From positions 29,882 through 93,881 of the forward strand of contig JACQKW010000015.1 in NCBI GenBank assembly GCA_016204385.1: a DNA stretch of 64,000 nucleotides. The letters run 5' to 3'. Shown here piece after piece: positions 1 to 64,000 of this stretch (within the stretch, counting starts at the first letter, position 1; each line of letters begins with the position of its first letter). Origin of the DNA: Candidatus Liptonbacteria bacterium. Its GTDB lineage: Bacteria; Patescibacteriota; Minisyncoccia; UBA6257; 2-01-FULL-56-20. The notes below the pieces were generated by a model. The model was not told where the DNA came from. It did no database searches and saw nothing but the letters and a program-made list of their open reading frames with translations. Both the position numbers and the translations under genes were made by a program.

Positions 1-1752
1 GATTTCCCTGAACACTTCGGTGGGAATCCGCACTTTCCCCGATTCTTTGAGCCGCTCTTTTCCCCGCTTTTGCTTCTTCCACAACTTCATCTTCCTCGAA
101 CGGTCGCCTCCGTAGAGATAACCCGTCACGTCTTTCTTGAGCGCCGCAATCGTCTCGCGCGCGATGATCCTGCCTTTCGCCTGCGCCTGGATCGCCTGCG
201 CGAACTGCTGGGCGGGAAGGAGCTGCTTCAATTTCTCCACGCTCGCGCGCGCCTCGCGATCAAGGTCATCGCTCGCAACCACCCTCGTGAGCGCGGGCAC
301 CACGTCCCCGGCAATCAAAATCTCCAATTTCTCCACGTGCGCCTCGTCATATCCGTCGAGTTCGTAGCTGAACGACGCAAATCCCGCAGTGGCGGATTTG
401 AGCTGATCGTCAAAGTCTCGGAGCAATTCGGCAAGCGGCATGCGCGCGGTGAGAAGAAGCTGGGGCCCGATGTTGCGCGTATCGAGAAGAGAGAGGCCGA
501 ACGCAGTTGCAACTCCGAGCACTGCGGGCATATGGGCAGGCGGGGTAAGTATTTCAAGGCGTATCATGGGCTCGCGCACCGAGTCGTATTTCTCGGGGAA
601 ATCGCTCGCCTGCGTCACCACGTACTCGGCATTCGAGGCGCGCACGCGGTATGCAACAGACGGAAAACTCGTGAGAAACTCGACCCCGAACTCGTCGCGG
701 AGGCGGCTCGCAGTAATATCGAGATGGAGCTGGCCAAGAAAACCGACCTTGTACCCCCGCCCAAGGGCCTCATTCGCCTCGGGCTCGATCAAAAGCGCGG
801 GATCCGAGAGCCGCAGTTTTGAGAGCGCGAGCTGCAGCTCTTCAAACTCGCTTCCCCCCGAGGGATACATGGAAATGAACACCGCCGCGGCCGGCTCGCG
901 ATAGCCGGGAAGCGGATTCCCTTTCGGGTTATCGGACAGAGTGTCGCCGATCTTCACGAGGTCCGCTTCCTTCAGTCCGGTGGCAACATATCCGATCTCG
1001 CCGAAAGAGATTTCCCCCGTGCCGCGAAGCTCCGGAAAAAATTTGCCGACTTCTTTCACTCTGAATTGGGTGCCCGTGGCAATGAGCGCGGCGCGCCCGC
1101 CGCCCGCGAGCGTACCGCCATGCGCGCGGATATACGCAAGGATCCCTTTGTGCTCATCGTAGAGCGAGTCAAACACGAGCGCGCGAAACTCCGCGCCACC
1201 GCCCTGCGGCGGAGGGACTCTGTCGAGAACCGCGTCAAGCAGCGCCTCCACCCCTTCGCCCGTCTTTGCTGAAACCTGGAGCACGTCGCGTTCGGGCACG
1301 CCGAGGAGTTCCGCGACCGACGAAACCAGTTTTTCTTTTTCCGGCGTACCAAGGTCAATCTTGTTTATGGCGCCGACGATCGTGAGTCCCGAATTTTTCG
1401 CGGCGCGGAAATTCGAGAGTGTCTGCGCCTGAATGCCCTTCGTGGCGTCCACAAGAAGAATCGCGCCCTCAACCGCCGCAAGCGCGCGCGAGACCTCGTA
1501 TGAAAAATCCGAATGTCCCGGCGTGTCAATGAGGTTCATTGTGTACTCGGCTCCTCGGCTCCGATATCGCATGGTGACGGGAGCCATTTTTATGGTGATG
1601 CCGCGCTCCCGTTCAAGTTCAAGCTGATCGAGATATTGCGGCCGCATCTGCCGCGCGGGAACCGTGCCGGTCACCTCAAGAAACCTGTCCGCGAGCGTTG
1701 ATTTTCCCGCATCCACGTGCGCAATAATAACGAAATTCCGTATTGATTTCAT
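1..1752 (-). CDS. lepA: Elongation factor 4 (LepA), C-terminal end cut by the window edge
   Basis: Absent from the ORF track because it runs off the window. Translating the minus strand from ATG at 1752 gives MKSIRNFVIIAHVDAGKSTLADRFLE...IDTPGH...NKIDL and a C-terminal GYLYGGDRSRKMKLWKKQKRGKERLK block, typical of LepA. Confidence 0.9.
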   Translation of the reverse strand, partial: MKSIRNFVIIAHVDAGKSTLADRFLEVTGTVPARQMRPQYLDQLELERERGITIKMAPVTMRYRSRGAEYTMNLIDTPGHSDFSYEVSRALAAVEGAILLVDATKGIQAQTLSNFRAAKNSGLTIVGAINKIDLGTPEKEKLVSSVAELLGVPERDVLQVSAKTGEGVEALLDAVLDRVPPPQGGGAEFRALVFDSLYDEHKGILAYIRAHGGTLAGGGRAALIATGTQFRVKEVGKFFPELRGTGEISFGEIGYVATGLKEADLVKIGDTLSDNPKGNPLPGYREPAAAVFISMYPSGGSEFEELQLALSKLRLSDPALLIEPEANEALGRGYKVGFLGQLHLDITASRLRDEFGVEFLTSFPSVAYRVRASNAEYVVTQASDFPEKYDSVREPMIRLEILTPPAHMPAVLGVATAFGLSLLDTRNIGPQLLLTARMPLAELLRDFDDQLKSATAGFASFSYELDGYDEAHVEKLEILIAGDVVPALTRVVASDDLDREARASVEKLKQLLPAQQFAQAIQAQAKGRIIARETIAALKKDVTGYLYGGDRSRKMKLWKKQKRGKERLKESGKVRIPTEVFREI

Positions 1753-1767
1753 GCTCAAAAATGGTTG

Positions 1768-3840
1768 CTATTCCAACCTCGAGAACGTAAGCGGGATTCT
1801 CACGGTGCCCGCGGGGTCGCTCGAAGAATATTCGAATACCGGAAGTTTATTCTCCTTCCACACGTACCCTATGGGGGCATTGATCGCAAAATGGTACGAC
1901 GCGCTGCTTCCGCTCTGCTTTTGAAAGATGAATTCGTATGGTGCGCCGTCCTCTACCGGAGCGAAGAGACGGTGTTCGTAGTCGAGCGTGATCGTGTCGG
2001 ATTCCCCGCGCGGAACCCTCGACCACACCCCGAATGCGTGCTTTCCGTATTCTTCGGAACCTAGGATGGTGGGATAGTTTAGATATTCTCGCGCAGTCGA
2101 CTCGATCCGCGCCACATCCGGATCCGTAAGATACCCCCGCGCCTCGTAATCCACCAATGGGCGGAGTTCCTTCCGAATGCCCCCTTCTGCATGGGTAAGA
2201 GTAACCGAAGGGGGCGTATATATTTTTATGTAGTTTTGATTGGCCGCACGATACCACGAGGGGTCGCTCGATGATCCTCGATGCGACCGTGTGATTTGGA
2301 CGTGATCCGATACCGTGCCGTCGGACTCTATTTGGCTCTGGAACACTATCTTCTGCTCCATCACAAGGTCCGTTTTCCCGCCGCCGATATTTGCGTTCAC
2401 CGCCGCGAAGTAATCCCCGTTGAAGTTCGGTGCAAGCGCGGCGACGGTTCCCGTCCATCCGTGAAAGTCGAAAAACCCGTTGAGTGCGGGATCTTTGAAA
2501 TACACCATCACATCCCGTTCCTCAAGCCATCGTTCGAACGGGGTGAGCCCGATATCCTCGAGCGATCGCGACGCAAGCTTGGAACGGACCGCGTCGGCAA
2601 ACTCTTGCAGGAACGCTTTTGGGTTTTGATCTTTTCTGGAGCGGCTCTCCTCAATATGCGATTGGATCTCCCGCAAGAAATTCTCACTGGTCAGCGTGCG
2701 TTTGCTCGACGAAAGCTCGATGGGGCCCGTACTCTCAAGCACGTCGCTCACCACTCGGGGAGAAATGGCGATGACTCCGTCGAAAGTAACGCCCCGGGAC
2801 GCATACAGGCGGGACAATTCGAAAAACTCAGCGAGTTTTCGCGCGGATAGGGAGAAATCAAAAAACCAATTCGCATCGGCAAGGCGCCACCATTTTTCAA
2901 TCCCAAAAAACTGCTTCGGCGGGATGATCGCGGGGGCGAACGCACGATCGGGCTCATTAATGTCGTGGATGCTCGCGAGCGTGAGATTCCCCCCGCTGAG
3001 CGTAAGGTCGGCATAACTCCCCACAAACCCGCCGCCGGGCCGCATTTCAGACGTGTTATGAAACAGCACCGCGATATGGCGCTCCCCGGGGGCGCTTAAA
3101 AAACCGATGAGCGCATCCAAAAAATCCCGCGAGCGATTCACATTGAGCTGAAGAGGCAGGAATGCGGATGTATCAACCGGTACCGCCGATTTGAGCTTCA
3201 GCGAAGCGGCGGCGAGGCCGTCCCCGGTCTCCGCAATATTCGCGAGCGTGCGGCGCGCTTCTTTGAGGTCTTCGATGAATTGCGCGCCGTTCCCGTGTAG
3301 CATGTACGGAAGCCATCTGATCCTCAAATTGACAAGCTGTTCAAGAAGCGAAAGCGAGGAGCCGGTAATGGTCTTCAGATGCCCCAATGCGGAAGACAGA
3401 TTTTTGAACACAGGGAGTATGTCAAGCAACCCCGCGGGTCCTGGAGCGGGATTGTTTCGCGAAGCGAAATATTCCTCAATGTTCTGATTCGCTTCCAAAA
3501 AGTCCTTGTGGGCGCCCGCGGGATCGAGTTCGTCGAGCTTTTCGACCGCGGACTGAAACTGCGAAATGCCTTTTGCCGCGGAATCGAGCAGCCGTCCCCC
3601 TTCCCGATACGCGGAGAAGAACACCGCGCCCGCCACGGCGGCGACCAAAATAAAAAACACGAGGAATGCGTGCGCGGGGCGCTTGGATCCCGCTCCCGCT
3701 CTCTCCGCTCGGGGCGCTTCGCCGCCCTGCGCCGCAAATCTCGCGATCTTATCCACGCGGATTTCGTGCCCTTCACCGCCCTCCACCCGCACCACATCTA
3801 CCACGGTATCGGGAACGCGTTTCTCGTATCCGTCAGTCAT
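1768..3840 (-). CDS. DUF4012-family membrane-anchored protein
   Basis: 690-aa ORF with an N-terminal TM helix (AFLVFFILVAAVAGAVFF). The FHNTSEMRPGGGFVGSYADLTL block is as I recall for DUF4012. Confidence 0.7.
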   Translation of the reverse strand: MTDGYEKRVPDTVVDVVRVEGGEGHEIRVDKIARFAAQGGEAPRAERAGAGSKRPAHAFLVFFILVAAVAGAVFFSAYREGGRLLDSAAKGISQFQSAVEKLDELDPAGAHKDFLEANQNIEEYFASRNNPAPGPAGLLDILPVFKNLSSALGHLKTITGSSLSLLEQLVNLRIRWLPYMLHGNGAQFIEDLKEARRTLANIAETGDGLAAASLKLKSAVPVDTSAFLPLQLNVNRSRDFLDALIGFLSAPGERHIAVLFHNTSEMRPGGGFVGSYADLTLSGGNLTLASIHDINEPDRAFAPAIIPPKQFFGIEKWWRLADANWFFDFSLSARKLAEFFELSRLYASRGVTFDGVIAISPRVVSDVLESTGPIELSSSKRTLTSENFLREIQSHIEESRSRKDQNPKAFLQEFADAVRSKLASRSLEDIGLTPFERWLEERDVMVYFKDPALNGFFDFHGWTGTVAALAPNFNGDYFAAVNANIGGGKTDLVMEQKIVFQSQIESDGTVSDHVQITRSHRGSSSDPSWYRAANQNYIKIYTPPSVTLTHAEGGIRKELRPLVDYEARGYLTDPDVARIESTAREYLNYPTILGSEEYGKHAFGVWSRVPRGESDTITLDYEHRLFAPVEDGAPYEFIFQKQSGSSASYHFAINAPIGYVWKENKLPVFEYSSSDPAGTVRIPLTFSRLE

Positions 3841-3892
3841 CGCGCTACCATTCTACAATTTCAAAGAGCGCTCGAAAAGCCGGCAGGGCACG

Positions 3893-4735
3893 CTATTTGA
3901 AGAACACGCGGCGCGGAACGCGAAAGTCTATGTATTCGAAATTTCGCTTCGGATGCTCGGCGAGGATACGCGAGAGTGTCTCGCGCGCGTCGGTCGGCAG
4001 AAACCGAAGACTGAAGAAAAGCGCCGGCCCGTCGTGCGTGCGGATCTCCACCTCCTCGCGACTCAAATCCGCGATCTTGATCTCCCGAATGCCGAAGTCT
4101 GAAGCGGCGGCGACTTCAAGAATTGCGAGCAGGTTCGGCACGAACGCGTCCGGAAGTATTTTTTTTCCCAGCACGCGATCGGTCTGCGAATAATCGTTCA
4201 CCACGGGGATGAGGTTGCCCTCGGCGGCGAACGTACTTTCGAACTTTACCCCTTCGCGATCGAACCATGCGCACGCAGTCGGCGCATATGCCTCGCCGGT
4301 TCGCAGCTCGCGCGGATCACGCTCGGACTGTATGCACCATATGCCGACGGGAATCCGCGTGTCTGCAGAAAGCACTACCGTGCGCCTTCGAAAATCCTTT
4401 TCCACGCGGACGGTTTTAAAGATCGGCGATGCGGTAAGCGCCTCCGGCGATACCCTGCGAGGCCACCCAAGCATATGACCAAACCCGAATACCCTTGCCC
4501 GAAAACTTTGTCCGAATTGAGTTTTTACGAACTCGATCAGGCGTTCGCCCTCGAGCCGCCCCGAAATCAATACGTGAACGTTTTGGACGTCAAAAAGAGA
4601 TAATCGGAAAAGAACCCCGTAGAAGGCGAGGGTGAGGGCGGAGAGAAACAAAAAGGCGGAAACTATCCGAACGAGTTTCCTCCTCCTCATCCGCCGCGCT
4701 CGAATTTCGGCAAAGTCCGTGCCGCTTCGCGCCAT
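3893..4735 (-). CDS. FtsQ-like cell division protein (POTRA-type), tentative
   Basis: 280-aa ORF with a basic N-terminus, one TM helix and an extracytoplasmic domain. Size and layout are FtsQ-like; there is no strong motif. Confidence 0.45.
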   Translation of the reverse strand: MARSGTDFAEIRARRMRRRKLVRIVSAFLFLSALTLAFYGVLFRLSLFDVQNVHVLISGRLEGERLIEFVKTQFGQSFRARVFGFGHMLGWPRRVSPEALTASPIFKTVRVEKDFRRRTVVLSADTRIPVGIWCIQSERDPRELRTGEAYAPTACAWFDREGVKFESTFAAEGNLIPVVNDYSQTDRVLGKKILPDAFVPNLLAILEVAAASDFGIREIKIADLSREEVEIRTHDGPALFFSLRFLPTDARETLSRILAEHPKRNFEYIDFRVPRRVFFK

Positions 4736-5872
4736 CTATGTGAGCACCCGTTCCATGAGGGGGTTGAGCCGGGTTAAAAATTCGTAATGGATGGTTCCTG
4801 AAGCCCTTGCCGCGTCGTCCACCGCACGTTCTGACCTTGCGTCCTTGCCGATGATGGTTGCCGTGTCGCCTACGCGGCAACGAATCCCCGTTGCGTCAAC
4901 GGTCACTAAATCCATTGAAACCCTCCCGAGTACCCTGGCAGAACGGCCATTGATGAGCACGATCCCTGTACTTGAGAGCGACCGCGGGAAACCGTGCCAA
5001 TATCCTATTGGCAATACGGCTATTTTGGTCGGACGCGAAAGGCGCTCGGCCAAATCATAGCCGACGTAATCTCCCGGCGCGAGGAACTTAATTTCGCTTA
5101 TCATGGTCCGCCAGCTCAAGACCGGACGCAGTTTTATCATGGGCAGCTGGATTTCAAGCTCTTTCGAAGGGTAGAGGCCGTAGAGGCCGATACCCACGCG
5201 CACCGCATCCAGATGATACTTTTTGCCGAGTAGGGTGGCGCCGGTCGCCGCGCAATGTTGTATAAGAGGCCGCGCAGGCGTGTCAAATCCCTTGTTCCGA
5301 AGAAGTCCGCAGAGATCCGAAAATAGCGCGTACTGCTTCTCGGTGAATGTCGGGTAATTCACGTCTTTTGCGGAGGCGAAATGGGTATAGACGCCGCGGA
5401 ACGATTCTCCGAGCTTCTTTAAATGGCGGAAAATTTTCGGCACGTCGTGCGGGGAGAATCCTTGGCGATGCATCCCGGTATCTATCTTGAGATGGAAATC
5501 GGGCGCTCGGGCACATCGCATGAGCGCGCGGAGGGCGTCGTGATTCGAAATGCTCACGGTAAGACCCTCAGACGCCGATCGATCGTAGAGATCGGGCAGC
5601 GTGGGTCCTAAAATTAAAATGGGCTTCCGGATGCCGAACTCTCTCACACGAATACCCTCAACTGCGCTATCAACGCAGAATCCGTCCACGCGGTTCTCGA
5701 CAAGACCAGAAAAAAGCGTGAGTCCGTGGCCGTACGCGTTCGATTTCACCACCGCCAAAAGTTTCACGTCCGGACCAATGATACTCCGGAATGTTTCGCA
5801 GTTCTTTTGTATCGCGCTCCGATCGATCTCAACCCACGTCCGCAAGCTACGAGATAACTTTCGCGCCGACAT
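4736..5872 (-). CDS. alr: Alanine racemase
   Basis: VVKSNAYGHG PLP-binding motif with an Alr-like layout. The ORF track extends to 5929; the ATG at 5872 (MSARKLSRSLRTWVEIDRSAI) is the more likely start. Confidence 0.85.
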   Translation of the reverse strand: MSARKLSRSLRTWVEIDRSAIQKNCETFRSIIGPDVKLLAVVKSNAYGHGLTLFSGLVENRVDGFCVDSAVEGIRVREFGIRKPILILGPTLPDLYDRSASEGLTVSISNHDALRALMRCARAPDFHLKIDTGMHRQGFSPHDVPKIFRHLKKLGESFRGVYTHFASAKDVNYPTFTEKQYALFSDLCGLLRNKGFDTPARPLIQHCAATGATLLGKKYHLDAVRVGIGLYGLYPSKELEIQLPMIKLRPVLSWRTMISEIKFLAPGDYVGYDLAERLSRPTKIAVLPIGYWHGFPRSLSSTGIVLINGRSARVLGRVSMDLVTVDATGIRCRVGDTATIIGKDARSERAVDDAARASGTIHYEFLTRLNPLMERVLT

Positions 5873-7160
5873 ATTTTTGGAGCACTTTGGGAATTTTAAT
5901 TTTGCCTTCCTTCGTCTGGAAATTCTCAAAAATTGTGATCAGCGTCCGGCCGACGGCAAAGGCGGTGCCATTCAGCATATGCACAAATTCAATGTCCTTG
6001 CCGGTGCGATACTTTACGCTCAGCCGCCGCGCTTGGTAGTCGGTCGTGTTAGAAGCTGAATGCGTCTCGCGGTATTCGCCCTTGCCGTCCCGCTGGCCCG
6101 GCATCCACGTCTCAATATCGAACTTGGCGGCCGCCGGATCGCCGAGGTCTGCCGTGCACATCTCGATAACTCGGTACGGAAGCTCAAGTTTTTGCATAAG
6201 GTGCTCTTGAACCCCTAAGAGCAACCGGTGCTCGTGAACCGAGGTTTCCGGTTTAACAAAACTGAACATCTCGAACTTATCAAACTGATGCACGCGCAGA
6301 ATCCCTTTGGTGTCCTTGCCGTAACTCCCGGCTTCTCTCCGGAAACACGTGGAGAACCCCACATACCGCCGCGGCAAGTCCTTTTCCTCGAAAACCTCAT
6401 TCTGGTGCATCGGCCCCAATGCCTGCTCTGAGGTGCCGGCTAAATAGAGATCGTCTTTTTCTATTTTGTAGACTTCTTCCCCGCCGCGTTCAAGATACCC
6501 CATACCAGACATAGATTTTTCGTTCAAGAGCACCGGAGGAATCACCGGAATAAAAGGCGTGTCGGAAACTGTGAGGCCGTTTTTTTTGATAATGTGCGTT
6601 AAGATTTTCTGATCGGCGAGCGTCTCTAAAACCAGTTGTCCCAGCGCAAACTCAAGCCGCGCCGCCGCTCCAAGAAGATACCCGAACCGGCTGCCCGCGA
6701 CTTTCGCCGCCCGTTCAACGTCAATTAATCCAAGGCTCTCGGCGAGCGTCAGATAATCTTTAGGCGGGAAAGAAAATTTTGATTTCTCTCCGACTTCGCA
6801 GAGCACCTTATTATCCTTCTCGCTTTTCCCGATGGGTGCGTCCGGGAGCGGGAGATTCGGGATTTTTCGCCACACAGCCATCCGCCGCCCCTCGATCACC
6901 TCGAGTTTCACCTCCTCGGATTTGATGTCTTCCTTATTTTTCTTTGCCGCCTCGATATTCCGCGCCTCGGCTTGCCCCGAGTGTACCGAGTGGGAAAATT
7001 TCTTCTGCCCCGCCCGCAAATCATCGAGTTTTTTCGTAATCTCGCGCCACTCGCGGTCGAGCTTCAAAAATTCGTCCACGAGCTCCGGTTGAACGCCCTT
7101 CTTTTCTATGCCGCGTTTGATGCGGTCCGGCTCCTCGCGGAGGAGTTTTATATCAATCAT
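5847..7160 (-). CDS. serS: Seryl-tRNA synthetase
   Basis: 437 aa. MIDIKLLREEPDRIKRGIEKKG N-terminal coiled-coil arm and class II core (FRREAGSYGKDTKGILRVHQF). Its ATG overlaps the RT stop codon (ATGA at 7157-7160). Confidence 0.92.
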   Translation of the reverse strand: MIDIKLLREEPDRIKRGIEKKGVQPELVDEFLKLDREWREITKKLDDLRAGQKKFSHSVHSGQAEARNIEAAKKNKEDIKSEEVKLEVIEGRRMAVWRKIPNLPLPDAPIGKSEKDNKVLCEVGEKSKFSFPPKDYLTLAESLGLIDVERAAKVAGSRFGYLLGAAARLEFALGQLVLETLADQKILTHIIKKNGLTVSDTPFIPVIPPVLLNEKSMSGMGYLERGGEEVYKIEKDDLYLAGTSEQALGPMHQNEVFEEKDLPRRYVGFSTCFRREAGSYGKDTKGILRVHQFDKFEMFSFVKPETSVHEHRLLLGVQEHLMQKLELPYRVIEMCTADLGDPAAAKFDIETWMPGQRDGKGEYRETHSASNTTDYQARRLSVKYRTGKDIEFVHMLNGTAFAVGRTLITIFENFQTKEGKIKIPKVLQKYVGAKVIS

Positions 7161-7161
7161 T
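7126..7161. repeat. Direct repeat copy 1 (serS 5' end), left boundary of the DGR cassette
   Basis: tccggctcctcgcggaggagttttatatcaatcatt. It is 35/36 identical to 9930-9965, at an offset of 2804 bp. Confidence 0.9.
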
Positions 7162-8257
7162 GACTCCTATCATACCTTAATTTTTCTTCATCGTGAAGCA
7201 TTGCGGAAACGTCCGTGTGAAGTTTTCGGGTGTTGCCGTGTGCTAATAGTCCGAAATAAGAATTGAATGTTTCGGGCGTGTGGCTTGCCATAATTTTCTT
7301 CATCATTCTTCGCCTCGTGCTCGTACGCAACACCCGATGGTCGGGAAAATGTACCCATCCCAAAAAATCAACGCCCGACGCAAGCGTTTTAATAAAAACC
7401 TTATCGGGGTGGAGGGTAAGTTGTAACTTTTCGCGCAGGAATTCTCGGATCAGCAACGTGTTTTGCTCGAGCCAGACGCGGTCTTTGGAAAGAAATATAA
7501 AGTCGTCGGCATACCGGAGGTAATACCGCGCCTTAAGCCCGTGTTTTACAAATTGATCAAATTCATTCATATAGACATTCACGAGAAGCTGTGAGGTGAG
7601 ATTGCCAAGTGGAAGGCCTGCCCACCCGAAGCTGTGCGAAGGCGGGCCGGCGCCTGGCCGCATGGACGAAAAACTGCTAATAATCTCTTGGAGAAGTTCT
7701 ATAATTTCTCCGTCGCGAATATAACTCCGCAAAATTCTCATAAGAATCGTGTGGTTAATATTTGCGAAGAATTTTCTGATGTCGCATTTCAAAACCCAGC
7801 AGGTTCTCGTATTGTTTTTGCTCACTTTGTAGGCAAATATGCGGAAGCGGTTTAATGCTCTATGCGTCCCCTTCTCCTTTCTGCATGAGAAAGAATCGGC
7901 AATAAAAGCCTTGTCAAAAAATGGATAGAGTACTCGATAGATGGCGTGGTGCACGAGGCGGTCGCGGACGCTCGCCTTGTGGATGTTCCGCGGTTTGGGA
8001 TCGGAGATATTGAACGCTTGATAGCCGCCGTGGCGATAGGTATGATAGACAAGATCATCGTGGAGCAGAAAGAGGTTATCGATAAGATGCAATGAAAATT
8101 CTTGAACATCGCGCTTGCCGCGTTTTCCTTTCACAAACTCCCTCCAAGCCTCCAAAAAATTCTCTACGCTCGCAATATCCGCAAAGTTTTTAGCAAATTG
8201 GATTTTCATATTTCTTTTCCCATGAACGCCCCCCCCCCGCTTCAATTTACCCATCAT
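7157..8257 (-). CDS. DGR-type reverse transcriptase
   Basis: 366-aa ORF. RT motifs include LPLGNLTSQLLVNVYMNEFD (the DGR-specific [LIV]GxxxSQ) and YADD (RYADDFIFL), next to a TR/VR pair. The likely true start is ATG at 8209 (MKIQFAKNF...). Confidence 0.9.
   Translation of the reverse strand: MMGKLKRGGGVHGKRNMKIQFAKNFADIASVENFLEAWREFVKGKRGKRDVQEFSLHLIDNLFLLHDDLVYHTYRHGGYQAFNISDPKPRNIHKASVRDRLVHHAIYRVLYPFFDKAFIADSFSCRKEKGTHRALNRFRIFAYKVSKNNTRTCWVLKCDIRKFFANINHTILMRILRSYIRDGEIIELLQEIISSFSSMRPGAGPPSHSFGWAGLPLGNLTSQLLVNVYMNEFDQFVKHGLKARYYLRYADDFIFLSKDRVWLEQNTLLIREFLREKLQLTLHPDKVFIKTLASGVDFLGWVHFPDHRVLRTSTRRRMMKKIMASHTPETFNSYFGLLAHGNTRKLHTDVSAMLHDEEKLRYDRSQ
8229..8238. repeat. C10/G10 homopolymer tract between the RT and avd starts
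   Basis: Ten consecutive C on the plus strand, between the probable RT start (8209) and the avd start (8268). Confidence 0.9.
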
Positions 8258-8267
8258 TCAGCATCTT

Positions 8268-8603
8268 GTGGCAACTTACAAAGTCTGGCATGAATTTTTG
8301 CCGCACATTCCCAAAGACGCACGGTACACGCTGGGGACAAAAATAGATGGGCTGTTCGTAGAAACGGTAGAGTTGATTTTCACGGCGACGTATCTTGGTA
8401 AAAGCCAGAAATTTCCTTACGTGCAAAACGCGGCAACAAAACTTGATCTTGTAAAATTCTTCCTTCAAATTCTCTGGGAAATCAACGCACTTGATAATAA
8501 AAAGTATATCCGCATTTCTGAAAAACTAAACGAGATCGGCAGGATGCTCGGCGGCTGGAACAGGCAGTTAAACAGGGAAAACCCCGCAAGGAGCGGGGAA
8601 TAA
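8268..8603 (+). CDS. avd: Avd-like four-helix-bundle protein (DGR accessory variability determinant)
   Basis: 111 aa with a GTG start. YKVWHEFLPHIPKDARYTLGTKIDGLF...KLDLVKFFLQILWEINALDNKKYIRISEKLNEIGRMLGGW resembles the four-helix-bundle/S23-IVS family to which Avd belongs. It sits between RT and TR but on the opposite strand. Confidence 0.7.
   Translation: MATYKVWHEFLPHIPKDARYTLGTKIDGLFVETVELIFTATYLGKSQKFPYVQNAATKLDLVKFFLQILWEINALDNKKYIRISEKLNEIGRMLGGWNRQLNRENPARSGE
8582..8598 (-). terminator. GC hairpin plus U-tract 11 nt 3' of the TR (possible TR-RNA 3' end or structural element)
   Basis: ccccgc-aagga-gcgggg. On the minus strand it is followed by TTTTCCCTGTT. It lies inside the last avd codons on the other strand. 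Confidence 0.4.
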
Positions 8604-8609
8604 AGAGAT

Positions 8610-8744
8610 TTGCGGACGGCGGCAAAGCGGTAGTTCGAGTTCCACTCGTTGTCGAACCAGTTCAGGTTCAGGTTACGCTTCGAACCGTTCCTGTCGAGGT
8701 ACGCCACAGTGCGGTTGCCGTTCGGATTCCGCCACACGGAACCA
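8610..8744 (-). repeat. DGR template repeat (TR)
   Basis: 135 nt, 124/135 identical to 9110-9244. All 11 differences are T on the plus strand of the TR, which is A on the minus (coding) strand. It encodes an Asn(AAC)-rich sequence. Confidence 0.92.
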
Positions 8745-9000
8745 TCGTACAAAATATCGCCTGCGCCACTGCCCTTCGAATACTCTTGGGGTTGTATCGT
8801 ATTCGGGATCTCGAAAAATCCTAATCCCTTAATATTTTGCACCAAGTATCTTTATTTTTGAGGAAAGAGAGAATATCTCTAGCCATAAGCGTACCCATAG
8901 CTATTCCCTATTCAGTGTTTCCGGAATTCGACTGTTGTGAACCGTGGCCCACAGCTTGTGTTGAGTCTACTATCCAAATTCAAATTATCACATGGTGCAG

Positions 9001-9043
9001 AAATGAAAAGCCCGTGCAGAAGACCGAAGTCCTGTGCACGGGC
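9001..9043 (-). terminator. Rho-independent terminator downstream of the DGR target gene
   Basis: Minus strand GCCCGTGCA...TGCACGGGC, followed by TTTTCATTT. Confidence 0.6.
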
Positions 9044-9082
9044 CAAGTTCCCAAGGGACAAAGAATCTCAAAGCGTTGAGGA

Positions 9083-9103
9083 TTCAGAGTCCTAAGGTCT
9101 GAA
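9083..9103 (-). promoter_or_regulatory. Short hairpin immediately 3' of VR and the stop codon
   Basis: ttcaga-gtcctaagg-tctgaa (6-bp stem) starting 3 nt after the stop. DGR targets are known to use a hairpin downstream of VR, but this one is weak. Confidence 0.3.
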
Positions 9104-9105
9104 AG

Positions 9106-9723
9106 CTACTTGCGGACGGCGGCAAAGCGGTAGTGCGAGAACCACTCGTTGTCGAACCAGTGCAGGCGCAGGTCACGCTTCGAACCGTACCTGACGAGGT
9201 ACGCCACAGTGCGGTAGCCGTGCGGATTCCGCCACACGGAACCAAGAGCGATGATCGGGAACTCGCGCTGCTTCTCGGGATACTCCGCGCCGAAGGCGAG
9301 TAGCTCGGGAAGGGTTGCGGGACGGAGACCACGCGCGTCGAGCTCGCAGAGCGCGTTGTCCGACGAAACCCTCCGGTTGAGATGGACAAGCTCGATCGCG
9401 ACTTCTGCCGTGCCTTTCTGTGTAGTCGGGAAGTTCTTGGAGGTGATGTCGGAATTCGTCCAGTTGTACTTCCCTGCCGCGACCATCTCCTCGACGGAGT
9501 GAGCGTAGTCGAGGGTGAGGCGGAACACGTTCTTCGCCCCTTCCATGATCGCGACAAGCGCATCCGCGATCTTCCCGACCGGAACATCACCGTCGTCGGT
9601 TACGAGCTGGTGAATCTGCTCGTCTGAAACCTTCCGCTCGCGGAGCGCACGGACAAGTTTGTCCGCGAACCCAGCGATCCAGCCCGCCCCTGAAACGATT
9701 GCCGTTACGTCCTTCCGTGCCAT
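9106..9723 (-). CDS. DGR variable (target) protein, VR at the C-terminus
   Basis: 205-aa ORF with strong SD GAGGAGGAAGTC-ATG. The C-terminal 45 codons are the VR (GSVWRNPHGYRTVAYLVRYGSKRDLRLHWFDNEWFSHYRFAAVRK). I see no signal peptide or TM helix. Confidence 0.85.
   Translation of the reverse strand: MARKDVTAIVSGAGWIAGFADKLVRALRERKVSDEQIHQLVTDDGDVPVGKIADALVAIMEGAKNVFRLTLDYAHSVEEMVAAGKYNWTNSDITSKNFPTTQKGTAEVAIELVHLNRRVSSDNALCELDARGLRPATLPELLAFGAEYPEKQREFPIIALGSVWRNPHGYRTVAYLVRYGSKRDLRLHWFDNEWFSHYRFAAVRK
9110..9244 (-). repeat. DGR variable repeat (VR)
   Basis: Counterpart of the TR. 9 codons are changed (8 of 9 TR AAC Asn codons plus one GAC). The 3'-terminal ~25 nt (GC-rich, ...GCCGCCGTCCGCAA) is identical to the TR, like an IMH. 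Confidence 0.92.
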
Positions 9724-9789
9724 GACTTCCTCCTCTTCGGCTTGCCCCTCATTCCGACCTTATGCCGGAATCCCAGGCGTGCCAGTTTT

Positions 9790-9835
9790 GGTTACAGCCT
9801 TGAATCCGTGAGCGAGCGGACTCAAAGCTGTAACC
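9790..9835 (-). promoter_or_regulatory. Long 5'-UTR hairpin of the DGR target mRNA
   Basis: 19-bp stem with an 8-nt loop. Two positions are C.A/A.C on the plus strand but G.U on the minus-strand transcript. Confidence 0.55.
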
Positions 9836-9874
9836 AAGAAAACCGCAAGTTATCGATTTTTAAGGTACCCGGGC

Positions 9875-9904
9875 ATTGTAGCATATAAACTATATTCTTG
9901 TCAA
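9875..9904 (-). promoter_or_regulatory. Consensus sigma70-type promoter of the DGR target gene
   Basis: Minus strand TTGACA-N18-TACAAT. The block ATGCTACAATGCCC is shared with the promoter at 20568-20597. Confidence 0.6.
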
Positions 9905-9929
9905 GTTCTGGTATGGGGGGTGAACTTTC

Positions 9930-9964
9930 TCCGGCTCCTCGCGGAGGAGTTTAATATCAATCAT
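9930..9964 (-). pseudogene. Relic serS 5' fragment (first 11 codons, MIDIKLLREEP)
   Basis: ATG at 9964 followed by the same codons as the real serS. The frame then diverges and stops after 24 codons inside the target-gene promoter. Confidence 0.8.
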
Positions 9965-9965
9965 T
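9930..9965. repeat. Direct repeat copy 2 (relic serS 5' end), right boundary of the DGR cassette
   Basis: tccggctcctcgcggaggagtttaatatcaatcatt. The single difference from copy 1 is a synonymous Ile codon (ATA/ATT). Confidence 0.9.
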
Positions 9966-10006
9966 AAAATTAATCATATACCAAACCTGTCTGCTCCTCG
10001 TAACCG

Positions 10007-10015
10007 CCCCCCCCC
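10007..10015. repeat. C9 homopolymer tract
   Basis: Nine consecutive C next to the hairpin at 10016-10040. Confidence 0.9.
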
Positions 10016-10040
10016 AACCTGCCCGCCATGCGGGCAGGTT
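10016..10040 (+). terminator. Hairpin plus T-tract in the relic-serS/thrS intergenic region
   Basis: aacctgcccg-ccatg-cgggcaggtt, then ttcattttc. No plus-strand gene lies upstream, so its role is unclear. Confidence 0.35.
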
Positions 10041-10094
10041 TTCATTTTCTCTATAGCTTTCAAAAAATCCGCTACAATCCTATAATCTTAGAAC

Positions 10095-11876
10095 ATGGCA
10101 AAGAAGTCCTCCGCATCGAATCTCGAGCATATCCGCCATTCTTTGGCACATCTCCTCGCGGCGGCAGTCTTGAGGAAATTCCCCAAGGTAAAGCTTGGCA
10201 TCGGGCCCGTAATTGAAGACGGGTTTTATTATGATTTCCTCCTCCACGGCAATGAGAAATTTTCTCCCGATGATTTGCGAGAATTCGAGAAGGCGATCCG
10301 TGATTTCATTCGCGACGATTTGAATTTTATCGGCAAAAAAGTCTCGGCCGCCGAAGCGAAAAAGCTTTTCGCGGGACAGCCTTTTAAACTCGAACTTATC
10401 AAGGATTTTGTAAAAGAAAAGCAAAATCTCACCACCTACCGCACTGGAGACATATTTACTGACCTGTGCCGCGGCGGACATGTGAAGAATACGAAAGAAA
10501 TCAACCCCGACGCATTCAAACTCACGAAAATTGCGGGCGCCTACTGGAGGGGCGACGAAAAAAATTCCCAGCTCCAACGGATCTACGGCGTGGCGTTTGC
10601 GACCAAGAAAGAACTCGGAGAGTACCTCGCAATGCTTGAGGAAGCGCGAAAGCGGGACCATAAAGTCCTGGGTCCCGATCTCGATCTTTTCACATTTTCC
10701 GAACTTGTGGGCTCGGGACTCCCTTTGTGGACTCCGAAGGGCACGATTCTTCGGGACCTCCTCGATAATTTTGTCTGGGAACTCCGCGCACGCCGCGGCT
10801 ACGAGCGGGTGGATATCCCGCACATCACAAAAAAGGAACTCTACGTGCGGAGCGGCCATTGGGAGAAATTTAAGAACGAGCTTTTTAAAATCGTGACTCG
10901 CGAGGGGCACCTCCTCGCCATAAAACCGATGAACTGCCCCCACCACACGCAAATCTACGCGCGGCGAAAGTGGAGCTACCGTGAACTGCCCCAACGATAC
11001 GCCTCCACCACAAAAGTCTACCGCGACGAACAAACGGGCGAGCTTGCGGGCCTTGCACGCGTACGCTCGATCACGCAGGACGATGCGCATTCCTTCTGCC
11101 GCAAATCGCAGATTGCGGGCGAGATGTCGAGTATCTGGGACATTGTAGAGGAGTTTTATGCGGGCTGCGGATTCCCGAATCTTGAAGTGCGTCTTTCGTT
11201 CCATGACCCGAAGCAGCCGAAGAAATATCTTGGGTCGCCCGCAGTATGGAAAAAGGCGGAGGCGGAACTCGCGGCGCTCGCACAATCGCGATTAGGACCT
11301 GCGTTTGAGAGAAAAGTGAAGGTTGACATGGGCGAGGCGGCGTTCTACGGGCCGAAAATTGATTTCATTGCCAAAGATTCGCTCGGCAGGAATCTGCAGG
11401 TCGCCACGATCCAGCTTGATATGAATATGCCCGAGCGATTCCGTCTTGCGTGCGTGAATGAGAAAGGGAAAGACGAGGGGATTTTCATGATTCACGCGGC
11501 AATCATGGGTTCGATCGAGAGGTTCCTCGCCGCGTTCATCGAGCATACTGGGGGCAAGTTTCCTGTGTGGCTCTCTCCCGTGCAGGCGGAAATTATAAAC
11601 GTCGGCTCCGGCCAGAGGAAGTATGCGGAAAAAATATTTAAAGGTTTGAAAACGGCAAGTGTCCGCGCGCGGCTCTCCGACGAGAATCTGACCGTCGGCA
11701 AGCGCATCCGCGAAGCGGAACTCCAAAAGATTCCCTACGTCCTTGTAGTCGGAGAAAAGGAAGAAGCCGCAGGCACCGTGAATGTCCGGCATTACCGGCG
11801 AGGCCAGGAAGGAGAAATAAAATTCGAAGCGTTCATTCAAAAAGTGATGGACGAGATCACGCGAAAAACGGTCTAG
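10095..11876 (+). CDS. thrS: Threonyl-tRNA synthetase (no N-terminal TGS domain)
   Basis: 593 aa. HIRHSLAHLLAAAV...GIGPVIEDGFYYDF editing-domain start, then class II core and anticodon-binding domain. TATAAT lies 8 nt upstream of the ATG. Confidence 0.92.
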   Translation: MAKKSSASNLEHIRHSLAHLLAAAVLRKFPKVKLGIGPVIEDGFYYDFLLHGNEKFSPDDLREFEKAIRDFIRDDLNFIGKKVSAAEAKKLFAGQPFKLELIKDFVKEKQNLTTYRTGDIFTDLCRGGHVKNTKEINPDAFKLTKIAGAYWRGDEKNSQLQRIYGVAFATKKELGEYLAMLEEARKRDHKVLGPDLDLFTFSELVGSGLPLWTPKGTILRDLLDNFVWELRARRGYERVDIPHITKKELYVRSGHWEKFKNELFKIVTREGHLLAIKPMNCPHHTQIYARRKWSYRELPQRYASTTKVYRDEQTGELAGLARVRSITQDDAHSFCRKSQIAGEMSSIWDIVEEFYAGCGFPNLEVRLSFHDPKQPKKYLGSPAVWKKAEAELAALAQSRLGPAFERKVKVDMGEAAFYGPKIDFIAKDSLGRNLQVATIQLDMNMPERFRLACVNEKGKDEGIFMIHAAIMGSIERFLAAFIEHTGGKFPVWLSPVQAEIINVGSGQRKYAEKIFKGLKTASVRARLSDENLTVGKRIREAELQKIPYVLVVGEKEEAAGTVNVRHYRRGQEGEIKFEAFIQKVMDEITRKTV

Positions 11877-11884
11877 AAAAGACG

Positions 11885-11913
11885 AAGGGCTCCTATGATG
11901 ACAAGGAGCCCTT
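11885..11913 (-). terminator. Terminator hairpin between convergent genes
   Basis: aagggctcct-atgatgaca-aggagccctt. The minus strand is followed by CGTCTTTTC. Confidence 0.5.
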
Positions 11914-11949
11914 GATGGTGGCGGGAAACTGCGAGGAAGGTGAAAAATC

Positions 11950-12333
11950 CTAGAAGACGATGAGTTGGCCGCTCTCGACCGCGAGGCGCCGGGTACTCCG
12001 GCGCACGGTCACCCCCTTGGGGTGCGTTGCGACCACGAGCCGGGCCTTCTTGCCCCGCTCTGAGAAGCCGACGATCTTGGCCTCCACGCGGGGGTGCTTC
12101 CGGCTCGAGTAGGGCACTCTTTGCCCCACCCTGAAGCCGAAACGCTTGGTCTCCGATGGCGCCATTGGGATGCCGCCGCCCTCCACAGAGAGCGACACCG
12201 TGGCGTACCGCCGCGCCCGTTGACGGTAGCCGTCCGCGATGAGGACGGTCCCGGTCACGGCGAAAAGCACCATGAGAACATACTCCCAGACCCGAAACAT
12301 CTCAAACAAATTCGGCATATTACCCCCTCTCAA
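11950..12333 (-). CDS. Hypothetical small membrane protein
   Basis: 127-aa ORF with one TM helix (WEYVLMVLFAVTGTVLIA) and a basic C-terminal domain. The start may be M6 (12318). Confidence 0.5.
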   Translation of the reverse strand: MRGGNMPNLFEMFRVWEYVLMVLFAVTGTVLIADGYRQRARRYATVSLSVEGGGIPMAPSETKRFGFRVGQRVPYSSRKHPRVEAKIVGFSERGKKARLVVATHPKGVTVRRSTRRLAVESGQLIVF

Positions 12334-12378
12334 AAAGTTGAATTAGAACTAAAGTTAGTATAACATAGTGATATACAT

Positions 12379-13377
12379 ATGTCAAGTCCCCCTAAAAAAC
12401 CGCCCTTCAATGTAATTCAGGGCAGGAAAATACTCGTCATTTTAGGCCCGACCGCGAGCGGAAAATCCGCCCTTGCCGTGAAACTCGCCCTTCGACTAAG
12501 CACGGTGCAGGCGAAGAAAAAATATGGAATACGCGGCGCTGAAATCATCTCGGCCGATTCCCGGCAGGTCTACAAAGGACTTGATATCGGAAGCGGAAAG
12601 ATCACGAAAAAAGAAATGGGGGGTATCCCCCATCACCTCTTGGATGTCGCATCACCGAAACGAACGTTTACGGTCGTGGAATACCAGAAATTGGGAGCAC
12701 GGGCAATCGAAAAAATACTCCAAAAAAAGAAAATCCCCATCATCGTCGGCGGCACCGGATTTTATATTGACGCGCTCATCTACGGATGGAAACTCCCGCA
12801 AATAAAACCGGATTCCCGGATTCGAAGGGCGCTCGCGGCAAAGTCCGCTCACGAACTATACCGGACACTCGCGCAGATCGACCCGCGCCGCGCGGCAACC
12901 ATCGACCGCTATAATAAACGCCGGCTCGTGCGCGCCTTGGAAATTATCGTCCACACCGGCAAGCCGGTGCCGCGCCTAAGAAAAGGCGGCCCTCCTTATT
13001 CCAATGTTCTTAAGAACATTGGAATAAGGAATTCTCGCATCTTAAAAATAGGAATCCGTATCCCCGCCGAGGAGTTAACGCGGCGGATAAAAAAGCGATT
13101 ACTCGCCCGTATCCGGCAAGGGCTGGTTCGCGAGGTGAAAAACCTTCGCGCACGAGGCGTAAGCTGGAGGCGCCTCGAAGGCCTCGGATTGGAATACCGT
13201 TACGTGGGCCGCTACCTCCGAGGGCTCATCACAAAAGAGGCGATGCTGCAAACGCTCGAGAAGGAAATCCGAAACTACGCGAAGCGGCAAATGACGTGGT
13301 TTAAAAAAGACAACCAAGTGATCTGGCTCGAGAGACCGCGCGATGCCTTGAAAATCGCAGAAGAGTTTCTCAAGTAA
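12379..13377 (+). CDS. miaA: tRNA dimethylallyltransferase
   Basis: ILGPTASGKSALAVKLA P-loop and ISADSRQVYKGLDIGSGKIT...IPHHLLD motifs. Confidence 0.9.
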   Translation: MSSPPKKPPFNVIQGRKILVILGPTASGKSALAVKLALRLSTVQAKKKYGIRGAEIISADSRQVYKGLDIGSGKITKKEMGGIPHHLLDVASPKRTFTVVEYQKLGARAIEKILQKKKIPIIVGGTGFYIDALIYGWKLPQIKPDSRIRRALAAKSAHELYRTLAQIDPRRAATIDRYNKRRLVRALEIIVHTGKPVPRLRKGGPPYSNVLKNIGIRNSRILKIGIRIPAEELTRRIKKRLLARIRQGLVREVKNLRARGVSWRRLEGLGLEYRYVGRYLRGLITKEAMLQTLEKEIRNYAKRQMTWFKKDNQVIWLERPRDALKIAEEFLK

Positions 13378-13379
13378 CC

Positions 13380-16166
13380 CTACCCGATTTTGAGCTGTTC
13401 AAAGACTTCGCCGATTGTTTTTCGAAAGACCGCCTCCTTCGGAATGCGAATAAAAATTGCGTGCAGCGGTTTCCCGATCGCCTTCGCAGATGCGCGATCC
13501 ATGTCCGGCAATCTCTCGAGTGCATGGATAAACTGCCTTCTGCTCCCCGCGGCAGTATCCGCCGAAAAATTCATGATTTTCTCCTGAAGCGCCGGGTGCT
13601 CGCGAAACATAACGCTAGATTTCTCTTGTAGTTCCCCTATAAGCGAGAGGATTTTTCGCCCGGTACTTCCCGTTATTTCAACTGCCTCGACTGGCGCCGC
13701 AATTTCCACCCCTGCTTTCGGAACCCCTCCATACCACGCCTTCCAGTCCTCGGGCGGATTCTCCGGGAGATTCAGCCGCCAATCGGCGCGGGAAATATCT
13801 TCCACAACGCCTCCTCGATAATGTTGCAAGAGCTCTTCGACGTTTCCCGGCGGTTCGGCGGGGAGGTTCATGCGCCAGTCCGCGGGAGTTTCGGGGACGT
13901 GCGAAACCGGTGCACCCTCACCGACTGCGCCCGGAATGCTTTCTCCCACCGGGGCCTCCGGCGGAGCTCCGGAGAGAATCTCGTGTACTCGTTCCGAGGT
14001 GAGCGCCTCTCCGGGGTGTTCGCCCGCCCAATGTGCAAGCTTCTCATTGTTTTCAACGATCGCATGCATCGTGCTCTCGCTCAAGTTGCCCGCATTCTTG
14101 AAAACCTCCTGCACGCTGTCCGCGTCGCTAAAAATTGGGCCAAAATCAATGGTCTCCCCGGGCACGATCCGATCCACATTCTCGAGCCCGAACGCACCCG
14201 GATCCGCGGCAACTTTGTCTTTGATGGCGTCGATAATATACGTCTTCTGCGCTTCGTTCAAATTCGCAAAATCTGATCCATAGTGTTTTTCGAGAAGCCG
14301 CGATGCAATTTTCCATATCGAATCGCCGCGCTCGGCTGTTTCCGCATAGGATATTGTTTCTCCCGCCGCCGCTTCTCCCACAACTTGCGCGGCACCCTCG
14401 GCGTGTACAACGCCTCCGGCTTGCGCCGCTTCGCCCGCACCAATTCCTTCCTCCGCGCGGAGGCCATGGAGCCACTCGTCCACGTCCACCGGCCGCTCCG
14501 TGGGGAGATTGAGCCGCCAGTCCATATTGCTCGCGGGAACCTCGCCGCCGCCCTCGTAGTGCTTAAGAATTTCCTCCGCATTCTCCGGGGGCTCCGCAGG
14601 GAGGTTCAGACGCCAGTCCTCCGGCGTAAAGGTTGCCTCCCCGGGCACTGCCTCTACGCCAAGAGCGCCCCCGTGGCCCTCGAACCACCGCGCAACGTCC
14701 TCGGGCTGATCCTTCGGAAGATTCAACCGCCAATCCGCATGCGTAAATGAGCCGTCCTCTCCCATTGCCCCATAGTGGCGGACTAATTCATCAGCATTCT
14801 CTGGCGGGCTCTCGGGCAGATTCAGCCGCCAATCGGCTTCGGTTACTCCTCCTTCGGGGGGGCCATAGACCCTTCCCAGGTCCGAAAGTTCTTCTTGAGG
14901 AACAGGGACTGGCTCCACTTCGGACGCCCCCTCGGCTGTTGCGACAGGTTCCGGCGCGGATTCTGAAGGAATTGTCTCAGTGGGCGCCGCACCTTCTTCT
15001 CCTCCTGTGCCAAACGCTTTACTGCCGATTAACACACCGACCGTGAGACCGGCTGCGGCCGCGAACATTTTCCTACTCCCACTTTTCACTCGCTCTCTGG
15101 CGTTTTCGTTGTCAATTGACCGATCGATATATTGGCTTTCATCCTTCAAGTATAAGGATAGAGCATCTGCTCTTTCATCATTCGTTCTATGCCACTCCGT
15201 ACCGAGCGCAAACCTCTGCGCCGCGAATTCATACTCGCGAGCCTGGAGTGCCTGAATGACATCGCTTCCGCGCGCGCCGGATGTTCCCGCGTGTGCAAGT
15301 TTCACGCCTTTTATTTCTCTCAAGAGCCGGAGCCGCGCCATTTCTTGCCGCAGGACATCCTCGGGAAGTTTCCCTATCGCTTCTTGGATTTTTCCCGCCC
15401 GTTCTTCTTTCCGCACCCCTTTGAGCGTGCTGGAGACAGTATCAACAAGCCCTTTTTGTCCAATCGTCTTGCTCCACCGCTCAAGCGCCGCCTCGGCGCC
15501 CATAAACGTGCCGAGTCCGGACCACGCGCTCCGCGCCGCGATGAAACCGACACCACCGGTCAGGATTCCCGCGCCCGCAAGCCCTGCACCAACTGCGATC
15601 CGAACCCCCGTATGCCTCCGCCACCAATTCTTGAATTTTTCCCCGGTGCCTCGTTCGCGCTCGGTTGCAAACCGATCCATAACTTCATCCTCATGCGCAA
15701 GCACACGGCACAAGATCTCGGGGAGTTCTGCGCGTATTGACTCATCGGAGATTCCTCTCTTTCGCGCATGTTCAATGCTTTCCTCCAAATCTCGTTCCCT
15801 TTCTTTCGCAAGAAGTTCCTCGTATTGCATCCGGAAATCACGAAGCGCCGTTCCTCCCTCCTCTCCGCCCATGTCATGCACCCTGCCCGACGAATCCTCG
15901 ATGGTTCTTCCCAAGACGCGCCCCAGTTTCCCGCGAACGACATTCCGCCGAAGCCCTCGGGCCTCCACATACCTCCTCCGCGCATTGTCAAGTTCGCGCG
16001 AGAGGACCTCTTCCTCCGTTCTCGGCGCTTCCCGCGTATCACCTTCTGGTATTCCTTCGGGAGTTGGGGGGCTCTCCCGCCGCTCCCCGGCACTATCCTC
16101 TCGCTCCGGCGGACCGCCTTCCGGACCTCTCGCGGGATCAACTGGCGGTGTCTCTGGTCCAGCCAT
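13380..16166 (-). CDS. Large repeat protein with six DWR[LM]NLP repeats, a LysM-like segment and two predicted TM segments
   Basis: 928-aa ORF. Repeats start at residues 445, 478, 517, 549, 763 and 795. The LysM-like stretch is GDSIWKIASRLL...IVPGETIDF. TM candidates are at residues 187-216 and 367-384. Confidence 0.7.
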   Translation of the reverse strand: MAGPETPPVDPARGPEGGPPEREDSAGERRESPPTPEGIPEGDTREAPRTEEEVLSRELDNARRRYVEARGLRRNVVRGKLGRVLGRTIEDSSGRVHDMGGEEGGTALRDFRMQYEELLAKERERDLEESIEHARKRGISDESIRAELPEILCRVLAHEDEVMDRFATERERGTGEKFKNWWRRHTGVRIAVGAGLAGAGILTGGVGFIAARSAWSGLGTFMGAEAALERWSKTIGQKGLVDTVSSTLKGVRKEERAGKIQEAIGKLPEDVLRQEMARLRLLREIKGVKLAHAGTSGARGSDVIQALQAREYEFAAQRFALGTEWHRTNDERADALSLYLKDESQYIDRSIDNENARERVKSGSRKMFAAAAGLTVGVLIGSKAFGTGGEEGAAPTETIPSESAPEPVATAEGASEVEPVPVPQEELSDLGRVYGPPEGGVTEADWRLNLPESPPENADELVRHYGAMGEDGSFTHADWRLNLPKDQPEDVARWFEGHGGALGVEAVPGEATFTPEDWRLNLPAEPPENAEEILKHYEGGGEVPASNMDWRLNLPTERPVDVDEWLHGLRAEEGIGAGEAAQAGGVVHAEGAAQVVGEAAAGETISYAETAERGDSIWKIASRLLEKHYGSDFANLNEAQKTYIIDAIKDKVAADPGAFGLENVDRIVPGETIDFGPIFSDADSVQEVFKNAGNLSESTMHAIVENNEKLAHWAGEHPGEALTSERVHEILSGAPPEAPVGESIPGAVGEGAPVSHVPETPADWRMNLPAEPPGNVEELLQHYRGGVVEDISRADWRLNLPENPPEDWKAWYGGVPKAGVEIAAPVEAVEITGSTGRKILSLIGELQEKSSVMFREHPALQEKIMNFSADTAAGSRRQFIHALERLPDMDRASAKAIGKPLHAIFIRIPKEAVFRKTIGEVFEQLKIG

Positions 16167-16173
16167 AAATTTC

Positions 16174-16488
16174 TTACTGCGTGCCGAGTTTCTGCTCTGC
16201 GGCGCGATTCAAATCGAACATCTCCTGCTTGAAATTCGCCACCACGTCCGCGGTGATCGCGTCAAAGTTTGCGATCCTAGTGCGCAAGAAACTGGCGACA
16301 TCGCCGCCGGAGACGAGTACCGCGTCAAATTGTTTCTGCTCTTCGTCCGAAAGAAGGGAGAGGATTCTCGCCGTGAGCCGTTTTTCGACCACTTCCATCA
16401 TCTCGTCGAGCACTTTTTGCTGTCTTTCCTTTGGAAGCGAATCAAGCCCGAGTTCCTTAAGTAAATTTACATTTAGTATGTGTGCCAT
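16174..16488 (-). CDS. Small helical protein, DUF5663-like
   Basis: 104 aa. LLKELGLDSLPKERQQKVLDEMMEVVEKRLTARILSLLSDEEQKQF matches my recollection of DUF5663 proteins common in CPR genomes. Confidence 0.55.
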   Translation of the reverse strand: MAHILNVNLLKELGLDSLPKERQQKVLDEMMEVVEKRLTARILSLLSDEEQKQFDAVLVSGGDVASFLRTRIANFDAITADVVANFKQEMFDLNRAAEQKLGTQ

Positions 16489-16747
16489 GTATGGTATCTA
16501 CTATTTTTGGCATGACCTTTCTTGGAATATACCGCGCCACCCCACAAAACACAAGGTGCATAAGGCATGCGCGTGGCCGCGGTGTGCCCCGTTCCAAAAT
16601 GAACTACCGCACCGCAGTTCGACTACGCTCACTGCAAGCCAAACGGTGCGGTATCTATAACAACATATCCTTCGACAAGCTCAGGATATTTTTCACTTTG
16701 CCGTTCATCCCGCCCCGACCGCGGTCGGGGCGGGTATTCTGGTCGTG

Positions 16748-16781
16748 AAAAATAAAAAACGCCGCCGATTACTCGGCGGCG
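16748..16781 (-). terminator. Rho-independent terminator overlapping the stop of the upstream small ORF
   Basis: Minus strand CGCCGCCGA-GTAA-TCGGCGGCG, followed by TTTTTTATTTTT. Confidence 0.65.
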
Positions 16782-17044
16782 GACGCACCACGCGTGGTGC
16801 GTATGGGGTCACTCGCTCGCATCGGCGGAAGACCCCTTCTCCTGCGAATGGCGCTTCGCACCGCGGGCTCGGCCACGGGCGGAATCGTGACCTCGTACTG
16901 CTCACAGCTCCGGTCGCAGTCAGACACATCCCATATCTTGCCTGCGATGCGCAGGTGAACCACCCGCTCACAGCAGACATGCTGAATCTCAACCCTCTTC
17001 TTGCCCTGCATCAAAACTTCGGTCTTAAACAAGATGCCCTTCAC
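16769..17044 (-). CDS. Hypothetical small Cys-containing protein
   Basis: Distal part of the 129-aa ORF. A GTG at 17044 overlaps the upstream stop (GTGA); the alternative start is ATG at 17011. Contains HVCCERV...DCDRSC. Confidence 0.4.
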   Translation of the reverse strand: MKGILFKTEVLMQGKKRVEIQHVCCERVVHLRIAGKIWDVSDCDRSCEQYEVTIPPVAEPAVRSAIRRRRGLPPMRASDPIRTTRGASAAE

Positions 17045-17325
17045 TCTGCACCTCCTGACTTTGATGTGAACGGCCACACGCCGAACCGGCGCGCGAGCTG
17101 AAGACTTCCGTACACGAGAAAAAACGCTCCGACCAACCCCACGACACTCAAAGGCCACATCGCCTTCGAGAAAAAACCGGCGCGGCAGGCCCTCACGAAT
17201 GCCACAACGGTCACCGCGCCCGTGAGCGTCATGGCAATTTCAATCGCAAGCGCCACAAACCACGTATCTCTCTGATACCGCTCAAGCTCACTCATCGTCC
17301 CCTCGCCCCCGCGGAAAAATATCAA
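17041..17325 (-). CDS. Hypothetical small membrane protein
   Basis: 94-aa ORF with two hydrophobic helices. Confidence 0.45.
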   Translation of the reverse strand: MIFFRGGEGTMSELERYQRDTWFVALAIEIAMTLTGAVTVVAFVRACRAGFFSKAMWPLSVVGLVGAFFLVYGSLQLARRFGVWPFTSKSGGAE

Positions 17326-17354
17326 GTTCCTACTCCCACTATGGCGTCCCGCGC

Positions 17355-18893
17355 CTACTTTGTCAACAACTTTTCAAAAATTGCCCTAAGCGTCTCCGGA
17401 TTCCCTCTTCCGCGGAGCTTCCCCATCGCCTTGCCGATTAAAAACTGGATGCTCGCGGTTTTTCCTTTTTTGTAATCGGCAACGGCCTGTGGGTTTTCTG
17501 CAATCACTTCTCGAACCATTCGTTTAAGCTCAACTATGTCCGAGATTATATATATTCCCTTGGCATTGAAAATATCTTCGGGATCTTCTCCGGTCTTAAA
17601 CATTCTTAGAAGAATATCCTGTCTCTTTTGTCTACCGGTTTCCTTACTGTCATCTACAGCACCAATCTCAATCAAAAATGAGAAATGTGCTAAATGCTCT
17701 GGAGTAATCTTTCCCTCTTCTCCGGCTTGATTCCTTAATCCTTGTAATTCGTTGACTAAGAATTTGAAAGCGCGGTCTCTAACGTTGGAAAGGAAATTTT
17801 TAATCTCTCTAAACTTCTTTCCATGGTGTTCATTCCCGGGAACATCGACGACCTCATCGCAAAACTTCCTGATTTCGCTATCCATCTCTTCGAAAAACTC
17901 GGCAACTGCTTTACCCCCGACAAGCGCATCCGCCTGCTCCTCGGTCAAATGAAATTCCTTCACAAACCTCGCGCGCTTTTCGCGCGGGAGCTCCGGGAGT
18001 GAATTCTTGAGTTCCTCGAGATTAAAAACCTTCGTCTCAAACGGCGGCAGGTCCGGCTCGGGAAAATAGCGGTAGTCGTGCGCTTCTTCTTTAGAACGCT
18101 GGCTGAAAGTAATTCTCTTCGCGTCGTTCCATCCGCGCGTCTCCTGCGTAACCTTCCCGCGGGAACTAAGCACCTCTTCCTGCCGCTTGATTTCATAATC
18201 AATCGCTTCTTTCACTGATTTAAATGAGTTTAGGTTTTTGACCTCGACTTTCGTGCCTTGTTTCCAATTGCCGCGCACCCACTCGCCCAAGCTCACGTTC
18301 GCCTCGACGCGCATCTGCCCTTTTTCCATATCCGCATCCGAAACCTCGAGGTAGCGGAGAAGCTGCTGAAGGTATTTCCCGAACTCGACTGCCTCTTCGC
18401 CGCTCTTAAAATCCGGTTCCGTCACGAGCTCCATCAAAGGCACCCCCGCGCGGTTAAAATCCACCAAACTCGCTTCGTTTTTCGTCTCTCCGGTCGTGTC
18501 GTGAAGCAGGCGCCCCGTGTCCTCTTCAAGATGGATTCTCCGCAGGCGGATCTTCACTTTCGTTTTGGCAAGTTCCACCGTCCCGCCCGAGACGAGCGGC
18601 TGGTCGTACTGCGAGATTTGGTAGCCCTTCGGCAAATCGGGATAAAAGTAATTCTTGCGGTCGAATTTTGTGGCTGCCGCGATCGTGGCGCCCATCGCAA
18701 GGCCGACTTTGATCACCGCCTCAACCGCCCTTTGGTTGATCGTGGGAAGCGTCCCGGGATGCCCAAGGCAGACAGGACAGACGTTCTGGTTCGGATATTT
18801 TTCCTCCGGGTCATTCAACGAATCGCAGAACATCTTAGTTCGCGTCTTTAACTCGACATGTACTTCGAGGCCAATCGTGGGAATATATTTCAT
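17355..18893 (-). CDS. gatB: Asp/Glu-tRNA amidotransferase subunit B
   Basis: MKYIPTIGLEVHVELKTRTKMFC...CPVCLGHPGTLP N-terminus and a GatB/YqeY-type tail. Confidence 0.92.
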   Translation of the reverse strand: MKYIPTIGLEVHVELKTRTKMFCDSLNDPEEKYPNQNVCPVCLGHPGTLPTINQRAVEAVIKVGLAMGATIAAATKFDRKNYFYPDLPKGYQISQYDQPLVSGGTVELAKTKVKIRLRRIHLEEDTGRLLHDTTGETKNEASLVDFNRAGVPLMELVTEPDFKSGEEAVEFGKYLQQLLRYLEVSDADMEKGQMRVEANVSLGEWVRGNWKQGTKVEVKNLNSFKSVKEAIDYEIKRQEEVLSSRGKVTQETRGWNDAKRITFSQRSKEEAHDYRYFPEPDLPPFETKVFNLEELKNSLPELPREKRARFVKEFHLTEEQADALVGGKAVAEFFEEMDSEIRKFCDEVVDVPGNEHHGKKFREIKNFLSNVRDRAFKFLVNELQGLRNQAGEEGKITPEHLAHFSFLIEIGAVDDSKETGRQKRQDILLRMFKTGEDPEDIFNAKGIYIISDIVELKRMVREVIAENPQAVADYKKGKTASIQFLIGKAMGKLRGRGNPETLRAIFEKLLTK

Positions 18894-19032
18894 GTCTTGA
18901 GTATCGATACCAATATACCTGCCCGACTTGCCTTCAGCAACTCGAAGGCAGGCGGGCTAATTGTATTAATCCTTCGATATACTCAGGATACAAAAGATAG
19001 TGAGCGAAGTCGAACTATAAAATACTAACGCC
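18894..19032 (-). promoter_or_regulatory. Conserved structured intergenic leader, copy E1 (tmk-gatB spacer)
   Basis: Shares two blocks with 47512-47623: ccaataYacctgcccgact (18910-18928) and aggcgggc..aattgtaYtaat (18950-18970). Contains an imperfect hairpin. Confidence 0.45.
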
Positions 19033-19626
19033 TTACGTGAAGAGAACGTCAACTCTCGCACGGACGTCCGTAAAAACTTTCTCAATCGGCCGCTCGCCGT
19101 CAATAACCACAACGTTTTCGTAGAGTTTCGCGAGTTTTTGATATGCCGTGTTCACGCGCGCAAGCTTCTCCTTTGCCTCAAACAATTCCTTCTCCCCGCC
19201 GCGTTTCTCGATGCGCGCGAGGCACGTCTCGGAACTTACTTCTAAAACAAACGTGCGGTCCGGCAACGGAAAATTGCTATTTAATTCTCGGAGCCACTCA
19301 AAATCGCACTCGAGCGAGCCGAACGCAATAGTCGAAAAAAAATAGCGGTCGGAGATAACTACCGCGCCGCGCGCGAGCGCGGGTAGAATGAGCAATTCGA
19401 GATGCTCTTTTCTGTCTTCTACAAAAAGCTCCTGTAATTCCCGCGCGCCGAGCTTGGATTCCCCGCGAAGCACCTTCCGGATTTCTACGCCGAATGTTCC
19501 TTCGGTCGGCTCCTTCGTGAGAACCACTTCCTTCCCCTGTGCCGTAAGATGTTCCGCAAGCAGTTTTGCCTGCGTGGACTGCCCGGACCCGTCCGGGCCC
19601 TCGAAGACGACGAAGGTGCCTTGCAT
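19033..19626 (-). CDS. tmk: Thymidylate kinase
   Basis: FVVFEGPDGSGQSTQAKLLAEHL P-loop and DRY-like motif. TATAAT lies 7 nt upstream of the ATG (leaderless-type). Confidence 0.9.
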   Translation of the reverse strand: MQGTFVVFEGPDGSGQSTQAKLLAEHLTAQGKEVVLTKEPTEGTFGVEIRKVLRGESKLGARELQELFVEDRKEHLELLILPALARGAVVISDRYFFSTIAFGSLECDFEWLRELNSNFPLPDRTFVLEVSSETCLARIEKRGGEKELFEAKEKLARVNTAYQKLAKLYENVVVIDGERPIEKVFTDVRARVDVLFT

Positions 19627-19644
19627 CTATTCAATTATAGCAAT

Positions 19645-19680
19645 GAAAATCCCCTGCACGAACCGAAACCCGTGCAGGGG
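19645..19680 (-). terminator. Rho-independent terminator downstream of the target paralog
   Basis: Minus strand CCCCTGCACG-GGTTTCGGTT-CGTGCAGGGG, then ATTTTC. It is sequence-related to the terminator at 9001-9043. Confidence 0.6.
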
Positions 19681-19702
19681 ATGAAGTACCTGAAGCTACT
19701 TG

Positions 19703-19730
19703 TCCCGTTAGAGATAAATCTCTAACGGGA
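19703..19730. repeat. 28-nt perfect palindrome flanked by CTTG direct repeats, overlapping the paralog stop codon
   Basis: tcccgttagagataaatctctaacggga, with cttg at 19699-19702 and 19731-19734. Confidence 0.8.
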
Positions 19731-20375
19731 CTTGCCTGCCTTGTCGACAGGCGGGCAGGCGACGAGCCACCGCCAAACGCCGCGCCGACTGATGCCAGCC
19801 CAGTCGAAGTCCGAGAGCCACCGCTCGCCGCCCACGTCGAGGTACGGGAAGAAGCGGTTGCCGTCCGGGCTCACCCAGGACAGATCGGCGAAACCGATAG
19901 GACCCTTGCCGTCAGGCTTCGGGTAGGCCTGGCGGAAAGCCTCCCGCCACTGTCCTTCGGGGATGACTCCGTGGGCCTTGAGGGCGCTTCTGACCGCGTC
20001 GAGATTCGGCTGGTAGCCGACTGCGACGAGCTTGAAGCGCCTGGTCTGCTTCCCTTGGGGTCTCGTTCCCTTGAACTGCCAGTCCTTGGGGTCGTAGCCG
20101 TCGCCTCGAACCATCTCCAGAGGGTCGACGCTGCCTGCGTCGAGCGAAAGCTCGAACTCGACGCCTACGTTGGGGATGGTTGGTCGAAGGGTGGTGACCG
20201 AAGCGCTACTGTAGCGCTTGAATGCGTCGCCCACTCCGGCAACCAAGGGGCTCTTGTTGCCGATGATTGCCTGGGCTTCGTCGAAGTTCAGGCTGGGCAT
20301 GGCCCCGACCATCGTTGCGATGATGTCGTTGCGCTGACCGTCGGTCATGCTGCGGACTGTCTCACGGTTTCCCAT
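19722..20375 (-). CDS. Non-diversified paralog of the DGR target protein
   Basis: C-terminal half aligns with the target: FKLVAVGY..LDAVRSALKAHGVIPEG...PIGFADLSWVSPDGNRFFPYLDVGGERWLSDFDW...VWRWLVAC versus ELVHLNRRVSSDNALCELDARGLRP...PIIALGSVWRNP.G.RTVAYL....W.D..W..YRFAAV. The ATG at 20375 has SD AAAGGAGG; the ORF track starts at GTG 20405. Confidence 0.7.
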   Translation of the reverse strand: MGNRETVRSMTDGQRNDIIATMVGAMPSLNFDEAQAIIGNKSPLVAGVGDAFKRYSSASVTTLRPTIPNVGVEFELSLDAGSVDPLEMVRGDGYDPKDWQFKGTRPQGKQTRRFKLVAVGYQPNLDAVRSALKAHGVIPEGQWREAFRQAYPKPDGKGPIGFADLSWVSPDGNRFFPYLDVGGERWLSDFDWAGISRRGVWRWLVACPPVDKAGKSR

Positions 20376-20444
20376 GAGCTGTTCCTCCTTTGCAGAGTGG
20401 CGCACTCCTTATCCCGCGGTATGCGAGACCTGGAGCCTGCCGTT

Positions 20445-20494
20445 TTAGCCACAGAACTTAGATTGGATCTTTCCAGCCTAAGTTCTATGGCTAA
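20445..20494 (-). promoter_or_regulatory. Long 5'-UTR hairpin of the paralog mRNA
   Basis: 17-bp stem with a 16-nt loop. The single non-WC position is C.A on the plus strand but G.U on the minus-strand transcript. Confidence 0.55.
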
Positions 20495-20567
20495 TGCAAG
20501 ACCCGTGAGAGGCCTGCTCTCTAATGGGGCAAGTAGCTATACGCGTATGATTTCAAAGTGCGGGGGC

Positions 20568-20597
20568 ATTGTAGCATAGATGATGCCAATCTGTCAA
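20568..20597 (-). promoter_or_regulatory. Consensus promoter of the paralog
   Basis: Minus strand TTGACA-N18-TACAAT, with the same ATGCTACAATGCCC block as at 9871-9885. Confidence 0.6.
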
Positions 20598-20645
20598 GCC
20601 CAGCAAACAAACTCGGCAAGCGGCACTCTAAAACTCTTTCCACAA

Positions 20646-20687
20646 CTCTTTCCACTATAAATGATTAATCTGTTATAATGGAAACAG
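20646..20687. repeat. 42-bp near-palindrome, copy A (TGTTTCCATTATAAA-arm family)
   Basis: 38/42 identical to 49646-49687. It overlaps TATAAT (20674-20679), 12 nt upstream of the PaaX-like ATG. Confidence 0.85.
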
Positions 20688-20691
20688 TTCT

Positions 20692-21267
20692 ATGGCAACA
20701 AGAAGGCTTCTCACAAAAACAACGTTTACAAAGGATACGCTCCTCCGAATTGCCGCTATCGGTATCCTTACCATTGCCGCGGGAACGTCTCCATATTTCC
20801 TCCACCGGATTGTAAAAACCTATTTCAAAGATAAAGTAAGAAAAATGCAGCGAGCGAGAGCAAAGAAATTGCGCGAACTGGAACGGCGAAAATTGGTTCG
20901 TATCGAGGAATTGCCTGACGGAAAAGTGCGTATCGAACTTACTCACCGGGGGAAGCAACTCGTGCGGACATACGATTTAGAACACATGAAACTTACCGCT
21001 CCAAAGCGGTGGGACGGATCCTGGAAAGTTGTTATCTATGATATCCCTGCCTCGCAGAAAAAGGCAAGCAATGCCTTTCGTGAAAAATTAAAACAGCTGG
21101 GGCTGTTCCCCCTCCAAAGGAGCGTATGGATTTCGCCGTATGACTGCCTTCGCGAAATAGAATTCCTTGCAACGGTATTCGAGATCGACATGGACAAGTG
21201 CATTTGCTACTTCTCCACAAAAGACGTGCCGCGAGAAAAAGAGATGAGGAAGTTTTTCAATCTATAG
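20692..21267 (+). CDS. PaaX-like / Cas2-fold winged-helix regulator family protein
   Basis: 191 aa. KRWDGSWKVVIYDIPASQKKASNAFREKLKQLGLFPLQRSVWISPYDC matches the WDGxWxxVxFDIP...LQxSVWxxP pattern I associate with PaaX-type proteins. Confidence 0.6.
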   Translation: MATRRLLTKTTFTKDTLLRIAAIGILTIAAGTSPYFLHRIVKTYFKDKVRKMQRARAKKLRELERRKLVRIEELPDGKVRIELTHRGKQLVRTYDLEHMKLTAPKRWDGSWKVVIYDIPASQKKASNAFREKLKQLGLFPLQRSVWISPYDCLREIEFLATVFEIDMDKCICYFSTKDVPREKEMRKFFNL

Positions 21268-21282
21268 TTTATCGCAGAACTG

Positions 21283-21326
21283 AATGTTTCCATTATAAAG
21301 GAATATTCCTTTATAATGGAAACATT
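21283..21326. repeat. 44-bp perfect palindrome, copy B (same arms, different core)
   Basis: aatgtttccattataaaggaatattcctttataatggaaacatt, followed by tttt. Could act as the terminator of the PaaX-like gene. Confidence 0.85.
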
Positions 21327-21684
21327 TTTTGCTCAGTCGGGCTAAGAATTAATCCGCCATTTCCACGCCCATTCCGCCTCGCTCATCCACACTCGCTCCC
21401 TCATAACCCTCGGTTTTGAGTAATTTCCTATTCACCCCGACGTTACGTCAGGGCAGGCGGGAAAATCCTTCCGCCTTTTTCACACTCCCAACCAGAGGAG
21501 AAATTTCTATTTCGCAACCATAAGCGAAGGTTAGCAAGAAATATTCGAGCGAAGCGCAAATTTTTTGATCATAAATTTTTTGGTCGGAAAATCCTGAAAG
21601 GAGGAACGGGAACCAGAAAATTTATTCAAAAAATTAAGCGGAGTGAGCCGTATTTCTCTAACCGAAGCGGGTTCGAAAAAGAAA

Positions 21685-22110
21685 TTACGACTCTACCTCT
21701 ACTCCCATGCTTCGCGCCGTGCCGGCGATGATTTTCTCCGCCGCGTCGAGGTCGTTCGCGTTCAAGTCCGGCATCTTGCGCTCGGCGATTTTCTTCACAT
21801 CAGCTTTTGTAATCTTTCCCTTCTTTTCTTTAAGGGGATTCGCAGAACCTTTCTCGATTCCGGCCGCCTTCCGAATGAGATCGGACGCAGGCGGGGTTTT
21901 TAGCCGAAACGTAAAACTCCTGTCTTCAAAAATGGTGATCTCGGCCGGCACGATGTCGCCCGTCATATCCTTCGTCTTGTCGTTAAATTGTTTGCAGAAC
22001 TCCTGGATGTTTACGCCCTGCGGCCCCAACGCCGTGCCAATCGGCGGCGCGGGAGTCGCTTTTCCGGCTTCAATCTGGATTTTGATAATGGTTTTGATTT
22101 TCTTTGCCAT
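21685..22110 (-). CDS. rplK: Ribosomal protein L11
   Basis: [43 protein letters not shown]. Confidence 0.93.
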
Positions 22111-22147
22111 GATCTTAGTACTTAGTCGTTAGGACTTAGGGATTAGT

Positions 22148-22175
22148 TTTCTAAATTCTAAGTTCTAAGTTCTAA
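22148..22175 (-). repeat. Four tandem TTAGAAN heptamers in the rplK leader
   Basis: Plus strand tttctaa attctaa gttctaa gttctaa; on the minus strand this reads (TTAGAAN)x4. Confidence 0.85.
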
Positions 22176-22178
22176 TCA

Positions 22179-22760
22179 CTAAACTTTCTTCACCTGCAGC
22201 GAATCGAGTTCCACCGCCGTGTCCCGCCCGAAGACCGGCACCATCACTTTTACCTTCCCCTTTTCCTGGTCAACTTCCGCCACTTTGCCGTCGTAGTCCT
22301 TAAACGGCCCGTCGGTAATCTTCACGAGATCGTCCACGCGGAGATCCACTTGAAACTTGCTCTCATCCTGCCCGAGCCGCGCGAGAAGCGATTCGACCTC
22401 CTCTTTGGAGAGCGGCGTGGGCTTGGTGTTGTCCGCGCCCACGAAGCCGGTAACCCGAGGAGTGTTCCGCACCACGTACCATGAGTCGTCCGTGAGTATC
22501 ATCTCGACAAGCACATAGCCGGGATACGTTTTCTCCTCGATCGTCTGCCGTTTCCCTCCCTTTATCCTGATCCGCTTCTCTTTTGGCACAATGACGTTGA
22601 AGATCTTGTCGCCGATCGCAAGAGACTCCACGCGCTGTTTTAAGTAGCGCGCGACCGCCTCTTCGTATCCCGAATAGGTGTGCACCGCGTACCATTGCCG
22701 CGAGGCGTGCATTCCTTCCTGCGCCTGTTTTTGTTTCGGTGACGTCTTCATGGTGGTCAT
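22179..22760 (-). CDS. nusG: Transcription termination/antitermination factor NusG
   Basis: WYAVHTYSGYEEAV NGN domain and a C-terminal KOW (VKITDGPFKDYDGKV). Confidence 0.9.
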   Translation of the reverse strand: MTTMKTSPKQKQAQEGMHASRQWYAVHTYSGYEEAVARYLKQRVESLAIGDKIFNVIVPKEKRIRIKGGKRQTIEEKTYPGYVLVEMILTDDSWYVVRNTPRVTGFVGADNTKPTPLSKEEVESLLARLGQDESKFQVDLRVDDLVKITDGPFKDYDGKVAEVDQEKGKVKVMVPVFGRDTAVELDSLQVKKV

Positions 22761-22948
22761 GCGCCGATCACAAATACCCGAAGCAGCGTCACAAAGAAAA
22801 AATCGAATGCGCCAAGAAGCACCGCAAATAAGATCGAGAGTCCGATAACCACTCCCGTGAGATAGGTTGCTTCTTTCCTCGTCGGCCAGTTTACGTGCTT
22901 AAACTCCTGCCGAGCTTCGTTAAAAAACGTTCTCACGCGATCGAGCAT
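22757..22948 (-). CDS. secE: Preprotein translocase subunit SecE
   Basis: 63 aa. FFNEARQEFKHVNWPTRKEA followed by one TM helix, with classic secE-nusG-rplK synteny. Confidence 0.8.
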   Translation of the reverse strand: MLDRVRTFFNEARQEFKHVNWPTRKEATYLTGVVIGLSILFAVLLGAFDFFFVTLLRVFVIGA

Positions 22949-23080
22949 GCTAATTTTATACGATGCGGAGCGAGTTTATAAAATCATGCACCGAGCACAT
23001 AAGGCGTTATGTGCTCGGTAAAGGTTTTGCGGCTAAAACCCTGCCCCGTTCTCGTGCATAGAATTTTTAGGCAAAACCCT

Positions 23081-25045
23081 TTATATGTCAAGGTGTTTCA
23101 CGCTTCCGGCGTGCGCCTGAATGAACTGGCGCCGCGGCACGACCTCGTCTCCCATGAGGATACGGAAGAGCCGGTCGGCCTCTGCCGCATCATCCACAAC
23201 CACTTGCTTTAAGACGCGCTTCTCGTGATTCATCGTCGTCTCCCAAAGCTGTTCCGGGTTCATTTCCCCCAAGCCCTTATATCGCTGGATAAGCGGCGCG
23301 GACGCTCCTTTAAATCCCTTCACGACGCGATCCTTCTCGTGGTCGTTATATGCATAGTGCGCTTCTTTCCCCTGCTGAATGCGGTAGAGCGGCGGCTGGG
23401 CGATGTAAAGGTATCCCTGCTCGATGATTTTCGGGAAATATCGGTAGAAAAGCGTAAGAAGCAGGGTGCGGATGTGGGCGCCGTCAACGTCCGCGTCGGT
23501 CATGATGATAATTTTGTGGTAGCGGATCCCCTCGATATTAAACTCATCGGCAATGGCAGTGCCGATCGCCACGACCAGGTTCCTTATTTCCTGGTTCGCA
23601 AGCATCTTGTCGAGGCGCGCTTTTTCTACGTTCAGAATTTTACCGCGGAGCGGGAGTATCGCCTGCGTGCGGCGGTCGCGCCCCTGTTTTGCACTCCCCC
23701 CCGCACTGTCGCCTTCGACGATAAAGAGTTCCGATTCCGCGGGGCTGCGCGAGGTGCAGTCTGCGAGCTTCCCCGGAAGCGTGAGCCCGTTTAACGCGCC
23801 TTTCCGGAGCACGGTATCCTTCGCCGCCTTGGCGGCGCGGCGTGCCTTTGCGGCAAGCAATACCTTCTCGATAATCCGACGCGCTTCGTGCGGGCGTTTC
23901 TCGAAAAACTCCTTGAGCCCCTCGTTCACCACGGTTTCAACCGCAGTACGCGCCTCGGGGCTCCCGAGGCGGGCTTTGGTCTGTCCTTCAAACTGGGGCT
24001 CGCGAAGCTTTACTGACACGATGGAAAGAAGCCCTTCGCGCGCATCCTCACTCGTGAGGTTTTCGTCTTTTTCCTTGAGATACCCTTCCTGCCGCGCATA
24101 GGTGTTCAAAGACCTCGTAAGCGCCGAGCGGAATCCGGTAAGGTGCATCCCTCCGTCCGGCGTATGGATGTTGTTCGCAAAACTAAGCTCTTTTGTTTCA
24201 AGGTCGTCCACATACAGCATCGTCGCTTCCACTTCCACGTTTTCCTGTTCCTTGTGAACGTAGAACGGTTCGCCTTGAAGCAATTTTTCGCCTCTCCCGA
24301 GATGCGTTACGAACGACAAAAGCCCGCCCTCAAAATAAAAACCGTACGCGGCGGGGGGCGACGTGCGGGAATCGAAGAAATAGATTCTCACGCCTTTAGT
24401 GAGGTATGCTTGCTGCCGCAATCGCTCCAAAATGCGCTTGGCGTCGAATTCGATCTTCAAAAAAATCTGCGGGTCGGGAGAAAATATCACTTTCGTGCCG
24501 GTGTTCCTGCACGTTCCTATTTTTTTCACCTTCGCCTCCGGTTTTCCCCGCACATACTCCTGCATAGAGAGCTCGCCTCCGCGGCACACCTCAACCCTGA
24601 GCCATTCGGAGAGCGCGTTCGTGACCGAGACGCCCACGCCGTGGAGCCCGCCGGCAACTTTGTACGATTCTCCTCCAAATTTTCCTCCGGCGTGAAGCGT
24701 GGTCAGCACGGTTTCAAGCGCGGACTTCTTGGTCTGCGGATGGACGTCAACCGGAATTCCCCGGCCGTCGTCGGTCACGCTCACGCGGTTTTTGGGAAGC
24801 AACTCGACAATAATGTTCTTTGCAAACCCCGCCATCGCCTCGTCGATCGAGTTGTCCACCACCTCCCATACCAAATGATGGATGCCGTCGGGCCCCGTCG
24901 AGCCGATATACATCCCCGGCCGCTTGCGTACCGGTTCTAACCCTTCAAGAACGTAAATATCCTTCGCGTCATACGAAACGTGATTTGCGTTTGCAGGAGG
25001 AGTCCCGTGCGGCTGCAAATTCTTTTCTTTTGATTTTCTCTGCAT
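23081..25045 (-). CDS. gyrB: DNA gyrase subunit B
   Basis: YDAKDIYVLEGLEPVRKRPGMYIGST, GHKL ATPase, Toprim (EGDSAGGSAKQGRDR) and tail. The ORF track extends to 25093; ATG at 25045 is the likely start. Confidence 0.93.
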   Translation of the reverse strand: MQRKSKEKNLQPHGTPPANANHVSYDAKDIYVLEGLEPVRKRPGMYIGSTGPDGIHHLVWEVVDNSIDEAMAGFAKNIIVELLPKNRVSVTDDGRGIPVDVHPQTKKSALETVLTTLHAGGKFGGESYKVAGGLHGVGVSVTNALSEWLRVEVCRGGELSMQEYVRGKPEAKVKKIGTCRNTGTKVIFSPDPQIFLKIEFDAKRILERLRQQAYLTKGVRIYFFDSRTSPPAAYGFYFEGGLLSFVTHLGRGEKLLQGEPFYVHKEQENVEVEATMLYVDDLETKELSFANNIHTPDGGMHLTGFRSALTRSLNTYARQEGYLKEKDENLTSEDAREGLLSIVSVKLREPQFEGQTKARLGSPEARTAVETVVNEGLKEFFEKRPHEARRIIEKVLLAAKARRAAKAAKDTVLRKGALNGLTLPGKLADCTSRSPAESELFIVEGDSAGGSAKQGRDRRTQAILPLRGKILNVEKARLDKMLANQEIRNLVVAIGTAIADEFNIEGIRYHKIIIMTDADVDGAHIRTLLLTLFYRYFPKIIEQGYLYIAQPPLYRIQQGKEAHYAYNDHEKDRVVKGFKGASAPLIQRYKGLGEMNPEQLWETTMNHEKRVLKQVVVDDAAEADRLFRILMGDEVVPRRQFIQAHAGSVKHLDI

Positions 25046-25163
25046 GTACCTGCGTTGCTCAATTAAAACGGCGCCACCCTTGGCACGCCTCACCTTCTAT
25101 AATTTTAGCATGAAATCTCTTTGTTTTCAAATTCACACGGCCCAGAAACGCAGCAATGTTTCA

Positions 25164-25420
25164 AGAAAAAACCGCTGCGGTTGAGGGCAGCGGCGGACCC
25201 AGGGGGATGAGTGCAGGCACGATAAGCGATGGCTCAACTGGCGCCGTGTTCGGTAGAACTGTCTACCTACTGTTGCCTCGCGAAGAGGCGATGCGCGATT
25301 GAGGTGTCGCCGACCATGCCCTCGGGGTAGAACTACCGGTGAGTGGTACCCTCTCTTGCCCTGTTTTTCACAAGGCCCTCCCTTGGGGAGAAGACGGGTT
25401 TCGCCGAGTAGCCACTAACT
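25164..25420 (-). ncRNA. Candidate structured ncRNA of about 250 nt, unknown class
   Basis: No credible ORF. Putative promoter TTGTAA-N16-TATACT (25424-25451), several GC hairpins including two related GGTAG..TTCTACC hairpins, and an intrinsic terminator CCGCTGC-N9-GCAGCGG-TTTTTT (25164-25194). Confidence 0.35.
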
Positions 25421-25498
25421 ATAAGTATACGCTAAAATGGACGCCTTACAACCGCGAGTTGTGGAAAACTCGGAAATAACAGCGGAAATTCGAGTAAA

Positions 25499-25562
25499 CC
25501 TCCACACCTAATTGAGATCACAGAGGGTTGTGAGGTTTTACAATCTCAATTAGGTGTGGGGG
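25499..25562. mobile_element. MITE-like palindromic element (CCCCCACACC family), copy 1
   Basis: 20-bp terminal inverted repeats cctccacacctaattgagat/atctcaattaggtgtggggg with a 24-nt centre. Flanked by TAAA on both sides (25495-25498 and 25563-25566). Confidence 0.5.
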
Positions 25563-25704
25563 TAAAGTATGGCCTTAAATTCTTGCGCAATGCCAGTTTC
25601 TTGATATGGTCCAGGTTATTTCCCAACTGGCGGTGAGGGTGGGCGCTTCGCTATTCGAACGCGTTCGCTGCGCTCACTTTTAAAAACCTCTCGGTTTTTA
25701 ACTC

Positions 25705-25727
25705 GTCCCGCCTCGGCGGGACTTTTT
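25705..25727 (+). terminator. Plus-strand intrinsic-terminator-like hairpin with no obvious gene
   Basis: gtcccgcc-tc-ggcgggac, followed by ttttt. Confidence 0.4.
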
Positions 25728-25826
25728 CCTACACTGGAAACTCCCGTTTCCCGACCCCTTCCCGTTCGAATCCCACATCTATAAGATGGTTTTTGTAACG
25801 CCAACAGGCGTCCCAAAAACCATTTG

Positions 25827-25915
25827 CGGAGGCGAGAGGATTCGAACCTCTGTGGCGTTTTTTAGACGCCGACGGTTTAGCAAACCGTTGCCTTAAACCA
25901 CTCGGCCACGCCTCC
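25827..25915 (-). tRNA. tRNA-Ser (anticodon GCU)
   Basis: Minus strand GGAGGCGTGGCCGAGTGG...ACGGT-TTGCTAA-ACCGT, a long variable arm, then GGTTCGAATCC...CGCCTCCG. CCA is not encoded. Confidence 0.9.
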
Positions 25916-26041
25916 TTTACTAAAATAGGGTAACGAATCAGCCCGACGGAATCAAGCGGAGTGCATAACCCGCGTTGACACATGAGTGCCCGGGACGTAG
26001 AGTAAAAATAGAAGTCCTTCCCAACCGAATCGGAGGTGCCG

Positions 26042-26197
26042 ATGACCAAAAAGGAAGCGGTAAAGAAAATCATGGAGGGGACGTCGAGGCAGGTGAAATT
26101 GCCTCCCGTCCGCCCTCACGGCATACCGCTTACCAAGGAAATCGCACTCGCCGCCGCGGCATCGCGCCGCAGAAACGGCAACCCCCTCAAGCGCTAA
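26042..26197 (+). CDS. Hypothetical small basic protein (51 aa), not in the ORF track
   Basis: MTKKEAVKKIMEGTSRQVKLPPVRPHGIPLTKEIALAAAASRRRNGNPLKR. SD GGAGGTG 5 nt upstream, TTGACA-N17-TAGAGT promoter upstream, and its own terminator downstream. Confidence 0.5.
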   Translation: MTKKEAVKKIMEGTSRQVKLPPVRPHGIPLTKEIALAAAASRRRNGNPLKR

Positions 26198-26225
26198 GCA
26201 ATCGAATCCACGAATTTTTTCTCGG

Positions 26226-26257
26226 CATCCTGCCCATCATCGGCAGGATGTTTTTTT
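26226..26257 (+). terminator. Rho-independent terminator
   Basis: catcctgcc-N7-ggcaggatg, followed by ttttttt. Confidence 0.7.
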
Positions 26258-26340
26258 AACCCCAAACCAAACCGAGCGTGACGCTCTTCGCGCTGCCGCG
26301 TGGAGCAAAGCAAATAAGTACTCGGTTTGGCACAGGGGTT
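26258..26340 (+). other. Long hairpin H1 upstream of infB
   Basis: ccaaaccgag/ctcggtttgg stem plus an outer cccc/gggg pairing, followed by ttttgac. Confidence 0.4.
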
Positions 26341-26344
26341 TTGA

Positions 26345-26485
26345 CCCCGCACCGAGCCGAGCACTGCAAGACCCTCACGTTTTCTTTTGGATGACGCCGT
26401 CTATTCACAAGCGATGAATTTTAAGCAAAAGCAGCGGCTGTCACAAGGTCTTGAGAAAAGCAAAGTGCTCGGTCTGGTGACGGGG
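26345..26485 (+). other. Long irregular hairpin H2 (related arms to H1) upstream of infB
   Basis: ccgagcact/agtgctcgg, caagacc/ggtcttg and ccccg/cgggg pairings. G.U pairs work only on the plus-strand RNA. Followed by ttttgactttt. Confidence 0.4.
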
Positions 26486-26524
26486 TTTTGACTTTTCATA
26501 TCTCAACCGCTAACGTGTAGAGAC

Positions 26525-28012
26525 ATGCAGACGGAAACTCGCGCAAAAATCGCCCGTCCGCCCGTCGTGGTGGTGATGGGTCACGTTGATCACGGAAAGA
26601 CCACACTCTTGGACTACATCCGAAAAACGACAGTCGCCGCGCGGGAAGCGGGAGGGATCACGCAGGCAGTCGGGGCCTATGAAATCGAACATAGCGTCGC
26701 CCATTCGACTGACGCTCATGGCGCACCTTCGGTGCGCAAGATCACCTTCATTGATACCCCGGGACACGAGGCGTTTTCCAAGATGCGCTCCGCCGGCGCG
26801 CATATTGCAGACCTTGCAATCCTTGTCGTCGCGGCAGACGACGGGGTAAAACCGCAAACCAAGGAAGCGATTTCCATTCTTCAAGAGACAAAAACGCCCT
26901 TTATCGTCGCGCTCAATAAACTGGACAAAAAAGAAGCGGACGTGGAGCGCGCGAAGGGCGACCTCGCGGCGAACGGCGTGCTCCTTGAAGGATACGGCGG
27001 ACAAGTGAGCTACCACGCTATCTCCTCAAAAACGGGCGAGGGAGTGAGCGATCTTCTCGATCTTATACTGCTTGCGGCGGACGTCGAGCATCTCACATAC
27101 GACGCGGGCGCGTCCGCGTCCGGTTTTATCCTCGAGGCAAGGATGGACCGCAGGCGCGGAATCGAGGTTACGGGAATCTTGACCGACGGCGCGCTCCGCG
27201 AGGGAGACGCGATCGCCACCGCGTCGGCCTCCGGAAAAGTCAAAATTCTCGAGAACTTCCTGGGGAAGCGCGTCGCGGAACTCGCGCCGTCTTCCCCCGC
27301 CATCATCATCGGGTTCGCAACGCTCCCGCGCGTCGGAGAATCATTCTCTACGGGGAAAATCAATGCGGCGTCCGCTACGGGGGCAACGGCGGCAAAACCC
27401 CCGGGTGAGCCGCGCGCGGCGACCCCGCAAGACACGGGAGGAAAAAAATTCATCTTAAAAGCGAGCGATCTTGGCTCGCTTGAAGCGCTCTCGGTGATCA
27501 TGCGGAACCTTCCGTCGGAAATTCCCCCCGCGGTCTTCGCGGAATCGGTGGGGGACGTCACGGATGGAGACGTAAAAATGGCGCAGGCAACGGATGCTTC
27601 GATTATCGGGTTCAAGGTAAAAGCGACGCAACCGGCGAGAAATCTTGCGGAGGCAAACCGCGTCCCCATCATCCTCTCAAACATCATCTACGAACTCGTG
27701 AAAAAGGTTGAGGAACTGCTCGCGGGCGCCGCAATACCCGACGCGCTGGGAATGCTCGAGGTGCTCGCGGTCTTCAACAAAGAAAAACTCTCGAAACAGG
27801 TAGTCGGCGGCCGCGTGACGCATGGCTCCTTCCGCAACAAAAGCCCGTTCGAGATCGAACGTGCCGGAGTCGTAGTCGGCAAAGGCAGGGTGACGAACCT
27901 CCAGCAGGAGAAAAAGGACACCGCGAGTGTTCCCGAGGGAAAGGAGGCGGGGCTCATGGTGGAGTGCAGTATCGCCATCGAAAAGGGCGATATACTTGTC
28001 GTGAGAAAATAA
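26525..28012 (+). CDS. infB: Translation initiation factor IF-2 (short form starting at the G domain)
   Basis: [24 protein letters not shown]...DTPGHEAF...NKLDK, followed by the C-terminal domains. Confidence 0.9.
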
Positions 28013-28100
28013 TTCGAATACAACGAATACCGGTACGAATGATACGAAAATATTTTCGCAGCATTCGTGATAACATTCGCAGAATTCGCATTATAATCAC

Positions 28101-28457
28101 ATGAATTACCGGCCCCTTCGCGTCGGAAAACTCATTCGCGAAGAACTTAACAAACTCATTCAGAGGGAGGTTGAAATTTCCGGCGCGCTTGCGACCATCA
28201 CCGACGTCGCGATTGACAAAAAGCTCGAACGGGCGCGGGTATATGTAAGCGTGCTCCCGATGGAAAAATCGGCGGGCGCGCTCGACCTATTCAAGAAATC
28301 AGAGGGTCGCCTGCAATACCTCCTCGGAAGAAAGCTCAACATCAAGCCGATGCCGCACATTGAATTTGTGCCCGATCGCGGCCCGGAGCATGCGGCAGAG
28401 GTTGAAAAAATTCTTATAAAAGACCAGAATAACGAGAGCGGCCACGTGGCGAAGTAG
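28101..28457 (+). CDS. rbfA: Ribosome-binding factor A
   Basis: 118 aa. RVGKLIREELNKLIQREV...ITDVAIDKKLERARVYVS, with infB-rbfA synteny. The 3' end overlaps tRNA-Cys by 18 nt. Confidence 0.85.
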   Translation: MNYRPLRVGKLIREELNKLIQREVEISGALATITDVAIDKKLERARVYVSVLPMEKSAGALDLFKKSEGRLQYLLGRKLNIKPMPHIEFVPDRGPEHAAEVEKILIKDQNNESGHVAK

Positions 28458-28512
28458 CTAACGCGACGGTCTGCAAAACCGTTATACATGGGTGCAATTC
28501 CCATCGTGGCCT
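28440..28512 (+). tRNA. tRNA-Cys (anticodon GCA)
   Basis: GGCCACG...ACGGT-CTGCAAA-ACCGT...CGTGGCC with discriminator U. CCA is not encoded. Confidence 0.85.
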
Positions 28513-28607
28513 CAACGAATTTTTCTGAAAGTCACAACGCTTTCGAATTGGAAGACGCGCTATTAGGCATATTGATTTTTCGTCTACCATATGATATGAT
28601 AAGGTTG

Positions 28608-29096
28608 ATGCGAAAAAGATCGTGGACGGAAACACAATTAAAAAAAGCTGTCGAGAACTCGTTCAGCTTTCGGCAGGTTTTAGCAAAACTTAATCTCCGT
28701 GAGGCGGGTGGAAATTATGAGCAAGTAAAAAAATACATCAAGGAGTTTGAAATAGATATGAAACATTTTAAGGGCCGAGCCTGGAACGCTGGTATGCGTG
28801 GCATAGGGAAACCAATTATCCCTCTCGAAAAAATCCTGGTAAAAGACAATTACTTTCAAAGTTTTAAGCTAAAGAAAAGGTTATTTGCAGCCGGAATGAA
28901 GCCGCGTTATTGTGAAGAATGCGGCTGGGCAAAGTCTACTAACGACGGGTATCTTCCACTCGAACTTGATCATATAAACGGAGATAGACACGATAATAGA
29001 CTGGAAAATTTAAGAGTGCTTTGTCCCAATTGCCACAGCTTAAAACCAACACACCGAGGTCGAAATAGGAAAAGATTTGTCCGGGTGGCGAAATAG
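28608..29096 (+). CDS. Free-standing HNH endonuclease
   Basis: LELDHINGDRHDNRLENLRVLCPNCHS HNH motif. The ORF track starts at 28488, inside the tRNA; TTGATT-N17-TATGAT lies 7 nt before the ATG at 28608 (MRKRSW...). AT-rich relative to its neighbours. Confidence 0.8.
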   Translation: MRKRSWTETQLKKAVENSFSFRQVLAKLNLREAGGNYEQVKKYIKEFEIDMKHFKGRAWNAGMRGIGKPIIPLEKILVKDNYFQSFKLKKRLFAAGMKPRYCEECGWAKSTNDGYLPLELDHINGDRHDNRLENLRVLCPNCHSLKPTHRGRNRKRFVRVAK

Positions 29097-29168
29097 GTAA
29101 ACGCGCAACACTTAAAATGTTGTGGGCTCAAAAGGCTCTTGTCGGTTCGATTCCGACCCCGGGCACCA
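29079..29168 (+). tRNA. tRNA-Leu (anticodon UAA), CCA encoded
   Basis: GTCCGGGTGGCGAAATAGG...CAACA-CTTAAAA-TGTTG, a long variable arm, then GGTTCGATTCC...CCCGGGCACCA. Confidence 0.9.
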
Positions 29169-29259
29169 CGTAGGAAAATTGTGAGCCACACGTTGATTTC
29201 CGTCCAAATTTTTTTTAAACTTATCGCAGCACTATTAACCTTTTGAATAAGGGGGAGAT

Positions 29260-29859
29260 ATGGGCGATGGAACTGCCGTAGACATGCTCCGGGACATGGG
29301 GATGCTCCATACAGGAGGTCATTTCAGCTTGCCCGTTTCTGGGAGACATGGCACGACCCGCATCAATAAGGAGGTCATTCACCGGAACAGAATTGCGATG
29401 TTCTCGCTTGCGCGGATGATCGCAAAAGAATTCATCGCCGCGGAACCCGAAGGCGTGATCGGACCGATGAACATCGGAAAACTCATCGCTGACTGGGTGA
29501 CAGACAACCTGATACTCATGACTGGCAAGTCCGTGGAGAGCCTTGCGGCAATCAAAAAGAGCGGCGGCAGGGCATTTTCCCTCGACGAGCCGACGCGGAA
29601 ACTCGTGCACAAACGGCGGCTGCTCCTCGTGGACGACATCGTGAACACCGGGGAATCCGCGAGACGCACGATTGACGCGATCCTCGAATATGGCGGGAAT
29701 ATTGTGGGTTTCGGCGTCCTTTTTAACCACTGCGTGTGGAATTCTGCGCATCTCGCTGACGTGCCGAAGTTCGTTGCGCTTGCGCATGTCGAGCTTGATT
29801 CCTGGGCCCCGCCTGCATGCCCATCCTGCGCAGATGGCGTCCCCCTCAAAGAGCTCTAA
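29260..29859 (+). CDS. Phosphoribosyltransferase-family protein (PyrE-like)
   Basis: RRLLLVDDIVNTGESARR PRPP-binding motif. Confidence 0.75.
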   Translation: MGDGTAVDMLRDMGMLHTGGHFSLPVSGRHGTTRINKEVIHRNRIAMFSLARMIAKEFIAAEPEGVIGPMNIGKLIADWVTDNLILMTGKSVESLAAIKKSGGRAFSLDEPTRKLVHKRRLLLVDDIVNTGESARRTIDAILEYGGNIVGFGVLFNHCVWNSAHLADVPKFVALAHVELDSWAPPACPSCADGVPLKEL

Positions 29860-29932
29860 GAGTCGGGAATCGAGTACCCTCGATTCTTTACGCACCGCCC
29901 GCGCGCGGTGCTTTTTTTTCACGAATCAAGAT

Positions 29933-31078
29933 TTACCCAAACGTGAACGTATACGCCCGAACCCCCGGCGAAAGAATTTCAAATTCAACGGTGTGCTCTT
30001 CGTACACATCGTCTTCTATCACGCGGTAGAGCGTCTCATCTTGTACGGTAAGGTACGTTTCTCCTCCTTCTCGCTTCACGTCCGCTCCGGCTTCCACGCC
30101 GAGCGGCTTCCCATCCCGAAATATCTTTATCTTGATGGGTGTTTCCGCTCCCGCGACAAAATAGAGATCCTTCCCTTCGTAGCGAAAAATGATTTTTGCG
30201 CCGGGTTCCCTGTTCTCCGCAAATTCATCGCGGACATCCCATGATCCCGCGAGATACAGGATATTCTTCTCTGCGGTCTCCGGGGCCGAAAAACTCTGAA
30301 TTCCCCTCGTTCCCGCCGCGCCGTTTCCCAATGATGCATTCCTCGCCGCGCCGAAATAAATCTCGGGGCTCCGCGGCCTCGTAAAGTCGGTTTCGATCGT
30401 GCCTGTCGGCCTTGCGGTGTCCTTCGCGATTTCCCCCGCGAGATTCAAACGCGCTGTCCGCTCTTCGAGAAGCTCCTGAATTTTCCGCTCGGTCTCGTCG
30501 TACGCTCCTTCGCCGATGTGGTCGTAGACAATATAGCCGTCAATATCAATCAAGTACTTCCGGGGCCAGAAGCGGTTACCGTAGGCAGTCCACGTGGCGT
30601 ATTCGTTGTCCAAGACCACCGGATACCGGATGCCGGCCTTTTCCACGGCCGCTTTCACATTTTCGTATTTTTCTTCAAACGGAAACTCCGGAGTGTGGAC
30701 GCCGACGATCTCAAGTCCTTTACCTTTATATTTCTCATACCACGCATTCAGGTACGGCGTGGTGCGCTGGCAGTTGATGCAGCTGAACGTCCAAAAATCA
30801 ACGAGGATGACTTTCTTGCCGATGAGTTCGCCGATCGTAATCGGCGCGCTCGCTCGCCCCGAAGCACTTGAAGAGGCCGAGTCCGCAAGAGGAGTGTTGA
30901 TGTACCCCGCAGGGCGCACTATCTCTTTGGCGCGCGGGAGCTGTTTTTCCACCGCCGCGGAAGGAATTTCTTTCGAGCCGACATTCGCCGCGCGATCCGG
31001 TTTTAAAGATTCGAGATAGAAAATAGCCCCCGCGGTCGCCGCGAGTACAAGCACAAGGACTATCGACTTGGCTGTCAT
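29933..31078 (-). CDS. Thioredoxin-like (TlpA/DipZ-type) thiol:disulfide oxidoreductase with a C-terminal extension
   Basis: MTAKSIVLVLVLAATAG signal anchor and VILVDFWTFSCINCQRT CxxC motif. The ATG at 31078 overlaps the ccdA stop (ATGA). The longer ORF-track N-terminus is rejected. Confidence 0.8.
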   Translation of the reverse strand: MTAKSIVLVLVLAATAGAIFYLESLKPDRAANVGSKEIPSAAVEKQLPRAKEIVRPAGYINTPLADSASSSASGRASAPITIGELIGKKVILVDFWTFSCINCQRTTPYLNAWYEKYKGKGLEIVGVHTPEFPFEEKYENVKAAVEKAGIRYPVVLDNEYATWTAYGNRFWPRKYLIDIDGYIVYDHIGEGAYDETERKIQELLEERTARLNLAGEIAKDTARPTGTIETDFTRPRSPEIYFGAARNASLGNGAAGTRGIQSFSAPETAEKNILYLAGSWDVRDEFAENREPGAKIIFRYEGKDLYFVAGAETPIKIKIFRDGKPLGVEAGADVKREGGETYLTVQDETLYRVIEDDVYEEHTVEFEILSPGVRAYTFTFG

Positions 31079-31878
31079 GCGGGAGATTCTGCTTTTTTGA
31101 CCGCAGTCGAGGCAAGGTATGAAAGAAACCCCGGCACAAGCGGCAGGATGCAAGGGCTCAAGAACGATCCGAGTCCGGCAACAAACGCGATGCCCACATT
31201 TATGAAATTGAGCGACATGATCCCGCCGCCCACGCTCGTCGTGAGTCCCAGGCGACCCAAGAAATCCGCAACGACTTGGAGATTGGCGATACGGTTCAGC
31301 TGTCCGGCAAATACGAGCACTCCCAAGACGAGGAGCAGGAAACCGAAAACATATTGGACAGATTGGAGCCACTTCGCGGCGCGGGTTATGAACCGCTGTG
31401 CTTGGTTCGTAAAGAGGCCGACCACAAGGAACGGGATGCCGATCCCGAGCGTGTATGCCATAAGAAGCAAAAACGCGCTTCCCGCGTTCGTCGAGGCAAG
31501 CGCGAGGATTGCGCCCAAGGCGGCGGAGACGCATGGCGTCCAGCCCACCGCGAACGCGGCGCCGAAGGCGAACGAGGTGAGATAGTGGGACTTGAACCGC
31601 CGCACTTTGAATGTATGCTCGCGCTCAAGGAATGGGATCTTGAGGAGCCGGAGGAGATAGAGCCCAAAGACGATGATCACGACTCCCCCGATCCGCCCAA
31701 ACCATATTTGCGCGTCGTAGGCGACGTTCGAGAGGATGGTCTGAAGCAGGACACCCACGAGCGAAAAGACGACGGAGAATCCGAGCACGAAGAAAACGCT
31801 TGAGAAAAAAATCTCCCAGTTTCGCGGTTGCATGGCTCTCGGAGCGTTATTCATAACGCTAATCGGCGAATCTCCCAT
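31075..31878 (-). CDS. ccdA: Cytochrome c biogenesis / thiol-disulfide transporter CcdA (DsbD family)
   Basis: Polytopic membrane protein with FLSPCILPLVPGFLSYLA and WTPCVSAALGAIL Cys motifs. Confidence 0.85.
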   Translation of the reverse strand: MGDSPISVMNNAPRAMQPRNWEIFFSSVFFVLGFSVVFSLVGVLLQTILSNVAYDAQIWFGRIGGVVIIVFGLYLLRLLKIPFLEREHTFKVRRFKSHYLTSFAFGAAFAVGWTPCVSAALGAILALASTNAGSAFLLLMAYTLGIGIPFLVVGLFTNQAQRFITRAAKWLQSVQYVFGFLLLVLGVLVFAGQLNRIANLQVVADFLGRLGLTTSVGGGIMSLNFINVGIAFVAGLGSFLSPCILPLVPGFLSYLASTAVKKAESPA

Positions 31879-31924
31879 TGATCTCGGCAGTGGAACTGCA
31901 AATGGCTAAGTTCTATTCGCGTGT

Positions 31925-32788
31925 CTATTCCACAACGAGCTTTCCCACCATCCCTAAAGCGCGGTGGGTGCCCACGCTGCAATAGTATTCAAACGTTCCG
32001 GCTTTGTCGGCCACAAATTCAACCGAGGATTTCCCGCCGGTATTCACTTGTGCGGTTTTTGCGCTGAACCCGTCCACCGTCCAGTCGTGGAAACCCTCCG
32101 TGCTCTGAAAATCAATTTTCACCTTGTCGCCTTTCTTGACCCGAATTTCGGTTTGCGAGAAGGCAAAATTCCTGCCGGTAAGCGAGAATATTTTTACTCC
32201 ACTCATCATCGCGCCTGCTTTTTCCATCATTGCATCACCTTCCTTCTCCGTCATCATTCCTTCTCCATCTGGAAACACCATCCGTTCCTTCGCTCCGATG
32301 AGTTCCGGGGTGATGTCCCCGCACGCGACGTAGACGCCCGCCTCTGCCGCAGATTTATGCACGTTAACTGCGAGCGGCAGTTCTTCCGTAAGGTGTGAGG
32401 GTGGGATGTTCAAGGCGGTATCTGATTTTCCGTCCACTACTGGCGTAAGCGGGTGATCCACGCCTCCCAAATTCGCGCACGTGCCCGTGTGGATATGCGC
32501 GGGCTGGGGCACGCCTGCCGGGGCGCCCGTAAGAGAGATCATCACTTTTAATTTACCGTTTTCTTCGAGAAGTAAGGCCGTTCCCGACTCGCCAGAATTA
32601 TTCTGTTCGTGCAAGACGACCGGCGCGGGCACGGCCCTACTTGTTCCGGGCATCTCGCCGTGGGGTCCCTCCACTATGTCCGCGGGTTGCCGGCTCGCAA
32701 AAAGCACAATACCCACGACGATAACGAGCGCAACGATGCCGATAATCGCCGGCATTCCGATCCCTTTCCACATTAAATTTTTCTCCAT
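31925..32788 (-). CDS. Membrane-anchored cupredoxin-domain protein
   Basis: The C-terminal FHDW...YYCSVGTHRALGMVGKLVV has type-1 copper ligand spacing (H, C, H, M). There is an N-terminal TM helix. Confidence 0.7.
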   Translation of the reverse strand: MEKNLMWKGIGMPAIIGIVALVIVVGIVLFASRQPADIVEGPHGEMPGTSRAVPAPVVLHEQNNSGESGTALLLEENGKLKVMISLTGAPAGVPQPAHIHTGTCANLGGVDHPLTPVVDGKSDTALNIPPSHLTEELPLAVNVHKSAAEAGVYVACGDITPELIGAKERMVFPDGEGMMTEKEGDAMMEKAGAMMSGVKIFSLTGRNFAFSQTEIRVKKGDKVKIDFQSTEGFHDWTVDGFSAKTAQVNTGGKSSVEFVADKAGTFEYYCSVGTHRALGMVGKLVVE

Positions 32789-32933
32789 GAGAACAGCTAA
32801 AATAAGTGTTTATTCGACTATATGTATAGATAGTATAAGCCGCTCGCCGACGGGCGCAAGTGGGGGTTCTAAATTTAGTATAATAAAGATAGCTCGCCGA
32901 CAAACCCGGGATTCGCCGCGTAGAGGAGTGCGC

Positions 32934-33146
32934 ATGAAGACATATCTCGAAGTTCGGATGAACGGGACCTCCGCCACGTTCGAAATCGTCCCGACTCAGT
33001 GCCGATGGGTGGAAATATTCCGCCCCATGGAAAACGGCGTCTCCGTAAGCGTTCACTCATGCCCGGACTTATACGCCGCACGGCTCTTTCTCACCGTCCA
33101 GATGCATGGCGTGATCACGCGGGAGTGGAGCGTCCGGAACGACTGA
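32934..33146 (+). CDS. Hypothetical small protein (70 aa)
   Basis: MKTYLEVRMNGTSATFEIVP..., an internal start within the 221-aa track ORF. SD GAGGAG, TATAAT upstream, terminator immediately downstream. Confidence 0.5.
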   Translation: MKTYLEVRMNGTSATFEIVPTQCRWVEIFRPMENGVSVSVHSCPDLYAARLFLTVQMHGVITREWSVRND

Positions 33147-33178
33147 GACCCTCGGTTGCGTTCATCCGAGGGTCTTTT
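33147..33178 (+). terminator. Rho-independent terminator
   Basis: gaccctcgg-N10-ccgagggtc, followed by tttt. Confidence 0.65.
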
Positions 33179-33228
33179 GCTTAAGAAGGCACATAAAAAA
33201 TTATTCCTAAGCTTTTTCATGCATCAAC

Positions 33229-33633
33229 TCACTGCCAAAGCACTACGATGAGAGACATAATGGAGAACGAAATCAATTGATACACCGCGTTGAACGCAAA
33301 AAGTTTGAACGGTTTCCCTTCCCATAGGAACGAACCCATGAGCGTGGTCGCGACAAAGCCGAGCCACACCAAGAACGCGAGGGAAAGCGCGCCGGACGCG
33401 CCTTGTACACCCAAGGCGGCGGCGAAATACGCAAGCACGTACGCGACGATAATTGCGGTCACGAATCCGAGTCCCATCGCCTGCGCGGGCGTGAGCTTCA
33501 TCATCTTCATGCTCTCTTTCGTGAACCCCATCATCGCCATCCACTGCTTCCCGAAAAGCGGCCCGTACCAGATCGCGCCAAACGCGAACGCCGCAACCGC
33601 CGCCACGAACACTGAAATGTAGTTAATGGTCAT
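33229..33633 (-). CDS. DUF1761-like membrane protein
   Basis: 134 aa. NYISVFVAAVAAFAFGAIWYGPLFGKQWMAMMG N-terminus, 4 TM helices. Confidence 0.65.
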   Translation of the reverse strand: MTINYISVFVAAVAAFAFGAIWYGPLFGKQWMAMMGFTKESMKMMKLTPAQAMGLGFVTAIIVAYVLAYFAAALGVQGASGALSLAFLVWLGFVATTLMGSFLWEGKPFKLFAFNAVYQLISFSIMSLIVVLWQ

Positions 33634-33760
33634 ATTGATATGGATAAATTTATTTTCGACCTTATAGACTTTGCACTTATTATAGCAAACCGAGGTAAAA
33701 AAAGCCCGCCAGAGGTCTTGCGACGTAACGGGGAGCAGTAGGTCTGCTCAGTCCTGCTGC

Positions 33761-34285
33761 TCAGACCACCCGGATGAGCGGGCAGAGGCGTTGCTTGATC
33801 GCGCGAACATACTCACTGATGACGGCGAAGAATCCGCCGACATGCTGACCAGCCCGTGAATATGACGCGTGGTAGGCGATGTCGAAGATCAGACCAATCG
33901 TGTGATCAAAGACCCATTCGCCGAAAACCGATCCACGTCCGGTGATCCTCGAAAGAACGCGTTCCTTTTCCTCCCGCCTCTCAGCCACGCTCCGGCTTCT
34001 CTGCATGGTGATGTAGCCAACAACGGCGAACCCGGCTCCGAGTAGGAAGTAACTGATCGCTATCTTCCATAAGCCCAGTGCAGCAGAAAACACTGCACCG
34101 ACCACGTAGAAGAACGCGCTGCGCGGAATGAAGCGGTAGGCCTTCTTGAACTGCAGGAAGGCCACTGGGAAAAGAAGGGTTCCCCAGAAAAGCTTACAGA
34201 TGTTGAGCTTCTCCGGGTTTACCCCCCAGACCCATTGGAAAAAACGCAGGAATAGCGAACTTCTCGAGATTGTCAATGTGCGCAT
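33761..34285 (-). CDS. Hypothetical membrane protein
   Basis: 174-aa ORF with several hydrophobic helices. TTGACT-N17-TATTAT promoter and SD GAAGGAGGAG upstream. Confidence 0.55.
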   Translation of the reverse strand: MRTLTISRSSLFLRFFQWVWGVNPEKLNICKLFWGTLLFPVAFLQFKKAYRFIPRSAFFYVVGAVFSAALGLWKIAISYFLLGAGFAVVGYITMQRSRSVAERREEKERVLSRITGRGSVFGEWVFDHTIGLIFDIAYHASYSRAGQHVGGFFAVISEYVRAIKQRLCPLIRVV

Positions 34286-34499
34286 GGCACTCCTCCTTCA
34301 TTTCGTTCGGTTTAGTCCAGATTCTGTAAAATCAGAGTTCCGTGCGGTGCAATAATAGCATGCTGGCTATAAAAAGTCAATAGCGCGTAATGGTTCGAAA
34401 GCTTGGAACCGCCCCTGCCGTGGTTCAGGTTATATGGATGGCATTTCGTCAAATCTCCATTTGCCACGCCTTTTTCTTTTCAAGCGGGACAAATTCGCG

Positions 34500-34539
34500 C
34501 AAAAAAGAAACTCCCCAGCGAGACAGTGCCCGCTGGGGA
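34500..34539 (-). terminator. Rho-independent terminator
   Basis: Minus strand TCCCCAGCG-N10-CGCTGGGGA, followed by GTTTCTTTTTT. Confidence 0.65.
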
Positions 34540-34584
34540 ACGAATAGGGGTTGCTGTGGTCCCGAAGGAAGGACTGGGGGTAAT

Positions 34585-34899
34585 TCACGTGAGAAGCGCT
34601 TCCGCCACTTCCCGAAGAGCTGACTCGATCTTCTCCTGATTTGATTCCGCGGCAGAAGGGAGGTTGATGTCAATCTCCACTTCGTTCTCCTTCACGATCA
34701 GCTTTCCCAAAGCCGGAAAGTTCGTGACCGAAAAGGCGCAGATGCCGATGTTGTCATCCCATTTCTCACGCAGATCGCTCATCTCTCCGGCAAGCCGCAC
34801 CTTCACCTCCCCGAGAAGGAGCCGAGCTTGCCGCAGGGCCTCATCGCGCGGGAGAGTATGCGGCACGGCCACAGAGAGTTTAATCATGCGCCCCTCCAT
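34585..34899 (-). CDS. Small protein, possibly polyhydroxyalkanoic-acid-system family-like
   Basis: 104 aa. The layout (IKLSVAVPHTLPRDEALRQARLLLGE...VEIDINLP...IESALREVAEALL) resembles that family from memory. Tentative. Confidence 0.4.
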   Translation of the reverse strand: MEGRMIKLSVAVPHTLPRDEALRQARLLLGEVKVRLAGEMSDLREKWDDNIGICAFSVTNFPALGKLIVKENEVEIDINLPSAAESNQEKIESALREVAEALLT

Positions 34900-35006
34900 T
34901 CTATTGAATTGTTAGCGTGCTATGCAGTGCTGAATTGTATATTCAAAATACTCATTTTGTCAAAGATTGAATTGCTAAATGCTTTATCGCGGGCGCGTGT
35001 TTTGAA

Positions 35007-35324
35007 CTACCACAAGAATGGAAGGTGGCGCAAGAGCGACGCGCACGCGGTTGCGGCGTAGATACCGTAATTTACATAGTCGCTCCCTCGCACGCTCAAA
35101 TCCACGGAAAAAAATCGCCGGGCGGCATACTGGAGAAAATTCTCGTCCGCCGCAAGCGTCCCGTGGTAGCGCTTCATTCTGGTAAGGATACAATCCCCAA
35201 ACACGCGCAAATGGAGCTTGTGGAGCACGATGAGCGCAAGCACAAGCGGCAAAGGCAAAAAGAAACCGCTTACGATTGCGGCCGCAATGACAAACACGTG
35301 AAGCCAGAAGAGAAACTCCCCCAT
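35007..35324 (-). CDS. Hypothetical membrane protein (DUF2784-like?)
   Basis: 105 aa with 2-3 TM helices. Confidence 0.45.
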   Translation of the reverse strand: MGEFLFWLHVFVIAAAIVSGFFLPLPLVLALIVLHKLHLRVFGDCILTRMKRYHGTLAADENFLQYAARRFFSVDLSVRGSDYVNYGIYAATACASLLRHLPFLW

Positions 35325-35327
35325 CGC

Positions 35328-35840
35328 CTAAGAGAGCGGCGCGAAGGAGAAGAGCGTGGAAAACTGCTTGCACCAGATGACTACGGATTTGTAGTTCCCG
35401 AGCGCCGCGATCGGTTTCTTCACCACATACGTTTGTCCGCCTTTGTTTCCTTTAATGAGCTCGAGTCGCAACACATCGCCCAAACCTTCCTTTTTTATAT
35501 TTTGATTCGGCGAGAGATAGATCCATAAATCGGGGCCTTGGGTGATTCTTGTGTCGTCACCGAAGAGCACCAAGCTCTCGTTTCGCTCATCGCCCAGCTT
35601 ATTCGGGAGAACGTATACGGTGCCGACTCCGTTGTGTATGGGACCAATTCTCACAAAATGCCCGGTTCTTCCTCCTGCGGCTTTGAATTGCGCTTGGTTC
35701 CCGTGAATCCACTTAAGAATTTTTTCTTCCTTCTCGGCGAACGTCACGCGCTTCCCAAAAATGATGTCGTGAAGAGAGCGCTCCCGAAAGAGCATAATGA
35801 CCTCCTTGATGAATTTTGGAGAGAGCGAAAAGCGCGCCAT
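35328..35840 (-). CDS. DM13-domain protein
   Basis: GPDLWIYLSP...LGDVLRLELIKGNKGGQTYVVKKP...YKSVVIWCKQFSTLFSFAPL fits the DM13 pattern. Confidence 0.7.
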   Translation of the reverse strand: MARFSLSPKFIKEVIMLFRERSLHDIIFGKRVTFAEKEEKILKWIHGNQAQFKAAGGRTGHFVRIGPIHNGVGTVYVLPNKLGDERNESLVLFGDDTRITQGPDLWIYLSPNQNIKKEGLGDVLRLELIKGNKGGQTYVVKKPIAALGNYKSVVIWCKQFSTLFSFAPLS

Positions 35841-35855
35841 GCGAAAAGAATTGGT

Positions 35856-36425
35856 TTATGCGGGTTTGAGTTCCGCGTAGCTAAAAAGGACGCTGAACGG
35901 CTTGCACCACACAAGCACGTAACGATATTTTCCGGTATCGGTGTCTGCGGGAAGCGCATAGTTCACGTTCCCTTTCGTCGCTTTAATCTGGCCGAGGTCT
36001 ATAAAATCATCCGCGCCCAAATCCGCGGAGAGGTAAATATGGAGCCGCGGTCCGTTGTCGGTGAGGAAATCCTCAAACCGCACGATCTCTCCGCCGCCGT
36101 CTCGAATGAGCAGGGCGCGTCCCGCGACGCTGTGAAACCGCCGCATAAAATCACCTTGGGCCACGAGCTCGACGCCCGGGGGCATCTTCTCCATTTTCTC
36201 CATCACCACATCCTGCGCGGCCGCGACCGCATCCATAAATTCCTTCATTTTCGCCTCACTCATCGTATCAAGCGCATCTTTGATGTGAACGGCCTCCGGA
36301 ACCGAGGGCGCGGGCGTGCCAAGCGGCGACGGCTCGTCGAGTTCGCCTCCGCTATTGAGGATAAAAATCACATAGGCGCCGATGCCGAGCGCGATAATAA
36401 TTCCAAAAATAATGAGTTTCTTCAT
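35856..36425 (-). CDS. DM13-domain protein (tandem paralog, signal-anchored)
   Basis: GPRLHIYLSADL...LGQIKATKGNVNYALPAD...YRYVLVWCKPFSVLFSYAEL. Confidence 0.72.
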   Translation of the reverse strand: MKKLIIFGIIIALGIGAYVIFILNSGGELDEPSPLGTPAPSVPEAVHIKDALDTMSEAKMKEFMDAVAAAQDVVMEKMEKMPPGVELVAQGDFMRRFHSVAGRALLIRDGGGEIVRFEDFLTDNGPRLHIYLSADLGADDFIDLGQIKATKGNVNYALPADTDTGKYRYVLVWCKPFSVLFSYAELKPA

Positions 36426-36590
36426 ATGGGTGTGTTTCCTCTAAAGTATAGGCGGGGATGCCGAAAACTGCAATACGGATGGAATGCTTCTCAATACGCC
36501 GAATAGAATACCATAATCTTATTTCGCATTCGTATCCGGCTGGTGCACGCCAAAGGTATTGCCTTCGGTGTCGAGGAAGTATCCTATGAT

Positions 36591-37196
36591 TTAAGTGCAT
36601 ACCAACTGACATCTGCAAGTATTTTTAAAACATACCCTTTCACCATTGAATGTACAAAACCCCACGTCGAATCCTTTGGGTTGTTTGGTTGGATATTTGC
36701 TGCAATCCAAATTTTGACAATTTGCATTAGATAGACACCGACCCCCTTCTTCTCTGCTTCCGGCAATGGTTTGTTTGCAGAGTGAAATATAGTCTGTGCT
36801 CGGCATTAAATCACAAAGTTCAGAGTCATTGAGTTTGAGCGCGAGTTCGCGAACACACACGTCCCGTGTGCTTACCGCTCCCAGAGGAGACGTGCTCGAG
36901 AGTGTAAGACAATAATCTAAATCGCCTTTTACAATCACATAAGTATACTTGCACTCTTCGCGAGCTTGTTTTGGGCTGACACCATAGTCTTGAATGACGT
37001 GTCCTTTATTTATCTTGTCGCAGATTTTTGGGTTGTTTTCCTGCAGTGCCGCAGAGAGCGCAGCATGAATATCCCACGTTCGAGCGAATGGGTTTATCTT
37101 CTCGCCCGGACGAACCTCTGTTTGGTATATCCACAAAACGGCCGCAATAATAATTACAATGACTAACAAACCAACGATGAGTACTTTTTTCTTCAT
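36591..37196 (-). CDS. Cys-rich membrane-anchored/secreted hypothetical protein
   Basis: 201 aa with an N-terminal TM helix and more than 14 Cys. AT-rich relative to its neighbours. Confidence 0.6.
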   Translation of the reverse strand: MKKKVLIVGLLVIVIIIAAVLWIYQTEVRPGEKINPFARTWDIHAALSAALQENNPKICDKINKGHVIQDYGVSPKQAREECKYTYVIVKGDLDYCLTLSSTSPLGAVSTRDVCVRELALKLNDSELCDLMPSTDYISLCKQTIAGSREEGGRCLSNANCQNLDCSKYPTKQPKGFDVGFCTFNGERVCFKNTCRCQLVCT

Positions 37197-37200
37197 ACTT

Positions 37201-37545
37201 TTAAAAATTAAGCAACACCACGCCTGTGAGCGTAAGAACTATCGCGGTAATTTGTACCGTGTTCAAGGATTCGCCGAAGAAAAGCACTCCGGCGGTAAGC
37301 GTAATCAAGGCATAGAGCCCCGTTTGGAGAATGCTCACGATCGAGAGTTTCCATCCTGCGACAAATATATACGTGAAGAAAAAGATTTGGAAGAGGTAGA
37401 GAAGTATCGCGCCAATCATGAGCGGACTCTTCAGTGCCTCTGTAAACCCTCCTCCGCCCACGGCCGCTTTTTTTAAGAGCGCATCGGCAATCGCCACTGC
37501 GGACACCGCAAGAATAAGCAACCCGATGTGTAAAAGCTTTGGCAT
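37201..37545 (-). CDS. Small 4-TM transporter, SMR/EamA (DMT)-like
   Basis: Start at M21 (MPKLLHIGLL...). Hydrophobic 114-aa protein resembling ArnE/EamA half-size transporters. Confidence 0.55.
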   Translation of the reverse strand: MPKLLHIGLLILAVSAVAIADALLKKAAVGGGGFTEALKSPLMIGAILLYLFQIFFFTYIFVAGWKLSIVSILQTGLYALITLTAGVLFFGESLNTVQITAIVLTLTGVVLLNF

Positions 37546-37703
37546 AAGAAGAGGATCAGCGCCCGCAATGCATCTGCGCTTGTGATGCCTACCGACGTTC
37601 CGCATGAAACCCTCGACAATGCTTATTGTACCACGCTATGGGCGGGTTTTACTCTGCTTTGTTCTGTCTCGAGCAAAAAAGGACGGGGGCGGCGAATTCT
37701 CGC

Positions 37704-39497
37704 TCAAGCATCCTCCAAAAACCCGCCGGATTGGTGTTTCCAAAGCTTCTCGTATATCCCTTTCTTTTTGATCAATTTCTCGTGCGTGCCGTCCTGAACA
37801 ATCCGCCCCTGATCCATAACAATAATTCGATCAAGGTGCCTGATGGTAGAGAGCCGATGCGCAATCACGAGCGCTGTCTTGTCTTTCATGAGCTCCCAGA
37901 GCCCCGTTTGAATATACTTTTCCGATTCGGAATCAAGAGAACTCGTCGCCTCGTCAAGAATCAAAATTGGCGCATTTTTGAGCAATGCCCGGGCGATCGC
38001 CACGCGCTGTTTCTGCCCGCCGCTCAACTTTATCCCTCTCTCGCCGACCAATGTTTCATATCCGCTCGGCAATTCCCGAATGAACTCATCGGCATGAGCG
38101 ATCGTGGCCGCGCGTATAATGTCCTGCGTCGTCGCTTTTTGATTGCCAAAAGCAATGTTCTCTAAAAGAGAACGATGGAAAAGCAGCGGCTCCTGGGGCA
38201 CATACGCAACGGCTTCGCGGAGTGATGCTTGCGTGACCGCTTTCAGGTTTTTACCGTCAATCATGATGCTGCCCGACTGGGGATCGACAAAACGGAGCAA
38301 GAGCTTGGTAATGGTCGTTTTTCCCCCGCCGCTCGGCCCAACCAGGCCAACTTTTTGCCTGCTCGCAATGGCCAAATTGAAATTTCTCAAAAACGGCGGC
38401 GACTTGTCTGAAAGACCGCCATACCTGAAACTCACGTTCTTAAAAACGATATCGGCGCCGGTTGCTCGCAAGGTGGTTGCGCGTGGATCGTCCGTGATTG
38501 CCGACGTATCGCTAAAAAGCTGCGTAAATTCCGCCGCCTCGCTTATTGCGGATTCGAAGTGCCGATAAATCCTGTTGATGTCCCAAAACACGCGCGTGAT
38601 CTGTGCGTAGTAAGAAAAAATCACCATGATTGCTCCCGCGTCCAATCCAAGGCGTCCCGTAAAAAACACCGCTGCAGCCAATCCGGAGACATTTGCAAGA
38701 ACGTACATAGGGGAAACAACGGTATCAAACTTCAAGTTCTGGTAGTCGGCGGCGGCTTTGTACTTTAGAACAAAATCGTCCAGATAGTCCCCGTAGGTTG
38801 AGAGTTCATCTGTTTCGCGGGCAAACGACTTGACCGCCAACATATTCGTGATGGCATCAGACAATCTCCCTGCCACTTTACTGCTCGCGTCGTGCCGCAA
38901 GGCAACCAAGCGGGAGCGGCGGCTAATGATCGGCAGTGCGACAAAGACAACCACGGTTATCCATGCAATTAAAATCAATGGCAGCCAGAACGAATACCGC
39001 CACAGCACGACGATCGCAAACACGATCGGGAGCACGTTGTTCACGACGCTGAGGGTCAGGGTGTCGGTAAAAATTTCGAAACTGCGCGAGAATGCCAGCG
39101 CTTTTTTTGTGAGCGAGCCAACAAAGTTACTCACATAGAAATCGTAATCGCGCTCGGAAAGCCGCCGAAACGCTATCTCGCCGAGGTTTCGAAGCCCGCC
39201 AACTTCGAGCTTGATCAGGAAATGAATGCCGAGACGCCCTAATAATTCGCCAAGGAACCACAACGCGCCGAAAGCGAAAATATAGGGCCAGACAACCGCG
39301 ATTGAAATTGTGCCCTGTTTGACCAGGATATTCAGAAGATTTCCCACGATGAGCGGCGGCACAAAAAACACAAAAATAGTGCCGACGGCGGGCGCGAGAA
39401 ACGCAAAGACGGCATGTCGTAAAAATGCTCTGTATTGGGAAATATAGTCGCGCAGCACCTGACGTACTGCGCTCGTGGTGATAACTCCTTTTTCCAT
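37704..39497 (-). CDS. ABC exporter, fused permease/ATPase (MsbA-like)
   Basis: 6-TM N-terminal domain, Walker A GPSGGGKTT, signature LSGGQKQRVAIARA, Walker B ILILDEATS. Confidence 0.9.
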   Translation of the reverse strand: MEKGVITTSAVRQVLRDYISQYRAFLRHAVFAFLAPAVGTIFVFFVPPLIVGNLLNILVKQGTISIAVVWPYIFAFGALWFLGELLGRLGIHFLIKLEVGGLRNLGEIAFRRLSERDYDFYVSNFVGSLTKKALAFSRSFEIFTDTLTLSVVNNVLPIVFAIVVLWRYSFWLPLILIAWITVVVFVALPIISRRSRLVALRHDASSKVAGRLSDAITNMLAVKSFARETDELSTYGDYLDDFVLKYKAAADYQNLKFDTVVSPMYVLANVSGLAAAVFFTGRLGLDAGAIMVIFSYYAQITRVFWDINRIYRHFESAISEAAEFTQLFSDTSAITDDPRATTLRATGADIVFKNVSFRYGGLSDKSPPFLRNFNLAIASRQKVGLVGPSGGGKTTITKLLLRFVDPQSGSIMIDGKNLKAVTQASLREAVAYVPQEPLLFHRSLLENIAFGNQKATTQDIIRAATIAHADEFIRELPSGYETLVGERGIKLSGGQKQRVAIARALLKNAPILILDEATSSLDSESEKYIQTGLWELMKDKTALVIAHRLSTIRHLDRIIVMDQGRIVQDGTHEKLIKKKGIYEKLWKHQSGGFLEDA

Positions 39498-39570
39498 ATC
39501 TGCAGAAATGGATAACCATTATACTGCGGTTTCGACTCCTTATGAAATTGTCTAGAGTTAAAAGGTAAAG

Positions 39571-40170
39571 TTATGCCTTCAACTCTCTAATCTCCGCGGT
39601 TTCCAAATAAGGAATTTCCCTATGATGGCTCGCGTGCTTATTTAGAAAATAAGCACGCAGTATCTGTAAGACATCTCCGTGTGAAACAAGTAGAATCTTT
39701 TTACCTTTGTGCTTTTTCTCTAATACATTTATTAAGGCAACTGTTCGTCTGAGAACTTTATTGGGGCTCTCAACGCCCTTGTGTGTATGATTCGCGTTTC
39801 TTTTGTCGTGTTTATAAACCTCGTCGAGATTACCGAAGGCGGTTTTATCAAACTTGCCAAAGTATCTCTCCCTCAAATTCTTGTGGAAATTGATTTTTCT
39901 GGCACCGAGCGACTTTTTAGCAATTTGTGCGGTTTCTTTCGCCCTTAAAAAGTCGGAAGAATAAATGATGGTATCAGAACCCAATAGCCTGCTTTTCTTG
40001 ATTTTTGAGATAGAATTTTTAACCTGCTTTTTCCCTTTTTTTGATAATCCAAAGCGAATGGTTCCTTCTCTTGGATGACTTAAAAGTATCCCGGCAACGT
40101 TTGCTTGGCTCTCCCCATGTCGAATAACGAAATACCGATTTTTGATTTTCTTGGGCAATTTTCTCTTCAA
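39571..40170 (-). CDS. Histidine phosphatase family protein (phosphoglycerate-mutase-like)
   Basis: YFVIRHGESQANV RHG motif, with LVSHGDVL later. AT-rich gene. Confidence 0.8.
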   Translation of the reverse strand: MKRKLPKKIKNRYFVIRHGESQANVAGILLSHPREGTIRFGLSKKGKKQVKNSISKIKKSRLLGSDTIIYSSDFLRAKETAQIAKKSLGARKINFHKNLRERYFGKFDKTAFGNLDEVYKHDKRNANHTHKGVESPNKVLRRTVALINVLEKKHKGKKILLVSHGDVLQILRAYFLNKHASHHREIPYLETAEIRELKA

Positions 40171-40188
40171 GTGCTTGTGAGATAGTTA

Positions 40189-40512
40189 CTATCGAATGAT
40201 ACTTCCTGGCGGAATTTCGCGGTCGGGGTGGAGTAAAACAGGATGCCCGTCTGCATCGGCCGCCAAAATCATTCCCTCGCTCATATGCCCTTTGAGTTTC
40301 CTCGGCTCGAGGTTCACAATCACGGGCACTTCTTTCCCTGCTAAGGCGGTGGGGTCGGGATACGATTCCGCGATTCCCGCGACCACCTGCCGCTCTTCGC
40401 CGCCGATGTCGATAATAAGCTTCACGAGTTTGTCAGAATCCGGAATCTTTTCCGCAGAAAGAACTTTGCCAATCCGTATGTCGAGCTTTTTAAAATCGTC
40501 GAAGGTGATCAT
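40189..40512 (-). CDS. tRNA-binding domain protein (CsaA/EMAP-II-like)
   Basis: FKKLDIRIGKVLSAEKIPDSDKLVKLIIDIGGEERQVVAGI...SEGMILAA. Confidence 0.8.
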   Translation of the reverse strand: MITFDDFKKLDIRIGKVLSAEKIPDSDKLVKLIIDIGGEERQVVAGIAESYPDPTALAGKEVPVIVNLEPRKLKGHMSEGMILAADADGHPVLLHPDREIPPGSIIR

Positions 40513-40608
40513 GCGTGTGTGTAAAATCCTTATAAAAACTCTGCGTTGCTCTTATGGTAAACCCTTTTCTTCTTCGCCAAAGTGGGCTGGTGGGATAGTG
40601 CAAACCGC

Positions 40609-41655
40609 TTACAACCCATGGTACCAATACCCAAGCCCCAGAGCGTGTTTTCGCAACCGCTCCGCGCTCAATTCCGTTCCTTCCTGATCGCCAAGCATAA
40701 TCGCGCGAACCGCGCGATGCGCCATTTGGGCGCGGAAGAAAAAATCAAGCTTTCGGCGCAACCGGTCCGGATCGTCGTGCGGATAGTGCTTCAATAATTC
40801 CTCGACAAACTCGCTGCCGAAGTGACTATAGGGACGGAAAAGATCGTAGTCAGGATCGCCGATCCGTACCCCTCCCCAATCAATAATGCCCGTTATTTTT
40901 CTCGATTGCTTGTCAAAAAGGATGTGCTCCGCCTCGAGATCACCGTGCAATACCGCCGCTGTATACTCAAAATTTTTCTGATCGCTTAAATATCCGGAAA
41001 AAAGTTCCTCGGTGTAATCTTTTATCTGTTGCTCGTCGGCCGGATATGCCCGCTCCATGGCCGGATACACGCGCCCGCGCGCATCCTCGAGCCCGTTCTC
41101 GTAGAGCGAATGGAAATTTTGCTCGCGCAATCCCCATTGTTTCGCGGTTGCCGGATCAATCGAGTGGAGTTCTCGGAAAAAACTTGCGAGCTGTTTCACG
41201 GGTTCTGCGTCCACTCTCCCATCGGCGCCAATAAAATCCGATCTTTTCAAATCTTCCCCTTCGATTTTCTCGTATCCCACCATGCGGAGCTGGTTACGTT
41301 GCGCCCCTTTATATTCAAAGGCCGGGATGGCGAGATCAATGCGCTTCGCGATTTCAGGCAGCACAACGATCTCTTTTTTAATAGAAGCGTCTGCTTTTTC
41401 GTTCTTCGCGAACCGGAATACAAGTTCACTATTCACGAGAAAAGCGGCGCTCCCCATCCCTTCGCTAAGATATTCGATCTGCTTGACTCTAAGGTCGGGA
41501 AAATTCCTCTCGATGTCTGCTTTTGCCGCATCAACAGGAATTTCGACGCGATATTCCCCTGGCGTATAGCGGGGCTCACGTTCAAGGCCTCGGTTAGATT
41601 TCTCGAGATCCTCCCCATTATCGGGGGGATCCGGCCGCTCGGGTGATTTCGGCAT
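40609..41655 (-). CDS. Aminoglycoside/choline-kinase-type phosphotransferase family protein
   Basis: LHGDLEAEHILFD...IIDWGGVRIGDPDYDL catalytic-loop and DxD motifs. Confidence 0.8.
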   Translation of the reverse strand: MPKSPERPDPPDNGEDLEKSNRGLEREPRYTPGEYRVEIPVDAAKADIERNFPDLRVKQIEYLSEGMGSAAFLVNSELVFRFAKNEKADASIKKEIVVLPEIAKRIDLAIPAFEYKGAQRNQLRMVGYEKIEGEDLKRSDFIGADGRVDAEPVKQLASFFRELHSIDPATAKQWGLREQNFHSLYENGLEDARGRVYPAMERAYPADEQQIKDYTEELFSGYLSDQKNFEYTAAVLHGDLEAEHILFDKQSRKITGIIDWGGVRIGDPDYDLFRPYSHFGSEFVEELLKHYPHDDPDRLRRKLDFFFRAQMAHRAVRAIMLGDQEGTELSAERLRKHALGLGYWYHGL

Positions 41656-41755
41656 ACACCATCAACGTACCATTTCTGTCCTGATTTAAGAATGGGAGCT
41701 TCGTCAATTCGCAAAACCGCGTCCCGACGGTTGATGCGGTCGTTAAATGCGCGAT

Positions 41756-42559
41756 CTAAAAAGAAAGAGATATTGCTGATATGTCATCGTGTTGTTTATA
41801 TCGTGGATATTTCCAGCATTTAGGATCATCTTCTTGCAAATTTCTGACGAAATTTTTTACGTTCTCTAACCCACCCTGTAGGAAAAGATTCACAAATAAT
41901 TTCCAGTCATCTTTCCCTTGTGGGTCTTCCTTTGGGATCATCAGGCCGTCGGTAAAAAGCAGAATGTGCTTAACATTTTGGAGATTTTCCTCCCCTGTTT
42001 TAAGGAAAGGAATCGCTTCTTCCTCTCCGTTTAGAACCCCATACGTTTTATTTGCGTTAGCCCGGAGCCCCGCAAGGGGTCCCGGGACCAATATCTCGAA
42101 TATGTTTTCTCTCCTTTGCCCAGCTAATTCTTTCCATATCTTCAGAACTTCCCCGTCATGGTCAAAATCCTCAACAAGTAGTTTGTATGAGTTATCTTTG
42201 AATATGAGCAAAATTAGACAATCTGCAAGTTGTATCCATTCGAAAGAGTCGTCTTTGATTCTGACGGACGCTAGGATTGTACCCCACAAGCCACTTTTAT
42301 TTTTAATATCAATTTCTGACTCCAGCATTTTTTCTCGAATTATGCGGTTTGCTTCGATTGCGAGATTTCTCAATGTACCTTTATTTCGAGAAAAGACATC
42401 TCTCGTGATAGTCGCCGCGATCAAACCACCCGTTATACCCTGTTCGTCAACGAATTTATCTAAGCTATTAAAGCCGTCGAAAACTGCAAAAAGGTTGTCT
42501 TTAATCAGGCATGCATCCTCTTTGCTTGAGCCAACATCAAAAATGTGATTAATCTTCAT
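41756..42559 (-). CDS. PP2C/SpoIIE-like phosphatase, tentative
   Basis: AVFDGFNS...LLFTDGL pattern. AT-rich. Confidence 0.55.
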   Translation of the reverse strand: MKINHIFDVGSSKEDACLIKDNLFAVFDGFNSLDKFVDEQGITGGLIAATITRDVFSRNKGTLRNLAIEANRIIREKMLESEIDIKNKSGLWGTILASVRIKDDSFEWIQLADCLILLIFKDNSYKLLVEDFDHDGEVLKIWKELAGQRRENIFEILVPGPLAGLRANANKTYGVLNGEEEAIPFLKTGEENLQNVKHILLFTDGLMIPKEDPQGKDDWKLFVNLFLQGGLENVKNFVRNLQEDDPKCWKYPRYKQHDDISAISLSF

Positions 42560-42568
42560 GAATCAAGG

Positions 42569-43660
42569 TTAAATAGTAATCAGTTCTTTCGAAATCTTTT
42601 CACTCAAATTGATATTCCCGTTTCTTTTTAGCACCAGTGAATCTTCGATGCGCACGCCGCCCAAACCCTCGATGTATATCCCGGGTTCGATCGTAACCAC
42701 CGCATTTTCCGGCAAGGGCTTTTCATTCTTGCTCGAAACATACGGCAACTCGTGCACCTCCATGCCTAATCCGTGCCCGGCGCTGTGGAGAAAATACTCG
42801 CCGTATCCCTTGGTCGCAATGTAATCACGGCACACTGCGTCAAGTTCTTTTCCGGTTATGCCAGCTTTTGCAGCCTTGCATCCAAGCTCCTGTGCGGTTT
42901 TCGTTACTTCATATATTTTTGCCAAAGCGGGAGAAACGTTGCCAAGCGCAACAGTACGTGTCATGTCAGACGCATAGCCGTTTGAAAAACAGCCAAAATC
43001 AAACGTGATGAGTTCGCCGCGTTTTATTTTCTTCTCCGTCGGCTTTCCGTGCGGTTTCGCGCCGTTTGCGCCGGAGGCAACAATCACCTCAAACGCAACC
43101 TGCTCTGCCCCGCCTTCTTTCATGAGAAATTCGAGTTTTACCGCGAGTTCTTTTTCCGTGAGTCCCTCGCGTAGATAGGGCAAAAACCGCTCAAATGCAC
43201 CGCATGCAATACGCGCTGCTCTTTGGAGCTCCATAATTTCAGCGTCGTCCTTAACTGCACGGATCTCTTGCAGAACGTCGTTCTTGCTTATAATAACGAC
43301 GTCATGAATCACTTCGCTCAGCTTCGAAACCGAGTGGTACGACGTTCTCGCTCCGTCGATTACTACGGTTTTAAGACTTGACGCCCGACACACCTTCGCG
43401 AGCGCCTCGAGATGCGAAAATCGCTCAACTTTTACGAGTTGGAAATCGGGGCACTCTTCTTGTGCCTGTAAGAAGTAGCGTCCGTCGGCAAGAATAAATT
43501 TCTCGCTTTCGGTAATGACAAGAATAGACTCGGACCCGGAAAAACCCGATAAGTATCTTGTCCCAGGTTGGCCGGATAGCTCGTGATTTAAAAGTAGAAA
43601 CGCGTCAGCCTTAGCGGATCGAACAATGTTTCTAATCTTTTCAACGCGCTCGTCGAACAT
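42569..43660 (-). CDS. pepP: Xaa-Pro aminopeptidase (M24 family)
   Basis: Creatinase-like N-terminal domain plus DFGC..GYASDMTRT, HSAGHGLGMEVHE and EPGIY metal ligands. Confidence 0.85.
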   Translation of the reverse strand: MFDERVEKIRNIVRSAKADAFLLLNHELSGQPGTRYLSGFSGSESILVITESEKFILADGRYFLQAQEECPDFQLVKVERFSHLEALAKVCRASSLKTVVIDGARTSYHSVSKLSEVIHDVVIISKNDVLQEIRAVKDDAEIMELQRAARIACGAFERFLPYLREGLTEKELAVKLEFLMKEGGAEQVAFEVIVASGANGAKPHGKPTEKKIKRGELITFDFGCFSNGYASDMTRTVALGNVSPALAKIYEVTKTAQELGCKAAKAGITGKELDAVCRDYIATKGYGEYFLHSAGHGLGMEVHELPYVSSKNEKPLPENAVVTIEPGIYIEGLGGVRIEDSLVLKRNGNINLSEKISKELITI

Positions 43661-43756
43661 GGAGGTGTAAGTCGGTCTAGAACTTAGGACTTTTAAGCAG
43701 TATAAGGATTTTCTTGGGGTCGTTTCAGAACTCCAATTGAGATGTATGGGCCTAGA

Positions 43757-44569
43757 TTACTCTTCAGTGAAACAATCGCAACTCAAAAACTGTCCAAGAC
43801 ATTTTGGACATTGCTCCACATCACATCCGCTAGCATGAAATTGTCCTCGAATTACTCCGCAATCGTGACACGGCTTTTTTGTAATCTCTGCATAATCAAA
43901 AGGTTTTCCGCTCTCATCTAAAAACGGGTTGCCGTTTTTATCAAGCCACCCCTCTTCACCATATTGTATACGACTATACTTTTTATCACTTTTTTCAAAA
44001 AATCTCGTTTTTTGAGCACTGACTATGTCCGTGGGGTTCAATTTATGCATCTCCACTCCGTTGTAAATTACGAAGTTCTCCTTAAAATACTTCATTAATC
44101 TGGCCTCTGTGGGCCATAATTCTTTTTTAATTTTTCGATGCACTTCTTTCTTCAAATGCTTGATGTGAAAATAATGAACAAATTCAAAAAGTTGAGAATA
44201 TATGGTCTTAAACTCGAACCTGTTCATTTCAAACTCATAATGAAGTATAAGATTTCTATATTGTGCAGCCTTATGAATAACGCTTCTTTCCTTCTCCGTA
44301 ACATCGAAGCCAGCTATGGATTCTAATCTTGATAAAGCTTGTTTAAGAGAAACTGTGTTTTTAGGGTTATCTACGTCTTCAAAAATTAATATTGGGTGAT
44401 TCTTTTTTAAAACTTGTTTCAACATTAGCTCTATGGCTTGAGTAATATTGAAAATTGCAAAAGGCCAATCATGAATATTTCGTGACGCCTTTTTTGCATG
44501 TCTCAACGACTGATTCAAAAAGTTGTAAGAATTCTCGATTATTGAATATTGATGAGAGAACTTTTTCAT
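43757..44569 (-). CDS. HEPN-like (Rx4H) protein with a C-terminal Cys-rich zinc-ribbon-like tail
   Basis: 270 aa. Helical N-terminal domain with QYRNLILHYEF (R-x4-H). C-terminus CHDCG...HASGCDVEQCPKCLGQFLSCDC. Strongly AT-rich. Confidence 0.45.
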   Translation of the reverse strand: MKKFSHQYSIIENSYNFLNQSLRHAKKASRNIHDWPFAIFNITQAIELMLKQVLKKNHPILIFEDVDNPKNTVSLKQALSRLESIAGFDVTEKERSVIHKAAQYRNLILHYEFEMNRFEFKTIYSQLFEFVHYFHIKHLKKEVHRKIKKELWPTEARLMKYFKENFVIYNGVEMHKLNPTDIVSAQKTRFFEKSDKKYSRIQYGEEGWLDKNGNPFLDESGKPFDYAEITKKPCHDCGVIRGQFHASGCDVEQCPKCLGQFLSCDCFTEE

Positions 44570-44581
44570 ATAAGTTCAAGG

Positions 44582-44899
44582 TTAAAAAAAGTAATCCCTA
44601 ACCGTGATTTGATTAGCAGACCCTGGGGGAAAATTTTCTAAAATGTTTATACACGGTTTCATGATAACGCGTTTACCGTCCACCCCTTTTTTCATTAGAG
44701 AAATGTAGGGCTTTTTTTTATCACACTTAATTCTTTTCCTAATTAGCTCTGTTCCTTTTTCAATCCAACCCTTGAGGTCTTTCTCTGCTTCTTGGCAGGT
44801 TGTACCAAAACCAATAGCAAAGGCATGTTCGTCAGCTTTTAATTGGAACGAGGCTGATATCTCTTTTGAATCGTGATAATAAATTAAAGTTGTAGTCAT
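44582..44899 (-). CDS. Small hypothetical protein, possible partner of the HEPN-like gene (HicB-like?)
   Basis: 105 aa. Its stop is 12 nt before the HEPN-like ATG. AFAIGFGTTCQEAEKDLKGWIEKG is faintly HicB-like. Weak call. Confidence 0.35.
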   Translation of the reverse strand: MTTTLIYYHDSKEISASFQLKADEHAFAIGFGTTCQEAEKDLKGWIEKGTELIRKRIKCDKKKPYISLMKKGVDGKRVIMKPCINILENFPPGSANQITVRDYFF

Positions 44900-45005
44900 A
44901 ATTTAGCATCTGATCTCACAATCGCCTTAGGCAAGTCGGTCCTCAATAAAAAATGTTGTCTGTGGAGAGGGCGAGAACTCAAACTAAGACGCTGAATCGT
45001 GATGT

Positions 45006-45665
45006 TTACCCATTGATAGTAAACCACTTCCCCTCGCTCACCACTTCCACGTTGTCGTCAACAACTTTCAAGGCCGAATTATCATCAAGAACGTAGATTT
45101 TTTCTTGTATATCCTTGGCGGTCTTTCTTACAAAATCCTCTTTTCGCAGATTAAAGTGCGGAGAGTTCAAATGCGGTAAAAAATAGAAATCAACAAGATT
45201 CAGGCACGGTATATTCTTGCTCGGAACCGGATCTTCTTCGTACAATAAAAGGGTCATCTTGAGCGCCAGATCTTTACTCGCCACCATGCTTCCTGCGCTT
45301 AATCCCACATACACTTTTGTTTTTAGCAGTTCCGGAAGAAGAGATGCGAGTCCAGACTTATTCATCCAGGTCATCAGATGATAGGTGCTGCCTCCTTCGA
45401 AAAACAGGATGTCGGCATCCTCCAGTTTTGGACGCCATATTGCTTCATCAACCGCCGAGATGTCTGCAATGTCAATGCACTTAAAGTTTTGTTTTCTTAA
45501 ATTTATCAGATCATCAATAAGCCAGCTCTTATCACCCTTTTCTACGTTTGATGCCGTTGGAACAAAAATCAGCGACGTATCTTCGGGTCTCTTGCCCACT
45601 AATTCAAATAGCGCATCGGCTATTGATTTATTTGTAATGCCACCGGAAGTAAGAAGTAGTTTCAT
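45006..45665 (-). CDS. Peptidase E-like (S51 family) dipeptidase
   Basis: MKLLLTSGGITNKSI...ILFFEGGSTYHLM...VYVGLSAGSMV. The ORF-track N-terminus (to 45803) runs through the tRNA and is rejected. Confidence 0.72.
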   Translation of the reverse strand: MKLLLTSGGITNKSIADALFELVGKRPEDTSLIFVPTASNVEKGDKSWLIDDLINLRKQNFKCIDIADISAVDEAIWRPKLEDADILFFEGGSTYHLMTWMNKSGLASLLPELLKTKVYVGLSAGSMVASKDLALKMTLLLYEEDPVPSKNIPCLNLVDFYFLPHLNSPHFNLRKEDFVRKTAKDIQEKIYVLDDNSALKVVDDNVEVVSEGKWFTING

Positions 45666-45720
45666 GGTTGGTAATACTGCGGAGGGTGTGAGATTTATTT
45701 TATCGCTTTCTCCCGCACAA

Positions 45721-45811
45721 AGCGGTGGGGGTGGGATTTGAACCCACGGTACCATTTCTGATACACAATCTTTCCAGGATTGCCGTTTAAACCACTCACG
45801 CACCCCACCGC
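45721..45811 (-). tRNA. tRNA-Ser (anticodon GGA)
   Basis: Minus strand GCGGTGGGGTGCGTGAGTGG...CAATC-CTGGAAA-GATTG, a long variable arm, then GGTTCAAATCC...CCACCGCT. Confidence 0.9.
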
Positions 45812-45952
45812 TTTAAGCGGGATTGCATTTTGTAACTTTACTTCGTTTCAGACAAAATGGGAACAAGCGCGCGCGATAGACACGGAGTTTATCCGCCCAC
45901 TGGCGGACGAACCCTCCCTAATTTCTAAGTTCTAACGACTAAGTGCTAAATC

Positions 45953-46645
45953 CTACCCAATAACGCTACCGCGAAACTCCTTTCCGTTCAAGAGATTTTT
46001 GAAATTCTCGAGGTCTTTCCCTTGGATGATGATCGCAGAAATTCCCGCGCGCTCGGCGAGGCGCGCGCCCACGGGATCCATCGGCGCGTGCATGCCGGGC
46101 GTCCATCTTGCCGGAACGAGCGCGCGGTACTCTTTCCATGAGAGCTTCCCGATGGGCTTCGCGTTTTTATGCTTTGCATGATCCTTGTCATAGACGTGCG
46201 AGGGCTTGCCCGCGATCACCACTTCGCGCACGCCAAAATCCTTTGCGAGCGCGACCGTCACGTAGTCCGTTGACCACCCGGGCCGCCAGCCGGAGGCAAT
46301 CGTAACGGGATAACGAAGTTTTTTAATTTTTCCCCGCGCGTCCAAAACCACCGGATCCGCCACACCCTCGAAAATCGTCCGGAGAAGCTGGGCGTTCAGG
46401 CGCGTGGCGTGAATGCCTATCCAGTCCTTGTCTTCGTCGCTTACGCGGTTTAATTTCGCCGCCGCCTCTTGAAAAAGGCGGGAGAGCCACCCCCCGCCCA
46501 CCACAAGCACGAATTTCATCTTCCTCCGCAGAAAAGGCGCGAGAAACTTTTTGAACCGAGCGAGGAACAGCGTATCAATGCTCTCGGGGAAAACCACCGA
46601 CCCGCCGAGCGCAAGCACTACTACCTTTCCGAAGCGATGCATCAT
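45953..46645 (-). CDS. pyrH: UMP kinase-like (amino-acid-kinase family, archaeal-type PyrH)
   Basis: VVLALGGSVVF...FVLVVGGG...ASGWRPGWSTDYVTVALA. The ATG at 46645 overlaps the upstream stop (ATGA). The longer track N-terminus is rejected. Confidence 0.72.
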   Translation of the reverse strand: MMHRFGKVVVLALGGSVVFPESIDTLFLARFKKFLAPFLRRKMKFVLVVGGGWLSRLFQEAAAKLNRVSDEDKDWIGIHATRLNAQLLRTIFEGVADPVVLDARGKIKKLRYPVTIASGWRPGWSTDYVTVALAKDFGVREVVIAGKPSHVYDKDHAKHKNAKPIGKLSWKEYRALVPARWTPGMHAPMDPVGARLAERAGISAIIIQGKDLENFKNLLNGKEFRGSVIG

Positions 46646-47511
46646 GAAGCAGGCACTGCTTCGGGAACAGCTTCGGGCGGCGTCCCGCCTTTTATGTTTA
46701 TGAGCACCGTGCCCAAAAGAAGCGCGGTAAAGAGAAACGGCACGCGGGAGAACGGCGCATAGAAAAAGGCGACGGTATCCACAACAAGTCCCACGCTTAT
46801 GGCGTGAAGCCCGATTTGGTATGCCTTCATATATCCCGCATCCGCCCCGCGGAGCTTCAGGAACGCCCACACAAGAAGCGCCGCGAATGCCAGGTATGAG
46901 AGCTTGAGGCTGAAGAGAAACACAAAAAGCGCCATAAGGAGGATGACCATGAGCGGGGAAAGCCACAGCGAAAAGCGTTCAATGGTCCGCACGAACGAGC
47001 GAAGCCGTTCCTTATTGAGCGTCGTGTTCGGAAAATCGCTCAACCGCGAGATCTGTAAGTTTCCCCGCTCGCCTTGAAACGCAATCGAATCGCGCGTGAG
47101 GTACAGGCGGGTACTCGCGCCGCGGAAACGCTCGAGCGTGAATTCCGATTCGGTGTCCACCACAAGGATGTTTTCGACAGCAACCTCCGAACCTTTTTTG
47201 AGAACATTCCCGCGGTATGCCTCGGGGATCTTTATCACCACCGGCCCCTCACGGTTCGAAGATGCTTTTCCGTCCTTGAGTTCGATCACAAGATTGTCGG
47301 GAAAGCTTGCAAGCACCGAGGGACCGAAGTTTGCAATGAAGGCGTTCAGCGCCGGAATGAGACGCACCGAGAATACGGCGGTAAGCACGAGCGAGAGCAC
47401 GAGAACGAGAGAATAAAAATAGCCGAATGAGAATGAGAGCGGACGCCTGAAGAGGCCCTGGTAAAACTCCGGCCCGTAGACGCTTTTTTTAAACTGCTCT
47501 ATAAAACGCAT
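46642..47511 (-). CDS. DUF1189-like membrane protein
   Basis: Start at M29 (MRFIEQFKKSVYGPEFYQGLFRRPLSFSFGYFYSL...), with multiple TM helices. Confidence 0.55.
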   Translation of the reverse strand: MRFIEQFKKSVYGPEFYQGLFRRPLSFSFGYFYSLVLVLSLVLTAVFSVRLIPALNAFIANFGPSVLASFPDNLVIELKDGKASSNREGPVVIKIPEAYRGNVLKKGSEVAVENILVVDTESEFTLERFRGASTRLYLTRDSIAFQGERGNLQISRLSDFPNTTLNKERLRSFVRTIERFSLWLSPLMVILLMALFVFLFSLKLSYLAFAALLVWAFLKLRGADAGYMKAYQIGLHAISVGLVVDTVAFFYAPFSRVPFLFTALLLGTVLINIKGGTPPEAVPEAVPAS

Positions 47512-47623
47512 AGAGAACTGTGATGCCAATACACCTGCCCGACTCCCGCCTGACTTCGAGAAGACGAAGTCTTGTCGGGCAGGTGCCTGAGACAAACTCA
47601 GGCGGGCGGGCGAATTGTACTAA
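47512..47623 (-). promoter_or_regulatory. Conserved structured intergenic leader, copy E2 (htpX / DUF1189-like spacer)
   Basis: Shares its terminal blocks with E1. Contains 12-bp cacctgcccgac/gtcgggcaggtg and 9-bp cccgcctga/tcaggcggg pairings in an interleaved (1,2,1',2') order. Confidence 0.45.
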
Positions 47624-48526
47624 TTATACCCCCAAACCTCTTAACGCCTTAATCCTCTCTTCTATCGGCGGATGCGTCATGAATAATTTGTGGAGCCAGT
47701 GGGTGCGTTTTTCTTTCGGGAACGGGTCGTCAATCCAGAGGTGCGAGGTGGTGTTATTCGCCGCGCGCATCGGCGTCGTGTCCCGCGCAAGTTTCTCGAG
47801 CGCCCGCGCGAGGCCTTCCGGATACCGCGTGAGAAGCGCGCCCGAGGCGTCAGCCAATGACTCGCGTTTGCGGGAAATTGCGAGTTGAATCAACATCGCC
47901 GAGATGGGCGCCAAAATCGAGAGCGCAATCCCGATCAGAAGAAAAATGCCTCCCGCGTTCCCCCGGTCATCGCGCGAGCGTCCTCCTCCCCACATCATCG
48001 AGCGTAAAAATATGTCTGAAAGGATCGAGATGAAACCCACAAGGATCACCGCCACGGTGCCGATTAAAATATCCCTGTTCCCGATATGCGAGAGTTCATG
48101 ACTCAATACTCCCTCGAGTTCGGAACGATCAAGTTTCTCTAAAAGTCCTTGGGTTACGGCCACGACCGCGTGCTTTGGATCGCGGCCGGTCGCGAAGGCG
48201 TTTAGCGCCCGTTCCGGCACGAGGTAGAGCTTCGGCATCGGGAGTCCCGCGGTAATCGCGAGATTCTCCACGATCCGGTAAAGCTCGGGGTTGTCTTTCA
48301 TCGAAACTGGCTTTGCCCGTGCCATCCGGAGCACGATCTTGTCCGAGTACCAGTAGCTCACCGCATTCATAAAAACGCTGAACGCCACCGCGATGTAGAG
48401 AATGTTCGAGTCGCCGTACACTTGCGAGAAAATCCAGCCGATGCCGATTACGACAATCAAAAAACCGATGAATAAAGCCCATGTCCGCCGGATGTTTGAG
48501 TCTTTGTGTTGATATAAGCTAACCAT
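47624..48526 (-). CDS. htpX: Zinc metalloprotease HtpX
   Basis: HELSHIGNRD HExxH motif and 4 TM helices. Confidence 0.88.
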   Translation of the reverse strand: MVSLYQHKDSNIRRTWALFIGFLIVVIGIGWIFSQVYGDSNILYIAVAFSVFMNAVSYWYSDKIVLRMARAKPVSMKDNPELYRIVENLAITAGLPMPKLYLVPERALNAFATGRDPKHAVVAVTQGLLEKLDRSELEGVLSHELSHIGNRDILIGTVAVILVGFISILSDIFLRSMMWGGGRSRDDRGNAGGIFLLIGIALSILAPISAMLIQLAISRKRESLADASGALLTRYPEGLARALEKLARDTTPMRAANNTTSHLWIDDPFPKEKRTHWLHKLFMTHPPIEERIKALRGLGV

Positions 48527-48564
48527 TAGAAATTAGTAGATCGACGAAACCTCTGAAGCGAGAA

Positions 48565-49002
48565 CTATACAAAACCGAATTTGATTATAGCTACAATAAA
48601 AGGAATGACGCGCCCAATCCATGCAAATATATAAAAGTAAATCGGAAAGGCAATAATAAATGTGATAATAAATTTACGTCTCTCCAACAAAGAAGGAAAA
48701 AGTGTCTCTGATTTTTTGTATATGACAGTACCCGAGACAAGCCATAGGACAAGAAAAGTGAGATAAAATGGCGACGTGTCATTATATTGACACCCGTAAG
48801 GAAGCCCGTAGCACCCAATCACATTAACAATATCGCTAAATATTTTACTCCGAGGCTCGAAATCTTCGTAGCTGTGTCGAGTGGTCTGCAATACATCAAG
48901 GAGCGCCAGTAATACGGGAATGAGAATAAAAATTGCAGCGAGAACACCTGCGTATTTGATGCCGCCCCTTAATGGCTTTACGGGCCTACTGATTCCCAGC
49001 AT
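48565..49002 (-). CDS. Hypothetical membrane protein
   Basis: 145-aa ORF with 4 hydrophobic helices. AT-rich. Confidence 0.5.
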   Translation of the reverse strand: MLGISRPVKPLRGGIKYAGVLAAIFILIPVLLALLDVLQTTRHSYEDFEPRSKIFSDIVNVIGCYGLPYGCQYNDTSPFYLTFLVLWLVSGTVIYKKSETLFPSLLERRKFIITFIIAFPIYFYIFAWIGRVIPFIVAIIKFGFV

Positions 49003-49025
49003 CTTGTAAATCTACGTCTCAACTC

Positions 49026-49601
49026 CTAAAAATTAACCTTCACGGGCTGTTCCGCCTCTTCCGGCGCGTCATAGAATTCCATCTGCCTAAAACCGAATGC
49101 GTTCGCGACGATATTTGTCGGGAACACCTCGATTGAGGTGTTTAGGTCGCGCACGGTCGTATTATAAAACCTACGCGCCGCCTGGACCTTGTTCTCGGTG
49201 TCCGAGAGCTCGCGCTGGAGCTCAAGGAAGTTTGCGTTCGCTTTGAGGTCGGGATAATTCTCGGCCACGGCAAAAAGGGTTTTCAAGGTGTTCGAAAGCA
49301 TGTTCTCGGCTTCCCGCTTCTTCTCCGCGTCGCCCGCGCCTGCAACCGCCGCGCGCGCCTTGGTCACGTTCTCGAGCACGCCACGCTCGTGCTTCATATA
49401 CCCTTTCACTGATTCGACGAGGTTCGGGATAAGGTCGAATCGGCGCTTCATCTGCACTTCGATGTCGGAAATTGCCTCCTTCGCGCGAAGCCGCATCGTG
49501 ACAAGCTTGTTGTACGCGTAGATGAGGTAGACGACGACCACTGCCAAAACGATATAGAGAATGTTCATGCCGCCATTATACCAAGAAGACCCCCGCACCA
49601 C
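49026..49601 (-). CDS. lemA: LemA family protein
   Basis: N-terminal TM helix, then RLRAKEAISDIEVQMKRRFDLIPNLVESVKGYMKHE...RFYNTTVRDLN. The start may be M12. Confidence 0.85.
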   Translation of the reverse strand: MVRGSSWYNGGMNILYIVLAVVVVYLIYAYNKLVTMRLRAKEAISDIEVQMKRRFDLIPNLVESVKGYMKHERGVLENVTKARAAVAGAGDAEKKREAENMLSNTLKTLFAVAENYPDLKANANFLELQRELSDTENKVQAARRFYNTTVRDLNTSIEVFPTNIVANAFGFRQMEFYDAPEEAEQPVKVNF

Positions 49602-49644
49602 AAGGAAGATTTATGTCTTTTCGAAACCGTTGTCTTAATGTAAA

Positions 49645-49688
49645 ACTGTTTCCATTATAAATGATTAATCATTTATAATGGAAACAGT
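49645..49688. repeat. 44-bp perfect palindrome, copy C (TGTTTCCATTATAAA arms)
   Basis: actgtttccattataaatgattaatcatttataatggaaacagt. It carries outward-facing TATAAT boxes on both strands, 45 nt upstream of lemA. Confidence 0.9.
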
Positions 49689-49725
49689 ACAAGAAAAAGT
49701 GTGCCCGCAACGCGATCGCTGCGGG

Positions 49726-50013
49726 CTAAGGTGGTCTCCCCTCTTGGTTATCGGCAGCTTCATCCCTCCTGATCAGGTCGTTGATGTATTCACGGATCTC
49801 CGGGGTTCCAAAGCGCCTGGCGATCAGGAGAAGCCGGGTAAAATCCTGATGCTGCACGGTAAACCTGATGTCCGCGATGCGGAGTTGCACCAAACTGTAC
49901 CACACGAATACGTTCAGGATCCGGCGAACGGTTATCGTGAGCCACACCAGGAACGCGATGGAGATGAAAAGCCAGAGGGCTCCATAGGGCACGATAAAAC
50001 TTTCTTTGAGCAC
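49726..50013 (-). CDS. Hypothetical small membrane protein
   Basis: 95 aa with an N-terminal TM helix (ALWLFISIAFLVWLTITV) and a charged C-terminus. Confidence 0.45.
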   Translation of the reverse strand: MLKESFIVPYGALWLFISIAFLVWLTITVRRILNVFVWYSLVQLRIADIRFTVQHQDFTRLLLIARRFGTPEIREYINDLIRRDEAADNQEGRPP

Positions 50014-50044
50014 GGTTCCTCCTTCTCAAGCATGCTACCCGTGA

Positions 50045-50533
50045 TTATACTCCTTTTCGCTCAAAGACAAGAAAGCGGTAGAGGTACGAGTTTTTCTCAT
50101 CTGTTTTGCCCTCTTCACGGTTCATCTCGCGCCATTCGCTCATGTTGATTTCGGGAAAAAAGATGTCTCCCTCGAACTCATGATCAATCTGCGTGATATA
50201 GAGGCGCTTGGCGAGCGGGAGCGCTTGCGAGAAGATTTCCGCACCACCGATAAAAAAAATTTCTTCCTCGCCCTTCACACGATCAAGCGCCTCATCAATT
50301 GAATGCACTATGACGCATCCGGGGGCTTCATAGTTTTTCTCCCGCGTGATGACGACATTTGTTCTGCCCGGTAGCGCCTTGCCGATTGATTCATGAGTAC
50401 GCCTCCCCATCACGATCGGGTGCCCCATCGTGATCTCTTTAAAATGCTTCAAGTCCGCCGGCAGATACCACGGAAGGCCGCCGCGCTTCCCGATCACGCG
50501 GTTTTTGCCCACCGCGACGATGATAGAAATCAT
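50045..50533 (-). CDS. folA: Dihydrofolate reductase
   Basis: MISIIVAVGKNRVIGKRGGLPWYLPADLKHFKEITMGHPIVMGRRTHESIG. Confidence 0.9.
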   Translation of the reverse strand: MISIIVAVGKNRVIGKRGGLPWYLPADLKHFKEITMGHPIVMGRRTHESIGKALPGRTNVVITREKNYEAPGCVIVHSIDEALDRVKGEEEIFFIGGAEIFSQALPLAKRLYITQIDHEFEGDIFFPEINMSEWREMNREEGKTDEKNSYLYRFLVFERKGV

Positions 50534-50627
50534 GAGAGTATCAGCGAATAACTAATCCGTACAAATATACGAATGAATTTGAGCTCTTTAATTCGTAAAT
50601 TAGTACCAATTCGCTATTGGTTGATGA

Positions 50628-51437
50628 TTAAACAGCTATCGGCGCTTTGATCGCCGGATGCGGATCGTAGTTCTTGAGCTCAAAATCCTCGTACGTGAAA
50701 TCGAAAATGGATTTCACATTAGGATTCAAGACCATTGTGGGGAGCGGCCGCGGCTCGCGCGAGAGCTGGAGATTAACCTGATCAAAATGATTCACATAAA
50801 TATGCACGTCGCCAAAGGTATGGACGAAATCCCCAAGCTCTCTCCCGGTCACGTGCGCCATCATCATCGTGAGGAGCGCGTAGGAGGCGATATTAAACGG
50901 AACGCCCAAGAAAAGGTCTGCGCTCCGCTGGTAGAGCTGGCAAGAGAGTTTGTTGTCGGCAACGTAGAACTGGAACATCGTGTGACACGGCGGAGGCGCG
51001 GTTTTCTTGCCCCGCACGAGCGCACGGAGGTCGGCAACGTTCCAACCGCTTACAATGATCCTCCGCGAGTCGGGGTTGTTGCGAATCGCATCCTCCGCCT
51101 CGGCAATTTGGTTAATCGTCGTCCCGTCCGCCGCCTCCCATCGTGTCCATTGCTTGCCGTAGATGGGACCGAGTTCGCCTTTCTCGTCTGCCCATTCGTC
51201 CCAGATATGGACGCCCTGCTCCTGCAAATACTTTACATTCGTATCCCCTTTTAAGAACCATAGGAGCTCGTGGATGATCCCTTTCATGAAAAGTTTCTTC
51301 GTCGTGACTGCGGGAAAACCGTGCGCCAAATTAAACCGAATCTGCCTGCCAAAGACGCTCACCGTATCGATCCCCGTACGGTTCGATTTTTTGACGCCGC
51401 CGCGCACATCGCAAAGGAGATCGAGGTATTGCTTCAT
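50628..51437 (-). CDS. thyA: Thymidylate synthase (ThyA)
   Basis: MKQYLDLL...DRTGIDT-like...[11 protein letters not shown]...[21 protein letters not shown]. Confidence 0.93.
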
Positions 51438-51505
51438 TTCACATAATCATAGAATGCTTCCTCTCCGAAAATCAAAAACCCCCGTGCGGGGGTTTTTGGC
51501 TGTTT

Positions 51506-53164
51506 TTAGTAATCTTCTCCCATCCCGCCGCCCATGCCGCCCATTCCTCCGCCAGCTGGCGGACTTTTCTTCTCGGGGATTTCGGTAATTGCCGCGCCCA
51601 CCGTAAGGTAGTTCGCCGCGACCGAGATCGCATTCACAAACGCGGTCTTCACGACCTTCAGGGGATCAATGATGCCGGCTTCTTTGAGATCGGTGATTTT
51701 ATTGGTGACTGCATTAAACCCTTTCCATGCTTCGGATTCCTTGCGTTCGCGGAGCTGTGCAATGATCTTGTTCGGCGCCTCGCCGCTATTCATTACGATA
51801 GCGGTGAGTGGCGCCTCGAGTGCGCGCCGCAGAATCGCCTGCGCCGCGGCGATCACAGGATCCGGGTGCTTCTCGTCCCGTTCCGCGCGGAGGTTGTGCA
51901 CGTTAAAGAGCGCGATGCCGCCGCCCGGGACGATGCCCTCCTCCATCGCGGCGCGGGTTGCCGCAACCGCGTCCTCGACGCGCTGTTTTAATTCCTTCTG
52001 CGCGGTCTCCGTGGGCGCGCCCACCTTGACGACCGCGACTCCGCCCGCAAGCTTCCCGAGCCGCTCCTGCAACTTTTCCTTATCGAAATCGGAATCGGTT
52101 TTTTGGATCTGCGCCTTGATCTGGGAGACGCGCTTCGCGATCGTATCCTTATCGCCGCGGCCGCCCACGATCGTGGTCGCATCCTTGTTCGAAATCACGC
52201 GGTGCGCGTGCCCCAAGTCCTCGATCGACACACTCTCGAGCTTCCTTCCCACGTCCTCCGAGATAAACTGCCCGCCCGTCACGATCGCGACGTCCTGGAG
52301 CATTTCCTTCCTGCGGTCGCCGAATCCCGGCGCTTTGACCGCCAACACGTTGAAGACACCGCGGAGTTTGTTCACGACGAGCGTCGCAAGCGCCTCGCCT
52401 TCCACTTCGTCGGCGATAATCACCATCTCTTTTTTTCCGCTCTGCACTACCTTCTCCAAGAGCTGAAGAATATCCGTGATTGCCGATATTTTCTTGTCGG
52501 TGATCAAGATATAGGGATCTTCGAGTACCGCTTCCATCCGCTCCTGGTTCGAGATCATATAGGGCGAGACGTAGCCGCGGTCGAACTGCATTCCCTCGAC
52601 CATCTCATGCGAATTTCCGATGGTATTTGAATCCTCAACGGTGACCACGCCTTCTTTTCCGATCTTCTCCATAACCGTCGCAATGAGCTTTCCGATCTCG
52701 TCGTCCTTCGCGGAGAGCGTCGCGACTTCCTGGATCTTTTTATTCTCGTTGATGAGCTCTTTTTGCGTTTCGAGCGCCTTTAAAATGGATTCGCTTCCCT
52801 TTTTGAGCCGTTCGGCAAGGTGAATCACGTCGAATCCCTTTTCGCGGATGATCTTTTCTCCTTCGTCAATCATCGCGTGCGCGAGCACGACGGAGGTCGT
52901 CGTCCCGTCGCCCACGTTGTCGTTCGTCTTATCCGCCGCCTGTTTGATAAAGTCGGCGCCGAGATTCTCGTATTTGTCCTCGAGTTCGACTTCTTTCGCG
53001 ACGGTCACCCCGTCGAAAGTGACTTGCGGGGCGCCGTATCCTTTCTCGATCACCGCCGCGCGGCCGCGGGGCCCGAGCGTCATTCGGACCGCCGCCGCGA
53101 GCTTGTCAATCCCTTTTTTGAGCGCGATCCGCGCCTCGTCGTTAAATAGTATCTGTTTAGGCAT
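51506..53164 (-). CDS. groEL: Chaperonin GroEL
   Basis: 552 aa. AVKAPGFGDRRK and a GGM-repeat C-terminus. Confidence 0.95.
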   Translation of the reverse strand: MPKQILFNDEARIALKKGIDKLAAAVRMTLGPRGRAAVIEKGYGAPQVTFDGVTVAKEVELEDKYENLGADFIKQAADKTNDNVGDGTTTSVVLAHAMIDEGEKIIREKGFDVIHLAERLKKGSESILKALETQKELINENKKIQEVATLSAKDDEIGKLIATVMEKIGKEGVVTVEDSNTIGNSHEMVEGMQFDRGYVSPYMISNQERMEAVLEDPYILITDKKISAITDILQLLEKVVQSGKKEMVIIADEVEGEALATLVVNKLRGVFNVLAVKAPGFGDRRKEMLQDVAIVTGGQFISEDVGRKLESVSIEDLGHAHRVISNKDATTIVGGRGDKDTIAKRVSQIKAQIQKTDSDFDKEKLQERLGKLAGGVAVVKVGAPTETAQKELKQRVEDAVAATRAAMEEGIVPGGGIALFNVHNLRAERDEKHPDPVIAAAQAILRRALEAPLTAIVMNSGEAPNKIIAQLRERKESEAWKGFNAVTNKITDLKEAGIIDPLKVVKTAFVNAISVAANYLTVGAAITEIPEKKSPPAGGGMGGMGGGMGEDY

Positions 53165-53274
53165 GGTGGTAAATTTCTAATTTCTAATTGATCTAGTTCC
53201 TAATCAATAACCAATTCCTAATGACGAAAATCTGAATTAGAAATTAGGAATTAGATATTAGTCATTGCTTGCGA

Positions 53275-53565
53275 TTACTCGACAATCGCGAGCACGTCGT
53301 CCTCGTCCCCCACGAGATACTTCTTTCCGTCAATCTCAATCTCGTCCGGTCCGTACTTTTTGAAGAGCACGACATCGCCGACCTTGACCGACATTGGAAT
53401 CCGCTCGCCTTTGTCGCTTGCTTTCCCCGGCCCCACCGCGAGCACTTTTCCCCGAATCGGCTTTTCTTTCTCCGCCGTGTCCGGGATCACAATGCCCGAC
53501 TTGGTGGTTTTTTCCTCCTCCATCGGTTCGATGAAGAGGTGATTTGAGAGGGGTTTAAACTTCAT
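53275..53565 (-). CDS. groES: Co-chaperonin GroES
   Basis: [34 protein letters not shown]...GDVVLFKKY. The ORF track extends to 53592. Confidence 0.9.
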   Translation of the reverse strand: [96 protein letters not shown]

Positions 53566-53647
53566 GATGGTTAGTGATGAGAACTTAGCCATTAGGACTT
53601 GAGAAACCTTCTCTAAGTACTAACGCCTAAGTCTTAAGTTCTAGTAA

Positions 53648-53674
53648 TTAGCATTCCCGACTATAGAGTGCCAA
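53648..53674. promoter_or_regulatory. CIRCE-like operator (HrcA site) upstream of groES
   Basis: TTAGCATTC-N9-GAGTGCCAA versus the consensus TTAGCACTC-N9-GAGTGCTAA. Confidence 0.7.
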
Positions 53675-53680
53675 TTCACA

Positions 53681-53708
53681 ATTGTAGCGGGAAGCGGCAG
53701 GGTGTCAA
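53681..53708 (-). promoter_or_regulatory. groESL promoter
   Basis: Minus strand TTGACA-N16-TACAAT, just upstream of CIRCE. Confidence 0.55.
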
Positions 53709-53736
53709 CCCCCACACCTATCCATAGGTGTGGGGG
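53709..53736. mobile_element. MITE-like palindromic element (CCCCCACACC family), minimal copy 2
   Basis: cccccacacctatccataggtgtggggg, flanked by TCAA on both sides. It abuts the groES -35 box. Confidence 0.45.
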
Positions 53737-53768
53737 TCAAGGGCGGGGTGTTTTTCGAAGGCCGGGGG

Positions 53769-54434
53769 TTATACCTCCTCCACGCGCTTTCGCATGGTCT
53801 TACCCACGATTTTTCTAACCGCAAGCTTCACGCGTATGTCCCTACGCAAAACCGAAAGAACCGGTTTTACTTCTCCTTCCCGAAGTTTCCTTCTTCGCCA
53901 CGTATGGATGAACGCGAAATAGACGAATACAAGCGCCGCGTAATTTACCGCCATAAACCACGGCGTGTGCCACGGGATGCCGTTAAAGTGCCAGAACGAA
54001 ATCGGCCAAAAGACGGGCGTCGGATAGAACTGGTATGAATGGGTGCCGACGTCAATCACAATATGCAGAAGCCATCCGGACATTTCCCACACTATGCGGC
54101 GCTTTACGATATAGACGATGCTCGCGATGAGAAAAAATACGATGAGGCTATGGCTTAGCGCATAGAGAAGCGACGTAAACGGATACACCCAGAAGGTATC
54201 GAGGGGCAGGGGTTCAAATGCAAGAAGCGGCGGAAGATCCCGCGGCAATTGCGAGAACGTAACATCCTTTTGGAGTACATTCACAAAAGTCCAGATAGGA
54301 AGAATCGAGAAGGCAAAAAGATCGGGGAGCACACCGAAAAAGGTGGCGAGGCCCACGCGCAACGGTTTCTTGAGCCGCTTATTTGCCGCAGCTGCTCCCG
54401 CGCCTGCCCAGAGACCATGAGAGAGGATGTCCAT
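53769..54434 (-). CDS. Membrane-bound metal-dependent hydrolase (YdjM/DUF457-like)
   Basis: MDILSHGLWAGAG...LPDLFAF, with His-rich TM segments. Confidence 0.65.
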   Translation of the reverse strand: MDILSHGLWAGAGAAAANKRLKKPLRVGLATFFGVLPDLFAFSILPIWTFVNVLQKDVTFSQLPRDLPPLLAFEPLPLDTFWVYPFTSLLYALSHSLIVFFLIASIVYIVKRRIVWEMSGWLLHIVIDVGTHSYQFYPTPVFWPISFWHFNGIPWHTPWFMAVNYAALVFVYFAFIHTWRRRKLREGEVKPVLSVLRRDIRVKLAVRKIVGKTMRKRVEEV

Positions 54435-54439
54435 TATTG

Positions 54440-54474
54440 TCCTTAAATTCTAAATCCTAATTTCTAAATTCTAA
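54440..54474 (-). repeat. Five tandem TTAGRAN heptamers in a leader
   Basis: Plus strand tccttaa attctaa atcctaa tttctaa attctaa. Confidence 0.8.
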
Positions 54475-54492
54475 ACAAGCCTAATGTAGCGT

Positions 54493-55437
54493 TTATGCTC
54501 TTGCGGTTCCGGCTTCGGCGTGGGACTTCACCATCGAATCATAAATATTCAAGACCGCCTTGACCGCATCGCCTGCGGAAATATTGTTCTGTTTGTAGAG
54601 CACGTCGGTCACGTCTCCGACCGCCCAGATACCGGGCTCCGACGTTCGGTACGTTTGGTGATCCACGACTACCTCGCCAAATTTGTTTATTTCCACCACT
54701 CCTTTCACGATCTCCGAGTTTGGCACGATGCCGATCTCCACAAATACCCCGCCCACGGCAAGTTCCTTTTCCTGATTTAAAGCCGTATCGAGATAACGGA
54801 GGCCCGTGACCATCTTCTCGCCCTTCACCTCCAAACTCTGCGCCCTATAGATGACGTGAACGTTCTTTTCTTTTTTGATCTTGTCCTGTGTGATCTGATC
54901 TCCCCTGAGCGTATCAGAGTATTCAAGAAGATAAATCTTTGCCGCATACGGGAGAAGATCTATCGCTGCTTCGAGTCCCGCGTTGCCGCCGCCCACGACC
55001 GCCACGTCTTTTCCCTTAAAAAGCGGCGCGTCGCAGATGGAGCAGTACGCCACACCTTTGCCCTCCCATTCGTCCTCTCCCGGAATACCGAGCCTCCGTC
55101 GGCGGCTTCCCGACGCGACGAGAACATATCTCGCCTCAATTGTCTTTCCGCTTTTCGTCCGAACCACGAAACCGCTTCCCGATTTTTCCACCTTCGTCAC
55201 GAGATCGCCGTCCATTATTTCGATTCCTTCCTGCGCGCGCAGGTGCTCCTCGAGCATTTTCCCCAAATCGTAGCCGGAAACGGATTTCGTGCCGATCCAA
55301 TTCTGCACGTCGGCGGACACAAGCGACTGCCCTCCGAATGTTTCGGTCACGAGCGCGGTTTTCATTTTCTTCCGCGCGGCATATACGCCGGCGGCGACGC
55401 CGCCGGGTCCGCCTCCGATAATCACGAGGTCATACAT
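54493..55437 (-). CDS. trxB: Thioredoxin-disulfide reductase-like flavoprotein
   Basis: YDLVIIGGGPGGVAAGVYAAR FAD motif, redox CSICD, NAD(P)H motif VAVVGGGNAGLEAA. Confidence 0.82.
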   Translation of the reverse strand: MYDLVIIGGGPGGVAAGVYAARKKMKTALVTETFGGQSLVSADVQNWIGTKSVSGYDLGKMLEEHLRAQEGIEIMDGDLVTKVEKSGSGFVVRTKSGKTIEARYVLVASGSRRRRLGIPGEDEWEGKGVAYCSICDAPLFKGKDVAVVGGGNAGLEAAIDLLPYAAKIYLLEYSDTLRGDQITQDKIKKEKNVHVIYRAQSLEVKGEKMVTGLRYLDTALNQEKELAVGGVFVEIGIVPNSEIVKGVVEINKFGEVVVDHQTYRTSEPGIWAVGDVTDVLYKQNNISAGDAVKAVLNIYDSMVKSHAEAGTARA

Positions 55438-55463
55438 CGGAAATGAGAATTTTGGGCGTCTCG

Positions 55464-55703
55464 TTACGCGCTGATTCCCAGCGCATGCATGAGCCGCCGC
55501 TGATCGTACCCCACAAGTATTTCTCCCTCAATGTCGATTACCGGAACTCCCATCTGATGTGATTTCTCCATCATCTCGCGTAATGCCGCCTCGTCTTCTG
55601 CAACATTTACTTCCTCATATTGTATGTTCTGCGCGCGAAAGAATTCTTTCGCTTTCTTGCAGTACACGCACGAGGGCGTCGAATAAATCTTAATTTTTTT
55701 CAT
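55464..55703 (-). CDS. Glutaredoxin-like protein (NrdH/YruB type)
   Basis: MKKIKIYSTPSCVYCKKAKEFF CxxC motif. The longer track N-terminus is rejected. Confidence 0.8.
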   Translation of the reverse strand: MKKIKIYSTPSCVYCKKAKEFFRAQNIQYEEVNVAEDEAALREMMEKSHQMGVPVIDIEGEILVGYDQRRLMHALGISA

Positions 55704-55713
55704 GCTCCACGCG

Positions 55714-56400
55714 TTAGCTTTTGCGAAGCAGACTTTCGATGACCGTGCGGTAGCTTTCATACGGCAGGGCACCCTGTACTTGTTGGGAATTTAGGAACAC
55801 CGTGGGCGTCGCATTCACTCCCAGCGCTTGCGCCGCGCCGGCTTCACTACGTACGTCATTCGCGTAGGTATCCGCGTCATAGCATGCAGTAAATTTGTCT
55901 ACGTCCATTCCCGCCTCTCCGGCAAGCCGTATAAAAAGATCGCGATTCAAATTTCCGTTGTGCTCTTCGCCGTCCAAAATTTCCTCGCGAAATACCGCAT
56001 CGTGGAATACCCAAAATTTCTGCTCATCCTTCGCGCACGCCGCCGCCTCCGCCGCCTCAAATGATTCGGGGCCAAGAAACGCGAAGTTACGGTATACCAT
56101 TTTTAGTTTGCCGGTCCGCACGTATTCCTCGCGCAAAAGCGGTTCCACTTGGGTAAAAAGTCTTCCGCAAAACGGGCACTGGTAATCTCCATATTCGATG
56201 AAGGTGACCGGCGCGTTTGGATCCCCCAAGACCACATCGCGTCTCGTGAGTTCGAGCCCTTGGCCCGAAAGCCGGGCGAGCCCCTGATCCTCGGAGCTTT
56301 TGCCTCCCACGAGGTACAGCACGGAACCGGAAATCATCGCGCCCGCGATGAGAATGCTCACCGGCAAAAAATAGTCTTTTCGTTTGCCCTCTTCCGCCAT
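55714..56400 (-). CDS. DsbA-family thiol:disulfide oxidoreductase, membrane-anchored
   Basis: N-terminal TM helix and YGDYQCPFCGRLF CxxC motif. Confidence 0.8.
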   Translation of the reverse strand: MAEEGKRKDYFLPVSILIAGAMISGSVLYLVGGKSSEDQGLARLSGQGLELTRRDVVLGDPNAPVTFIEYGDYQCPFCGRLFTQVEPLLREEYVRTGKLKMVYRNFAFLGPESFEAAEAAACAKDEQKFWVFHDAVFREEILDGEEHNGNLNRDLFIRLAGEAGMDVDKFTACYDADTYANDVRSEAGAAQALGVNATPTVFLNSQQVQGALPYESYRTVIESLLRKS

Positions 56401-56484
56401 ACGAGATACGGTATCACACCACGAACGGCCGCGTCAATGCAGAGTATGCATGAACTCTCCACTCGACTATAATGAAGAAGCGAA

Positions 56485-57105
56485 TTGCACTACGCATATC
56501 CCTACCGTATGCCGACAGATCTCATCCTTGAATGGCTCGCGACCTATAAATACCTTGTCGTATTGCCGCTTACGCTCATCCAGGGGCCGACGGTGATGCT
56601 CGCGACAGGCTTTCTCCTGAAACTGGGGTATTTTTCCCTCCTGCCGCTCTATTTCACGCTTATGGCGGGTGATCTTATAAGCGATTTCCTCTGGTACGCC
56701 GTCGGCCGCTTCGGGGCAGGCCCTTTCCTTAGAAAATTCGGGAAATTCTTTAGCGTCAAAGACGACGCGATCAAGAAATTAGAGCATTTATTCTTAACGC
56801 ACAGAGGGAAAATTCTTTTTACTTCCAAGGTGACGACTGGTTTCGGTTTTGCCATGATAACACTCATGACCGCCGGCATGGCGCGGGTGCCCCTTAAGGA
56901 GTATGCGATCTTCAACGTCGCTGGCGGGTTTGTCTGGACGGGAATTCTAATTGCAATAGGCTACTTTTTTGGCAATCTTTACGTCGCCGTGGCGGAGAGA
57001 TTCAAAATATTGTTCGTAATCGCGCTCGTCGTAGTCGTGGCGCTTATCATTATCGGTTTCGGCCGGTTTATGAAAGAGCGGTTTCTCGCAAATCATAAAG
57101 AGTGA
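56485..57105 (+). CDS. DedA family membrane protein
   Basis: YLVVLPLTLIQGPTVMLATGFL...GRFGAGPFLRKFG, typical DedA. Confidence 0.78.
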   Translation: MHYAYPYRMPTDLILEWLATYKYLVVLPLTLIQGPTVMLATGFLLKLGYFSLLPLYFTLMAGDLISDFLWYAVGRFGAGPFLRKFGKFFSVKDDAIKKLEHLFLTHRGKILFTSKVTTGFGFAMITLMTAGMARVPLKEYAIFNVAGGFVWTGILIAIGYFFGNLYVAVAERFKILFVIALVVVVALIIIGFGRFMKERFLANHKE

Positions 57106-58328
57106 TGCCGGGCAACACAATGAGAATTGCAATTTTCTCCGACAGTTTCTATCCGGAGATTGGCGGCATTCAGGACTCCATCATCGCCCTTGGCACACAA
57201 CTTGCCGGACGGGGGCACGCTCTCTTCTACTACGTGCCCCGCCACCCCAAGCGGCATTATACAATCGCAAAGTTGCCCTACGGAGAAATCTCGCTGGGGC
57301 CCAATATTCACATACGTCGTTTCTTCGCGGTTCCCTATCCGGGCCCCACGCGACAGGCGAGCGCCGTAATTCCGACTGGTCTCCGCTGGATCGCGATGCA
57401 AAAAGAAAAATTCGACGTAATCCACACCCAAACATTTTTCGGGGTCGGCCTCGAGGCGCTCGCGGCGGCAAAATTTCTCCGCGTTCCGATTGTGGGCACA
57501 AACCATTGGGCGATATCGGAATTCAAGCATTACAGCCCGATTGCGAGAGAACTTTTTTCCCGATGGAGCGTGCGCTACGCGAGCTGGTATTACAACCACT
57601 GCAGCTACGTCACCGGGCCATCGCGCTCCGTCATCGGCGAAATGATAAAGAACGGCCTCACGCGCCCGCACGGAGTAGTTTCAAATCCCATTGATACTGC
57701 GACGTTCCGCCCCGTCACTCCCAAGAAAAAGGGTGAGTTAAAAAAGAAACTCGGACTCTCCCGTGCAACCATTGTGTATGCCGGAAGACTCGCACAAGAG
57801 AAAAAAATCGACGTGATCCTGCGTGCCATCCCTCTCATCAAGAAAAAAATCCCCGCAATCACGCTCGCAATCGCGGGACACGGCAGCGCACTGCCGGAAC
57901 TTCGGCAAATGATAACACGCACGAACATCGAACGGGAAGTGAAGTTTTTCGGGACGCTCAGCAAACCGCTCCTTGCCGAACTCTACCAGGCATCGGAGGT
58001 GTTCGTGATCATGAGCACATCGGAGACGCAGAGCATGGTGCTCCTCCAGGCCATGGCGTGCGGCCTGCCGGCCATCGCCGCCGACTGGCGGGCGCTCCCC
58101 GAGTACGTGAACGAAAACAACGGTTTTCTCGTCCCGCCGGGAAACGAGCGGTTGCTTGCCGAACGTTTCACCCATCTTATGGGAAACCCAGCGCTTCGCG
58201 AGTCGTTAGGGAAAGGGGCGCACGCATCGGTCCAGAATTTCTCTCCCGAGAAGATCGCGGCGAGGTGGGAAACGATCTACGATAACGCAATTAAAAACTT
58301 TGGACACGCTGCTCCCCAAAACCCTTAA
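57102..58328 (+). CDS. Glycosyltransferase family 4 (GT-B)
   Basis: MRIAIFSDSFYPEIGGIQD N-terminus and a C-terminal E-x7-E-like region (STSETQSMVLLQAMACGLPAI). Confidence 0.85.
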   Translation: MMPGNTMRIAIFSDSFYPEIGGIQDSIIALGTQLAGRGHALFYYVPRHPKRHYTIAKLPYGEISLGPNIHIRRFFAVPYPGPTRQASAVIPTGLRWIAMQKEKFDVIHTQTFFGVGLEALAAAKFLRVPIVGTNHWAISEFKHYSPIARELFSRWSVRYASWYYNHCSYVTGPSRSVIGEMIKNGLTRPHGVVSNPIDTATFRPVTPKKKGELKKKLGLSRATIVYAGRLAQEKKIDVILRAIPLIKKKIPAITLAIAGHGSALPELRQMITRTNIEREVKFFGTLSKPLLAELYQASEVFVIMSTSETQSMVLLQAMACGLPAIAADWRALPEYVNENNGFLVPPGNERLLAERFTHLMGNPALRESLGKGAHASVQNFSPEKIAARWETIYDNAIKNFGHAAPQNP

Positions 58329-59539
58329 CCGCGCCCGGATTCCGCGATCAGCTTGCCAAGCACGCGCTCCCATTGATCGAGAGAGCGGTTAAGGTCGTGA
58401 TTTTTGATCTCCTCGAGCGTATTGCGTTTCATCTTTTTCCAAAGATTCTTGTGTTTTAAAATTTTAACCACCGCATCGGCGAACGCTTTTTTATCCCCAT
58501 TCTTCACTAAAAATCCGTTGTACCCGCTCCTCACGAGATCCCTCATCCCCCGCGCATCAATGCCGACGCACACCACGCCATTCGCCTGTGCCTCCAGGAC
58601 GGTGAGCGGCTGATTCTCCGTCACCGACGCCGTCACAAAAATGTCGGACGCGCCCAGTATGGACGATTTCACAAAGCGCGCGTATTCTATCTCGCCCGAG
58701 AGAACAACACTGTCTGCCAAGCCCAGATGCCGAATCTTTTCCTTCACCTCATCCGTCTGGGGCCCGCCCCCGACGATCAGGAGTTTAGCGTTGTGAATCT
58801 CGCGAACGACTAATCGAAAGCAATCCAGGAGATAGAATATGTTTTTTTCGTGCGCAACTCTCCCCACAAACAGAAGCAGGGGCCCGTGAGGATTATATTT
58901 CAGCTTTACTTCTTTGGCCTTGGCATTGCTGAACACGCGTCTGTCTATTCCGTTTGAGATCACCTCGATAGCGCTCTTGAATCCGTGTTTCAATAGATCT
59001 TTCTTGGTTTCTTGCGAGGGCGAGGTGACAAGATCGCATCGGTTGTAAAAAAATTTGCTGTACTCCCAGAACAACCGCTCCGTTGCCCGGTGGTTCAAGT
59101 GCGCATGCTTCAAATATCCCGGGTCCGCAAAAAAAGTGTGGAACGTTCCGACCAGGGGAAGCTTGAGCAGTCGGGACAGAATGACCGCTTCGAGGCCCAA
59201 GGTGATAGGCGAGGGAAAATGGATGAGCTGTATTTTTTCTTCTCGTAAATAATTCAGAATGCGGAAGCTAAAGAAAGAAGTGAGTTTGAAATGCTCGTAA
59301 AAAAGCGCGGGTATTCCAAACACTCTTCTTACCACGACGTTTTTGTGCTCAAACGCCCGTGCGCCGCGGCGGTATCGCGGCGCAATGACGTATATTTTGT
59401 GCCCCCGGTCCGCAAGCCCTTTGATTAAGTTAAGAGTGGCGATCACCACGCCATTCACCTGCGGAGGGAAGTTGTCGGTAAATATCGCTATTCTCATGGG
59501 CGCCGAGCGGAACGCAGTTTTCTTCATTATATCACTCAT
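58325..59539 (-). CDS. Glycosyltransferase family 4 (GT-B)
   Basis: MRIAIFTDNFPPQVNGVV and VTENQPLTVLEAQANGVVCV. Confidence 0.85.
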   Translation of the reverse strand: MSDIMKKTAFRSAPMRIAIFTDNFPPQVNGVVIATLNLIKGLADRGHKIYVIAPRYRRGARAFEHKNVVVRRVFGIPALFYEHFKLTSFFSFRILNYLREEKIQLIHFPSPITLGLEAVILSRLLKLPLVGTFHTFFADPGYLKHAHLNHRATERLFWEYSKFFYNRCDLVTSPSQETKKDLLKHGFKSAIEVISNGIDRRVFSNAKAKEVKLKYNPHGPLLLFVGRVAHEKNIFYLLDCFRLVVREIHNAKLLIVGGGPQTDEVKEKIRHLGLADSVVLSGEIEYARFVKSSILGASDIFVTASVTENQPLTVLEAQANGVVCVGIDARGMRDLVRSGYNGFLVKNGDKKAFADAVVKILKHKNLWKKMKRNTLEEIKNHDLNRSLDQWERVLGKLIAESGRG

Positions 59540-59606
59540 GCCACCGTAGAAGAGCGATTACGCAGGCTTTACAAAAATCTCGCGACAACAGAGAATAATC
59601 AACACA

Positions 59607-60941
59607 GTGAAGCTTTCTCAAAGCGCAAAAGTTTTTTTTCTTGTGCTCGGCGACATCGTCGTACTCTACGCGTCACTCGCGCTCACGCTTGTGATCCGCT
59701 ACGGCGCGGGTTTTATCCAGGAATTCCCGCTGCACGCGCTTCCGTTCTCGATCATATTCGCGGTGTGGCTCGCGGTTTTCTATTTGAACGGCCTCTATGA
59801 CCTTCGCCATCTGCGGAATAATCTGGAATTCTCGAAAGTGTTAGGTCTTGCGCTCTCGGTGAATGCGCTTCTCACCATCGCGGTCTTTTATCTTGTTCCG
59901 GTATTTGGCATCGCGCCGCGGAGAAATCTTTTTATCTTCCTTGTCCTCTTCGCTGCGCTTGAGATGTTCTGGAGAAGGTCTTTTAACGTGCGTTTGAGTT
60001 TTCGCGAAGGACTGGTAAATGTTCTTCTGCTCGGTGAGACCGAAAGCGCGAGAGAGATCGCGGGCACGCTCCACCACAATCCGCAGATCGGCTATGAGAT
60101 CAAGGCGTGGTTCAGACAGGGTCTCTCTGATCCGGAAACGCGCAATCTCGGCTCAAGCGTGAAGCGCCTCGGCATTAATCTTATCGTTGTTCCCCGGAGC
60201 ATGAAACTGGATCCTAAATTCGCAAAAGTGTTCTACGAACTTCTCTCGTCCGGAATAGAGATAATCGACATCCCGACATTTTACGAAGCGGTGTTCAGAA
60301 AAGTGCCGCTCGGGGAACTCGAGGATGCGTGGTTTCTGGAACATCGGGTCGGGGGGCGAAAGTTTTACGATGATTTTAAGCGCAGCATAAGCTTTGTAAG
60401 CGCGCTCATACTTTTTATTTTCCTCTCGCCACTCATGCTCATCATCGCACTTCTCATCACGCTCACCTCGCCGGGGCCTGCAATTTGCACCCAAATACGA
60501 GCAGGGAAACATAATCGGCCGTATGCCCATTTCAAGTTCAGAACTATGAAATCGTGCAAGGAAAAAGAAGGGCCGCGGTGGACAAGTCCCGGCGACGAAC
60601 GAATTACCCCAATCGGGAAAATTCTTCGACACTCGCACCTCGATGAACTTCCGCAACTTATTAATATCATCAAGGATGATTTGGCGTTCGTGGGGCCCCG
60701 GCCGGAACGCCCGGAATTTGTTACAATGCTTATAGAGAAAATTCCCTACTACAACATCCGTTTCCTCATAAAACCCGGCGTCACCGGCTGGGCGCAAATC
60801 CACCATCGGAGCGACCAAACCACCGACGATGTAATCCAAAAACTTCAGTACGAACTGTATTACCTCAAGAACCGATCCTTTGTGCTCGATCTCGCCATCA
60901 TCATTAAAACAATAAAAACGTTATTTGTTACTCCGCGATGA
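59607..60941 (+). CDS. Polyprenyl-phosphate sugar phosphotransferase (WbaP/bacterial sugar transferase family)
   Basis: GTG start, N-terminal TM helices, C-terminal LDELPQLINIIKDDLAFVGPRPERPEF...KPGVTGWAQI. Confidence 0.85.
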   Translation: MKLSQSAKVFFLVLGDIVVLYASLALTLVIRYGAGFIQEFPLHALPFSIIFAVWLAVFYLNGLYDLRHLRNNLEFSKVLGLALSVNALLTIAVFYLVPVFGIAPRRNLFIFLVLFAALEMFWRRSFNVRLSFREGLVNVLLLGETESAREIAGTLHHNPQIGYEIKAWFRQGLSDPETRNLGSSVKRLGINLIVVPRSMKLDPKFAKVFYELLSSGIEIIDIPTFYEAVFRKVPLGELEDAWFLEHRVGGRKFYDDFKRSISFVSALILFIFLSPLMLIIALLITLTSPGPAICTQIRAGKHNRPYAHFKFRTMKSCKEKEGPRWTSPGDERITPIGKILRHSHLDELPQLINIIKDDLAFVGPRPERPEFVTMLIEKIPYYNIRFLIKPGVTGWAQIHHRSDQTTDDVIQKLQYELYYLKNRSFVLDLAIIIKTIKTLFVTPR

Positions 60942-61861
60942 AAATTATTGTTACGGGGGGTGCCGGATTTATAGGATCGCACATCGTTGATGCGTATGTG
61001 AAGGCGGGCCACCGCGTGGCGGTGATCGACAATCTTTCGACTGGGTTTAGAAAGAACCTCAATCCGCGCGCAAAATTCTATAAAGCGGATATCCAAAACG
61101 CGCCTCTCATAGAACGTGTCTTTAAGAAAGAGCGGCCAGAGATCGTAAACCACCACGCGGCGATTGCGTCGGTAATCCAATCGGTGCGGAATCCCCTCGC
61201 GGTATATGGCGCGAACGTAATGGGAACCGCAAGCATCCTTACTGCCCTTGTGAGATACGGGAGGGGAACGCGGAAAAAAATCATATTCGCATCAAGCGGG
61301 GGGACGCTCTACGGCGACTCCCCGGAAAAAATCCCCGCAGATGAACGCCTGCCGATGCGCCCGATTTCACCGTACGGCATCTCTAAACTCCTCGGGGAAG
61401 AGCTTATCGCCCATTACAGCGGCGCGCATCATTTTTCTCACCTTATCTTCCGCTACGCGAACGTCTACGGCCCGCGGCAAAACCCGAAAGGAGAGGCGGG
61501 AGTCGTCGCAATCTTCGGAGGGCTCATGCGGAAAGGGAAAACGCCCGTTATCTTCGGAGACGGCACGAAAACGCGCGACTACGCGTTTGTGGACGATGTG
61601 GCCCGGGCAAATCTCGCGGCGCTCCGCCGGGGAACAAACGTTACGCTCAACATCGGGCTCGGGAAAGAGATGAGCGACAGAAAGATCTTTGATACGGTGG
61701 CGAAGTATGCGCATTTCTCCGGGAAGCCGAAATTCGCTCCCGAGCGGCCCGGCGAGATCTACCGCATCGCGCTCGATGCGAAGAAGGCAAAAAAAATCCT
61801 CGGCTGGAGGCCGAGAACATTGCTCGACGAGGGCATAAAGCGCACCGTGGCGTCGCTTTAA
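60938..61861 (+). CDS. NAD-dependent epimerase/dehydratase (GalE-like)
   Basis: MKIIVTGGAGFIGSHIV Rossmann motif and YGISKLLGE catalytic YxxxK. Confidence 0.88.
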   Translation: MKIIVTGGAGFIGSHIVDAYVKAGHRVAVIDNLSTGFRKNLNPRAKFYKADIQNAPLIERVFKKERPEIVNHHAAIASVIQSVRNPLAVYGANVMGTASILTALVRYGRGTRKKIIFASSGGTLYGDSPEKIPADERLPMRPISPYGISKLLGEELIAHYSGAHHFSHLIFRYANVYGPRQNPKGEAGVVAIFGGLMRKGKTPVIFGDGTKTRDYAFVDDVARANLAALRRGTNVTLNIGLGKEMSDRKIFDTVAKYAHFSGKPKFAPERPGEIYRIALDAKKAKKILGWRPRTLLDEGIKRTVASL

Positions 61862-61889
61862 AATCTTTGGCGCTCAAGTTTTTACCTCG

Positions 61890-62387
61890 TTACGCGATCC
61901 TGGTTTCCCTCTTTTTTGCGCTCGCCGCGCGCTTTAAATAGTCCGCAAGCAGCCACGAGCTCGATTGCATTTTCCCGCCGCGGCCTACGCTAAATACCAT
62001 CTTGCAGCCGATCTCGTTGCAGACGGGCACTTCGGGAATGTTTTTTTTATTCCGGTCGCCCCCGTTTGCAAAGATGTGCGGCTTTACACGCTTGAGTTCA
62101 CTACACACGCTCATGTCTTTCGGGTTCTTGGGGTGGCTCGTGAGCACTACCTTGTCCACCATTCCGAGCGCTTCGATGACTTCCTTTCGTTCATGATCCG
62201 GCATGAACACGTGCAGTTTTTTCTTCCGAAGCCAGTGGTCGTTGTTCAAAACGACCACGAGCTTGTCGCCGAGTTTTTTCGCTTCGCGAAAAAGGCGCAC
62301 GTGGCCGACGTGGAGCGGGTCGAATCCCCCGCTTACCACAACTACGATCTCTTTTTTCCCTTTTTTCTTCTTCATAGAATCGGGCAC
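61890..62387 (-). CDS. Cytidylyl/adenylyl-transferase family protein (RfaE-II/TagD-like)
   Basis: VVVSGGFDPLHVGHVRLF HxGH nucleotidyltransferase motif. Confidence 0.75.
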   Translation of the reverse strand: MPDSMKKKKGKKEIVVVVSGGFDPLHVGHVRLFREAKKLGDKLVVVLNNDHWLRKKKLHVFMPDHERKEVIEALGMVDKVVLTSHPKNPKDMSVCSELKRVKPHIFANGGDRNKKNIPEVPVCNEIGCKMVFSVGRGGKMQSSSWLLADYLKRAASAKKRETRIA

Positions 62388-62470
62388 GAGAGTATGCTAC
62401 TTTAAAAGCTGGCGTTCTTTGCGCTTCTCGGTTGAGCGATCACTATAAAACAGATGCGGGGAAAAATAAA

Positions 62471-62510
62471 CCCCCACACCACAACAAGGGTTATGCTCGC
62501 GCAGGTGTCT
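62471..62510. mobile_element. Possible degenerate copy 3 of the CCCCCACACC element
   Basis: The left end cccccacacc is intact, the right end is only aggtgtct, and TAAA flanks both sides. Confidence 0.3.
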
Positions 62511-62537
62511 TAAAAATTCAAGATTTCTGCAAGCTTC

Positions 62538-64000
62538 ATGGAGAAAAAACTCAAAGCGGCATTTAGAAAAATATCTCCGTTTGGCGCGGGGGTGAAGCGA
62601 CTGCTTTTTCGAAACGAAACCGCGGGCCAGACGGTGGCGAAAAACGCGTTCTGGCTCACGGTCGGCAACATGGGCGGCCGCCTGCTCCGCGCCGCGATCA
62701 TCATCTACGCCGCGCGGGTTTTGGGTGCCGCCGAATGGGGCGTCTTCTCGTATGCGCTAAGTTTAGTGGCGCTCCTCACGATACTTGTGGATTTCGGCCT
62801 AAGTCCGCTCCTTACCCGCGAAACCGTGAAGACGGCCGACGGAGAAGCGCGGCTCCGGATTCTCTCAACCGCATTTTTCCTGAAGCTCATGTTGCTCGCG
62901 GGAGGCACCGTCTTCCTCCTTCTCGTCGTCCCTTTCTTCGTTTCACTCCCTACAGTCGTCCCGCTTCTCCCTTTCTTCGCGCTCCTCCTCGCATTCGATA
63001 CCCTGCGCGATTTCGGATTTTCGGTCATTCGGGCATCGGAAAAGATGGAGCGGGAAGCGGGGCTCTTTATCCTCACAAATCTCGCGATCGTCATATTCGG
63101 GGCATTCGCGCTTCTCTCATCCCCAAGCGTTCTCTCGTTCACGCTTGCCTACGCGGCAGGCACGGGCGTTGGTTTTCTCGCGACCGTTGCCGCGCTCAAG
63201 CTCAATTGGAGAACCCTTTTCGCCCGTTTCTCGCGCACGCTCGTCCGCCCTCTCCTCTCTTCCGCGTGGCCGTTTGCAACCGCCGCGCTCCTCGGAGGGC
63301 TTATGATCAACATGGACGTGCTCATAATCGGTTTCTTTCGAACCGCAGAGGAGGTGGGGTACTATGCCGCGGCACAGCGTCCCATCCTTCTTCTCTATCT
63401 CATACCCACCATTATTGCGACGAGCGCGTTTCCCATACTCTCCCGTTTCGCAAAGACGGAAAAAGAGAGGTTTTCGCGGGCGCTCGAACGCATACTCGGC
63501 GCGGCAACCCTCGTCGCCGCGCCGCTCGCCGTGGGGGGTGCGGTCGTTGCCCGTGAACTTACGATTCTTCTCTACGGCACATCCTACGAACCCGCCGCGT
63601 TGCCCTTTCGCATCCTCATGATCACCGTGCTCGTGAATTTCACCGCGGTCATCTTGAGCAATGCGCTCTTTGCGCTCGACCGCCAAAGGGAGCTCCTGCG
63701 CTACGCCGCGCTCGGCGCGCTTGGCAACATCGCGCTCGATCTTATCCTCATTCCGCCGTACGGCATCGCGGGATCCGCGTGGGCAACGTTCTTCGCGCAA
63801 GTTGCGGCGAACTGGTATCTCTTCCGCATGATGAGGCGCGCGCACGCGTTGGTGATCCTCCCGCATCTTGGGAAGATAGCAGCGGCTACAATTCTTATGG
63901 CAGCCACCGCGGCGCTTATCGCCGCAATAGGGGTGCACGTCCTTATAAACATCGCGCTCTCGGCAATTCTTTATTTTGCCGTACTCTTGGCTTTACGAGA
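62538..64000 (+). CDS. Polysaccharide flippase (Wzx/MOP superfamily), 3' end beyond the window
   Basis: Not in the ORF track because it is open at the window edge. From the ATG at 62538: MEKKLKAAFRKISPFGAGVKRLLFRNETAGQTVAKNAFWLTVGNMGGRLLRAAIIIYAARVLGAAEWGVFSYAL..., a polytopic protein. Confidence 0.75.
   Translation, partial: MEKKLKAAFRKISPFGAGVKRLLFRNETAGQTVAKNAFWLTVGNMGGRLLRAAIIIYAARVLGAAEWGVFSYALSLVALLTILVDFGLSPLLTRETVKTADGEARLRILSTAFFLKLMLLAGGTVFLLLVVPFFVSLPTVVPLLPFFALLLAFDTLRDFGFSVIRASEKMEREAGLFILTNLAIVIFGAFALLSSPSVLSFTLAYAAGTGVGFLATVAALKLNWRTLFARFSRTLVRPLLSSAWPFATAALLGGLMINMDVLIIGFFRTAEEVGYYAAAQRPILLLYLIPTIIATSAFPILSRFAKTEKERFSRALERILGAATLVAAPLAVGGAVVARELTILLYGTSYEPAALPFRILMITVLVNFTAVILSNALFALDRQRELLRYAALGALGNIALDLILIPPYGIAGSAWATFFAQVAANWYLFRMMRRAHALVILPHLGKIAAATILMAATAALIAAIGVHVLINIALSAILYFAVLLALR

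Follow-up and report, generated by a model that had tools for sequence, protein, structure and literature searches.

A direct repeat of the start of serS, the gene for seryl-tRNA synthetase, brackets a complete diversity-generating retroelement (DGR) in a 64,000-nt stretch of Candidatus Liptonbacteria DNA (the window), where the element lies between serS and thrS, the gene for threonyl-tRNA synthetase, both of them essential genes of this uncultivated bacterium. We propose that the repeat is the scar of the event which placed a horizontally acquired DGR between these two genes, and that this event was a recombination anchored in short homology; we would put the probability of this reading at roughly 0.45, and a classical transposon duplication is not how we read the scar. 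The prevailing view of DGRs is that they are domesticated and immobile, yet their distribution across strains is patchy and they are especially abundant in bacteria of the candidate phyla radiation (CPR). To our knowledge, the route by which a chromosomal DGR passes from genome to genome is not known.

The two copies of the repeat, TCCGGCTCCTCGCGGAGGAGTTT[T/A]ATATCAATCATT as written on the plus strand, occupy positions 7126-7161 and 9930-9965, 2,804 nt apart; they differ at a single position, which exchanges ATA for ATT, both isoleucine codons, and the longest exact run common to them is 23 nt. Read on the minus strand, each consists of an A, an ATG and a further 32 nt, that is, positions -1 to +35 of serS. 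Copy 1 heads the working serS gene (5847-7160, minus strand; 437 aa, with Seryl_tRNA_N and tRNA-synt_2b domains). Copy 2, on the same strand, is a relic serS start that opens a 24-codon ORF, MIDIKLLREEPEKVHPPYQNLTRI and a stop codon, which reads into the promoter of the DGR target gene. Further matches to the repeat at three mismatches or fewer were found neither in the 64 kb nor in 100 shuffles, and no tRNA or Rfam element was found at the repeats. Both junctions match at 100% in Logan contigs of SRR12113384 and SRR12113383 (window positions 1-8039, 9002-13022 and 8964-12050) and were thus assembled independently in two sequencing runs, which, with the absence of chance matches in the shuffles, leads us to dismiss an assembly artefact or a chance repeat.

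That the DGR is an insertion follows from three relatives (SerS about 65% identical) in which the order miaA-thrS(-)/serS(+)-alr-X-DUF4012-lepA matches that of the window, and in which thrS and serS are directly divergent, approximately 1-208 nt apart, without a DGR. The ancestral thrS and serS therefore stood back to back, the DGR was inserted at the start of serS, and copy 2 is the dead serS start in its native place. The relic ATG lies 130 nt from the ATG of thrS (10095-11876, plus strand), and the native divergent spacer (9966-10094) holds a C9 run (10007-10015), a hairpin (10016-10040) and the thrS promoter TTCAAA-16-TATAAT (10059-10086). The first-pass annotation of the window had described a 36-nt repeat, 2804 nt apart, with one synonymous isoleucine mismatch, had taken copy 1 as the real serS start and copy 2 as a relic reading into the target-promoter region, and had placed the arrival of the DGR at the serS start; all of this is borne out, the repeat being beyond chance. 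The empty site which it suggested looking for is present at the level of gene order in the three relatives, but not at the nucleotide level, where no close relative was found: a contig scan with SerS gave at most 56% identity, protein searches gave at most 66% for SerS and 70% for the reverse transcriptase (RT), and exact-protein look-ups returned the same strain only.

Between the copies, the interval 7162-9929 (2,768 nt) holds only the parts of one complete DGR, as had been stated earlier, and its genes are those for the RT, Avd and the target, with no integrase or transposase within the boundaries. The RT ORF (7157-8257, minus strand; 366 aa) carries LGNLTSQ and YADD motifs, and the conserved start MKIQ... 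at 8209 gives a protein of 350 aa, in agreement with the NCBI protein record; the RT has an RVT_1 domain (E = 1e-24), and its relatives, which bear retron-type or group II intron-type RT annotations, number in the thousands. The avd gene (8268-8603; bAvd family, E = 2e-14) had been listed without a strand, and it lies on the plus strand, divergent from the RT. The spacer between the two contains a C10 tract (8229-8238 on the plus strand, G10 on the RT strand), and the true avd start is probably upstream, across this tract; as assembled, the sole ATG upstream of the tract, at 8222, is one base out of the avd frame, and a look-up of the Avd product for polymorphism of the tract in the window's own population gave no record. 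The template repeat (TR, 8602-8744) and the variable repeat (VR, 9102-9244, at the 3' end of the target gene), both on the minus strand, form a pair of 143 nt with 90% identity, in which all the differences (12/12) fall at TR adenines. The target gene (9106-9723, minus strand) encodes 205 aa without a match in a Pfam search, and its homologues occur in related DGR loci. On the same strand, it is preceded by a promoter, TTGACA-18-TACAAT (9875-9904; 11/12 matches, with TG), that starts 25 nt inside the left junction, and, directly upstream of its ATG, by a conserved structured 5'UTR motif (9721-9783) also present in four other loci, and it is followed by a terminator-like hairpin and a T-run (9010-9043).

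The RT type, the adenine-only TR/VR differences, the C-terminal VR with its hairpin and the Avd identify the element as a DGR and, from what is known of other DGRs, the C-terminal VR of the target protein would be diversified by adenine-specific mutagenic retrohoming. The CPR DGRs of two large surveys (PMC5758913, the 'CPR set' of Wu et al., 2018; PMC8144416, Roux et al., 2021) are alike in their RT, Avd, adenine-only TR/VR and C-terminal VR, and also in a patchy distribution and a GC content deviating from that of the host. In the window, GC is 46% for the RT, 45% for avd and 61% for the target, against 53-54% for the flanking genes, and the target gene has a strong Shine-Dalgarno motif in a genome otherwise almost without such motifs, both of which favour an insertion. 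What sets the window's family apart from the surveyed DGRs is an inverted avd between TR and RT, along with a spacer that contains a poly-G/C tract; in the window, the insertion has also left a visible footprint, the duplicated start of a host gene. The surveys report frequent horizontal transfer of DGRs, which evolve as cassettes, and a text search of them found no mention of flanking repeats (PMC5758913; PMC8144416).

At the right junction, copy 1 supplies the stop codon of the RT, a TGA overlapping the serS ATG as ATGA. The first-pass annotation had recognised this, but had also described the RT as translationally fused to serS, which is not the case, the two genes sharing a 4-nt overlap in different frames. 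Its suggestion that serS relies on read-through from the RT is likewise unsupported, since a sigma-70-like match, TTCACG-17-TATGAT (7169-7197, minus strand), in the 3' end of the RT gene is a candidate serS promoter whose -10 box ends 8 nt before the ATG. Elsewhere in this genome the -10 box and the ATG are spaced alike, among others in thrS, tmk, gyrB, infB and thyA, and, taken with the near-absence of Shine-Dalgarno motifs genome-wide, this sequence evidence suggests that serS probably keeps its own promoter and has a leaderless mRNA. A TATGAT -10-like box (9973-9978, minus strand) also ends 8 nt before the relic ATG, in the position of the native serS promoter, and this orphaned promoter and the relic start now probably read into the DGR. 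The 8 nt between TATGAT and ATG differ completely between the two serS copies (AGGAGTCA and TAATTTTA), and no model that we consider explains this difference at equal TATGAT spacing.

A check of other DGRs for flanking duplications of host gene starts, also proposed in the earlier annotation, found one further coding case, at xseA in L071, and a 55-nt bracket in L079; with the window, these are the only standouts among 44 related DGR loci (z-scores 14-19). The L071 contig is Moranbacteria-like; the DGR that it carries is related to that of the window and has the opening 35 nt of xseA (ATG and 32 nt) on either side, in copies that differ by two mismatches, both synonymous. The repeat begins at 0 relative to the xseA ATG (-1 relative to the serS ATG in the window), and the relic lies 1 nt past the stop of the upstream gene. 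Empty xseA sites are found in the contigs with XseA proteins P0124, P0125, P0128 (locus L109) and P0130 (locus L110), and the L071 backbone (guaA, a membrane gene and xseA) resembles the empty contig with P0125. In L105-108 and L081 the DGR lies directly upstream of xseA without a relic, the MAFFT similarity in L105-108 being weak; xseA is occupied in two lineages of one clade, and the homology between L071 and L105 runs on through the RT-xseA junction of L071. In L079 each copy of the repeat comes after an RT gene, 17 nt past one and 22 nt past a different one, and there is no third copy; against the related L031 cassette, homology starts 4 nt from the left junction that the repeat defines. 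The duplications measure 36 nt in the window (35 counted from the ATG), 35 nt in L071 and 55 nt in L079. No convincing decayed scar was found in the 41 other loci, with L066 (16 nt exact, inside coding regions), L031 and L092 ambiguous, nor any scar in L112, a further long contig of the family (651-kb record).

Under recombinational acquisition, the incoming DNA would have come from a related strain in which the DGR already lay directly upstream of a serS start, and would have integrated via the short homology of that start, either by a single crossover of a circularised fragment or by two unlike joins, with homology in serS fixing one end and an illegitimate junction at serS +35 closing the other. 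On the left, the repeat would then begin at the point where donor and recipient become homologous, at the ATG, and its right edge would be the illegitimate or closure junction. The L071 clade does include alleles of the donor type, those of L105-108 and L081 in which a DGR immediately precedes xseA. The three mismatches across both coding repeats are all synonymous, which fits allelic differences, and the position of the L079 repeat past two RT genes is what the joining of two alleles of a single site would be expected to produce. Against this, none of 89 related DGR loci has its DGR next to serS, and hence none offers a donor allele with the DGR upstream of serS, and the closest relatives of the window are only 66% (SerS) and 70% (RT) identical. 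The right edge at exactly +35 in both coding cases would also be a coincidence, of roughly a few percent. Extended homology upstream of the two ATGs is not significant (local alignment p = 0.77; anchored p ~0.1); the block upstream of the real copy has marginal similarity to L100 and L102 (p ~0.03), and sliding-window identity of L071, L105 and L109 showed no clear recombination tract around xseA. Homology-facilitated illegitimate recombination in natural transformation, reportedly described by de Vries and Wackernagel in 2002, is alike in combining one homologous with one illegitimate junction and in the gain of foreign DNA between close relatives. However, the anchors of the known events exceed 150 bp, and recipient DNA is usually lost in them, whereas in the window it is duplicated, and competence of the window's organism is putative.

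The DGR could instead be a mobilisable cassette, inserted by a staggered cut and fill-in that left a long target-site duplication, with an enzyme acting in trans or unidentified and possibly a ruler of about 35 nt. This would account for the sharp edges, for the identical 35 nt from the ATG in two unrelated hosts and genes, for a bracket with only DGR parts, and for the left limit of L031/L079 homology, which coincides with the junction. We nevertheless hold it to be unlikely, as there is neither a transposase nor a terminal repeat, the third case measures 55 nt and the scar is seen in only 3 of 44 loci. Furthermore, the left edge falls at the ATG in both coding cases, for which we estimate a position-blind chance of about 0.003 (some 38 viable offsets), and the end of the insert would by chance have had to provide TATGAT at the native spacing. 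No inverted repeat was found between the two cassette ends, and, in a search for conserved termini, the left ends of the window, L016, L071, L085 and L105 were unalignable beyond the 5'UTR motif. Long or variable target duplications are made by IS1634/IS1549-type insertion sequences, by non-LTR retrotransposons and in Cas1-Cas2 CRISPR repeat duplication, which are alike in that duplications of tens of bp flank the insert (the CRISPR ruler being about 30-36 bp), but none of their enzymes is encoded here. It is rather improbable, in our judgement, that the cassettes of this CPR DGR family are mobile by a measured entry at gene starts which duplicates exactly the first 35 nt after the ATG, possibly involving their own RT and the 5' end of a host mRNA; if true, these would be the first DGRs shown to move as units.

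We give similarly little credence to the copies being attL and attR of a site-specific integration into the serS 5' end, by an element that brought a replacement gene start and whose integrase acted in trans or was lost from a formerly larger element. An identity block that ends exactly at a gene terminus and has only synonymous differences, as here, is typical of att sites, and an RT of the same family is carried by a phage contig (L092) that has a terminase, on which the gene of a large serine recombinase begins in overlap with the RT stop. The parallel is with integrative elements such as SXT/R391 in prfC and phage 21/e14 in icd, which enter a gene at its 5' or 3' end and bring a substitute for that end with them; there, the direct repeats are the gene end, the gene stays intact via the element-side copy and the differences are synonymous. 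Unlike these, the window has no integrase in the bracket, and no integrase, transposase or recombinase Pfam domain was found in about 45 ORFs of its 64 kb (every ORF of at least 190 aa included), and serS is not shared as a target by the related cassettes, which lie at many different genes. Exact searches of a viral contig collection with both repeats gave no match, and the junctions are compact, the promoter starting 25 nt from the left one and the RT stop overlapping the serS ATG at the right one, which leaves no room for a decayed larger element.

An insertion mediated by the RT itself, in which a nick at +35 would prime copying of a leaderless serS mRNA to its 5' end, followed by a template switch to the DGR transcript, would make the duplicate the first 36 nt of the mRNA. 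The repeat does start at -1, the predicted transcription start 8 nt past TATGAT, in a genome that appears largely leaderless, yet we consider this very improbable. The insert contains the target promoter plus a further 25 nt on its upstream side, so no RNA started at that promoter can have been its template. In L071, xseA is separated by 1 nt from the gene before it and is not leaderless, and its clade has Shine-Dalgarno-like motifs upstream of starts. In addition, the cDNAs that DGR RTs are known to produce are only short copies of the TR (PMC6182149; PMC5703328).

A recognisable insertion scar, together with matching empty sites, provides the first concrete junctions from which the spread of DGRs can be worked out, and it is one that can be searched for systematically. 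It also shows that an essential gene need not be inactivated by a DGR which settles right at its start, and it warns annotators that short relic gene starts may adjoin such cassettes.

The diversity-generating retroelement (DGR) between thrS and serS is bracketed by a 36-nt direct repeat at 7126-7161 and 9930-9965, the two copies of which differ at a single position (ATA or ATT, both Ile). Read on the minus strand, either copy consists of an A, an ATG and a further 32 nt. Copy 1 (7126-7161, minus strand) opens the 437-aa serS ORF, with its Seryl_tRNA_N and class II core domains, and copy 2, the relic (9930-9965, minus strand), starts an ORF of 24 codons ending within the target promoter. With up to three mismatches allowed, no third copy was found in the 64-kb window, and shuffled sequence gave zero matches. 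Logan contigs from two different runs (SRR12113383 and SRR12113384) match window positions 1-8039, 9002-13022 and 8964-12050 at 100% identity and between them cover both junctions, so that an assembly artefact is ruled out. The repeat reported in the first-pass annotation, including its synonymous Ile mismatch, is therefore confirmed as unique in the window and is reproduced in two runs.

The 2,768 nt between the copies hold, as had been proposed, a complete DGR and nothing besides: a near-consensus target promoter (TTGACA-18-TACAAT), a 205-aa target ORF with the VR as its final 143 nt, a hairpin followed by a T-run, the TR, the avd gene and a reverse transcriptase gene (RT; RVT_1, with motifs LGNLTSQ and YADD). 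All 12 TR-to-VR differences (12/12) fall at TR adenines, and the element shows every DGR feature that can be tested from sequence. The orientation first given for avd has to be corrected, as the gene lies on the strand opposite to the RT, head to head with it, an arrangement kept in essentially all 80 metagenomic relatives. It was also wrong to describe the RT as translationally fused to serS, since the two ORFs are in different frames and share an ATGA where the RT stops and serS starts. Directly 5' of the DGR target genes, the window (9721-9783, minus strand) and four other loci (L016 5735-5802, L061 6559-6621, L071 6392-6460 and L085 527-592) share a conserved motif of about 65 nt, laid out as GGCAnGyCTGGGG, hairpin, GTGAGGGGCrAGCC, Shine-Dalgarno motif and ATG. 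Compensatory changes occur at five of its predicted base pairs, and an Rfam scan at the gathering threshold gave no match to it.

The NCBI name on the identical RT protein assigns the window to a Candidatus Liptonbacteria MAG. The nearest SerS relatives are at most 64-66% identical to that of the window. Three of them, on long contigs, match the window in the order miaA, thrS, serS, alr, unknown gene, DUF4012 gene and lepA, and in 3/3 thrS and serS are directly divergent without a DGR, separated by about 1 to 208 nt according to gene calls. The window's relic ATG and its thrS ATG are 130 nt apart, which puts the relic at the expected serS start site. The earlier proposal that the DGR arrived at the start of a serS once divergent from thrS is borne out by this gene order: the window DGR is an insertion. 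Its composition agrees with a putative foreign origin: GC content is 46% in the RT, 45% in avd and 61% in the target, compared with 53-54% in neighbouring genes, and a strong Shine-Dalgarno motif precedes the target gene, such motifs being otherwise nearly absent from the genome.

A promoter scan placed TTCACG-17-TATGAT within the RT 3' end; its -10 box stops 8 nt short of the serS ATG. The same spacing of 7 to 9 nt between -10 box and ATG is found at thrS (TATAAT), tmk, gyrB, infB, thyA (TATGAT) and the DUF4012 gene, and Shine-Dalgarno-like motifs are confined almost entirely to the DGR target gene and the region 5' of the working serS. Together these features suggest that mRNAs of this genome are mostly leaderless and that serS kept or regained its own start site. 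Thus the idea that serS expression is tied to DGR transcription finds no in silico support. The relic also retains its own TATGAT box and ATG, and the orphaned serS promoter therefore probably now reads into the DGR. In many window genes (e.g. at 10086/10095, 51437, 25093 and 19626) a TAnnnT box ends 7-9 nt ahead of the start codon and a Shine-Dalgarno motif is lacking.

Flanking gene-start duplications at other DGRs, which the first-pass annotation had suggested looking for, were sought at loci encoding related RTs (33-69% identical), 80 of them metagenomic and 9 viral, by comparing, in each, the surroundings of the RT stop with the region upstream of the target. The family has more than 577 loci in JGI metagenomes alone. 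Sufficient flank was available at 44 loci, of which three stood out clearly (z-scores 14-19): the window, L071 and L079. In L071, a Moranbacteria-like locus, the repeat is ATGAAYAAACCCCTTCTCGAAAAAYTGAAAAAATG, at 6138-6172 and 9135-9169, and comprises the start codon and 32 nt of xseA (exonuclease VII large subunit). Counted from the A of the ATG it is exactly 35 nt long, equal to the count in the window, its two mismatches are both synonymous, and the relic lies 1 nt past the stop of the upstream gene. Loci with XseA 80-84% identical to that of L071 include both relic-free alleles with a DGR directly 5' of xseA (L105-108 and L081) and empty ones (L109, L110 and the two JGI 3300075153 contigs encoding XseA proteins P0124 and P0125). 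The L071 backbone is like the empty type, and its RT-xseA junction extends the homology with the DGR-bearing type. L079 has a 55-nt repeat, 91% identical, around a DGR interrupted by an IS481-type transposase; its upstream copy lies 17 nt past the stop of a second, unrelated DGR RT and its downstream copy 22 nt past the stop of the bracketed RT. Homology of L079 with the related L031 cassette starts 4 nt from the left junction set by the repeat, and L079 has the look of a tandem join between two alleles of a single site.

We favour the reading that a related strain supplied the DGR and that it was acquired by recombination, either through short homology or anchored by homology. The incoming DNA would already have carried a DGR flush against the same gene (serS or xseA), so that homology between donor and recipient would begin at the ATG and give the repeat its ATG edge, and one junction, at +35, would be illegitimate. 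This reading is favoured because of the ATG edge itself, the mixture of alleles in the L071 clade, the layout of L079 and the mismatches in the coding repeats of the window and L071, which are synonymous in 3/3 cases and fit allelic differences better than the decay of a dead relic (chance about 0.02-0.07 under a crude model). It does not account for the right edge lying at +35 in both coding cases, nor for TATGAT being equidistant from the ATG at both serS copies with the intervening 8 nt wholly different (AGGAGTCA at 7161-7168 and TAATTTTA at 9965-9972). Since, in addition, homology upstream of the two serS copies is without statistical support, a dedicated mechanism that inserts by measure may instead be at work. 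At the working copy, the 8-nt block is similar to the one in relative L102 (AGGGTCAT).

An insertion event that ignores position and duplicates about 35 nt is disfavoured: by our estimate, the probability that the duplication would start precisely with the ATG in the two coding cases is only about 0.003. A classical transposon is not supported, as the window DGR has no transposase, terminal repeats or conserved ends and the duplications vary in length (36, 35 and 55 nt). There is no integrase between the copies, as the first reading of the bracket had stated, and no recombinase domain was detected in about 45 ORFs scanned over 64 kb, including every ORF of at least 190 aa; neither repeat was found on viral contigs. 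Two large DGR surveys describe frequent horizontal transfer and cassette-wise evolution, and a text search of them turned up neither flanking repeats nor insertion footprints (PMC5758913, PMC8144416). A full-text literature search for DGRs with target-site duplication returned nothing relevant. The scar has its closest analogues in the gene-end duplications that integrative elements leave, in homology-facilitated illegitimate recombination and in the long duplications of some IS elements.

DGRs related to that of the window are typically packed directly 5' of a co-oriented host gene. The next gene 3' of the RT is co-stranded in 48 of 60 distinct related loci, often at most 35 nt away or overlapping, and in L112 a SpoU methylase gene begins within the RT 3' end. 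On the IMG/VR phage contig L092 (7905-10339), which has a terminase, a DGR of the same family has an RT stop overlapping the start of a large serine recombinase as ATGA, and positions 3931-3970 and 8988-9028 form an imperfect repeat of about 40 nt. The motif TGTTCAGAAATTGRAT (L079 5149-5327; L031 547-680 and 3551-3578) is present in two or three copies at the left end of related cassettes and in one copy at the 3' end of two unrelated RT genes, namely the L031 RT and RT-A of L079. In L027 and L065 a thrS homologue is found 1.5-3 kb downstream of the RT and convergent with it, and in L061 one is found 6.5 kb upstream, which may reflect chance or a neighbourhood preference. Elsewhere in the window, an HNH endonuclease ORF (28488-29096) lies between tRNA-Cys (28440-28513) and tRNA-Leu (29079-29168), overlapping both.

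In 64 of 85 loci of the window's DGR family, the tiny avd/RT spacer (window 8229-8238; spacers of L008-L087) contains a run that reads as 7-14 G on the RT strand and as C on the avd strand, usually the sole G/C run of at least 7 in the locus. The avd frame is open across the run, which would encode Pro residues. A start codon, mostly ATG, with an open frame into the run precedes it in 62/62 distinct loci, but only about a third of these starts share the avd frame. In the window the run is a C10 tract (8229-8238, avd strand) and the ATG at 8222 is one base out of the avd frame; C9 would yield MNAPPRFNLPIIQHL... The sole other G/C run of at least 8 in the 64 kb is a C9 tract at 10007-10015, in the spacer between thrS and the relic, 42 nt 5' of the relic ATG, and it is not in the corresponding spacers of relatives L100, L102 and L103. 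In the near-identical pairs L034/L035 and L063/L072, a one-base difference in the avd/RT run toggles avd in or out of frame. Such differences could possibly be homopolymer sequencing errors; G10 is found in all six assemblies of another locus. The tract suggests that phase variation or transcriptional slippage may control Avd, and hence DGR activity, and it may outweigh the repeat in importance.

Follow-up and report, generated by a model that had tools for sequence, protein, structure and literature searches.

A B3-type DGR of Candidatus Liptonbacteria with a conserved structured RNA 5' of the TR and a conserved simple repeat in the start of avd

Layout of the cassette and its closest described relatives

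Among described DGRs, the closest to the one studied here are those of architecture B3, written TR-(avd)-RT, in which avd runs on the reverse strand; the sections of Wu et al. 2018 (NAR, PMC5758913) considered here report this arrangement for 90% of CPR DGRs. At the RNA level the point of comparison is BPP-1, in which the primer strand is followed by 2 nt, the stop-duplex strand, a short stem-loop, unpaired adenosines and a long stem-loop; immediately flanking the TR are, on its 5' side, the strand that pairs with the stop-duplex strand and, on its 3' side, a stem-loop that binds Avd (Handa et al., PMC6182149; bioRxiv 10.1101/2023.10.23.563531). An Avd-binding stem-loop just 3' of the TR has been proposed for 207 of 278 Avd-containing DGRs, CPR members included, and, with 40 nt before and 100 nt after the TR as input, putative cPRT Stop duplexes have been assigned in CPR DGRs as well (Handa et al., bioRxiv 10.1101/2023.10.23.563531). 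In Trichodesmium erythraeum, the TR is a discrete, separately promoted non-coding RNA with a main transcript of 265 nt (Pfreundt et al. 2014, PMC4143802).

The window analysed here, a stretch of 64,000 nucleotides from a Candidatus Liptonbacteria MAG, carries a standard CPR-type DGR of architecture B3 (Table 1). The target gene with its VR, the TR and the RT follow one another on the minus strand, and avd lies on the plus strand between TR and RT. An initial annotation had listed these elements together with a hairpin and a U-tract after the TR, and all of them are present in the sequence. It had also called the layout atypical, which does not hold, as Wu et al. 2018 describe the same layout under B3 and avd is divergent from the RT in 75 of the 75 related loci that have enough upstream DNA to check its orientation. 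The annotation itself had raised the point that an opposite-strand avd might turn out to be common and already described; judged from these loci and from the sections of that paper considered here, it is both for CPR DGRs. The core order and the reverse-strand avd that define B3 are found in the window and in all 75 relatives, and order, strands and host group (CPR/Patescibacteria) are identical to those of Wu et al. 2018, so far as those sections go, with no difference in gene layout. The same sections describe neither a leader RNA, nor a hairpin 3' of the TR, nor a simple repeat in avd. Two conserved features of this locus were not found described in the literature searched, namely a structured RNA upstream of the TR that pairs with the sequence flanking the TR on its 3' side, and a poly-C tract at the beginning of avd. 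Overall, we regard a B3 CPR DGR with a leader-TR RNA permuted relative to BPP-1 and a frame-changed avd start as probably the best explanation of the locus.

The TR and the VR form a 134-nt pair whose mismatches all fall at TR adenines (11 of 11), and the same bias is seen in 59 of 73 related loci. The VR sits at the C-terminus of the target protein and reaches its stop codon; no Pfam or NCBIfam domain match was obtained for the target gene. The RT matches RVT_1 at 1e-24 in libraries that hold no DGR-specific RT model, and its translation carries the DGR-type LGNLTSQ and YADD. A motif 4 of the form [I/L/V]GxxxSQ together with YxDD marks DGR-clade RTs (Doulatov 2004; Wu 2018). RT homologues align from ATG 8209 onwards, and the RT stop codon overlaps the serS start as ATGA. 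The two copies of the direct repeat D2 bracket the whole cassette, and the serS 5' end is duplicated. A metagenome pattern scan found no second copy of the window's own locus, and exact-protein look-ups of its avd and RT products gave no match, although the Avd is in the collection as P0001.

Table 1. Features of the DGR locus, in positions of the window
Feature	Position	Strand	Evidence or remark
49-nt direct repeat D2	7126..7174 (proximal), 9930-9978 (distal)		86% identity, spacing 2804 nt
DGR RT, 350 aa from ATG 8209	7157..8209 (alternative start 8257)	-	ORF list, RVT_1, homologue alignment
avd 5' region: ATG 8222-8224, C10 run 8229-8238, in-frame extension TPPPRFNLPIIQHL 8226-8267	8222..8267	+	sequence, homologues
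avd as annotated, 111 aa, GTG start	8268..8603	+	bAvd and DivGenRetAVD matches
U-tract UUUUCCCUGUUU	8570..8581	-	directly after stem-loop
Stem-loop CCCCGC-UCCUU-GCGGGG	8582..8598	-	terminator scan, local fold, covariation
Strand a' UCUUUAUU	8599..8606	-	linker between TR end and hairpin
TR	8611..8744	-	TR/VR comparison; repeat D1
Structured leader of DGR RNA, ~230 nt	8745..8977	-	RNAalifold, covariation, covariance model
Leader helix P, 12 bp	8842-8831/8758-8747	-	mapped from alignment
Leader inner helix	8792-8784/8779-8771	-	mapped from alignment
Leader inner hairpin	8827-8824/8809-8806	-	mapped from alignment
Conserved junction UACUUG between a and helix P	8848-8843	-	6 nt
Leader strand a AAUAAAGA, candidate primer-side strand	8849..8856	-	complementary to a'
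Leader helix H2	8913-8893/8890-8871	-	mapped from alignment
Leader helix H1	8953-8947/8942-8936	-	mapped from alignment
Extended -10 promoter TG-n-GATAAT	8984..8992	-	predicted; transcription start near 8977 inferred
Terminator-like hairpin, then UUUUCAUUUCU	9010..9043	-	inverted repeat I4; ~65 nt past target stop codon
Target gene, 205 aa	9106..9723	-	ORF list; C-terminal VR 9111-9244

RNA structures on either side of the TR

A covarying stem-loop starts 12 nt after the TR. It is detected by the terminator scan and is the centroid feature of the local fold, and the 81-nt local fold alone is unremarkable (z = -0.64). Because single-sequence folds are not significant, the reality of this hairpin rests on comparative evidence. 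A MAFFT alignment of the region (A1) left about half of the rows out of register and was replaced by a covariance-model alignment. In the latter, which is fitted to the model and biased towards its structure, 86.8% of cells pair compared with 70.3% in shuffles; double-change cells number 81 against 23 in shuffles, and compensatory changes occur at 7 of 7 pairs. At least 4 U are present in the first 6 nt past the stem in 62 of 68 homologues, with a mean of 7.1 U in 10 nt. These data bear out the earlier suggestion of a conserved hairpin that could end a discrete TR RNA. Across loci the hairpin stands at a constant distance of about 23 nt from the sequence antisense to the MLGGW motif of Avd, while its place relative to the avd stop codon varies, the codon being located past, within or ahead of the hairpin; the TR end is 0-40 nt from that stop codon in nearly all loci. 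By its sequence the hairpin looks like an intrinsic terminator. Its position equals that of the Avd-binding stem-loop of BPP-1, by analogy with which it is a putative Avd-binding site here. A search for an RT promoter inside antisense avd gave no clear conserved cluster; since no conserved RT promoter was found, expression of the RT may rely on transcripts that read through the hairpin, which would then be a leaky and not a strict terminator. A promoter-like cluster on the avd strand within the RT coding sequence was set aside, as it may be a by-product of conserved RT codons.

A strong covariation signal is located 5' of the TR, in the leader. When 62 loci are aligned with MAFFT and folded with RNAalifold, 43 pairs result, and compensatory changes occur in 38 of these; 95.5% of cells pair, compared with 69.2% in shuffled and 39-53% in slid controls, and there are 753 double-change cells against 214 in shuffles. 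The covariance model R2 has a single match in the 64-kb window (8743-8861, 102.6 bits) and gives one match per DGR in sequences and lineages outside its building set. Rfam 15 returned no relevant match at E <= 5 for positions 7000-10100 on either strand, and thus none to RT-associated motifs such as RT-10, which Weinberg et al. 2017 gave for the BPP-1 spacer. The predicted promoter of the leader has counterparts among the relatives: TGnTAnnnT stands at a fixed place in 48 of 62 loci, 24 +/- 2 nt upstream of helix H1, and promoter-like sites are concentrated at 220-255 nt before the TR. Homologues, too, have a GC hairpin and a T-run immediately before the DGR-RNA promoter. At the other end of the leader, TR-VR homology begins 2 nt past the 3' strand of helix P in the window and 2-5 nt past it in all aligned loci.

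The leader also appears to pair with the linker 3' of the TR. For strands a and a', the duplex energy of matched loci is -7.86 kcal/mol, whereas pairs permuted between loci give -5.73 +/- 0.23 kcal/mol (0 of 300 permutations), and a:a' likewise forms when the 396-nt RNA is folded by MFE without constraints. Compensatory changes are seen when the consensus pair AAAUGAAGA/UCUUCAUUU is set beside that of the window (AAUAAAGA/UCUUUAUU), of locus L011 (CAUACGA/UCGUAUG) or of locus L023 (AAAUAACA/UGUUAUUU). The duplex of the window itself is short and AU-rich, with 8 bp and about -6 kcal/mol.

The initial annotation had assumed an RNA co-linear with that of BPP-1, in which TR, antisense avd and RT would form one transcript, the priming and RT-binding spacer would be antisense to avd and the hairpin would be merely its first element. 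Such an order has the precedent of BPP-1, whose essential elements are all 3' of the TR except for a short upstream segment, and the read-through that it requires is plausible for the reason given above. We consider it very improbable, however, given the U-tract that follows the hairpin in most loci and the lack of signal downstream of it. The antisense avd region has no excess structure (561-nt fold, z = +0.69), RNAduplex energies of the upstream flank and of the TR end against about 380 nt downstream equal those of mismatched controls, and the strand that covaries with the TR 3' linker is a leader strand, not a downstream one. Unlike the priming and RT-binding elements of BPP-1, which are 3' of the TR, the structure found here is 5' of it. 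The concern that spacer function must be antisense to avd is therefore probably moot. Predicted partners of the TR end that cluster near the G-run were not taken as pairing, as very large loops were allowed and GT-repeat variants cannot pair alike; pairing of the G-run with the C-rich end of the TR was rejected, since it is imperfect and the GT and GA variants do not fit.

It could also be argued that the hairpin is a plain intrinsic terminator, that the leader has another role, such as stability, processing or regulation, and that the resemblance to BPP-1 is coincidental. The hairpin is indeed like other terminators of the window, at 9043-9010 followed by UUUUCAUUUCU and at 10016-10040 followed by TTTCATTTTCT, and no sequence or structure homology to the BPP-1 spacer is detectable here. 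This explanation seems unlikely to us in view of how closely the structures fit the TR: the 3' strand of helix P abuts the start of TR-VR homology in all aligned loci and a', which covaries with a, sits flush in the linker from the TR end to the hairpin. Such clamping of both TR boundaries is unexpected for a stability element. Moreover, three related loci (L002, L010 and L046) are without the standard hairpin and U-tract and swap them for a different pairing with no U-tract, which argues for a structural role beyond termination.

The topology of these pairings instead suggests that the leader-TR RNA is a circular permutation of the BPP-1 RNA. In the arrangement that we propose, transcription would yield the template as a separate RNA of about 400 nt, composed of leader, TR, a', hairpin and U-tract, its start, 3' end and termination efficiency being predictions. 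The two ends of the TR would be joined by a:a' and by helix P, 12 bp long and adjacent to it; these would act like the template:primer duplex and the cPRT Stop duplex of BPP-1, respectively. The domain inside P, which consists of a short hairpin, an A-rich segment and a longer helix, would be the counterpart of the RT-binding part of the BPP-1 spacer, and the 3' hairpin would both terminate transcription and serve as the Avd-binding stem-loop. Shared with BPP-1 are the stem-loop directly 3' of the TR, a duplex that involves the TR 3' end and a duplex of about 12 bp with one strand abutting the TR 5' end. The local order is likewise that of BPP-1, from the primer-side strand through a short junction to the stop-duplex strand, short hairpin, A-rich segment and longer helix. 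The primer-side strand and the scaffold, however, are 5' of the TR here and 3' in BPP-1, the RNA appears to end at the U-tract right past the stem-loop, there are two additional 5' hairpins (H1 and H2), a and P are separated by 6 nt where BPP-1 has a 2-nt junction, and avd is on the other strand. The cPRT Stop assignments of Handa et al. for CPR DGRs may differ from ours. For a discrete TR RNA the DGR of Trichodesmium erythraeum is a precedent, although it belongs to another clade and architecture and no leader structure or pairing has been described for it (Pfreundt et al. 2014, PMC4143802). If the RNA is permuted in this way, avd could stand in either orientation right after the TR with no overlap with spacer function.

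A simple repeat in the 5' coding region of avd

That avd is a genuine coding gene, as the initial annotation had it, is supported by dN of 0.18-0.34 against saturated dS and by 208 homologues. Its ORF exceeds the Pfam bAvd cut-off of 40 with 54.3 bits and falls short of the NCBIfam DivGenRetAVD cut-off of 80 with 69.8 bits. In direct comparison the protein is weakly similar to BPP-1 Avd (PDB 4DWL, E = 0.3), and it is identical to an NCBI entry from a Ca. Liptonbacteria MAG that is named 'four helix bundle protein'. When the upstream in-frame residues are added, the DivGenRetAVD match reaches profile position 1 and rises to 75.4 bits (same cut-off), and from its sequence the annotated avd is probably truncated at the N-terminus. 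The earlier remark that the avd and RT starts are tightly spaced was if anything too cautious, for ATG 8222, which reads into the C10 run, is only 12 nt from the RT start codon. That there is no room for divergent promoters is also correct; the gap is mostly filled by a conserved simple repeat within the avd frame.

This repeat, a run of C8 to C14 or an AC/TC repeat, is present in the avd-RT gap of 73 of 73 loci, six of which have dinucleotide repeats in place of the homopolymer, and such tracts are almost absent elsewhere in 583 kb. In 74 of 74 loci the core avd frame continues upstream across the run without a stop codon and reads it as PP(P); the run is followed by LP(I/V)(I/L)(Q/E), which shows synonymous codon variation and matches Avd profile positions 1-12. 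An ATG-initiated ORF reads into the run in 73 of 74 loci, compared with 37.7 expected from shuffles. Long-form homologues read MNTPPRFNLPILQHL and similar. In the window ATG 8222 is one frame off with C10, and C9 would yield MNAPPRFNLPIIQHLVATYK. With the frame corrected, the long Avd would begin MNAPPRFNLP and have 126 aa, against 111 aa for the short form. All three frame phases of the upstream ATG occur among the loci, with only-phase counts of 14, 32 and 21. We propose that the avd frame extends back through the C-run to the upstream ATG, which would be out of frame in most lineages, so that full-length Avd would need a frame change, either by recoding on the run or by a change in run length. 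Either recoding or phase variation is suggested by the position of the run, which lies in 5' coding sequence of avd and is mostly out of frame with the upstream ATG.

In the first of these, translation would start at the upstream ATG, and +1 or -1 ribosomal slippage on CCC at a poly-proline stall, or transcriptional slippage, would give low or conditional amounts of full-length Avd. CCC-C is reportedly a +1 slippery motif (Gamper et al. 2015). The open core frame, the excess of ATG-initiated ORFs and the conserved peptide after the run all fit such recoding, as does the stability of the out-of-frame state within lineages while the DGR seems to stay active. We hold it to be possible rather than probable, because the lineages include in-frame cases as well as shifts in either direction, a mixture that is unusual for programmed frameshifting, the dinucleotide-repeat variants fit poorly, and the conservation of the upstream ATG may partly be a by-product of antisense RT codons.

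The alternative is a slipped-strand contingency switch, in which changes in the DNA length of the C-run (or AC/TC repeat) turn full-length Avd and mutagenesis ON or OFF. Such a switch would fit the near restriction of these tracts to avd, the spread of run lengths between lineages and the occurrence of all frame phases, and the six dinucleotide-repeat loci favour a mechanism at the DNA level. As in the SSR contingency genes of Neisseria, Haemophilus and Campylobacter, and in CCC-C +1 sites, the repeat is in the first codons and its length decides whether the upstream ATG shares the reading frame of the gene. Those contingency genes differ in that the gene here encodes a retroelement accessory protein and shows no length polymorphism at the level of assembly consensus within a lineage: run length is invariant across samples at C10 (10 of 10), C11 (6 of 6), C11 (2 of 2) and C9 (10 of 10). 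Among 80 species-level loci surveyed for close pairs in which to compare run length, no pair exceeds 83% identity. Furthermore, in a related lineage whose ATG is out of frame in 10 of 10 assemblies, the VRs still differ between samples at 8 positions, all of them TR adenines. A switch of this kind therefore appears rather doubtful to us. No link between such simple repeats and DGRs was found in the literature searched.

Implications for CPR retroelements

CPR and DPANN lineages account for a very large share of natural DGR diversity, and to our knowledge the mechanistic work on DGRs is all based on the BPP-1 RNA. The present analysis offers a defined RNA of about 400 nt (8977 to about 8570) that could be used for reconstituting a CPR DGR, with the a:a' duplex, helix P and the 3' stem-loop as pairings that can be mutated. 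A permuted RNA would account for the viability of the B3 layout. If the RNA is indeed permuted relative to BPP-1, the RNP core would tolerate rewiring, which bears on the design of DGR mutagenesis tools. As a tentative generalization, and a somewhat doubtful one when both of its parts are required together, CPR/Patescibacteria DGRs would use a permuted RNA with a 5' scaffold and a terminator/Avd stem-loop, and would have full-length Avd gated by a frame change at poly-C (or AC/TC). The Avd annotations in many of these genomes probably fall short of the full protein. We know of little information on the restraint or scheduling of hypermutation for any DGR, and the conserved repeat in avd provides a concrete hypothesis of how these may be achieved in organisms with small genomes.

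Cassette layout in the window and in related loci

Re-examination of the ORFs, the repeats, the domain matches and the hairpin shows that the coordinates in the initial annotation of this diversity-generating retroelement (DGR) are correct. All 11 mismatches between the template repeat (TR) and the variable repeat (VR) of the target gene lie at TR adenines (11/11). The RT translation carries the LGNLTSQ and YADD motifs. The accessory protein Avd scores above the threshold of the Pfam bAvd model (54.3 bits, threshold 40), matches the NCBIfam DGR Avd model at 2e-19 and has an identical counterpart in a Candidatus Liptonbacteria MAG. A 126-aa ORF (8465-8845, minus) that spans the TR, part of the leader and part of the antisense of avd represents the TR translated in the reading frame of the VR; it has no family match and is very likely not a gene.

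Features of the DGR cassette and its RNA
Feature	Position	Strand	Description or basis
Target gene	9723-9106	minus	ORF, 205 aa; VR is its last 134 nt
VR	9244-9111	minus	134 nt, repeated as TR
Extended -10	TG 8992-8991, GATAAT 8989-8984	minus	alignment of 62 loci
Leader	8977-8745	minus	structured RNA 5' of TR; start near 8977 predicted
Helix P	8842-8831/8758-8747	minus	12 bp, within leader
TR	8744-8611	minus	134-nt copy of VR
Post-TR hairpin	8598-8582	minus	CCCCGC-N5-GCGGGG, then UUUUCCCUGUUU; terminator scan
avd ORF	8268-8603	plus	between TR and RT
RT	8209-7157	minus	RVT_1 at 1e-24

The initial annotation described an opposite-strand avd between TR and RT and called this layout atypical. The observation itself is correct, but the layout is the norm of the clade and has already been described, because Wu et al. 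2018 (PMC5758913) include it as architecture B3, TR-(avd)-RT, in which avd is encoded on the reverse strand, and because a divergent Avd homologue lies just upstream of the RT in 75/75 related loci with sufficient upstream DNA. These loci come from an RT-based scan with one genome per species, which yielded 80 loci of 59-70% identity, mostly labelled CPR/Patescibacteria. In nearly all loci the distance from the TR end to the avd stop codon is 0-40 nt, and the VR lies another 350-700 nt upstream. The plus-strand ORF is indeed a coding avd, and it is under purifying selection (dN 0.18-0.34, dS saturated).

The whole cassette is bracketed by a 49-nt direct repeat (7126-7174 and 9930-9978, 86% identical, 2804 nt apart) that duplicates the serS start codon, the first ~36 nt of serS and some upstream sequence, which suggests cassette insertion at the serS 5' end. 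Besides the window, similar flanking repeats of 36-72 nt occur in 4 of the 56 related loci tested (L020, L029, L050 and L079). The RT stop and the serS start overlap as ATGA at 7157-7160, and the last ~5 RT codons are part of the duplicated serS upstream region. At the other end, a strong inverted repeat with 21-nt arms (9788-9837, minus; 90% complementary, 8-nt loop) occurs upstream of the target gene, whose start codon is at 9723. It falls in the predicted 5' UTR, downstream of a near-consensus promoter (TTGACA-18-TACAAT with TG, 9904-9875), and its sole Rfam match is weak and by chance.

Conserved RNA structure on both sides of the TR

In almost every relative the equivalent place is occupied by a GC-rich stem and, after it, a GUUUUGUUUU-like motif, with stem sequences as varied as UCUCUCC/GGAGAGA, CCCCGC/GCGGGG and CUCCCGC/GCGGGAG. 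The single-sequence fold of the window hairpin is not significant. In a covariance-model alignment of 68 loci, in which fit to the model biases towards structure, 86.8% of the pairing cells pair against 70.3% when shuffled, 7/7 pairs show compensatory changes, and sliding the partner lowers pairing to 39-71%. The U-tract is kept in 62 of the 68 loci. The hairpin seen in the initial annotation is real and conserved. Across loci the spacing between the stem and the antisense of the Avd MLGGW motif is constant, and the avd stop codon falls after, within or before the stem depending on the locus; the constraint is therefore on nucleic-acid structure and not on the Avd tail. Putative Avd-binding stem-loops have been recognized just downstream of the TR in 207 of 278 Avd-containing DGRs, CPR included (Handa et al., bioRxiv 10.1101/2023.10.23.563531), and the post-TR hairpin matches this known element class in position. 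Three loci are without the standard hairpin and U-tract (L002:3581-3667, L010:3568-3654 and L046:3574-3660); in these, GCUCGGCGG follows closely on the TR and can pair with its complement CCGCCGAGC, which is antisense to the conserved Avd MLGGW codons, and this pairing looks like an alternative stem at the same place.

The RNA antisense to avd, 3' of the hairpin, shows no excess structure (z = +0.69) and pairs with the TR end or upstream flank no better than controls. Conserved structured RNA is found instead 5' of the TR, so that the concern about a spacer function encoded antisense to avd is probably moot. The VR-TR interval is conserved in length, as is the distance between the TR and a promoter-like site within it. 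In 48 of 62 aligned loci this site is an extended -10 (TGnTAnnnT), which immediately follows a GC hairpin and T-run that resemble a terminator and lie downstream of the VR. In the ~230 nt from this promoter to the TR, RNAalifold on a plain MAFFT alignment gives 43 pairs, 38 of them with compensatory changes; 95.5% of cells pair (69.2% shuffled, 39-53% in slid controls), and double-change cells number 753 against 214 shuffled. A specific model built from the TR-proximal 110 nt of this leader has a single match in the 64-kb window (8743-8861) and, in loci and lineages outside its building set, one match per DGR, directly 5' of the TR. Rfam 15 holds no match for the leader.

Just 5' of helix P, whose 3' strand ends 2-5 nt before the start of TR-VR homology, the leader carries strand a, AAAUGAAGA (AAUAAAGA at 8856-8849 in the window), which is complementary to strand a', UCUUCAUUU (UCUUUAUU at 8606-8599), in the linker that separates the TR end from the hairpin. 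Matched loci give an a:a' energy of -7.86 kcal/mol against -5.73 +/- 0.23 for leader and linker of different loci (0/300 permutations), and a contiguous helix of 7.56 bp against 6.34 +/- 0.16 bp permuted. The leader strand and the TR 3' linker covary, and the duplex also appears when the 396-nt RNA of the window is folded to its unconstrained MFE structure.

A simple repeat at the start of avd

The avd-RT gap contains G10 on the RT strand (8238-8229), and the same spot in 73/73 related loci holds G8-G14 or, in six, a dinucleotide repeat, of which five are (GT)9-15 and one is (GA)6. Such tracts number only 78 in 583 kb of locus DNA, with one other in the 64-kb window. The latter, a C9 run at 10007-10015, is the sole other G/C homopolymer of at least 8 nt there; it has the strand sense of the avd C10, lies ~30 nt past the distal flanking-repeat copy, is immediately followed by a terminator-like hairpin (10016-10040), and may be left over from an older cassette or belong to the insertion site. 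A 52-nt C-run beside the RT gene at the very contig end of another locus (L077:1-52) is probably an assembly artefact at the G/C tract position.

On the avd strand the C-run is within the avd reading frame. Many database Avd homologues of 120-148 aa start M..LNFHK..PP(P)R..LPIIQHL, in which the C-run encodes the prolines and LNFH comes from the antisense of RT codons 1-5. In 74/74 loci the Avd frame extends upstream through the run without a stop, and the LP(I/V)(I/L)(Q/E) residues after it show synonymous codon variation; adding the post-run residues extends the NCBIfam match to profile position 1 and raises it from 69.8 to 75.4 bits. The extended window Avd also has the length of Avd in the Bordetella phage DGR, BPP-1. 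An ATG-initiated ORF reads into the run in 73 of 74 loci (37.7 expected). Among loci where the upstream ATG has a single phase, it is in frame with Avd in 14, while 32 would require a +1 shift and 21 a -1 shift; full-length Avd by recoding on the C-run is a tentative reading. In the window, ATG 8222 with C10 is one frame off, and C9 would yield MNAPPRFNLPIIQHLVATYK. Low-rate phase variation of the DNA would act through such changes in length and is about as likely as recoding; the consensus run length is invariant across assemblies of different samples (C10 10/10, C11 6/6, C11 2/2), and in one out-of-frame, length-invariant lineage the VRs differ between samples at 8 positions, all TR adenines. 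The short Avd may also be sufficient. No connection between homopolymers, frameshifting or phase variation and either DGRs or Avd was found in the searchable literature.

A promoter-like TTGATA-17-TATGAT (8018-8046, plus) lies antisense inside the RT coding region, and homologues show a strong cluster of promoter-like sites 160-240 nt upstream of the avd core. This site may be the avd promoter, in which case the avd leader would overlap the RT 5' end in antisense, or may be a by-product of conserved RT codons.

Comparison with the BPP-1 and Trichodesmium RNAs

The predicted window RNA runs a, UACUUG, P 5' strand, short hairpin, conserved A-rich CGAAUACGAUACAG, longer helix, P 3' strand, TR, a', stem-loop and U-tract. 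In BPP-1, the primer strand Sp47-56 pairs with TR117-129 and is followed after 2 nt by Sp59-70, paired to avd369-379 just upstream of the TR (cPRT Stop), and then by a short stem-loop, unpaired adenosines, the thumb ring and the RT-binding stem-loop (Handa et al.). The local order of elements is the same, whereas the connectivity of the chain differs: the window arrangement would result if the BPP-1 3' end were joined to its 5' end and new ends were opened between the Avd-binding stem-loop and the primer strand. This topology, rather than demonstrated homology, suggests that the window DGR RNA is a circular permutation of the BPP-1 RNA, a functional reading that we infer from the observed structure and conservation. 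The discrete, separately promoted TR RNA of Trichodesmium (Pfreundt et al. 2014, PMC4143802) is a precedent that fits it. Within the reachable literature, the covarying leader 5' of the TR, the pairing between it and the TR 3' flank, the permuted DGR RNA implied here and the conserved simple repeat in the avd start appear to be new. A permuted RNA would explain how avd can come directly after the TR in either orientation.

Follow-up and report, generated by a model that had tools for sequence, protein, structure and literature searches.

The window analyzed here is a 64,000-nucleotide stretch of the genome of a Candidatus Liptonbacteria bacterium, a 605-kb assembly of 15 contigs that is 80% complete and whose relatives in the public records are MAGs of Patescibacteria. 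On its minus strand the window carries a complete diversity-generating retroelement (DGR). The target, or variable-protein, gene (9106 to 9723, minus strand) is an open reading frame (ORF) of 205 amino acids, for which no Pfam family match was obtained, and it contains the variable repeat (VR) at 9110 to 9244. A terminator-like hairpin followed by a U-run (9001 to 9043, minus strand; ΔG of -26 kcal/mol, z of -6.7; then UUUUCAUUU) separates this gene from the template repeat (TR; 8610 to 8744, minus strand), which lies 350 nt upstream of the reverse transcriptase (RT) gene, an ORF at 7157 to 8257 on the minus strand (Pfam RVT_1, E = 1.2e-24). An avd-like accessory gene (8268 to 8603, plus strand; Pfam bAvd, E = 2.2e-14) is placed between TR and RT, on the strand opposite to both. 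The locus thus shows the hallmarks of a DGR, namely an RT adjoining a TR, an Avd accessory protein, and a 135-bp VR that differs from the TR only at TR adenines (11 mismatches, 11 of 11 at adenines). The public sequencing runs listed for positions 8600 to 10100 of the window are three DNA runs from one groundwater study, with no RNA run among them.

The whole 2.8-kb cassette, from promoter to RT, is bracketed by a 36-bp direct repeat (9930 to 9965 and 7126 to 7161, minus strand) in which 35 of 36 positions are identical. The repeat consists of the first 11 to 12 codons of serS plus one upstream base, and the stop codon of the RT gene overlaps the serS start codon as ATGA; judging by the repeat, the cassette looks like an insertion into the 5' end of serS. 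On the plus strand, a GC-rich hairpin with a T-run (10016 to 10040) is followed closely by a promoter-like site (10059 to 10086) and, after 55 nt, by the thrS start (10095).

A paralog of the target gene lies at 19722 to 20375 on the minus strand. It encodes 217 amino acids from an ATG and is 26% identical to the target protein (E = 7e-5). The paralog is not currently diversified: no TR-like match was found at its 3' end beyond a 34-nt patch, and the possibility that it is a second target of the same TR was rejected, there being no VR-like match. Beside the paralog is a PaaX-like gene (20692 to 21267; Pfam PaaX_M, E = 2.7e-18), flanked by a repeated palindrome, TGTTTCCATTATAA...TTATAATGGAAACA, with arms of 20 to 21 bp, which occurs in the window at about 20640 to 20690, at 21282 to 21327, and at 49645 to 49688. 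The palindrome may be an operator of the PaaX-like gene or a bidirectional terminator. The gene was entertained as a candidate regulator and was rejected, being found only in this genome's own loci.

The target gene and its paralog are preceded by promoters whose -35 and extended -10 sequences are the same. The target promoter (9871 to 9904, minus strand) has TTGACA at 9904 to 9899, followed by TGCTACAATGCCC at 9883 to 9871 with a TG before the -10 element, and it matches 11 of 12 consensus positions; the paralog promoter lies at 20564 to 20597 on the minus strand. The initial annotation had described the two promoters as near identical, and the 34-nt pattern TTGACA-N15-TGCTACAATGCCC indeed has exactly two copies in the 605-kb genome, which are these two loci. 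Downstream of each promoter lies a long hairpin, which we call P1. In the target leader it spans 9788 to 9837 (minus strand) with 21 uninterrupted base pairs, including two G.U pairs, and an 8-nt loop (ΔG of -34.8 kcal/mol, z of -8.9). In the paralog leader it spans 20445 to 20494 (minus strand) with 18 bp, including two G.U pairs, and 4 further inner base pairs (ΔG of -31.9 kcal/mol, z of -9.8). Both hairpins had been placed correctly before, as stems of 19 bp at 9790 to 9835 and 17 bp at 20445 to 20494; their lengths are here corrected. The stems sit at similar distances from the start codon, -114 to -65 for the target and -119 to -70 for the paralog. Folding of the whole 5' untranslated regions (UTRs) likewise gave stabilities beyond those of shuffled controls, with z of -5.5 and -5.3.

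The two strands do not fold equally well. All non-Watson-Crick positions in the stems are G.U pairs on the minus strand and mismatches on the plus strand, as had been pointed out, with the amendment that the paralog stem has two such pairs and not one. The plus-strand folds are weaker, at -30.3 kcal/mol for the target and -28.3 kcal/mol for the paralog, so that the minus strand is about 4 kcal/mol more stable in each case. The sequences directly after the stems, AACTGGCACG and AACGGCAGGC, are A-rich and contain no U-run, and A-rich tails follow P1 at other sites too, which rules out P1 as an intrinsic terminator or attenuator.

Stems of 17 bp or more occur at 31 loci of this genome, compared with 0, 0, and 2 in three shuffled genomes. 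Long stems are therefore not rare here, a long hairpin by itself is weak evidence, and the case for a selected element rests on comparison with other genomes. Several other hairpins and palindromes were seen along the way. A strand-specific hairpin at 25502 to 25559 of the window (minus strand), whose 21-bp stem includes three G.U pairs and whose loop measures 16 nt, is close to a tRNA gene (25827 to 25915). Elsewhere in this genome (designated G000), two strand-specific hairpins of 17 to 18 bp with loops of 12 to 16 nt, at C14:4284-4333 and C15:22260-22307, have similar 3' tails, CATTAGTACC and CATTCGTACC, and may belong to another hairpin family; the RNase III gene lies some 550 nt downstream of the former. 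The first 142 nt of contig C6 (C6:1-142) are a perfect palindrome at the contig start, whose center, TATTTTCTTATTCGCGCGAATAAGAAAATA, recurs at the end of contig C7 (C7:109795-109836) and also, in another genome, upstream of a target homolog at about -199 to -170 from the start codon (loci L010/L040). It may be an assembly artifact or a conserved palindrome.

Target-protein matches were found in 29 of 125 genomes of the bacterium's family, this genome included, and a scan of species-representative genomes added 57 further loci with homologs. Start codons of the homologs were set by reading frame and Shine-Dalgarno (SD) sequence, and the upstream regions were then read; a C-terminal fragment at a locus edge (L086) was given no start codon, and three loci (L035, L036, and L040) were removed as duplicates. 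With a simple filter that required pairing, a like hairpin was seen in 24 of 72 non-duplicate upstream regions, one of which (L016) was judged false. By the same filter the remaining 48 of the 72 regions were without P1, and at the locus of the closest homolog (L004) inspection by eye showed no more than a remnant of the 3' arm. P1 is dispensable for the target gene family.

A seed alignment of 23 sequences, which aligned well, served as the basis of a covariance model, R1, and RNAalifold gave a single helix for this alignment, with compensatory changes at 16 of 22 pairs. The structure comprises about 22 bp built around the core AYAGC...GCURU, with one A-U pair that is invariant and one G.U pair that is conserved. 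R1 matched 55 of the 125 genomes of the same family and 10 of 150 genomes sampled evenly over the phylum, the latter from at least eight families, with two of the phylum-sample loci (L138 and L139) looking like false matches. Within the window the model found no site besides the two already known, and none at the other end of the cassette. Both window stems fit it, at 42.9 bits for the target (9782 to 9849, minus strand) and 43.5 bits for the paralog (20439 to 20506, minus strand). The two stems have in common a G-C at pair 4, an AYAG/CUGU core, and an A-U followed by a G.U at pairs 16 and 17, and they differ at the remaining positions by compensatory changes. The earlier view of the two stem sequences as unrelated is not upheld, since they share the core, the covarying flanks, and the A-U then G.U pairs characteristic of P1; these common features had been overlooked, as had the second hairpin described below.

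The 102 R1 matches in the loci collected were reduced to 53 sites by taking the better-scoring strand; at one locus (L027) the strands tied within 0.4 bits, and the strand of the homologous gene was kept. The 53 sites were realigned with MAFFT and not fitted to the structure. Standard pairs filled 91.2% of cells, compared with 37 to 43% when the partners were slid by 1 to 3 columns, part of this pairing being due to ascertainment because the seeds were picked by a filter demanding pairing and the later sites were found with the seed-built model; related genomes, moreover, are not independent. Both sides had changed in 19 of 22 pairs. The covariation score was 0.649 compared with 0.09 to 0.17 in controls, a value reached in none of 500 shuffles, and for four of five measures the observed values were reached by 0 of 500 shuffles. 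In the seed alignment the flanks covary between forms such as GGUU/AACC, CGCC/GGCG, GGUC/GACC, and GGGU/ACCC, and a G.U pair comes next after the A-U pair. Only two pairs never vary across the 53 sites, the G-C at pair 4 and the A-U at pair 16. The pair after the invariant A-U is G.U at 41 of the 53 sites and G-C at 10, and a G.U here would turn into A.C, a mismatch, on the opposite strand. Helix length is nearly constant, with a median of 22 bp, a range of 20 to 33 bp, and 44 of 48 sites within 20 to 24 bp, and the hairpins are very stable (median of -32 kcal/mol). The loops vary from a few to about 40 nt, and the conserved nucleotides are inside the helix.

The orientation of P1 follows the genes. 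An SD-preceded ORF of at least 60 amino acids starting within 260 nt was present on the sense side at 47 of 53 sites, compared with 11 on the antisense side, and among non-seed sites with an unambiguous better strand the ORF was on that strand in 26 of 29. A promoter, taken as a site in the upstream 90 nt that deviates from TTGACA-16/18-TATAAT at no more than 2 of its 12 positions, preceded P1 at 45 of 53 sites and at 0 of 53 in the antisense control. The end of the -10 box is a median of 33 nt (19 to 57 nt) from the stem, and on account of this distance P1 is predicted to begin roughly 26 nt from the 5' end of a transcript driven by a strong promoter of the sigma-70 type.

Among 29 loci found in the family search, the ORF downstream of P1 nearly always encodes about 200 amino acids and has a DGR-type variable C terminus, with very different N-terminal parts; the exceptions include a Gly/Tyr-rich secreted protein (L107) and a 61-amino-acid ORF (L096). 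In the phylum sample, 8 of 10 P1 sites precede an SD-preceded ORF, and 7 of these 8 ORFs resemble DGR targets by eye. An adenine-biased TR/VR pair was present inside the stretch examined at 21 of 53 P1 sites. An RT search gave a match in 69 of the 125 family genomes and, by hand tabulation, in 44 of 55 P1-positive compared with 25 of 70 P1-negative genomes. At least 22 P1 sites are followed, at a distance of 0.8 to 1.9 kb, by an RT match in the same orientation, and there P1 therefore heads a target-TR-RT cassette. At a locus in a genome of another family, a group I intron (L131:2780-3045, minus strand; Rfam, 92.9 bits) and tRNA genes adjoin a P1-led DGR target, and tRNA genes also flank three other P1 loci (L062, L133, and L140).

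These comparisons show that the two window hairpins are copies of P1, a conserved 5'-leader module of the mRNAs of DGR variable proteins in Patescibacteria, and that the structure is selected on the mRNA-sense strand. We are highly confident that P1 is a selected RNA structure in the leader. The initial proposal of a functional RNA element in the DGR target family is thus borne out by covariation, strand asymmetry, promoter position, and gene association, and the hairpin recurs at the same position before homologous and analogous genes of other genera, families, and orders with abundant compensatory changes.

The leaders contain more than P1. In both window loci a second, composite hairpin, P2, lies between P1 and the ribosome-binding site. 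In the target leader P2 spans 9739 to 9783 (minus strand) by folding and matches a second covariance model, R2, at 9718 to 9787 (minus strand, 62.9 bits) on one strand only; its layout is GGC, a 2x2 loop, GCCU, a GGG-GAG loop, and an 8-bp hairpin, and it ends 7 nt before the SD sequence. The paralog P2 spans 20399 to 20441 (minus strand) by folding, with an R2 match at 20378 to 20445 (minus strand, 43.1 bits). The general build is GGC/GCC, a 2x2 loop, a 4-bp helix, a purine-rich GGG/GAG loop, and a hairpin of 7 to 8 bp. Across 22 sequences, 87.8% of cells were paired, compared with 28 to 50% in slid controls, and 14 of 17 pairs showed compensatory changes. R2 matched 11 of the 125 family genomes, on one strand only in every case, and P2 goes with one type of N-terminal domain. 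What two DGR targets at other loci (L026:1495-2145 and L031:1495-2199) have in common with the window target is limited to about 57 N-terminal residues and the P2 leader, and their C-terminal domain differs from that of the window target. The leader parts thus behave as modules, because P2 and its N-terminal domain occur fused to a different C-terminal domain, and this arrangement suggests that leader and N-terminal domain may be exchanged together. In other lineages, P1 is followed instead by a covarying mini-hairpin and a conserved AGCCCNCUGGCAGAAAAGGAG stretch, and conserved CUUUGAAA and ACUUGCGA stretches lie upstream of P1, all as judged by eye.

The P1 leader probably controls the processing or translation of variable-protein messages. 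The explanation that we prefer as a whole, and to which we would give an even chance, is that P1 acts in cis as a double-stranded RNA (dsRNA) platform that would be read by a trans-acting dsRNA-binding protein, with P2 modulating the access of ribosomes. Cleavage or binding at P1 would then determine how the variable-protein message is processed, how stable it is, or how it is translated and, with read-through, would also affect the downstream TR-RT transcript. The near-constant length of about 22 bp corresponds to two helical turns in which few base pairs are fixed and most of the sequence is variable. The fixed pairs, at positions 4, 7 to 11, and 16 to 17, would lie on one face of the two turns, and the shape would suit recognition by a dsRNA-binding domain. 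RNase III is the leading candidate reader. Its gene is present in this genome (G000:C14:4887-5273), and in helix length P1 falls in the range of RNase III substrates, which have at least about 20 bp of dsRNA; as a specific identification, however, RNase III is tentative and on balance somewhat improbable. Bacterial RNase III needs little sequence specificity, and for this reason the fixed pairs may point to a different reader.

Leader hairpins processed by RNase III are found in the rnc and pnp leaders of Escherichia coli and in the N leader of phage lambda. P1 resembles them in being a long, near-perfect stem of about two turns in a 5' UTR, clear of the ribosome-binding site, in a host that encodes RNase III. 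It differs from them in having base pairs that are fixed across orders and in being tied to one functional class of genes, and cleavage of P1 is hypothetical. Sequestration of the SD sequence is not supported as a general mechanism. P1 does not overlap the SD sequence, and in predicted ensembles for 48 sites masking was inconsistent, with a median unpaired probability of 0.43, values below 0.3 at 12 of 48 sites, and values above 0.7 at 9 of 48. Readings of the conserved parts as a kink-turn, a tetraloop-receptor, or an attC site were dropped because the strand asymmetry or the core sequences did not fit.

The same leaders could be read as a ligand- or factor-sensing device, similar to a riboswitch, in which the 5' CUUUGAAA box, the ACUUGCGA box, P1, the mini-hairpin, and then the AGCCCNCUGGCA box or P2 form one sensing fold that gates translation. 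Several conserved single-stranded boxes do flank P1 near the SD sequence, as seen by eye, P2 has conserved purine-rich internal loops, and the target leader of the window folds as a single closed domain, the SD sequence being paired there with a 5' CCUU. We nevertheless consider this reading unlikely. The conserved nucleotides of P1 are inside the helix while its loop is free to vary, P2 and the box-type 3' part are swapped between lineages in a manner unfit for a single aptamer, and the SD sequence is not consistently sequestered. RNAalifold gave no long-range or alternative pairs for nine full leaders; pairing of the 5' boxes with the SD-proximal box was likewise absent there, and such pairings made by eye were inconsistent.

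The put RNA of phage HK022 is a promoter-proximal structured RNA that acts in antitermination ahead of an operon containing a terminator. P1 is similarly promoter-proximal, structured, and located before an operon with a terminator. It could by analogy modify RNA polymerase to read through into TR and RT. The predicted start of P1 soon after a strong promoter, the strong terminator-like hairpin between target gene and TR at 9001 to 9043, and the sites at the head of target-TR-RT cassettes all accord with such a role. P1 is, however, a single long helix and is found also where no operon follows; the window paralog (start at 20375) has both P1 and P2 and yet no TR or RT downstream. We regard antitermination as improbable.

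The association with DGRs invites more specific proposals. One is that P1, together with P2 or the box-type 3' part, constitutes a dedicated DGR regulatory RNA through which one RNA-binding factor, which could be Avd-RT, would govern all variable-protein genes of a cell, cassette-linked targets and remote paralogs alike. This is unlikely; were it true, the expression of diversified proteins, or the choice of loci that receive mutagenized cDNA, would be coupled to DGR activity. A related proposal, which we find quite unlikely, is that the element's own Avd-RT complex binds P1, whether to exert feedback on the expression of targets or to flag target transcripts or loci as recipients of cDNA. The cooccurrence of P1 and RT across genomes speaks for such a function, as do the avd homologs in 47 of the loci collected and the presence of P1 before several target families that have only the C-terminal variable fold in common. 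Against it, 11 P1-positive genomes have no RT match, these being incomplete genomes, and the undiversified paralog carries P1 too.

A hairpin with an established place in DGR biology is known, and its comparison with P1 bears on the same proposal. The target-site hairpin/cruciform reported by Guo et al. (2011, PMC3240598) is short, lies immediately 3' of VR, and acts at the level of DNA. P1 is similar in being an inverted repeat of a DGR target gene in which the structure of the stem matters more than its sequence. It is unlike that hairpin, as there portrayed, in lying 5' of the gene, about 540 nt upstream of VR, in being about 22 bp long, and in being strand specific in the mRNA sense. The target-site hairpin is placed there within about 24 bp downstream of VR, a position that P1 (9788 to 9837) does not occupy with respect to the VR end at 9110. 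The stretch just 3' of the window VR folds weakly (z of -0.24). According to the same paper, the DGR of the Bordetella phage does not need sequences upstream of VR for retrohoming (PMC3240598), and this, along with the 3' placement of the known hairpin, argues against a role of P1 in retrohoming without excluding it.

An element acting as DNA is very improbable, whether as a palindromic operator bound by a dimeric repressor or as a hairpin of single-stranded DNA that serves movement of the cassette. The stem is, to be sure, an inverted repeat just downstream of a promoter, P1 is near the upstream end of the cassette bounded by the 36-bp direct repeat, and single-stranded DNA hairpins tolerate G.T pairs, so that a G.T wobble would stabilize a hairpin of the same strand. 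However, the spacing of the arms is very variable, with loops of about 8 to about 40 nt, most positions covary rather than being conserved as half-sites, the conserved G.U pair breaks the symmetry between strands, the orientation of P1 always follows the gene, and the other cassette end has no second P1. The conserved half-sites, fixed spacing, and strand symmetry of a palindromic DNA operator are thus not seen in P1. A generic stabilizing hairpin that has no specific reader and only slows 5'-end-dependent decay would suit the high stability of P1 and its place in the leaders of strong-promoter genes, but is very unlikely given that P1 begins about 26 nt into the transcript rather than at its extreme 5' end and keeps base pairs and a length of about 22 bp fixed across orders, which a roadblock would not need.

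P1 belongs to a known kind of element, the conserved structured mRNA leader, of which we rate it a new family. The rating rests on searches of Rfam 15 and of the literature. At the gathering score, no family of Rfam 15, RT-1 to RT-19 included, matched P1 or the leaders in the window or at 20 other P1 loci, where the only matches were to tRNAs and one group I intron; with both window leaders searched at E values up to 10, only miRNA-hairpin noise far below threshold was returned. A full-text literature search outside subscription journals and supplementary files found no account of such a leader motif in DGR targets. Weinberg et al. (2017, PMC5737381) described the RT-1 to RT-19 motifs, structured RNA candidates obtained near bacterial reverse transcriptase genes by comparative genomics. 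P1 is like them in being a candidate structured RNA that adjoins retroelement genes and has no assigned function, and unlike them in preceding the target gene and not the RT and in having no matching Rfam model. The link between such a leader and the genes for DGR variable proteins appears to be new.

P1, a covariation-supported leader common to many otherwise unrelated target genes, bears on the regulation of DGRs and their variable proteins. To our knowledge, Patescibacteria hold a very large share of the known DGRs and are not culturable alone. The P1 leader offers a portable RNA handle of about 50 to 150 nt for reporters and binding assays. Used as a sequence tag, P1 picks out the genes of DGR targets without recourse to protein homology, remote or undiversified paralogs among them. 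Its inclusion would enlarge the known set of bacterial cis-regulatory RNAs by one family, and from a phylum that is so far sparsely covered in it.
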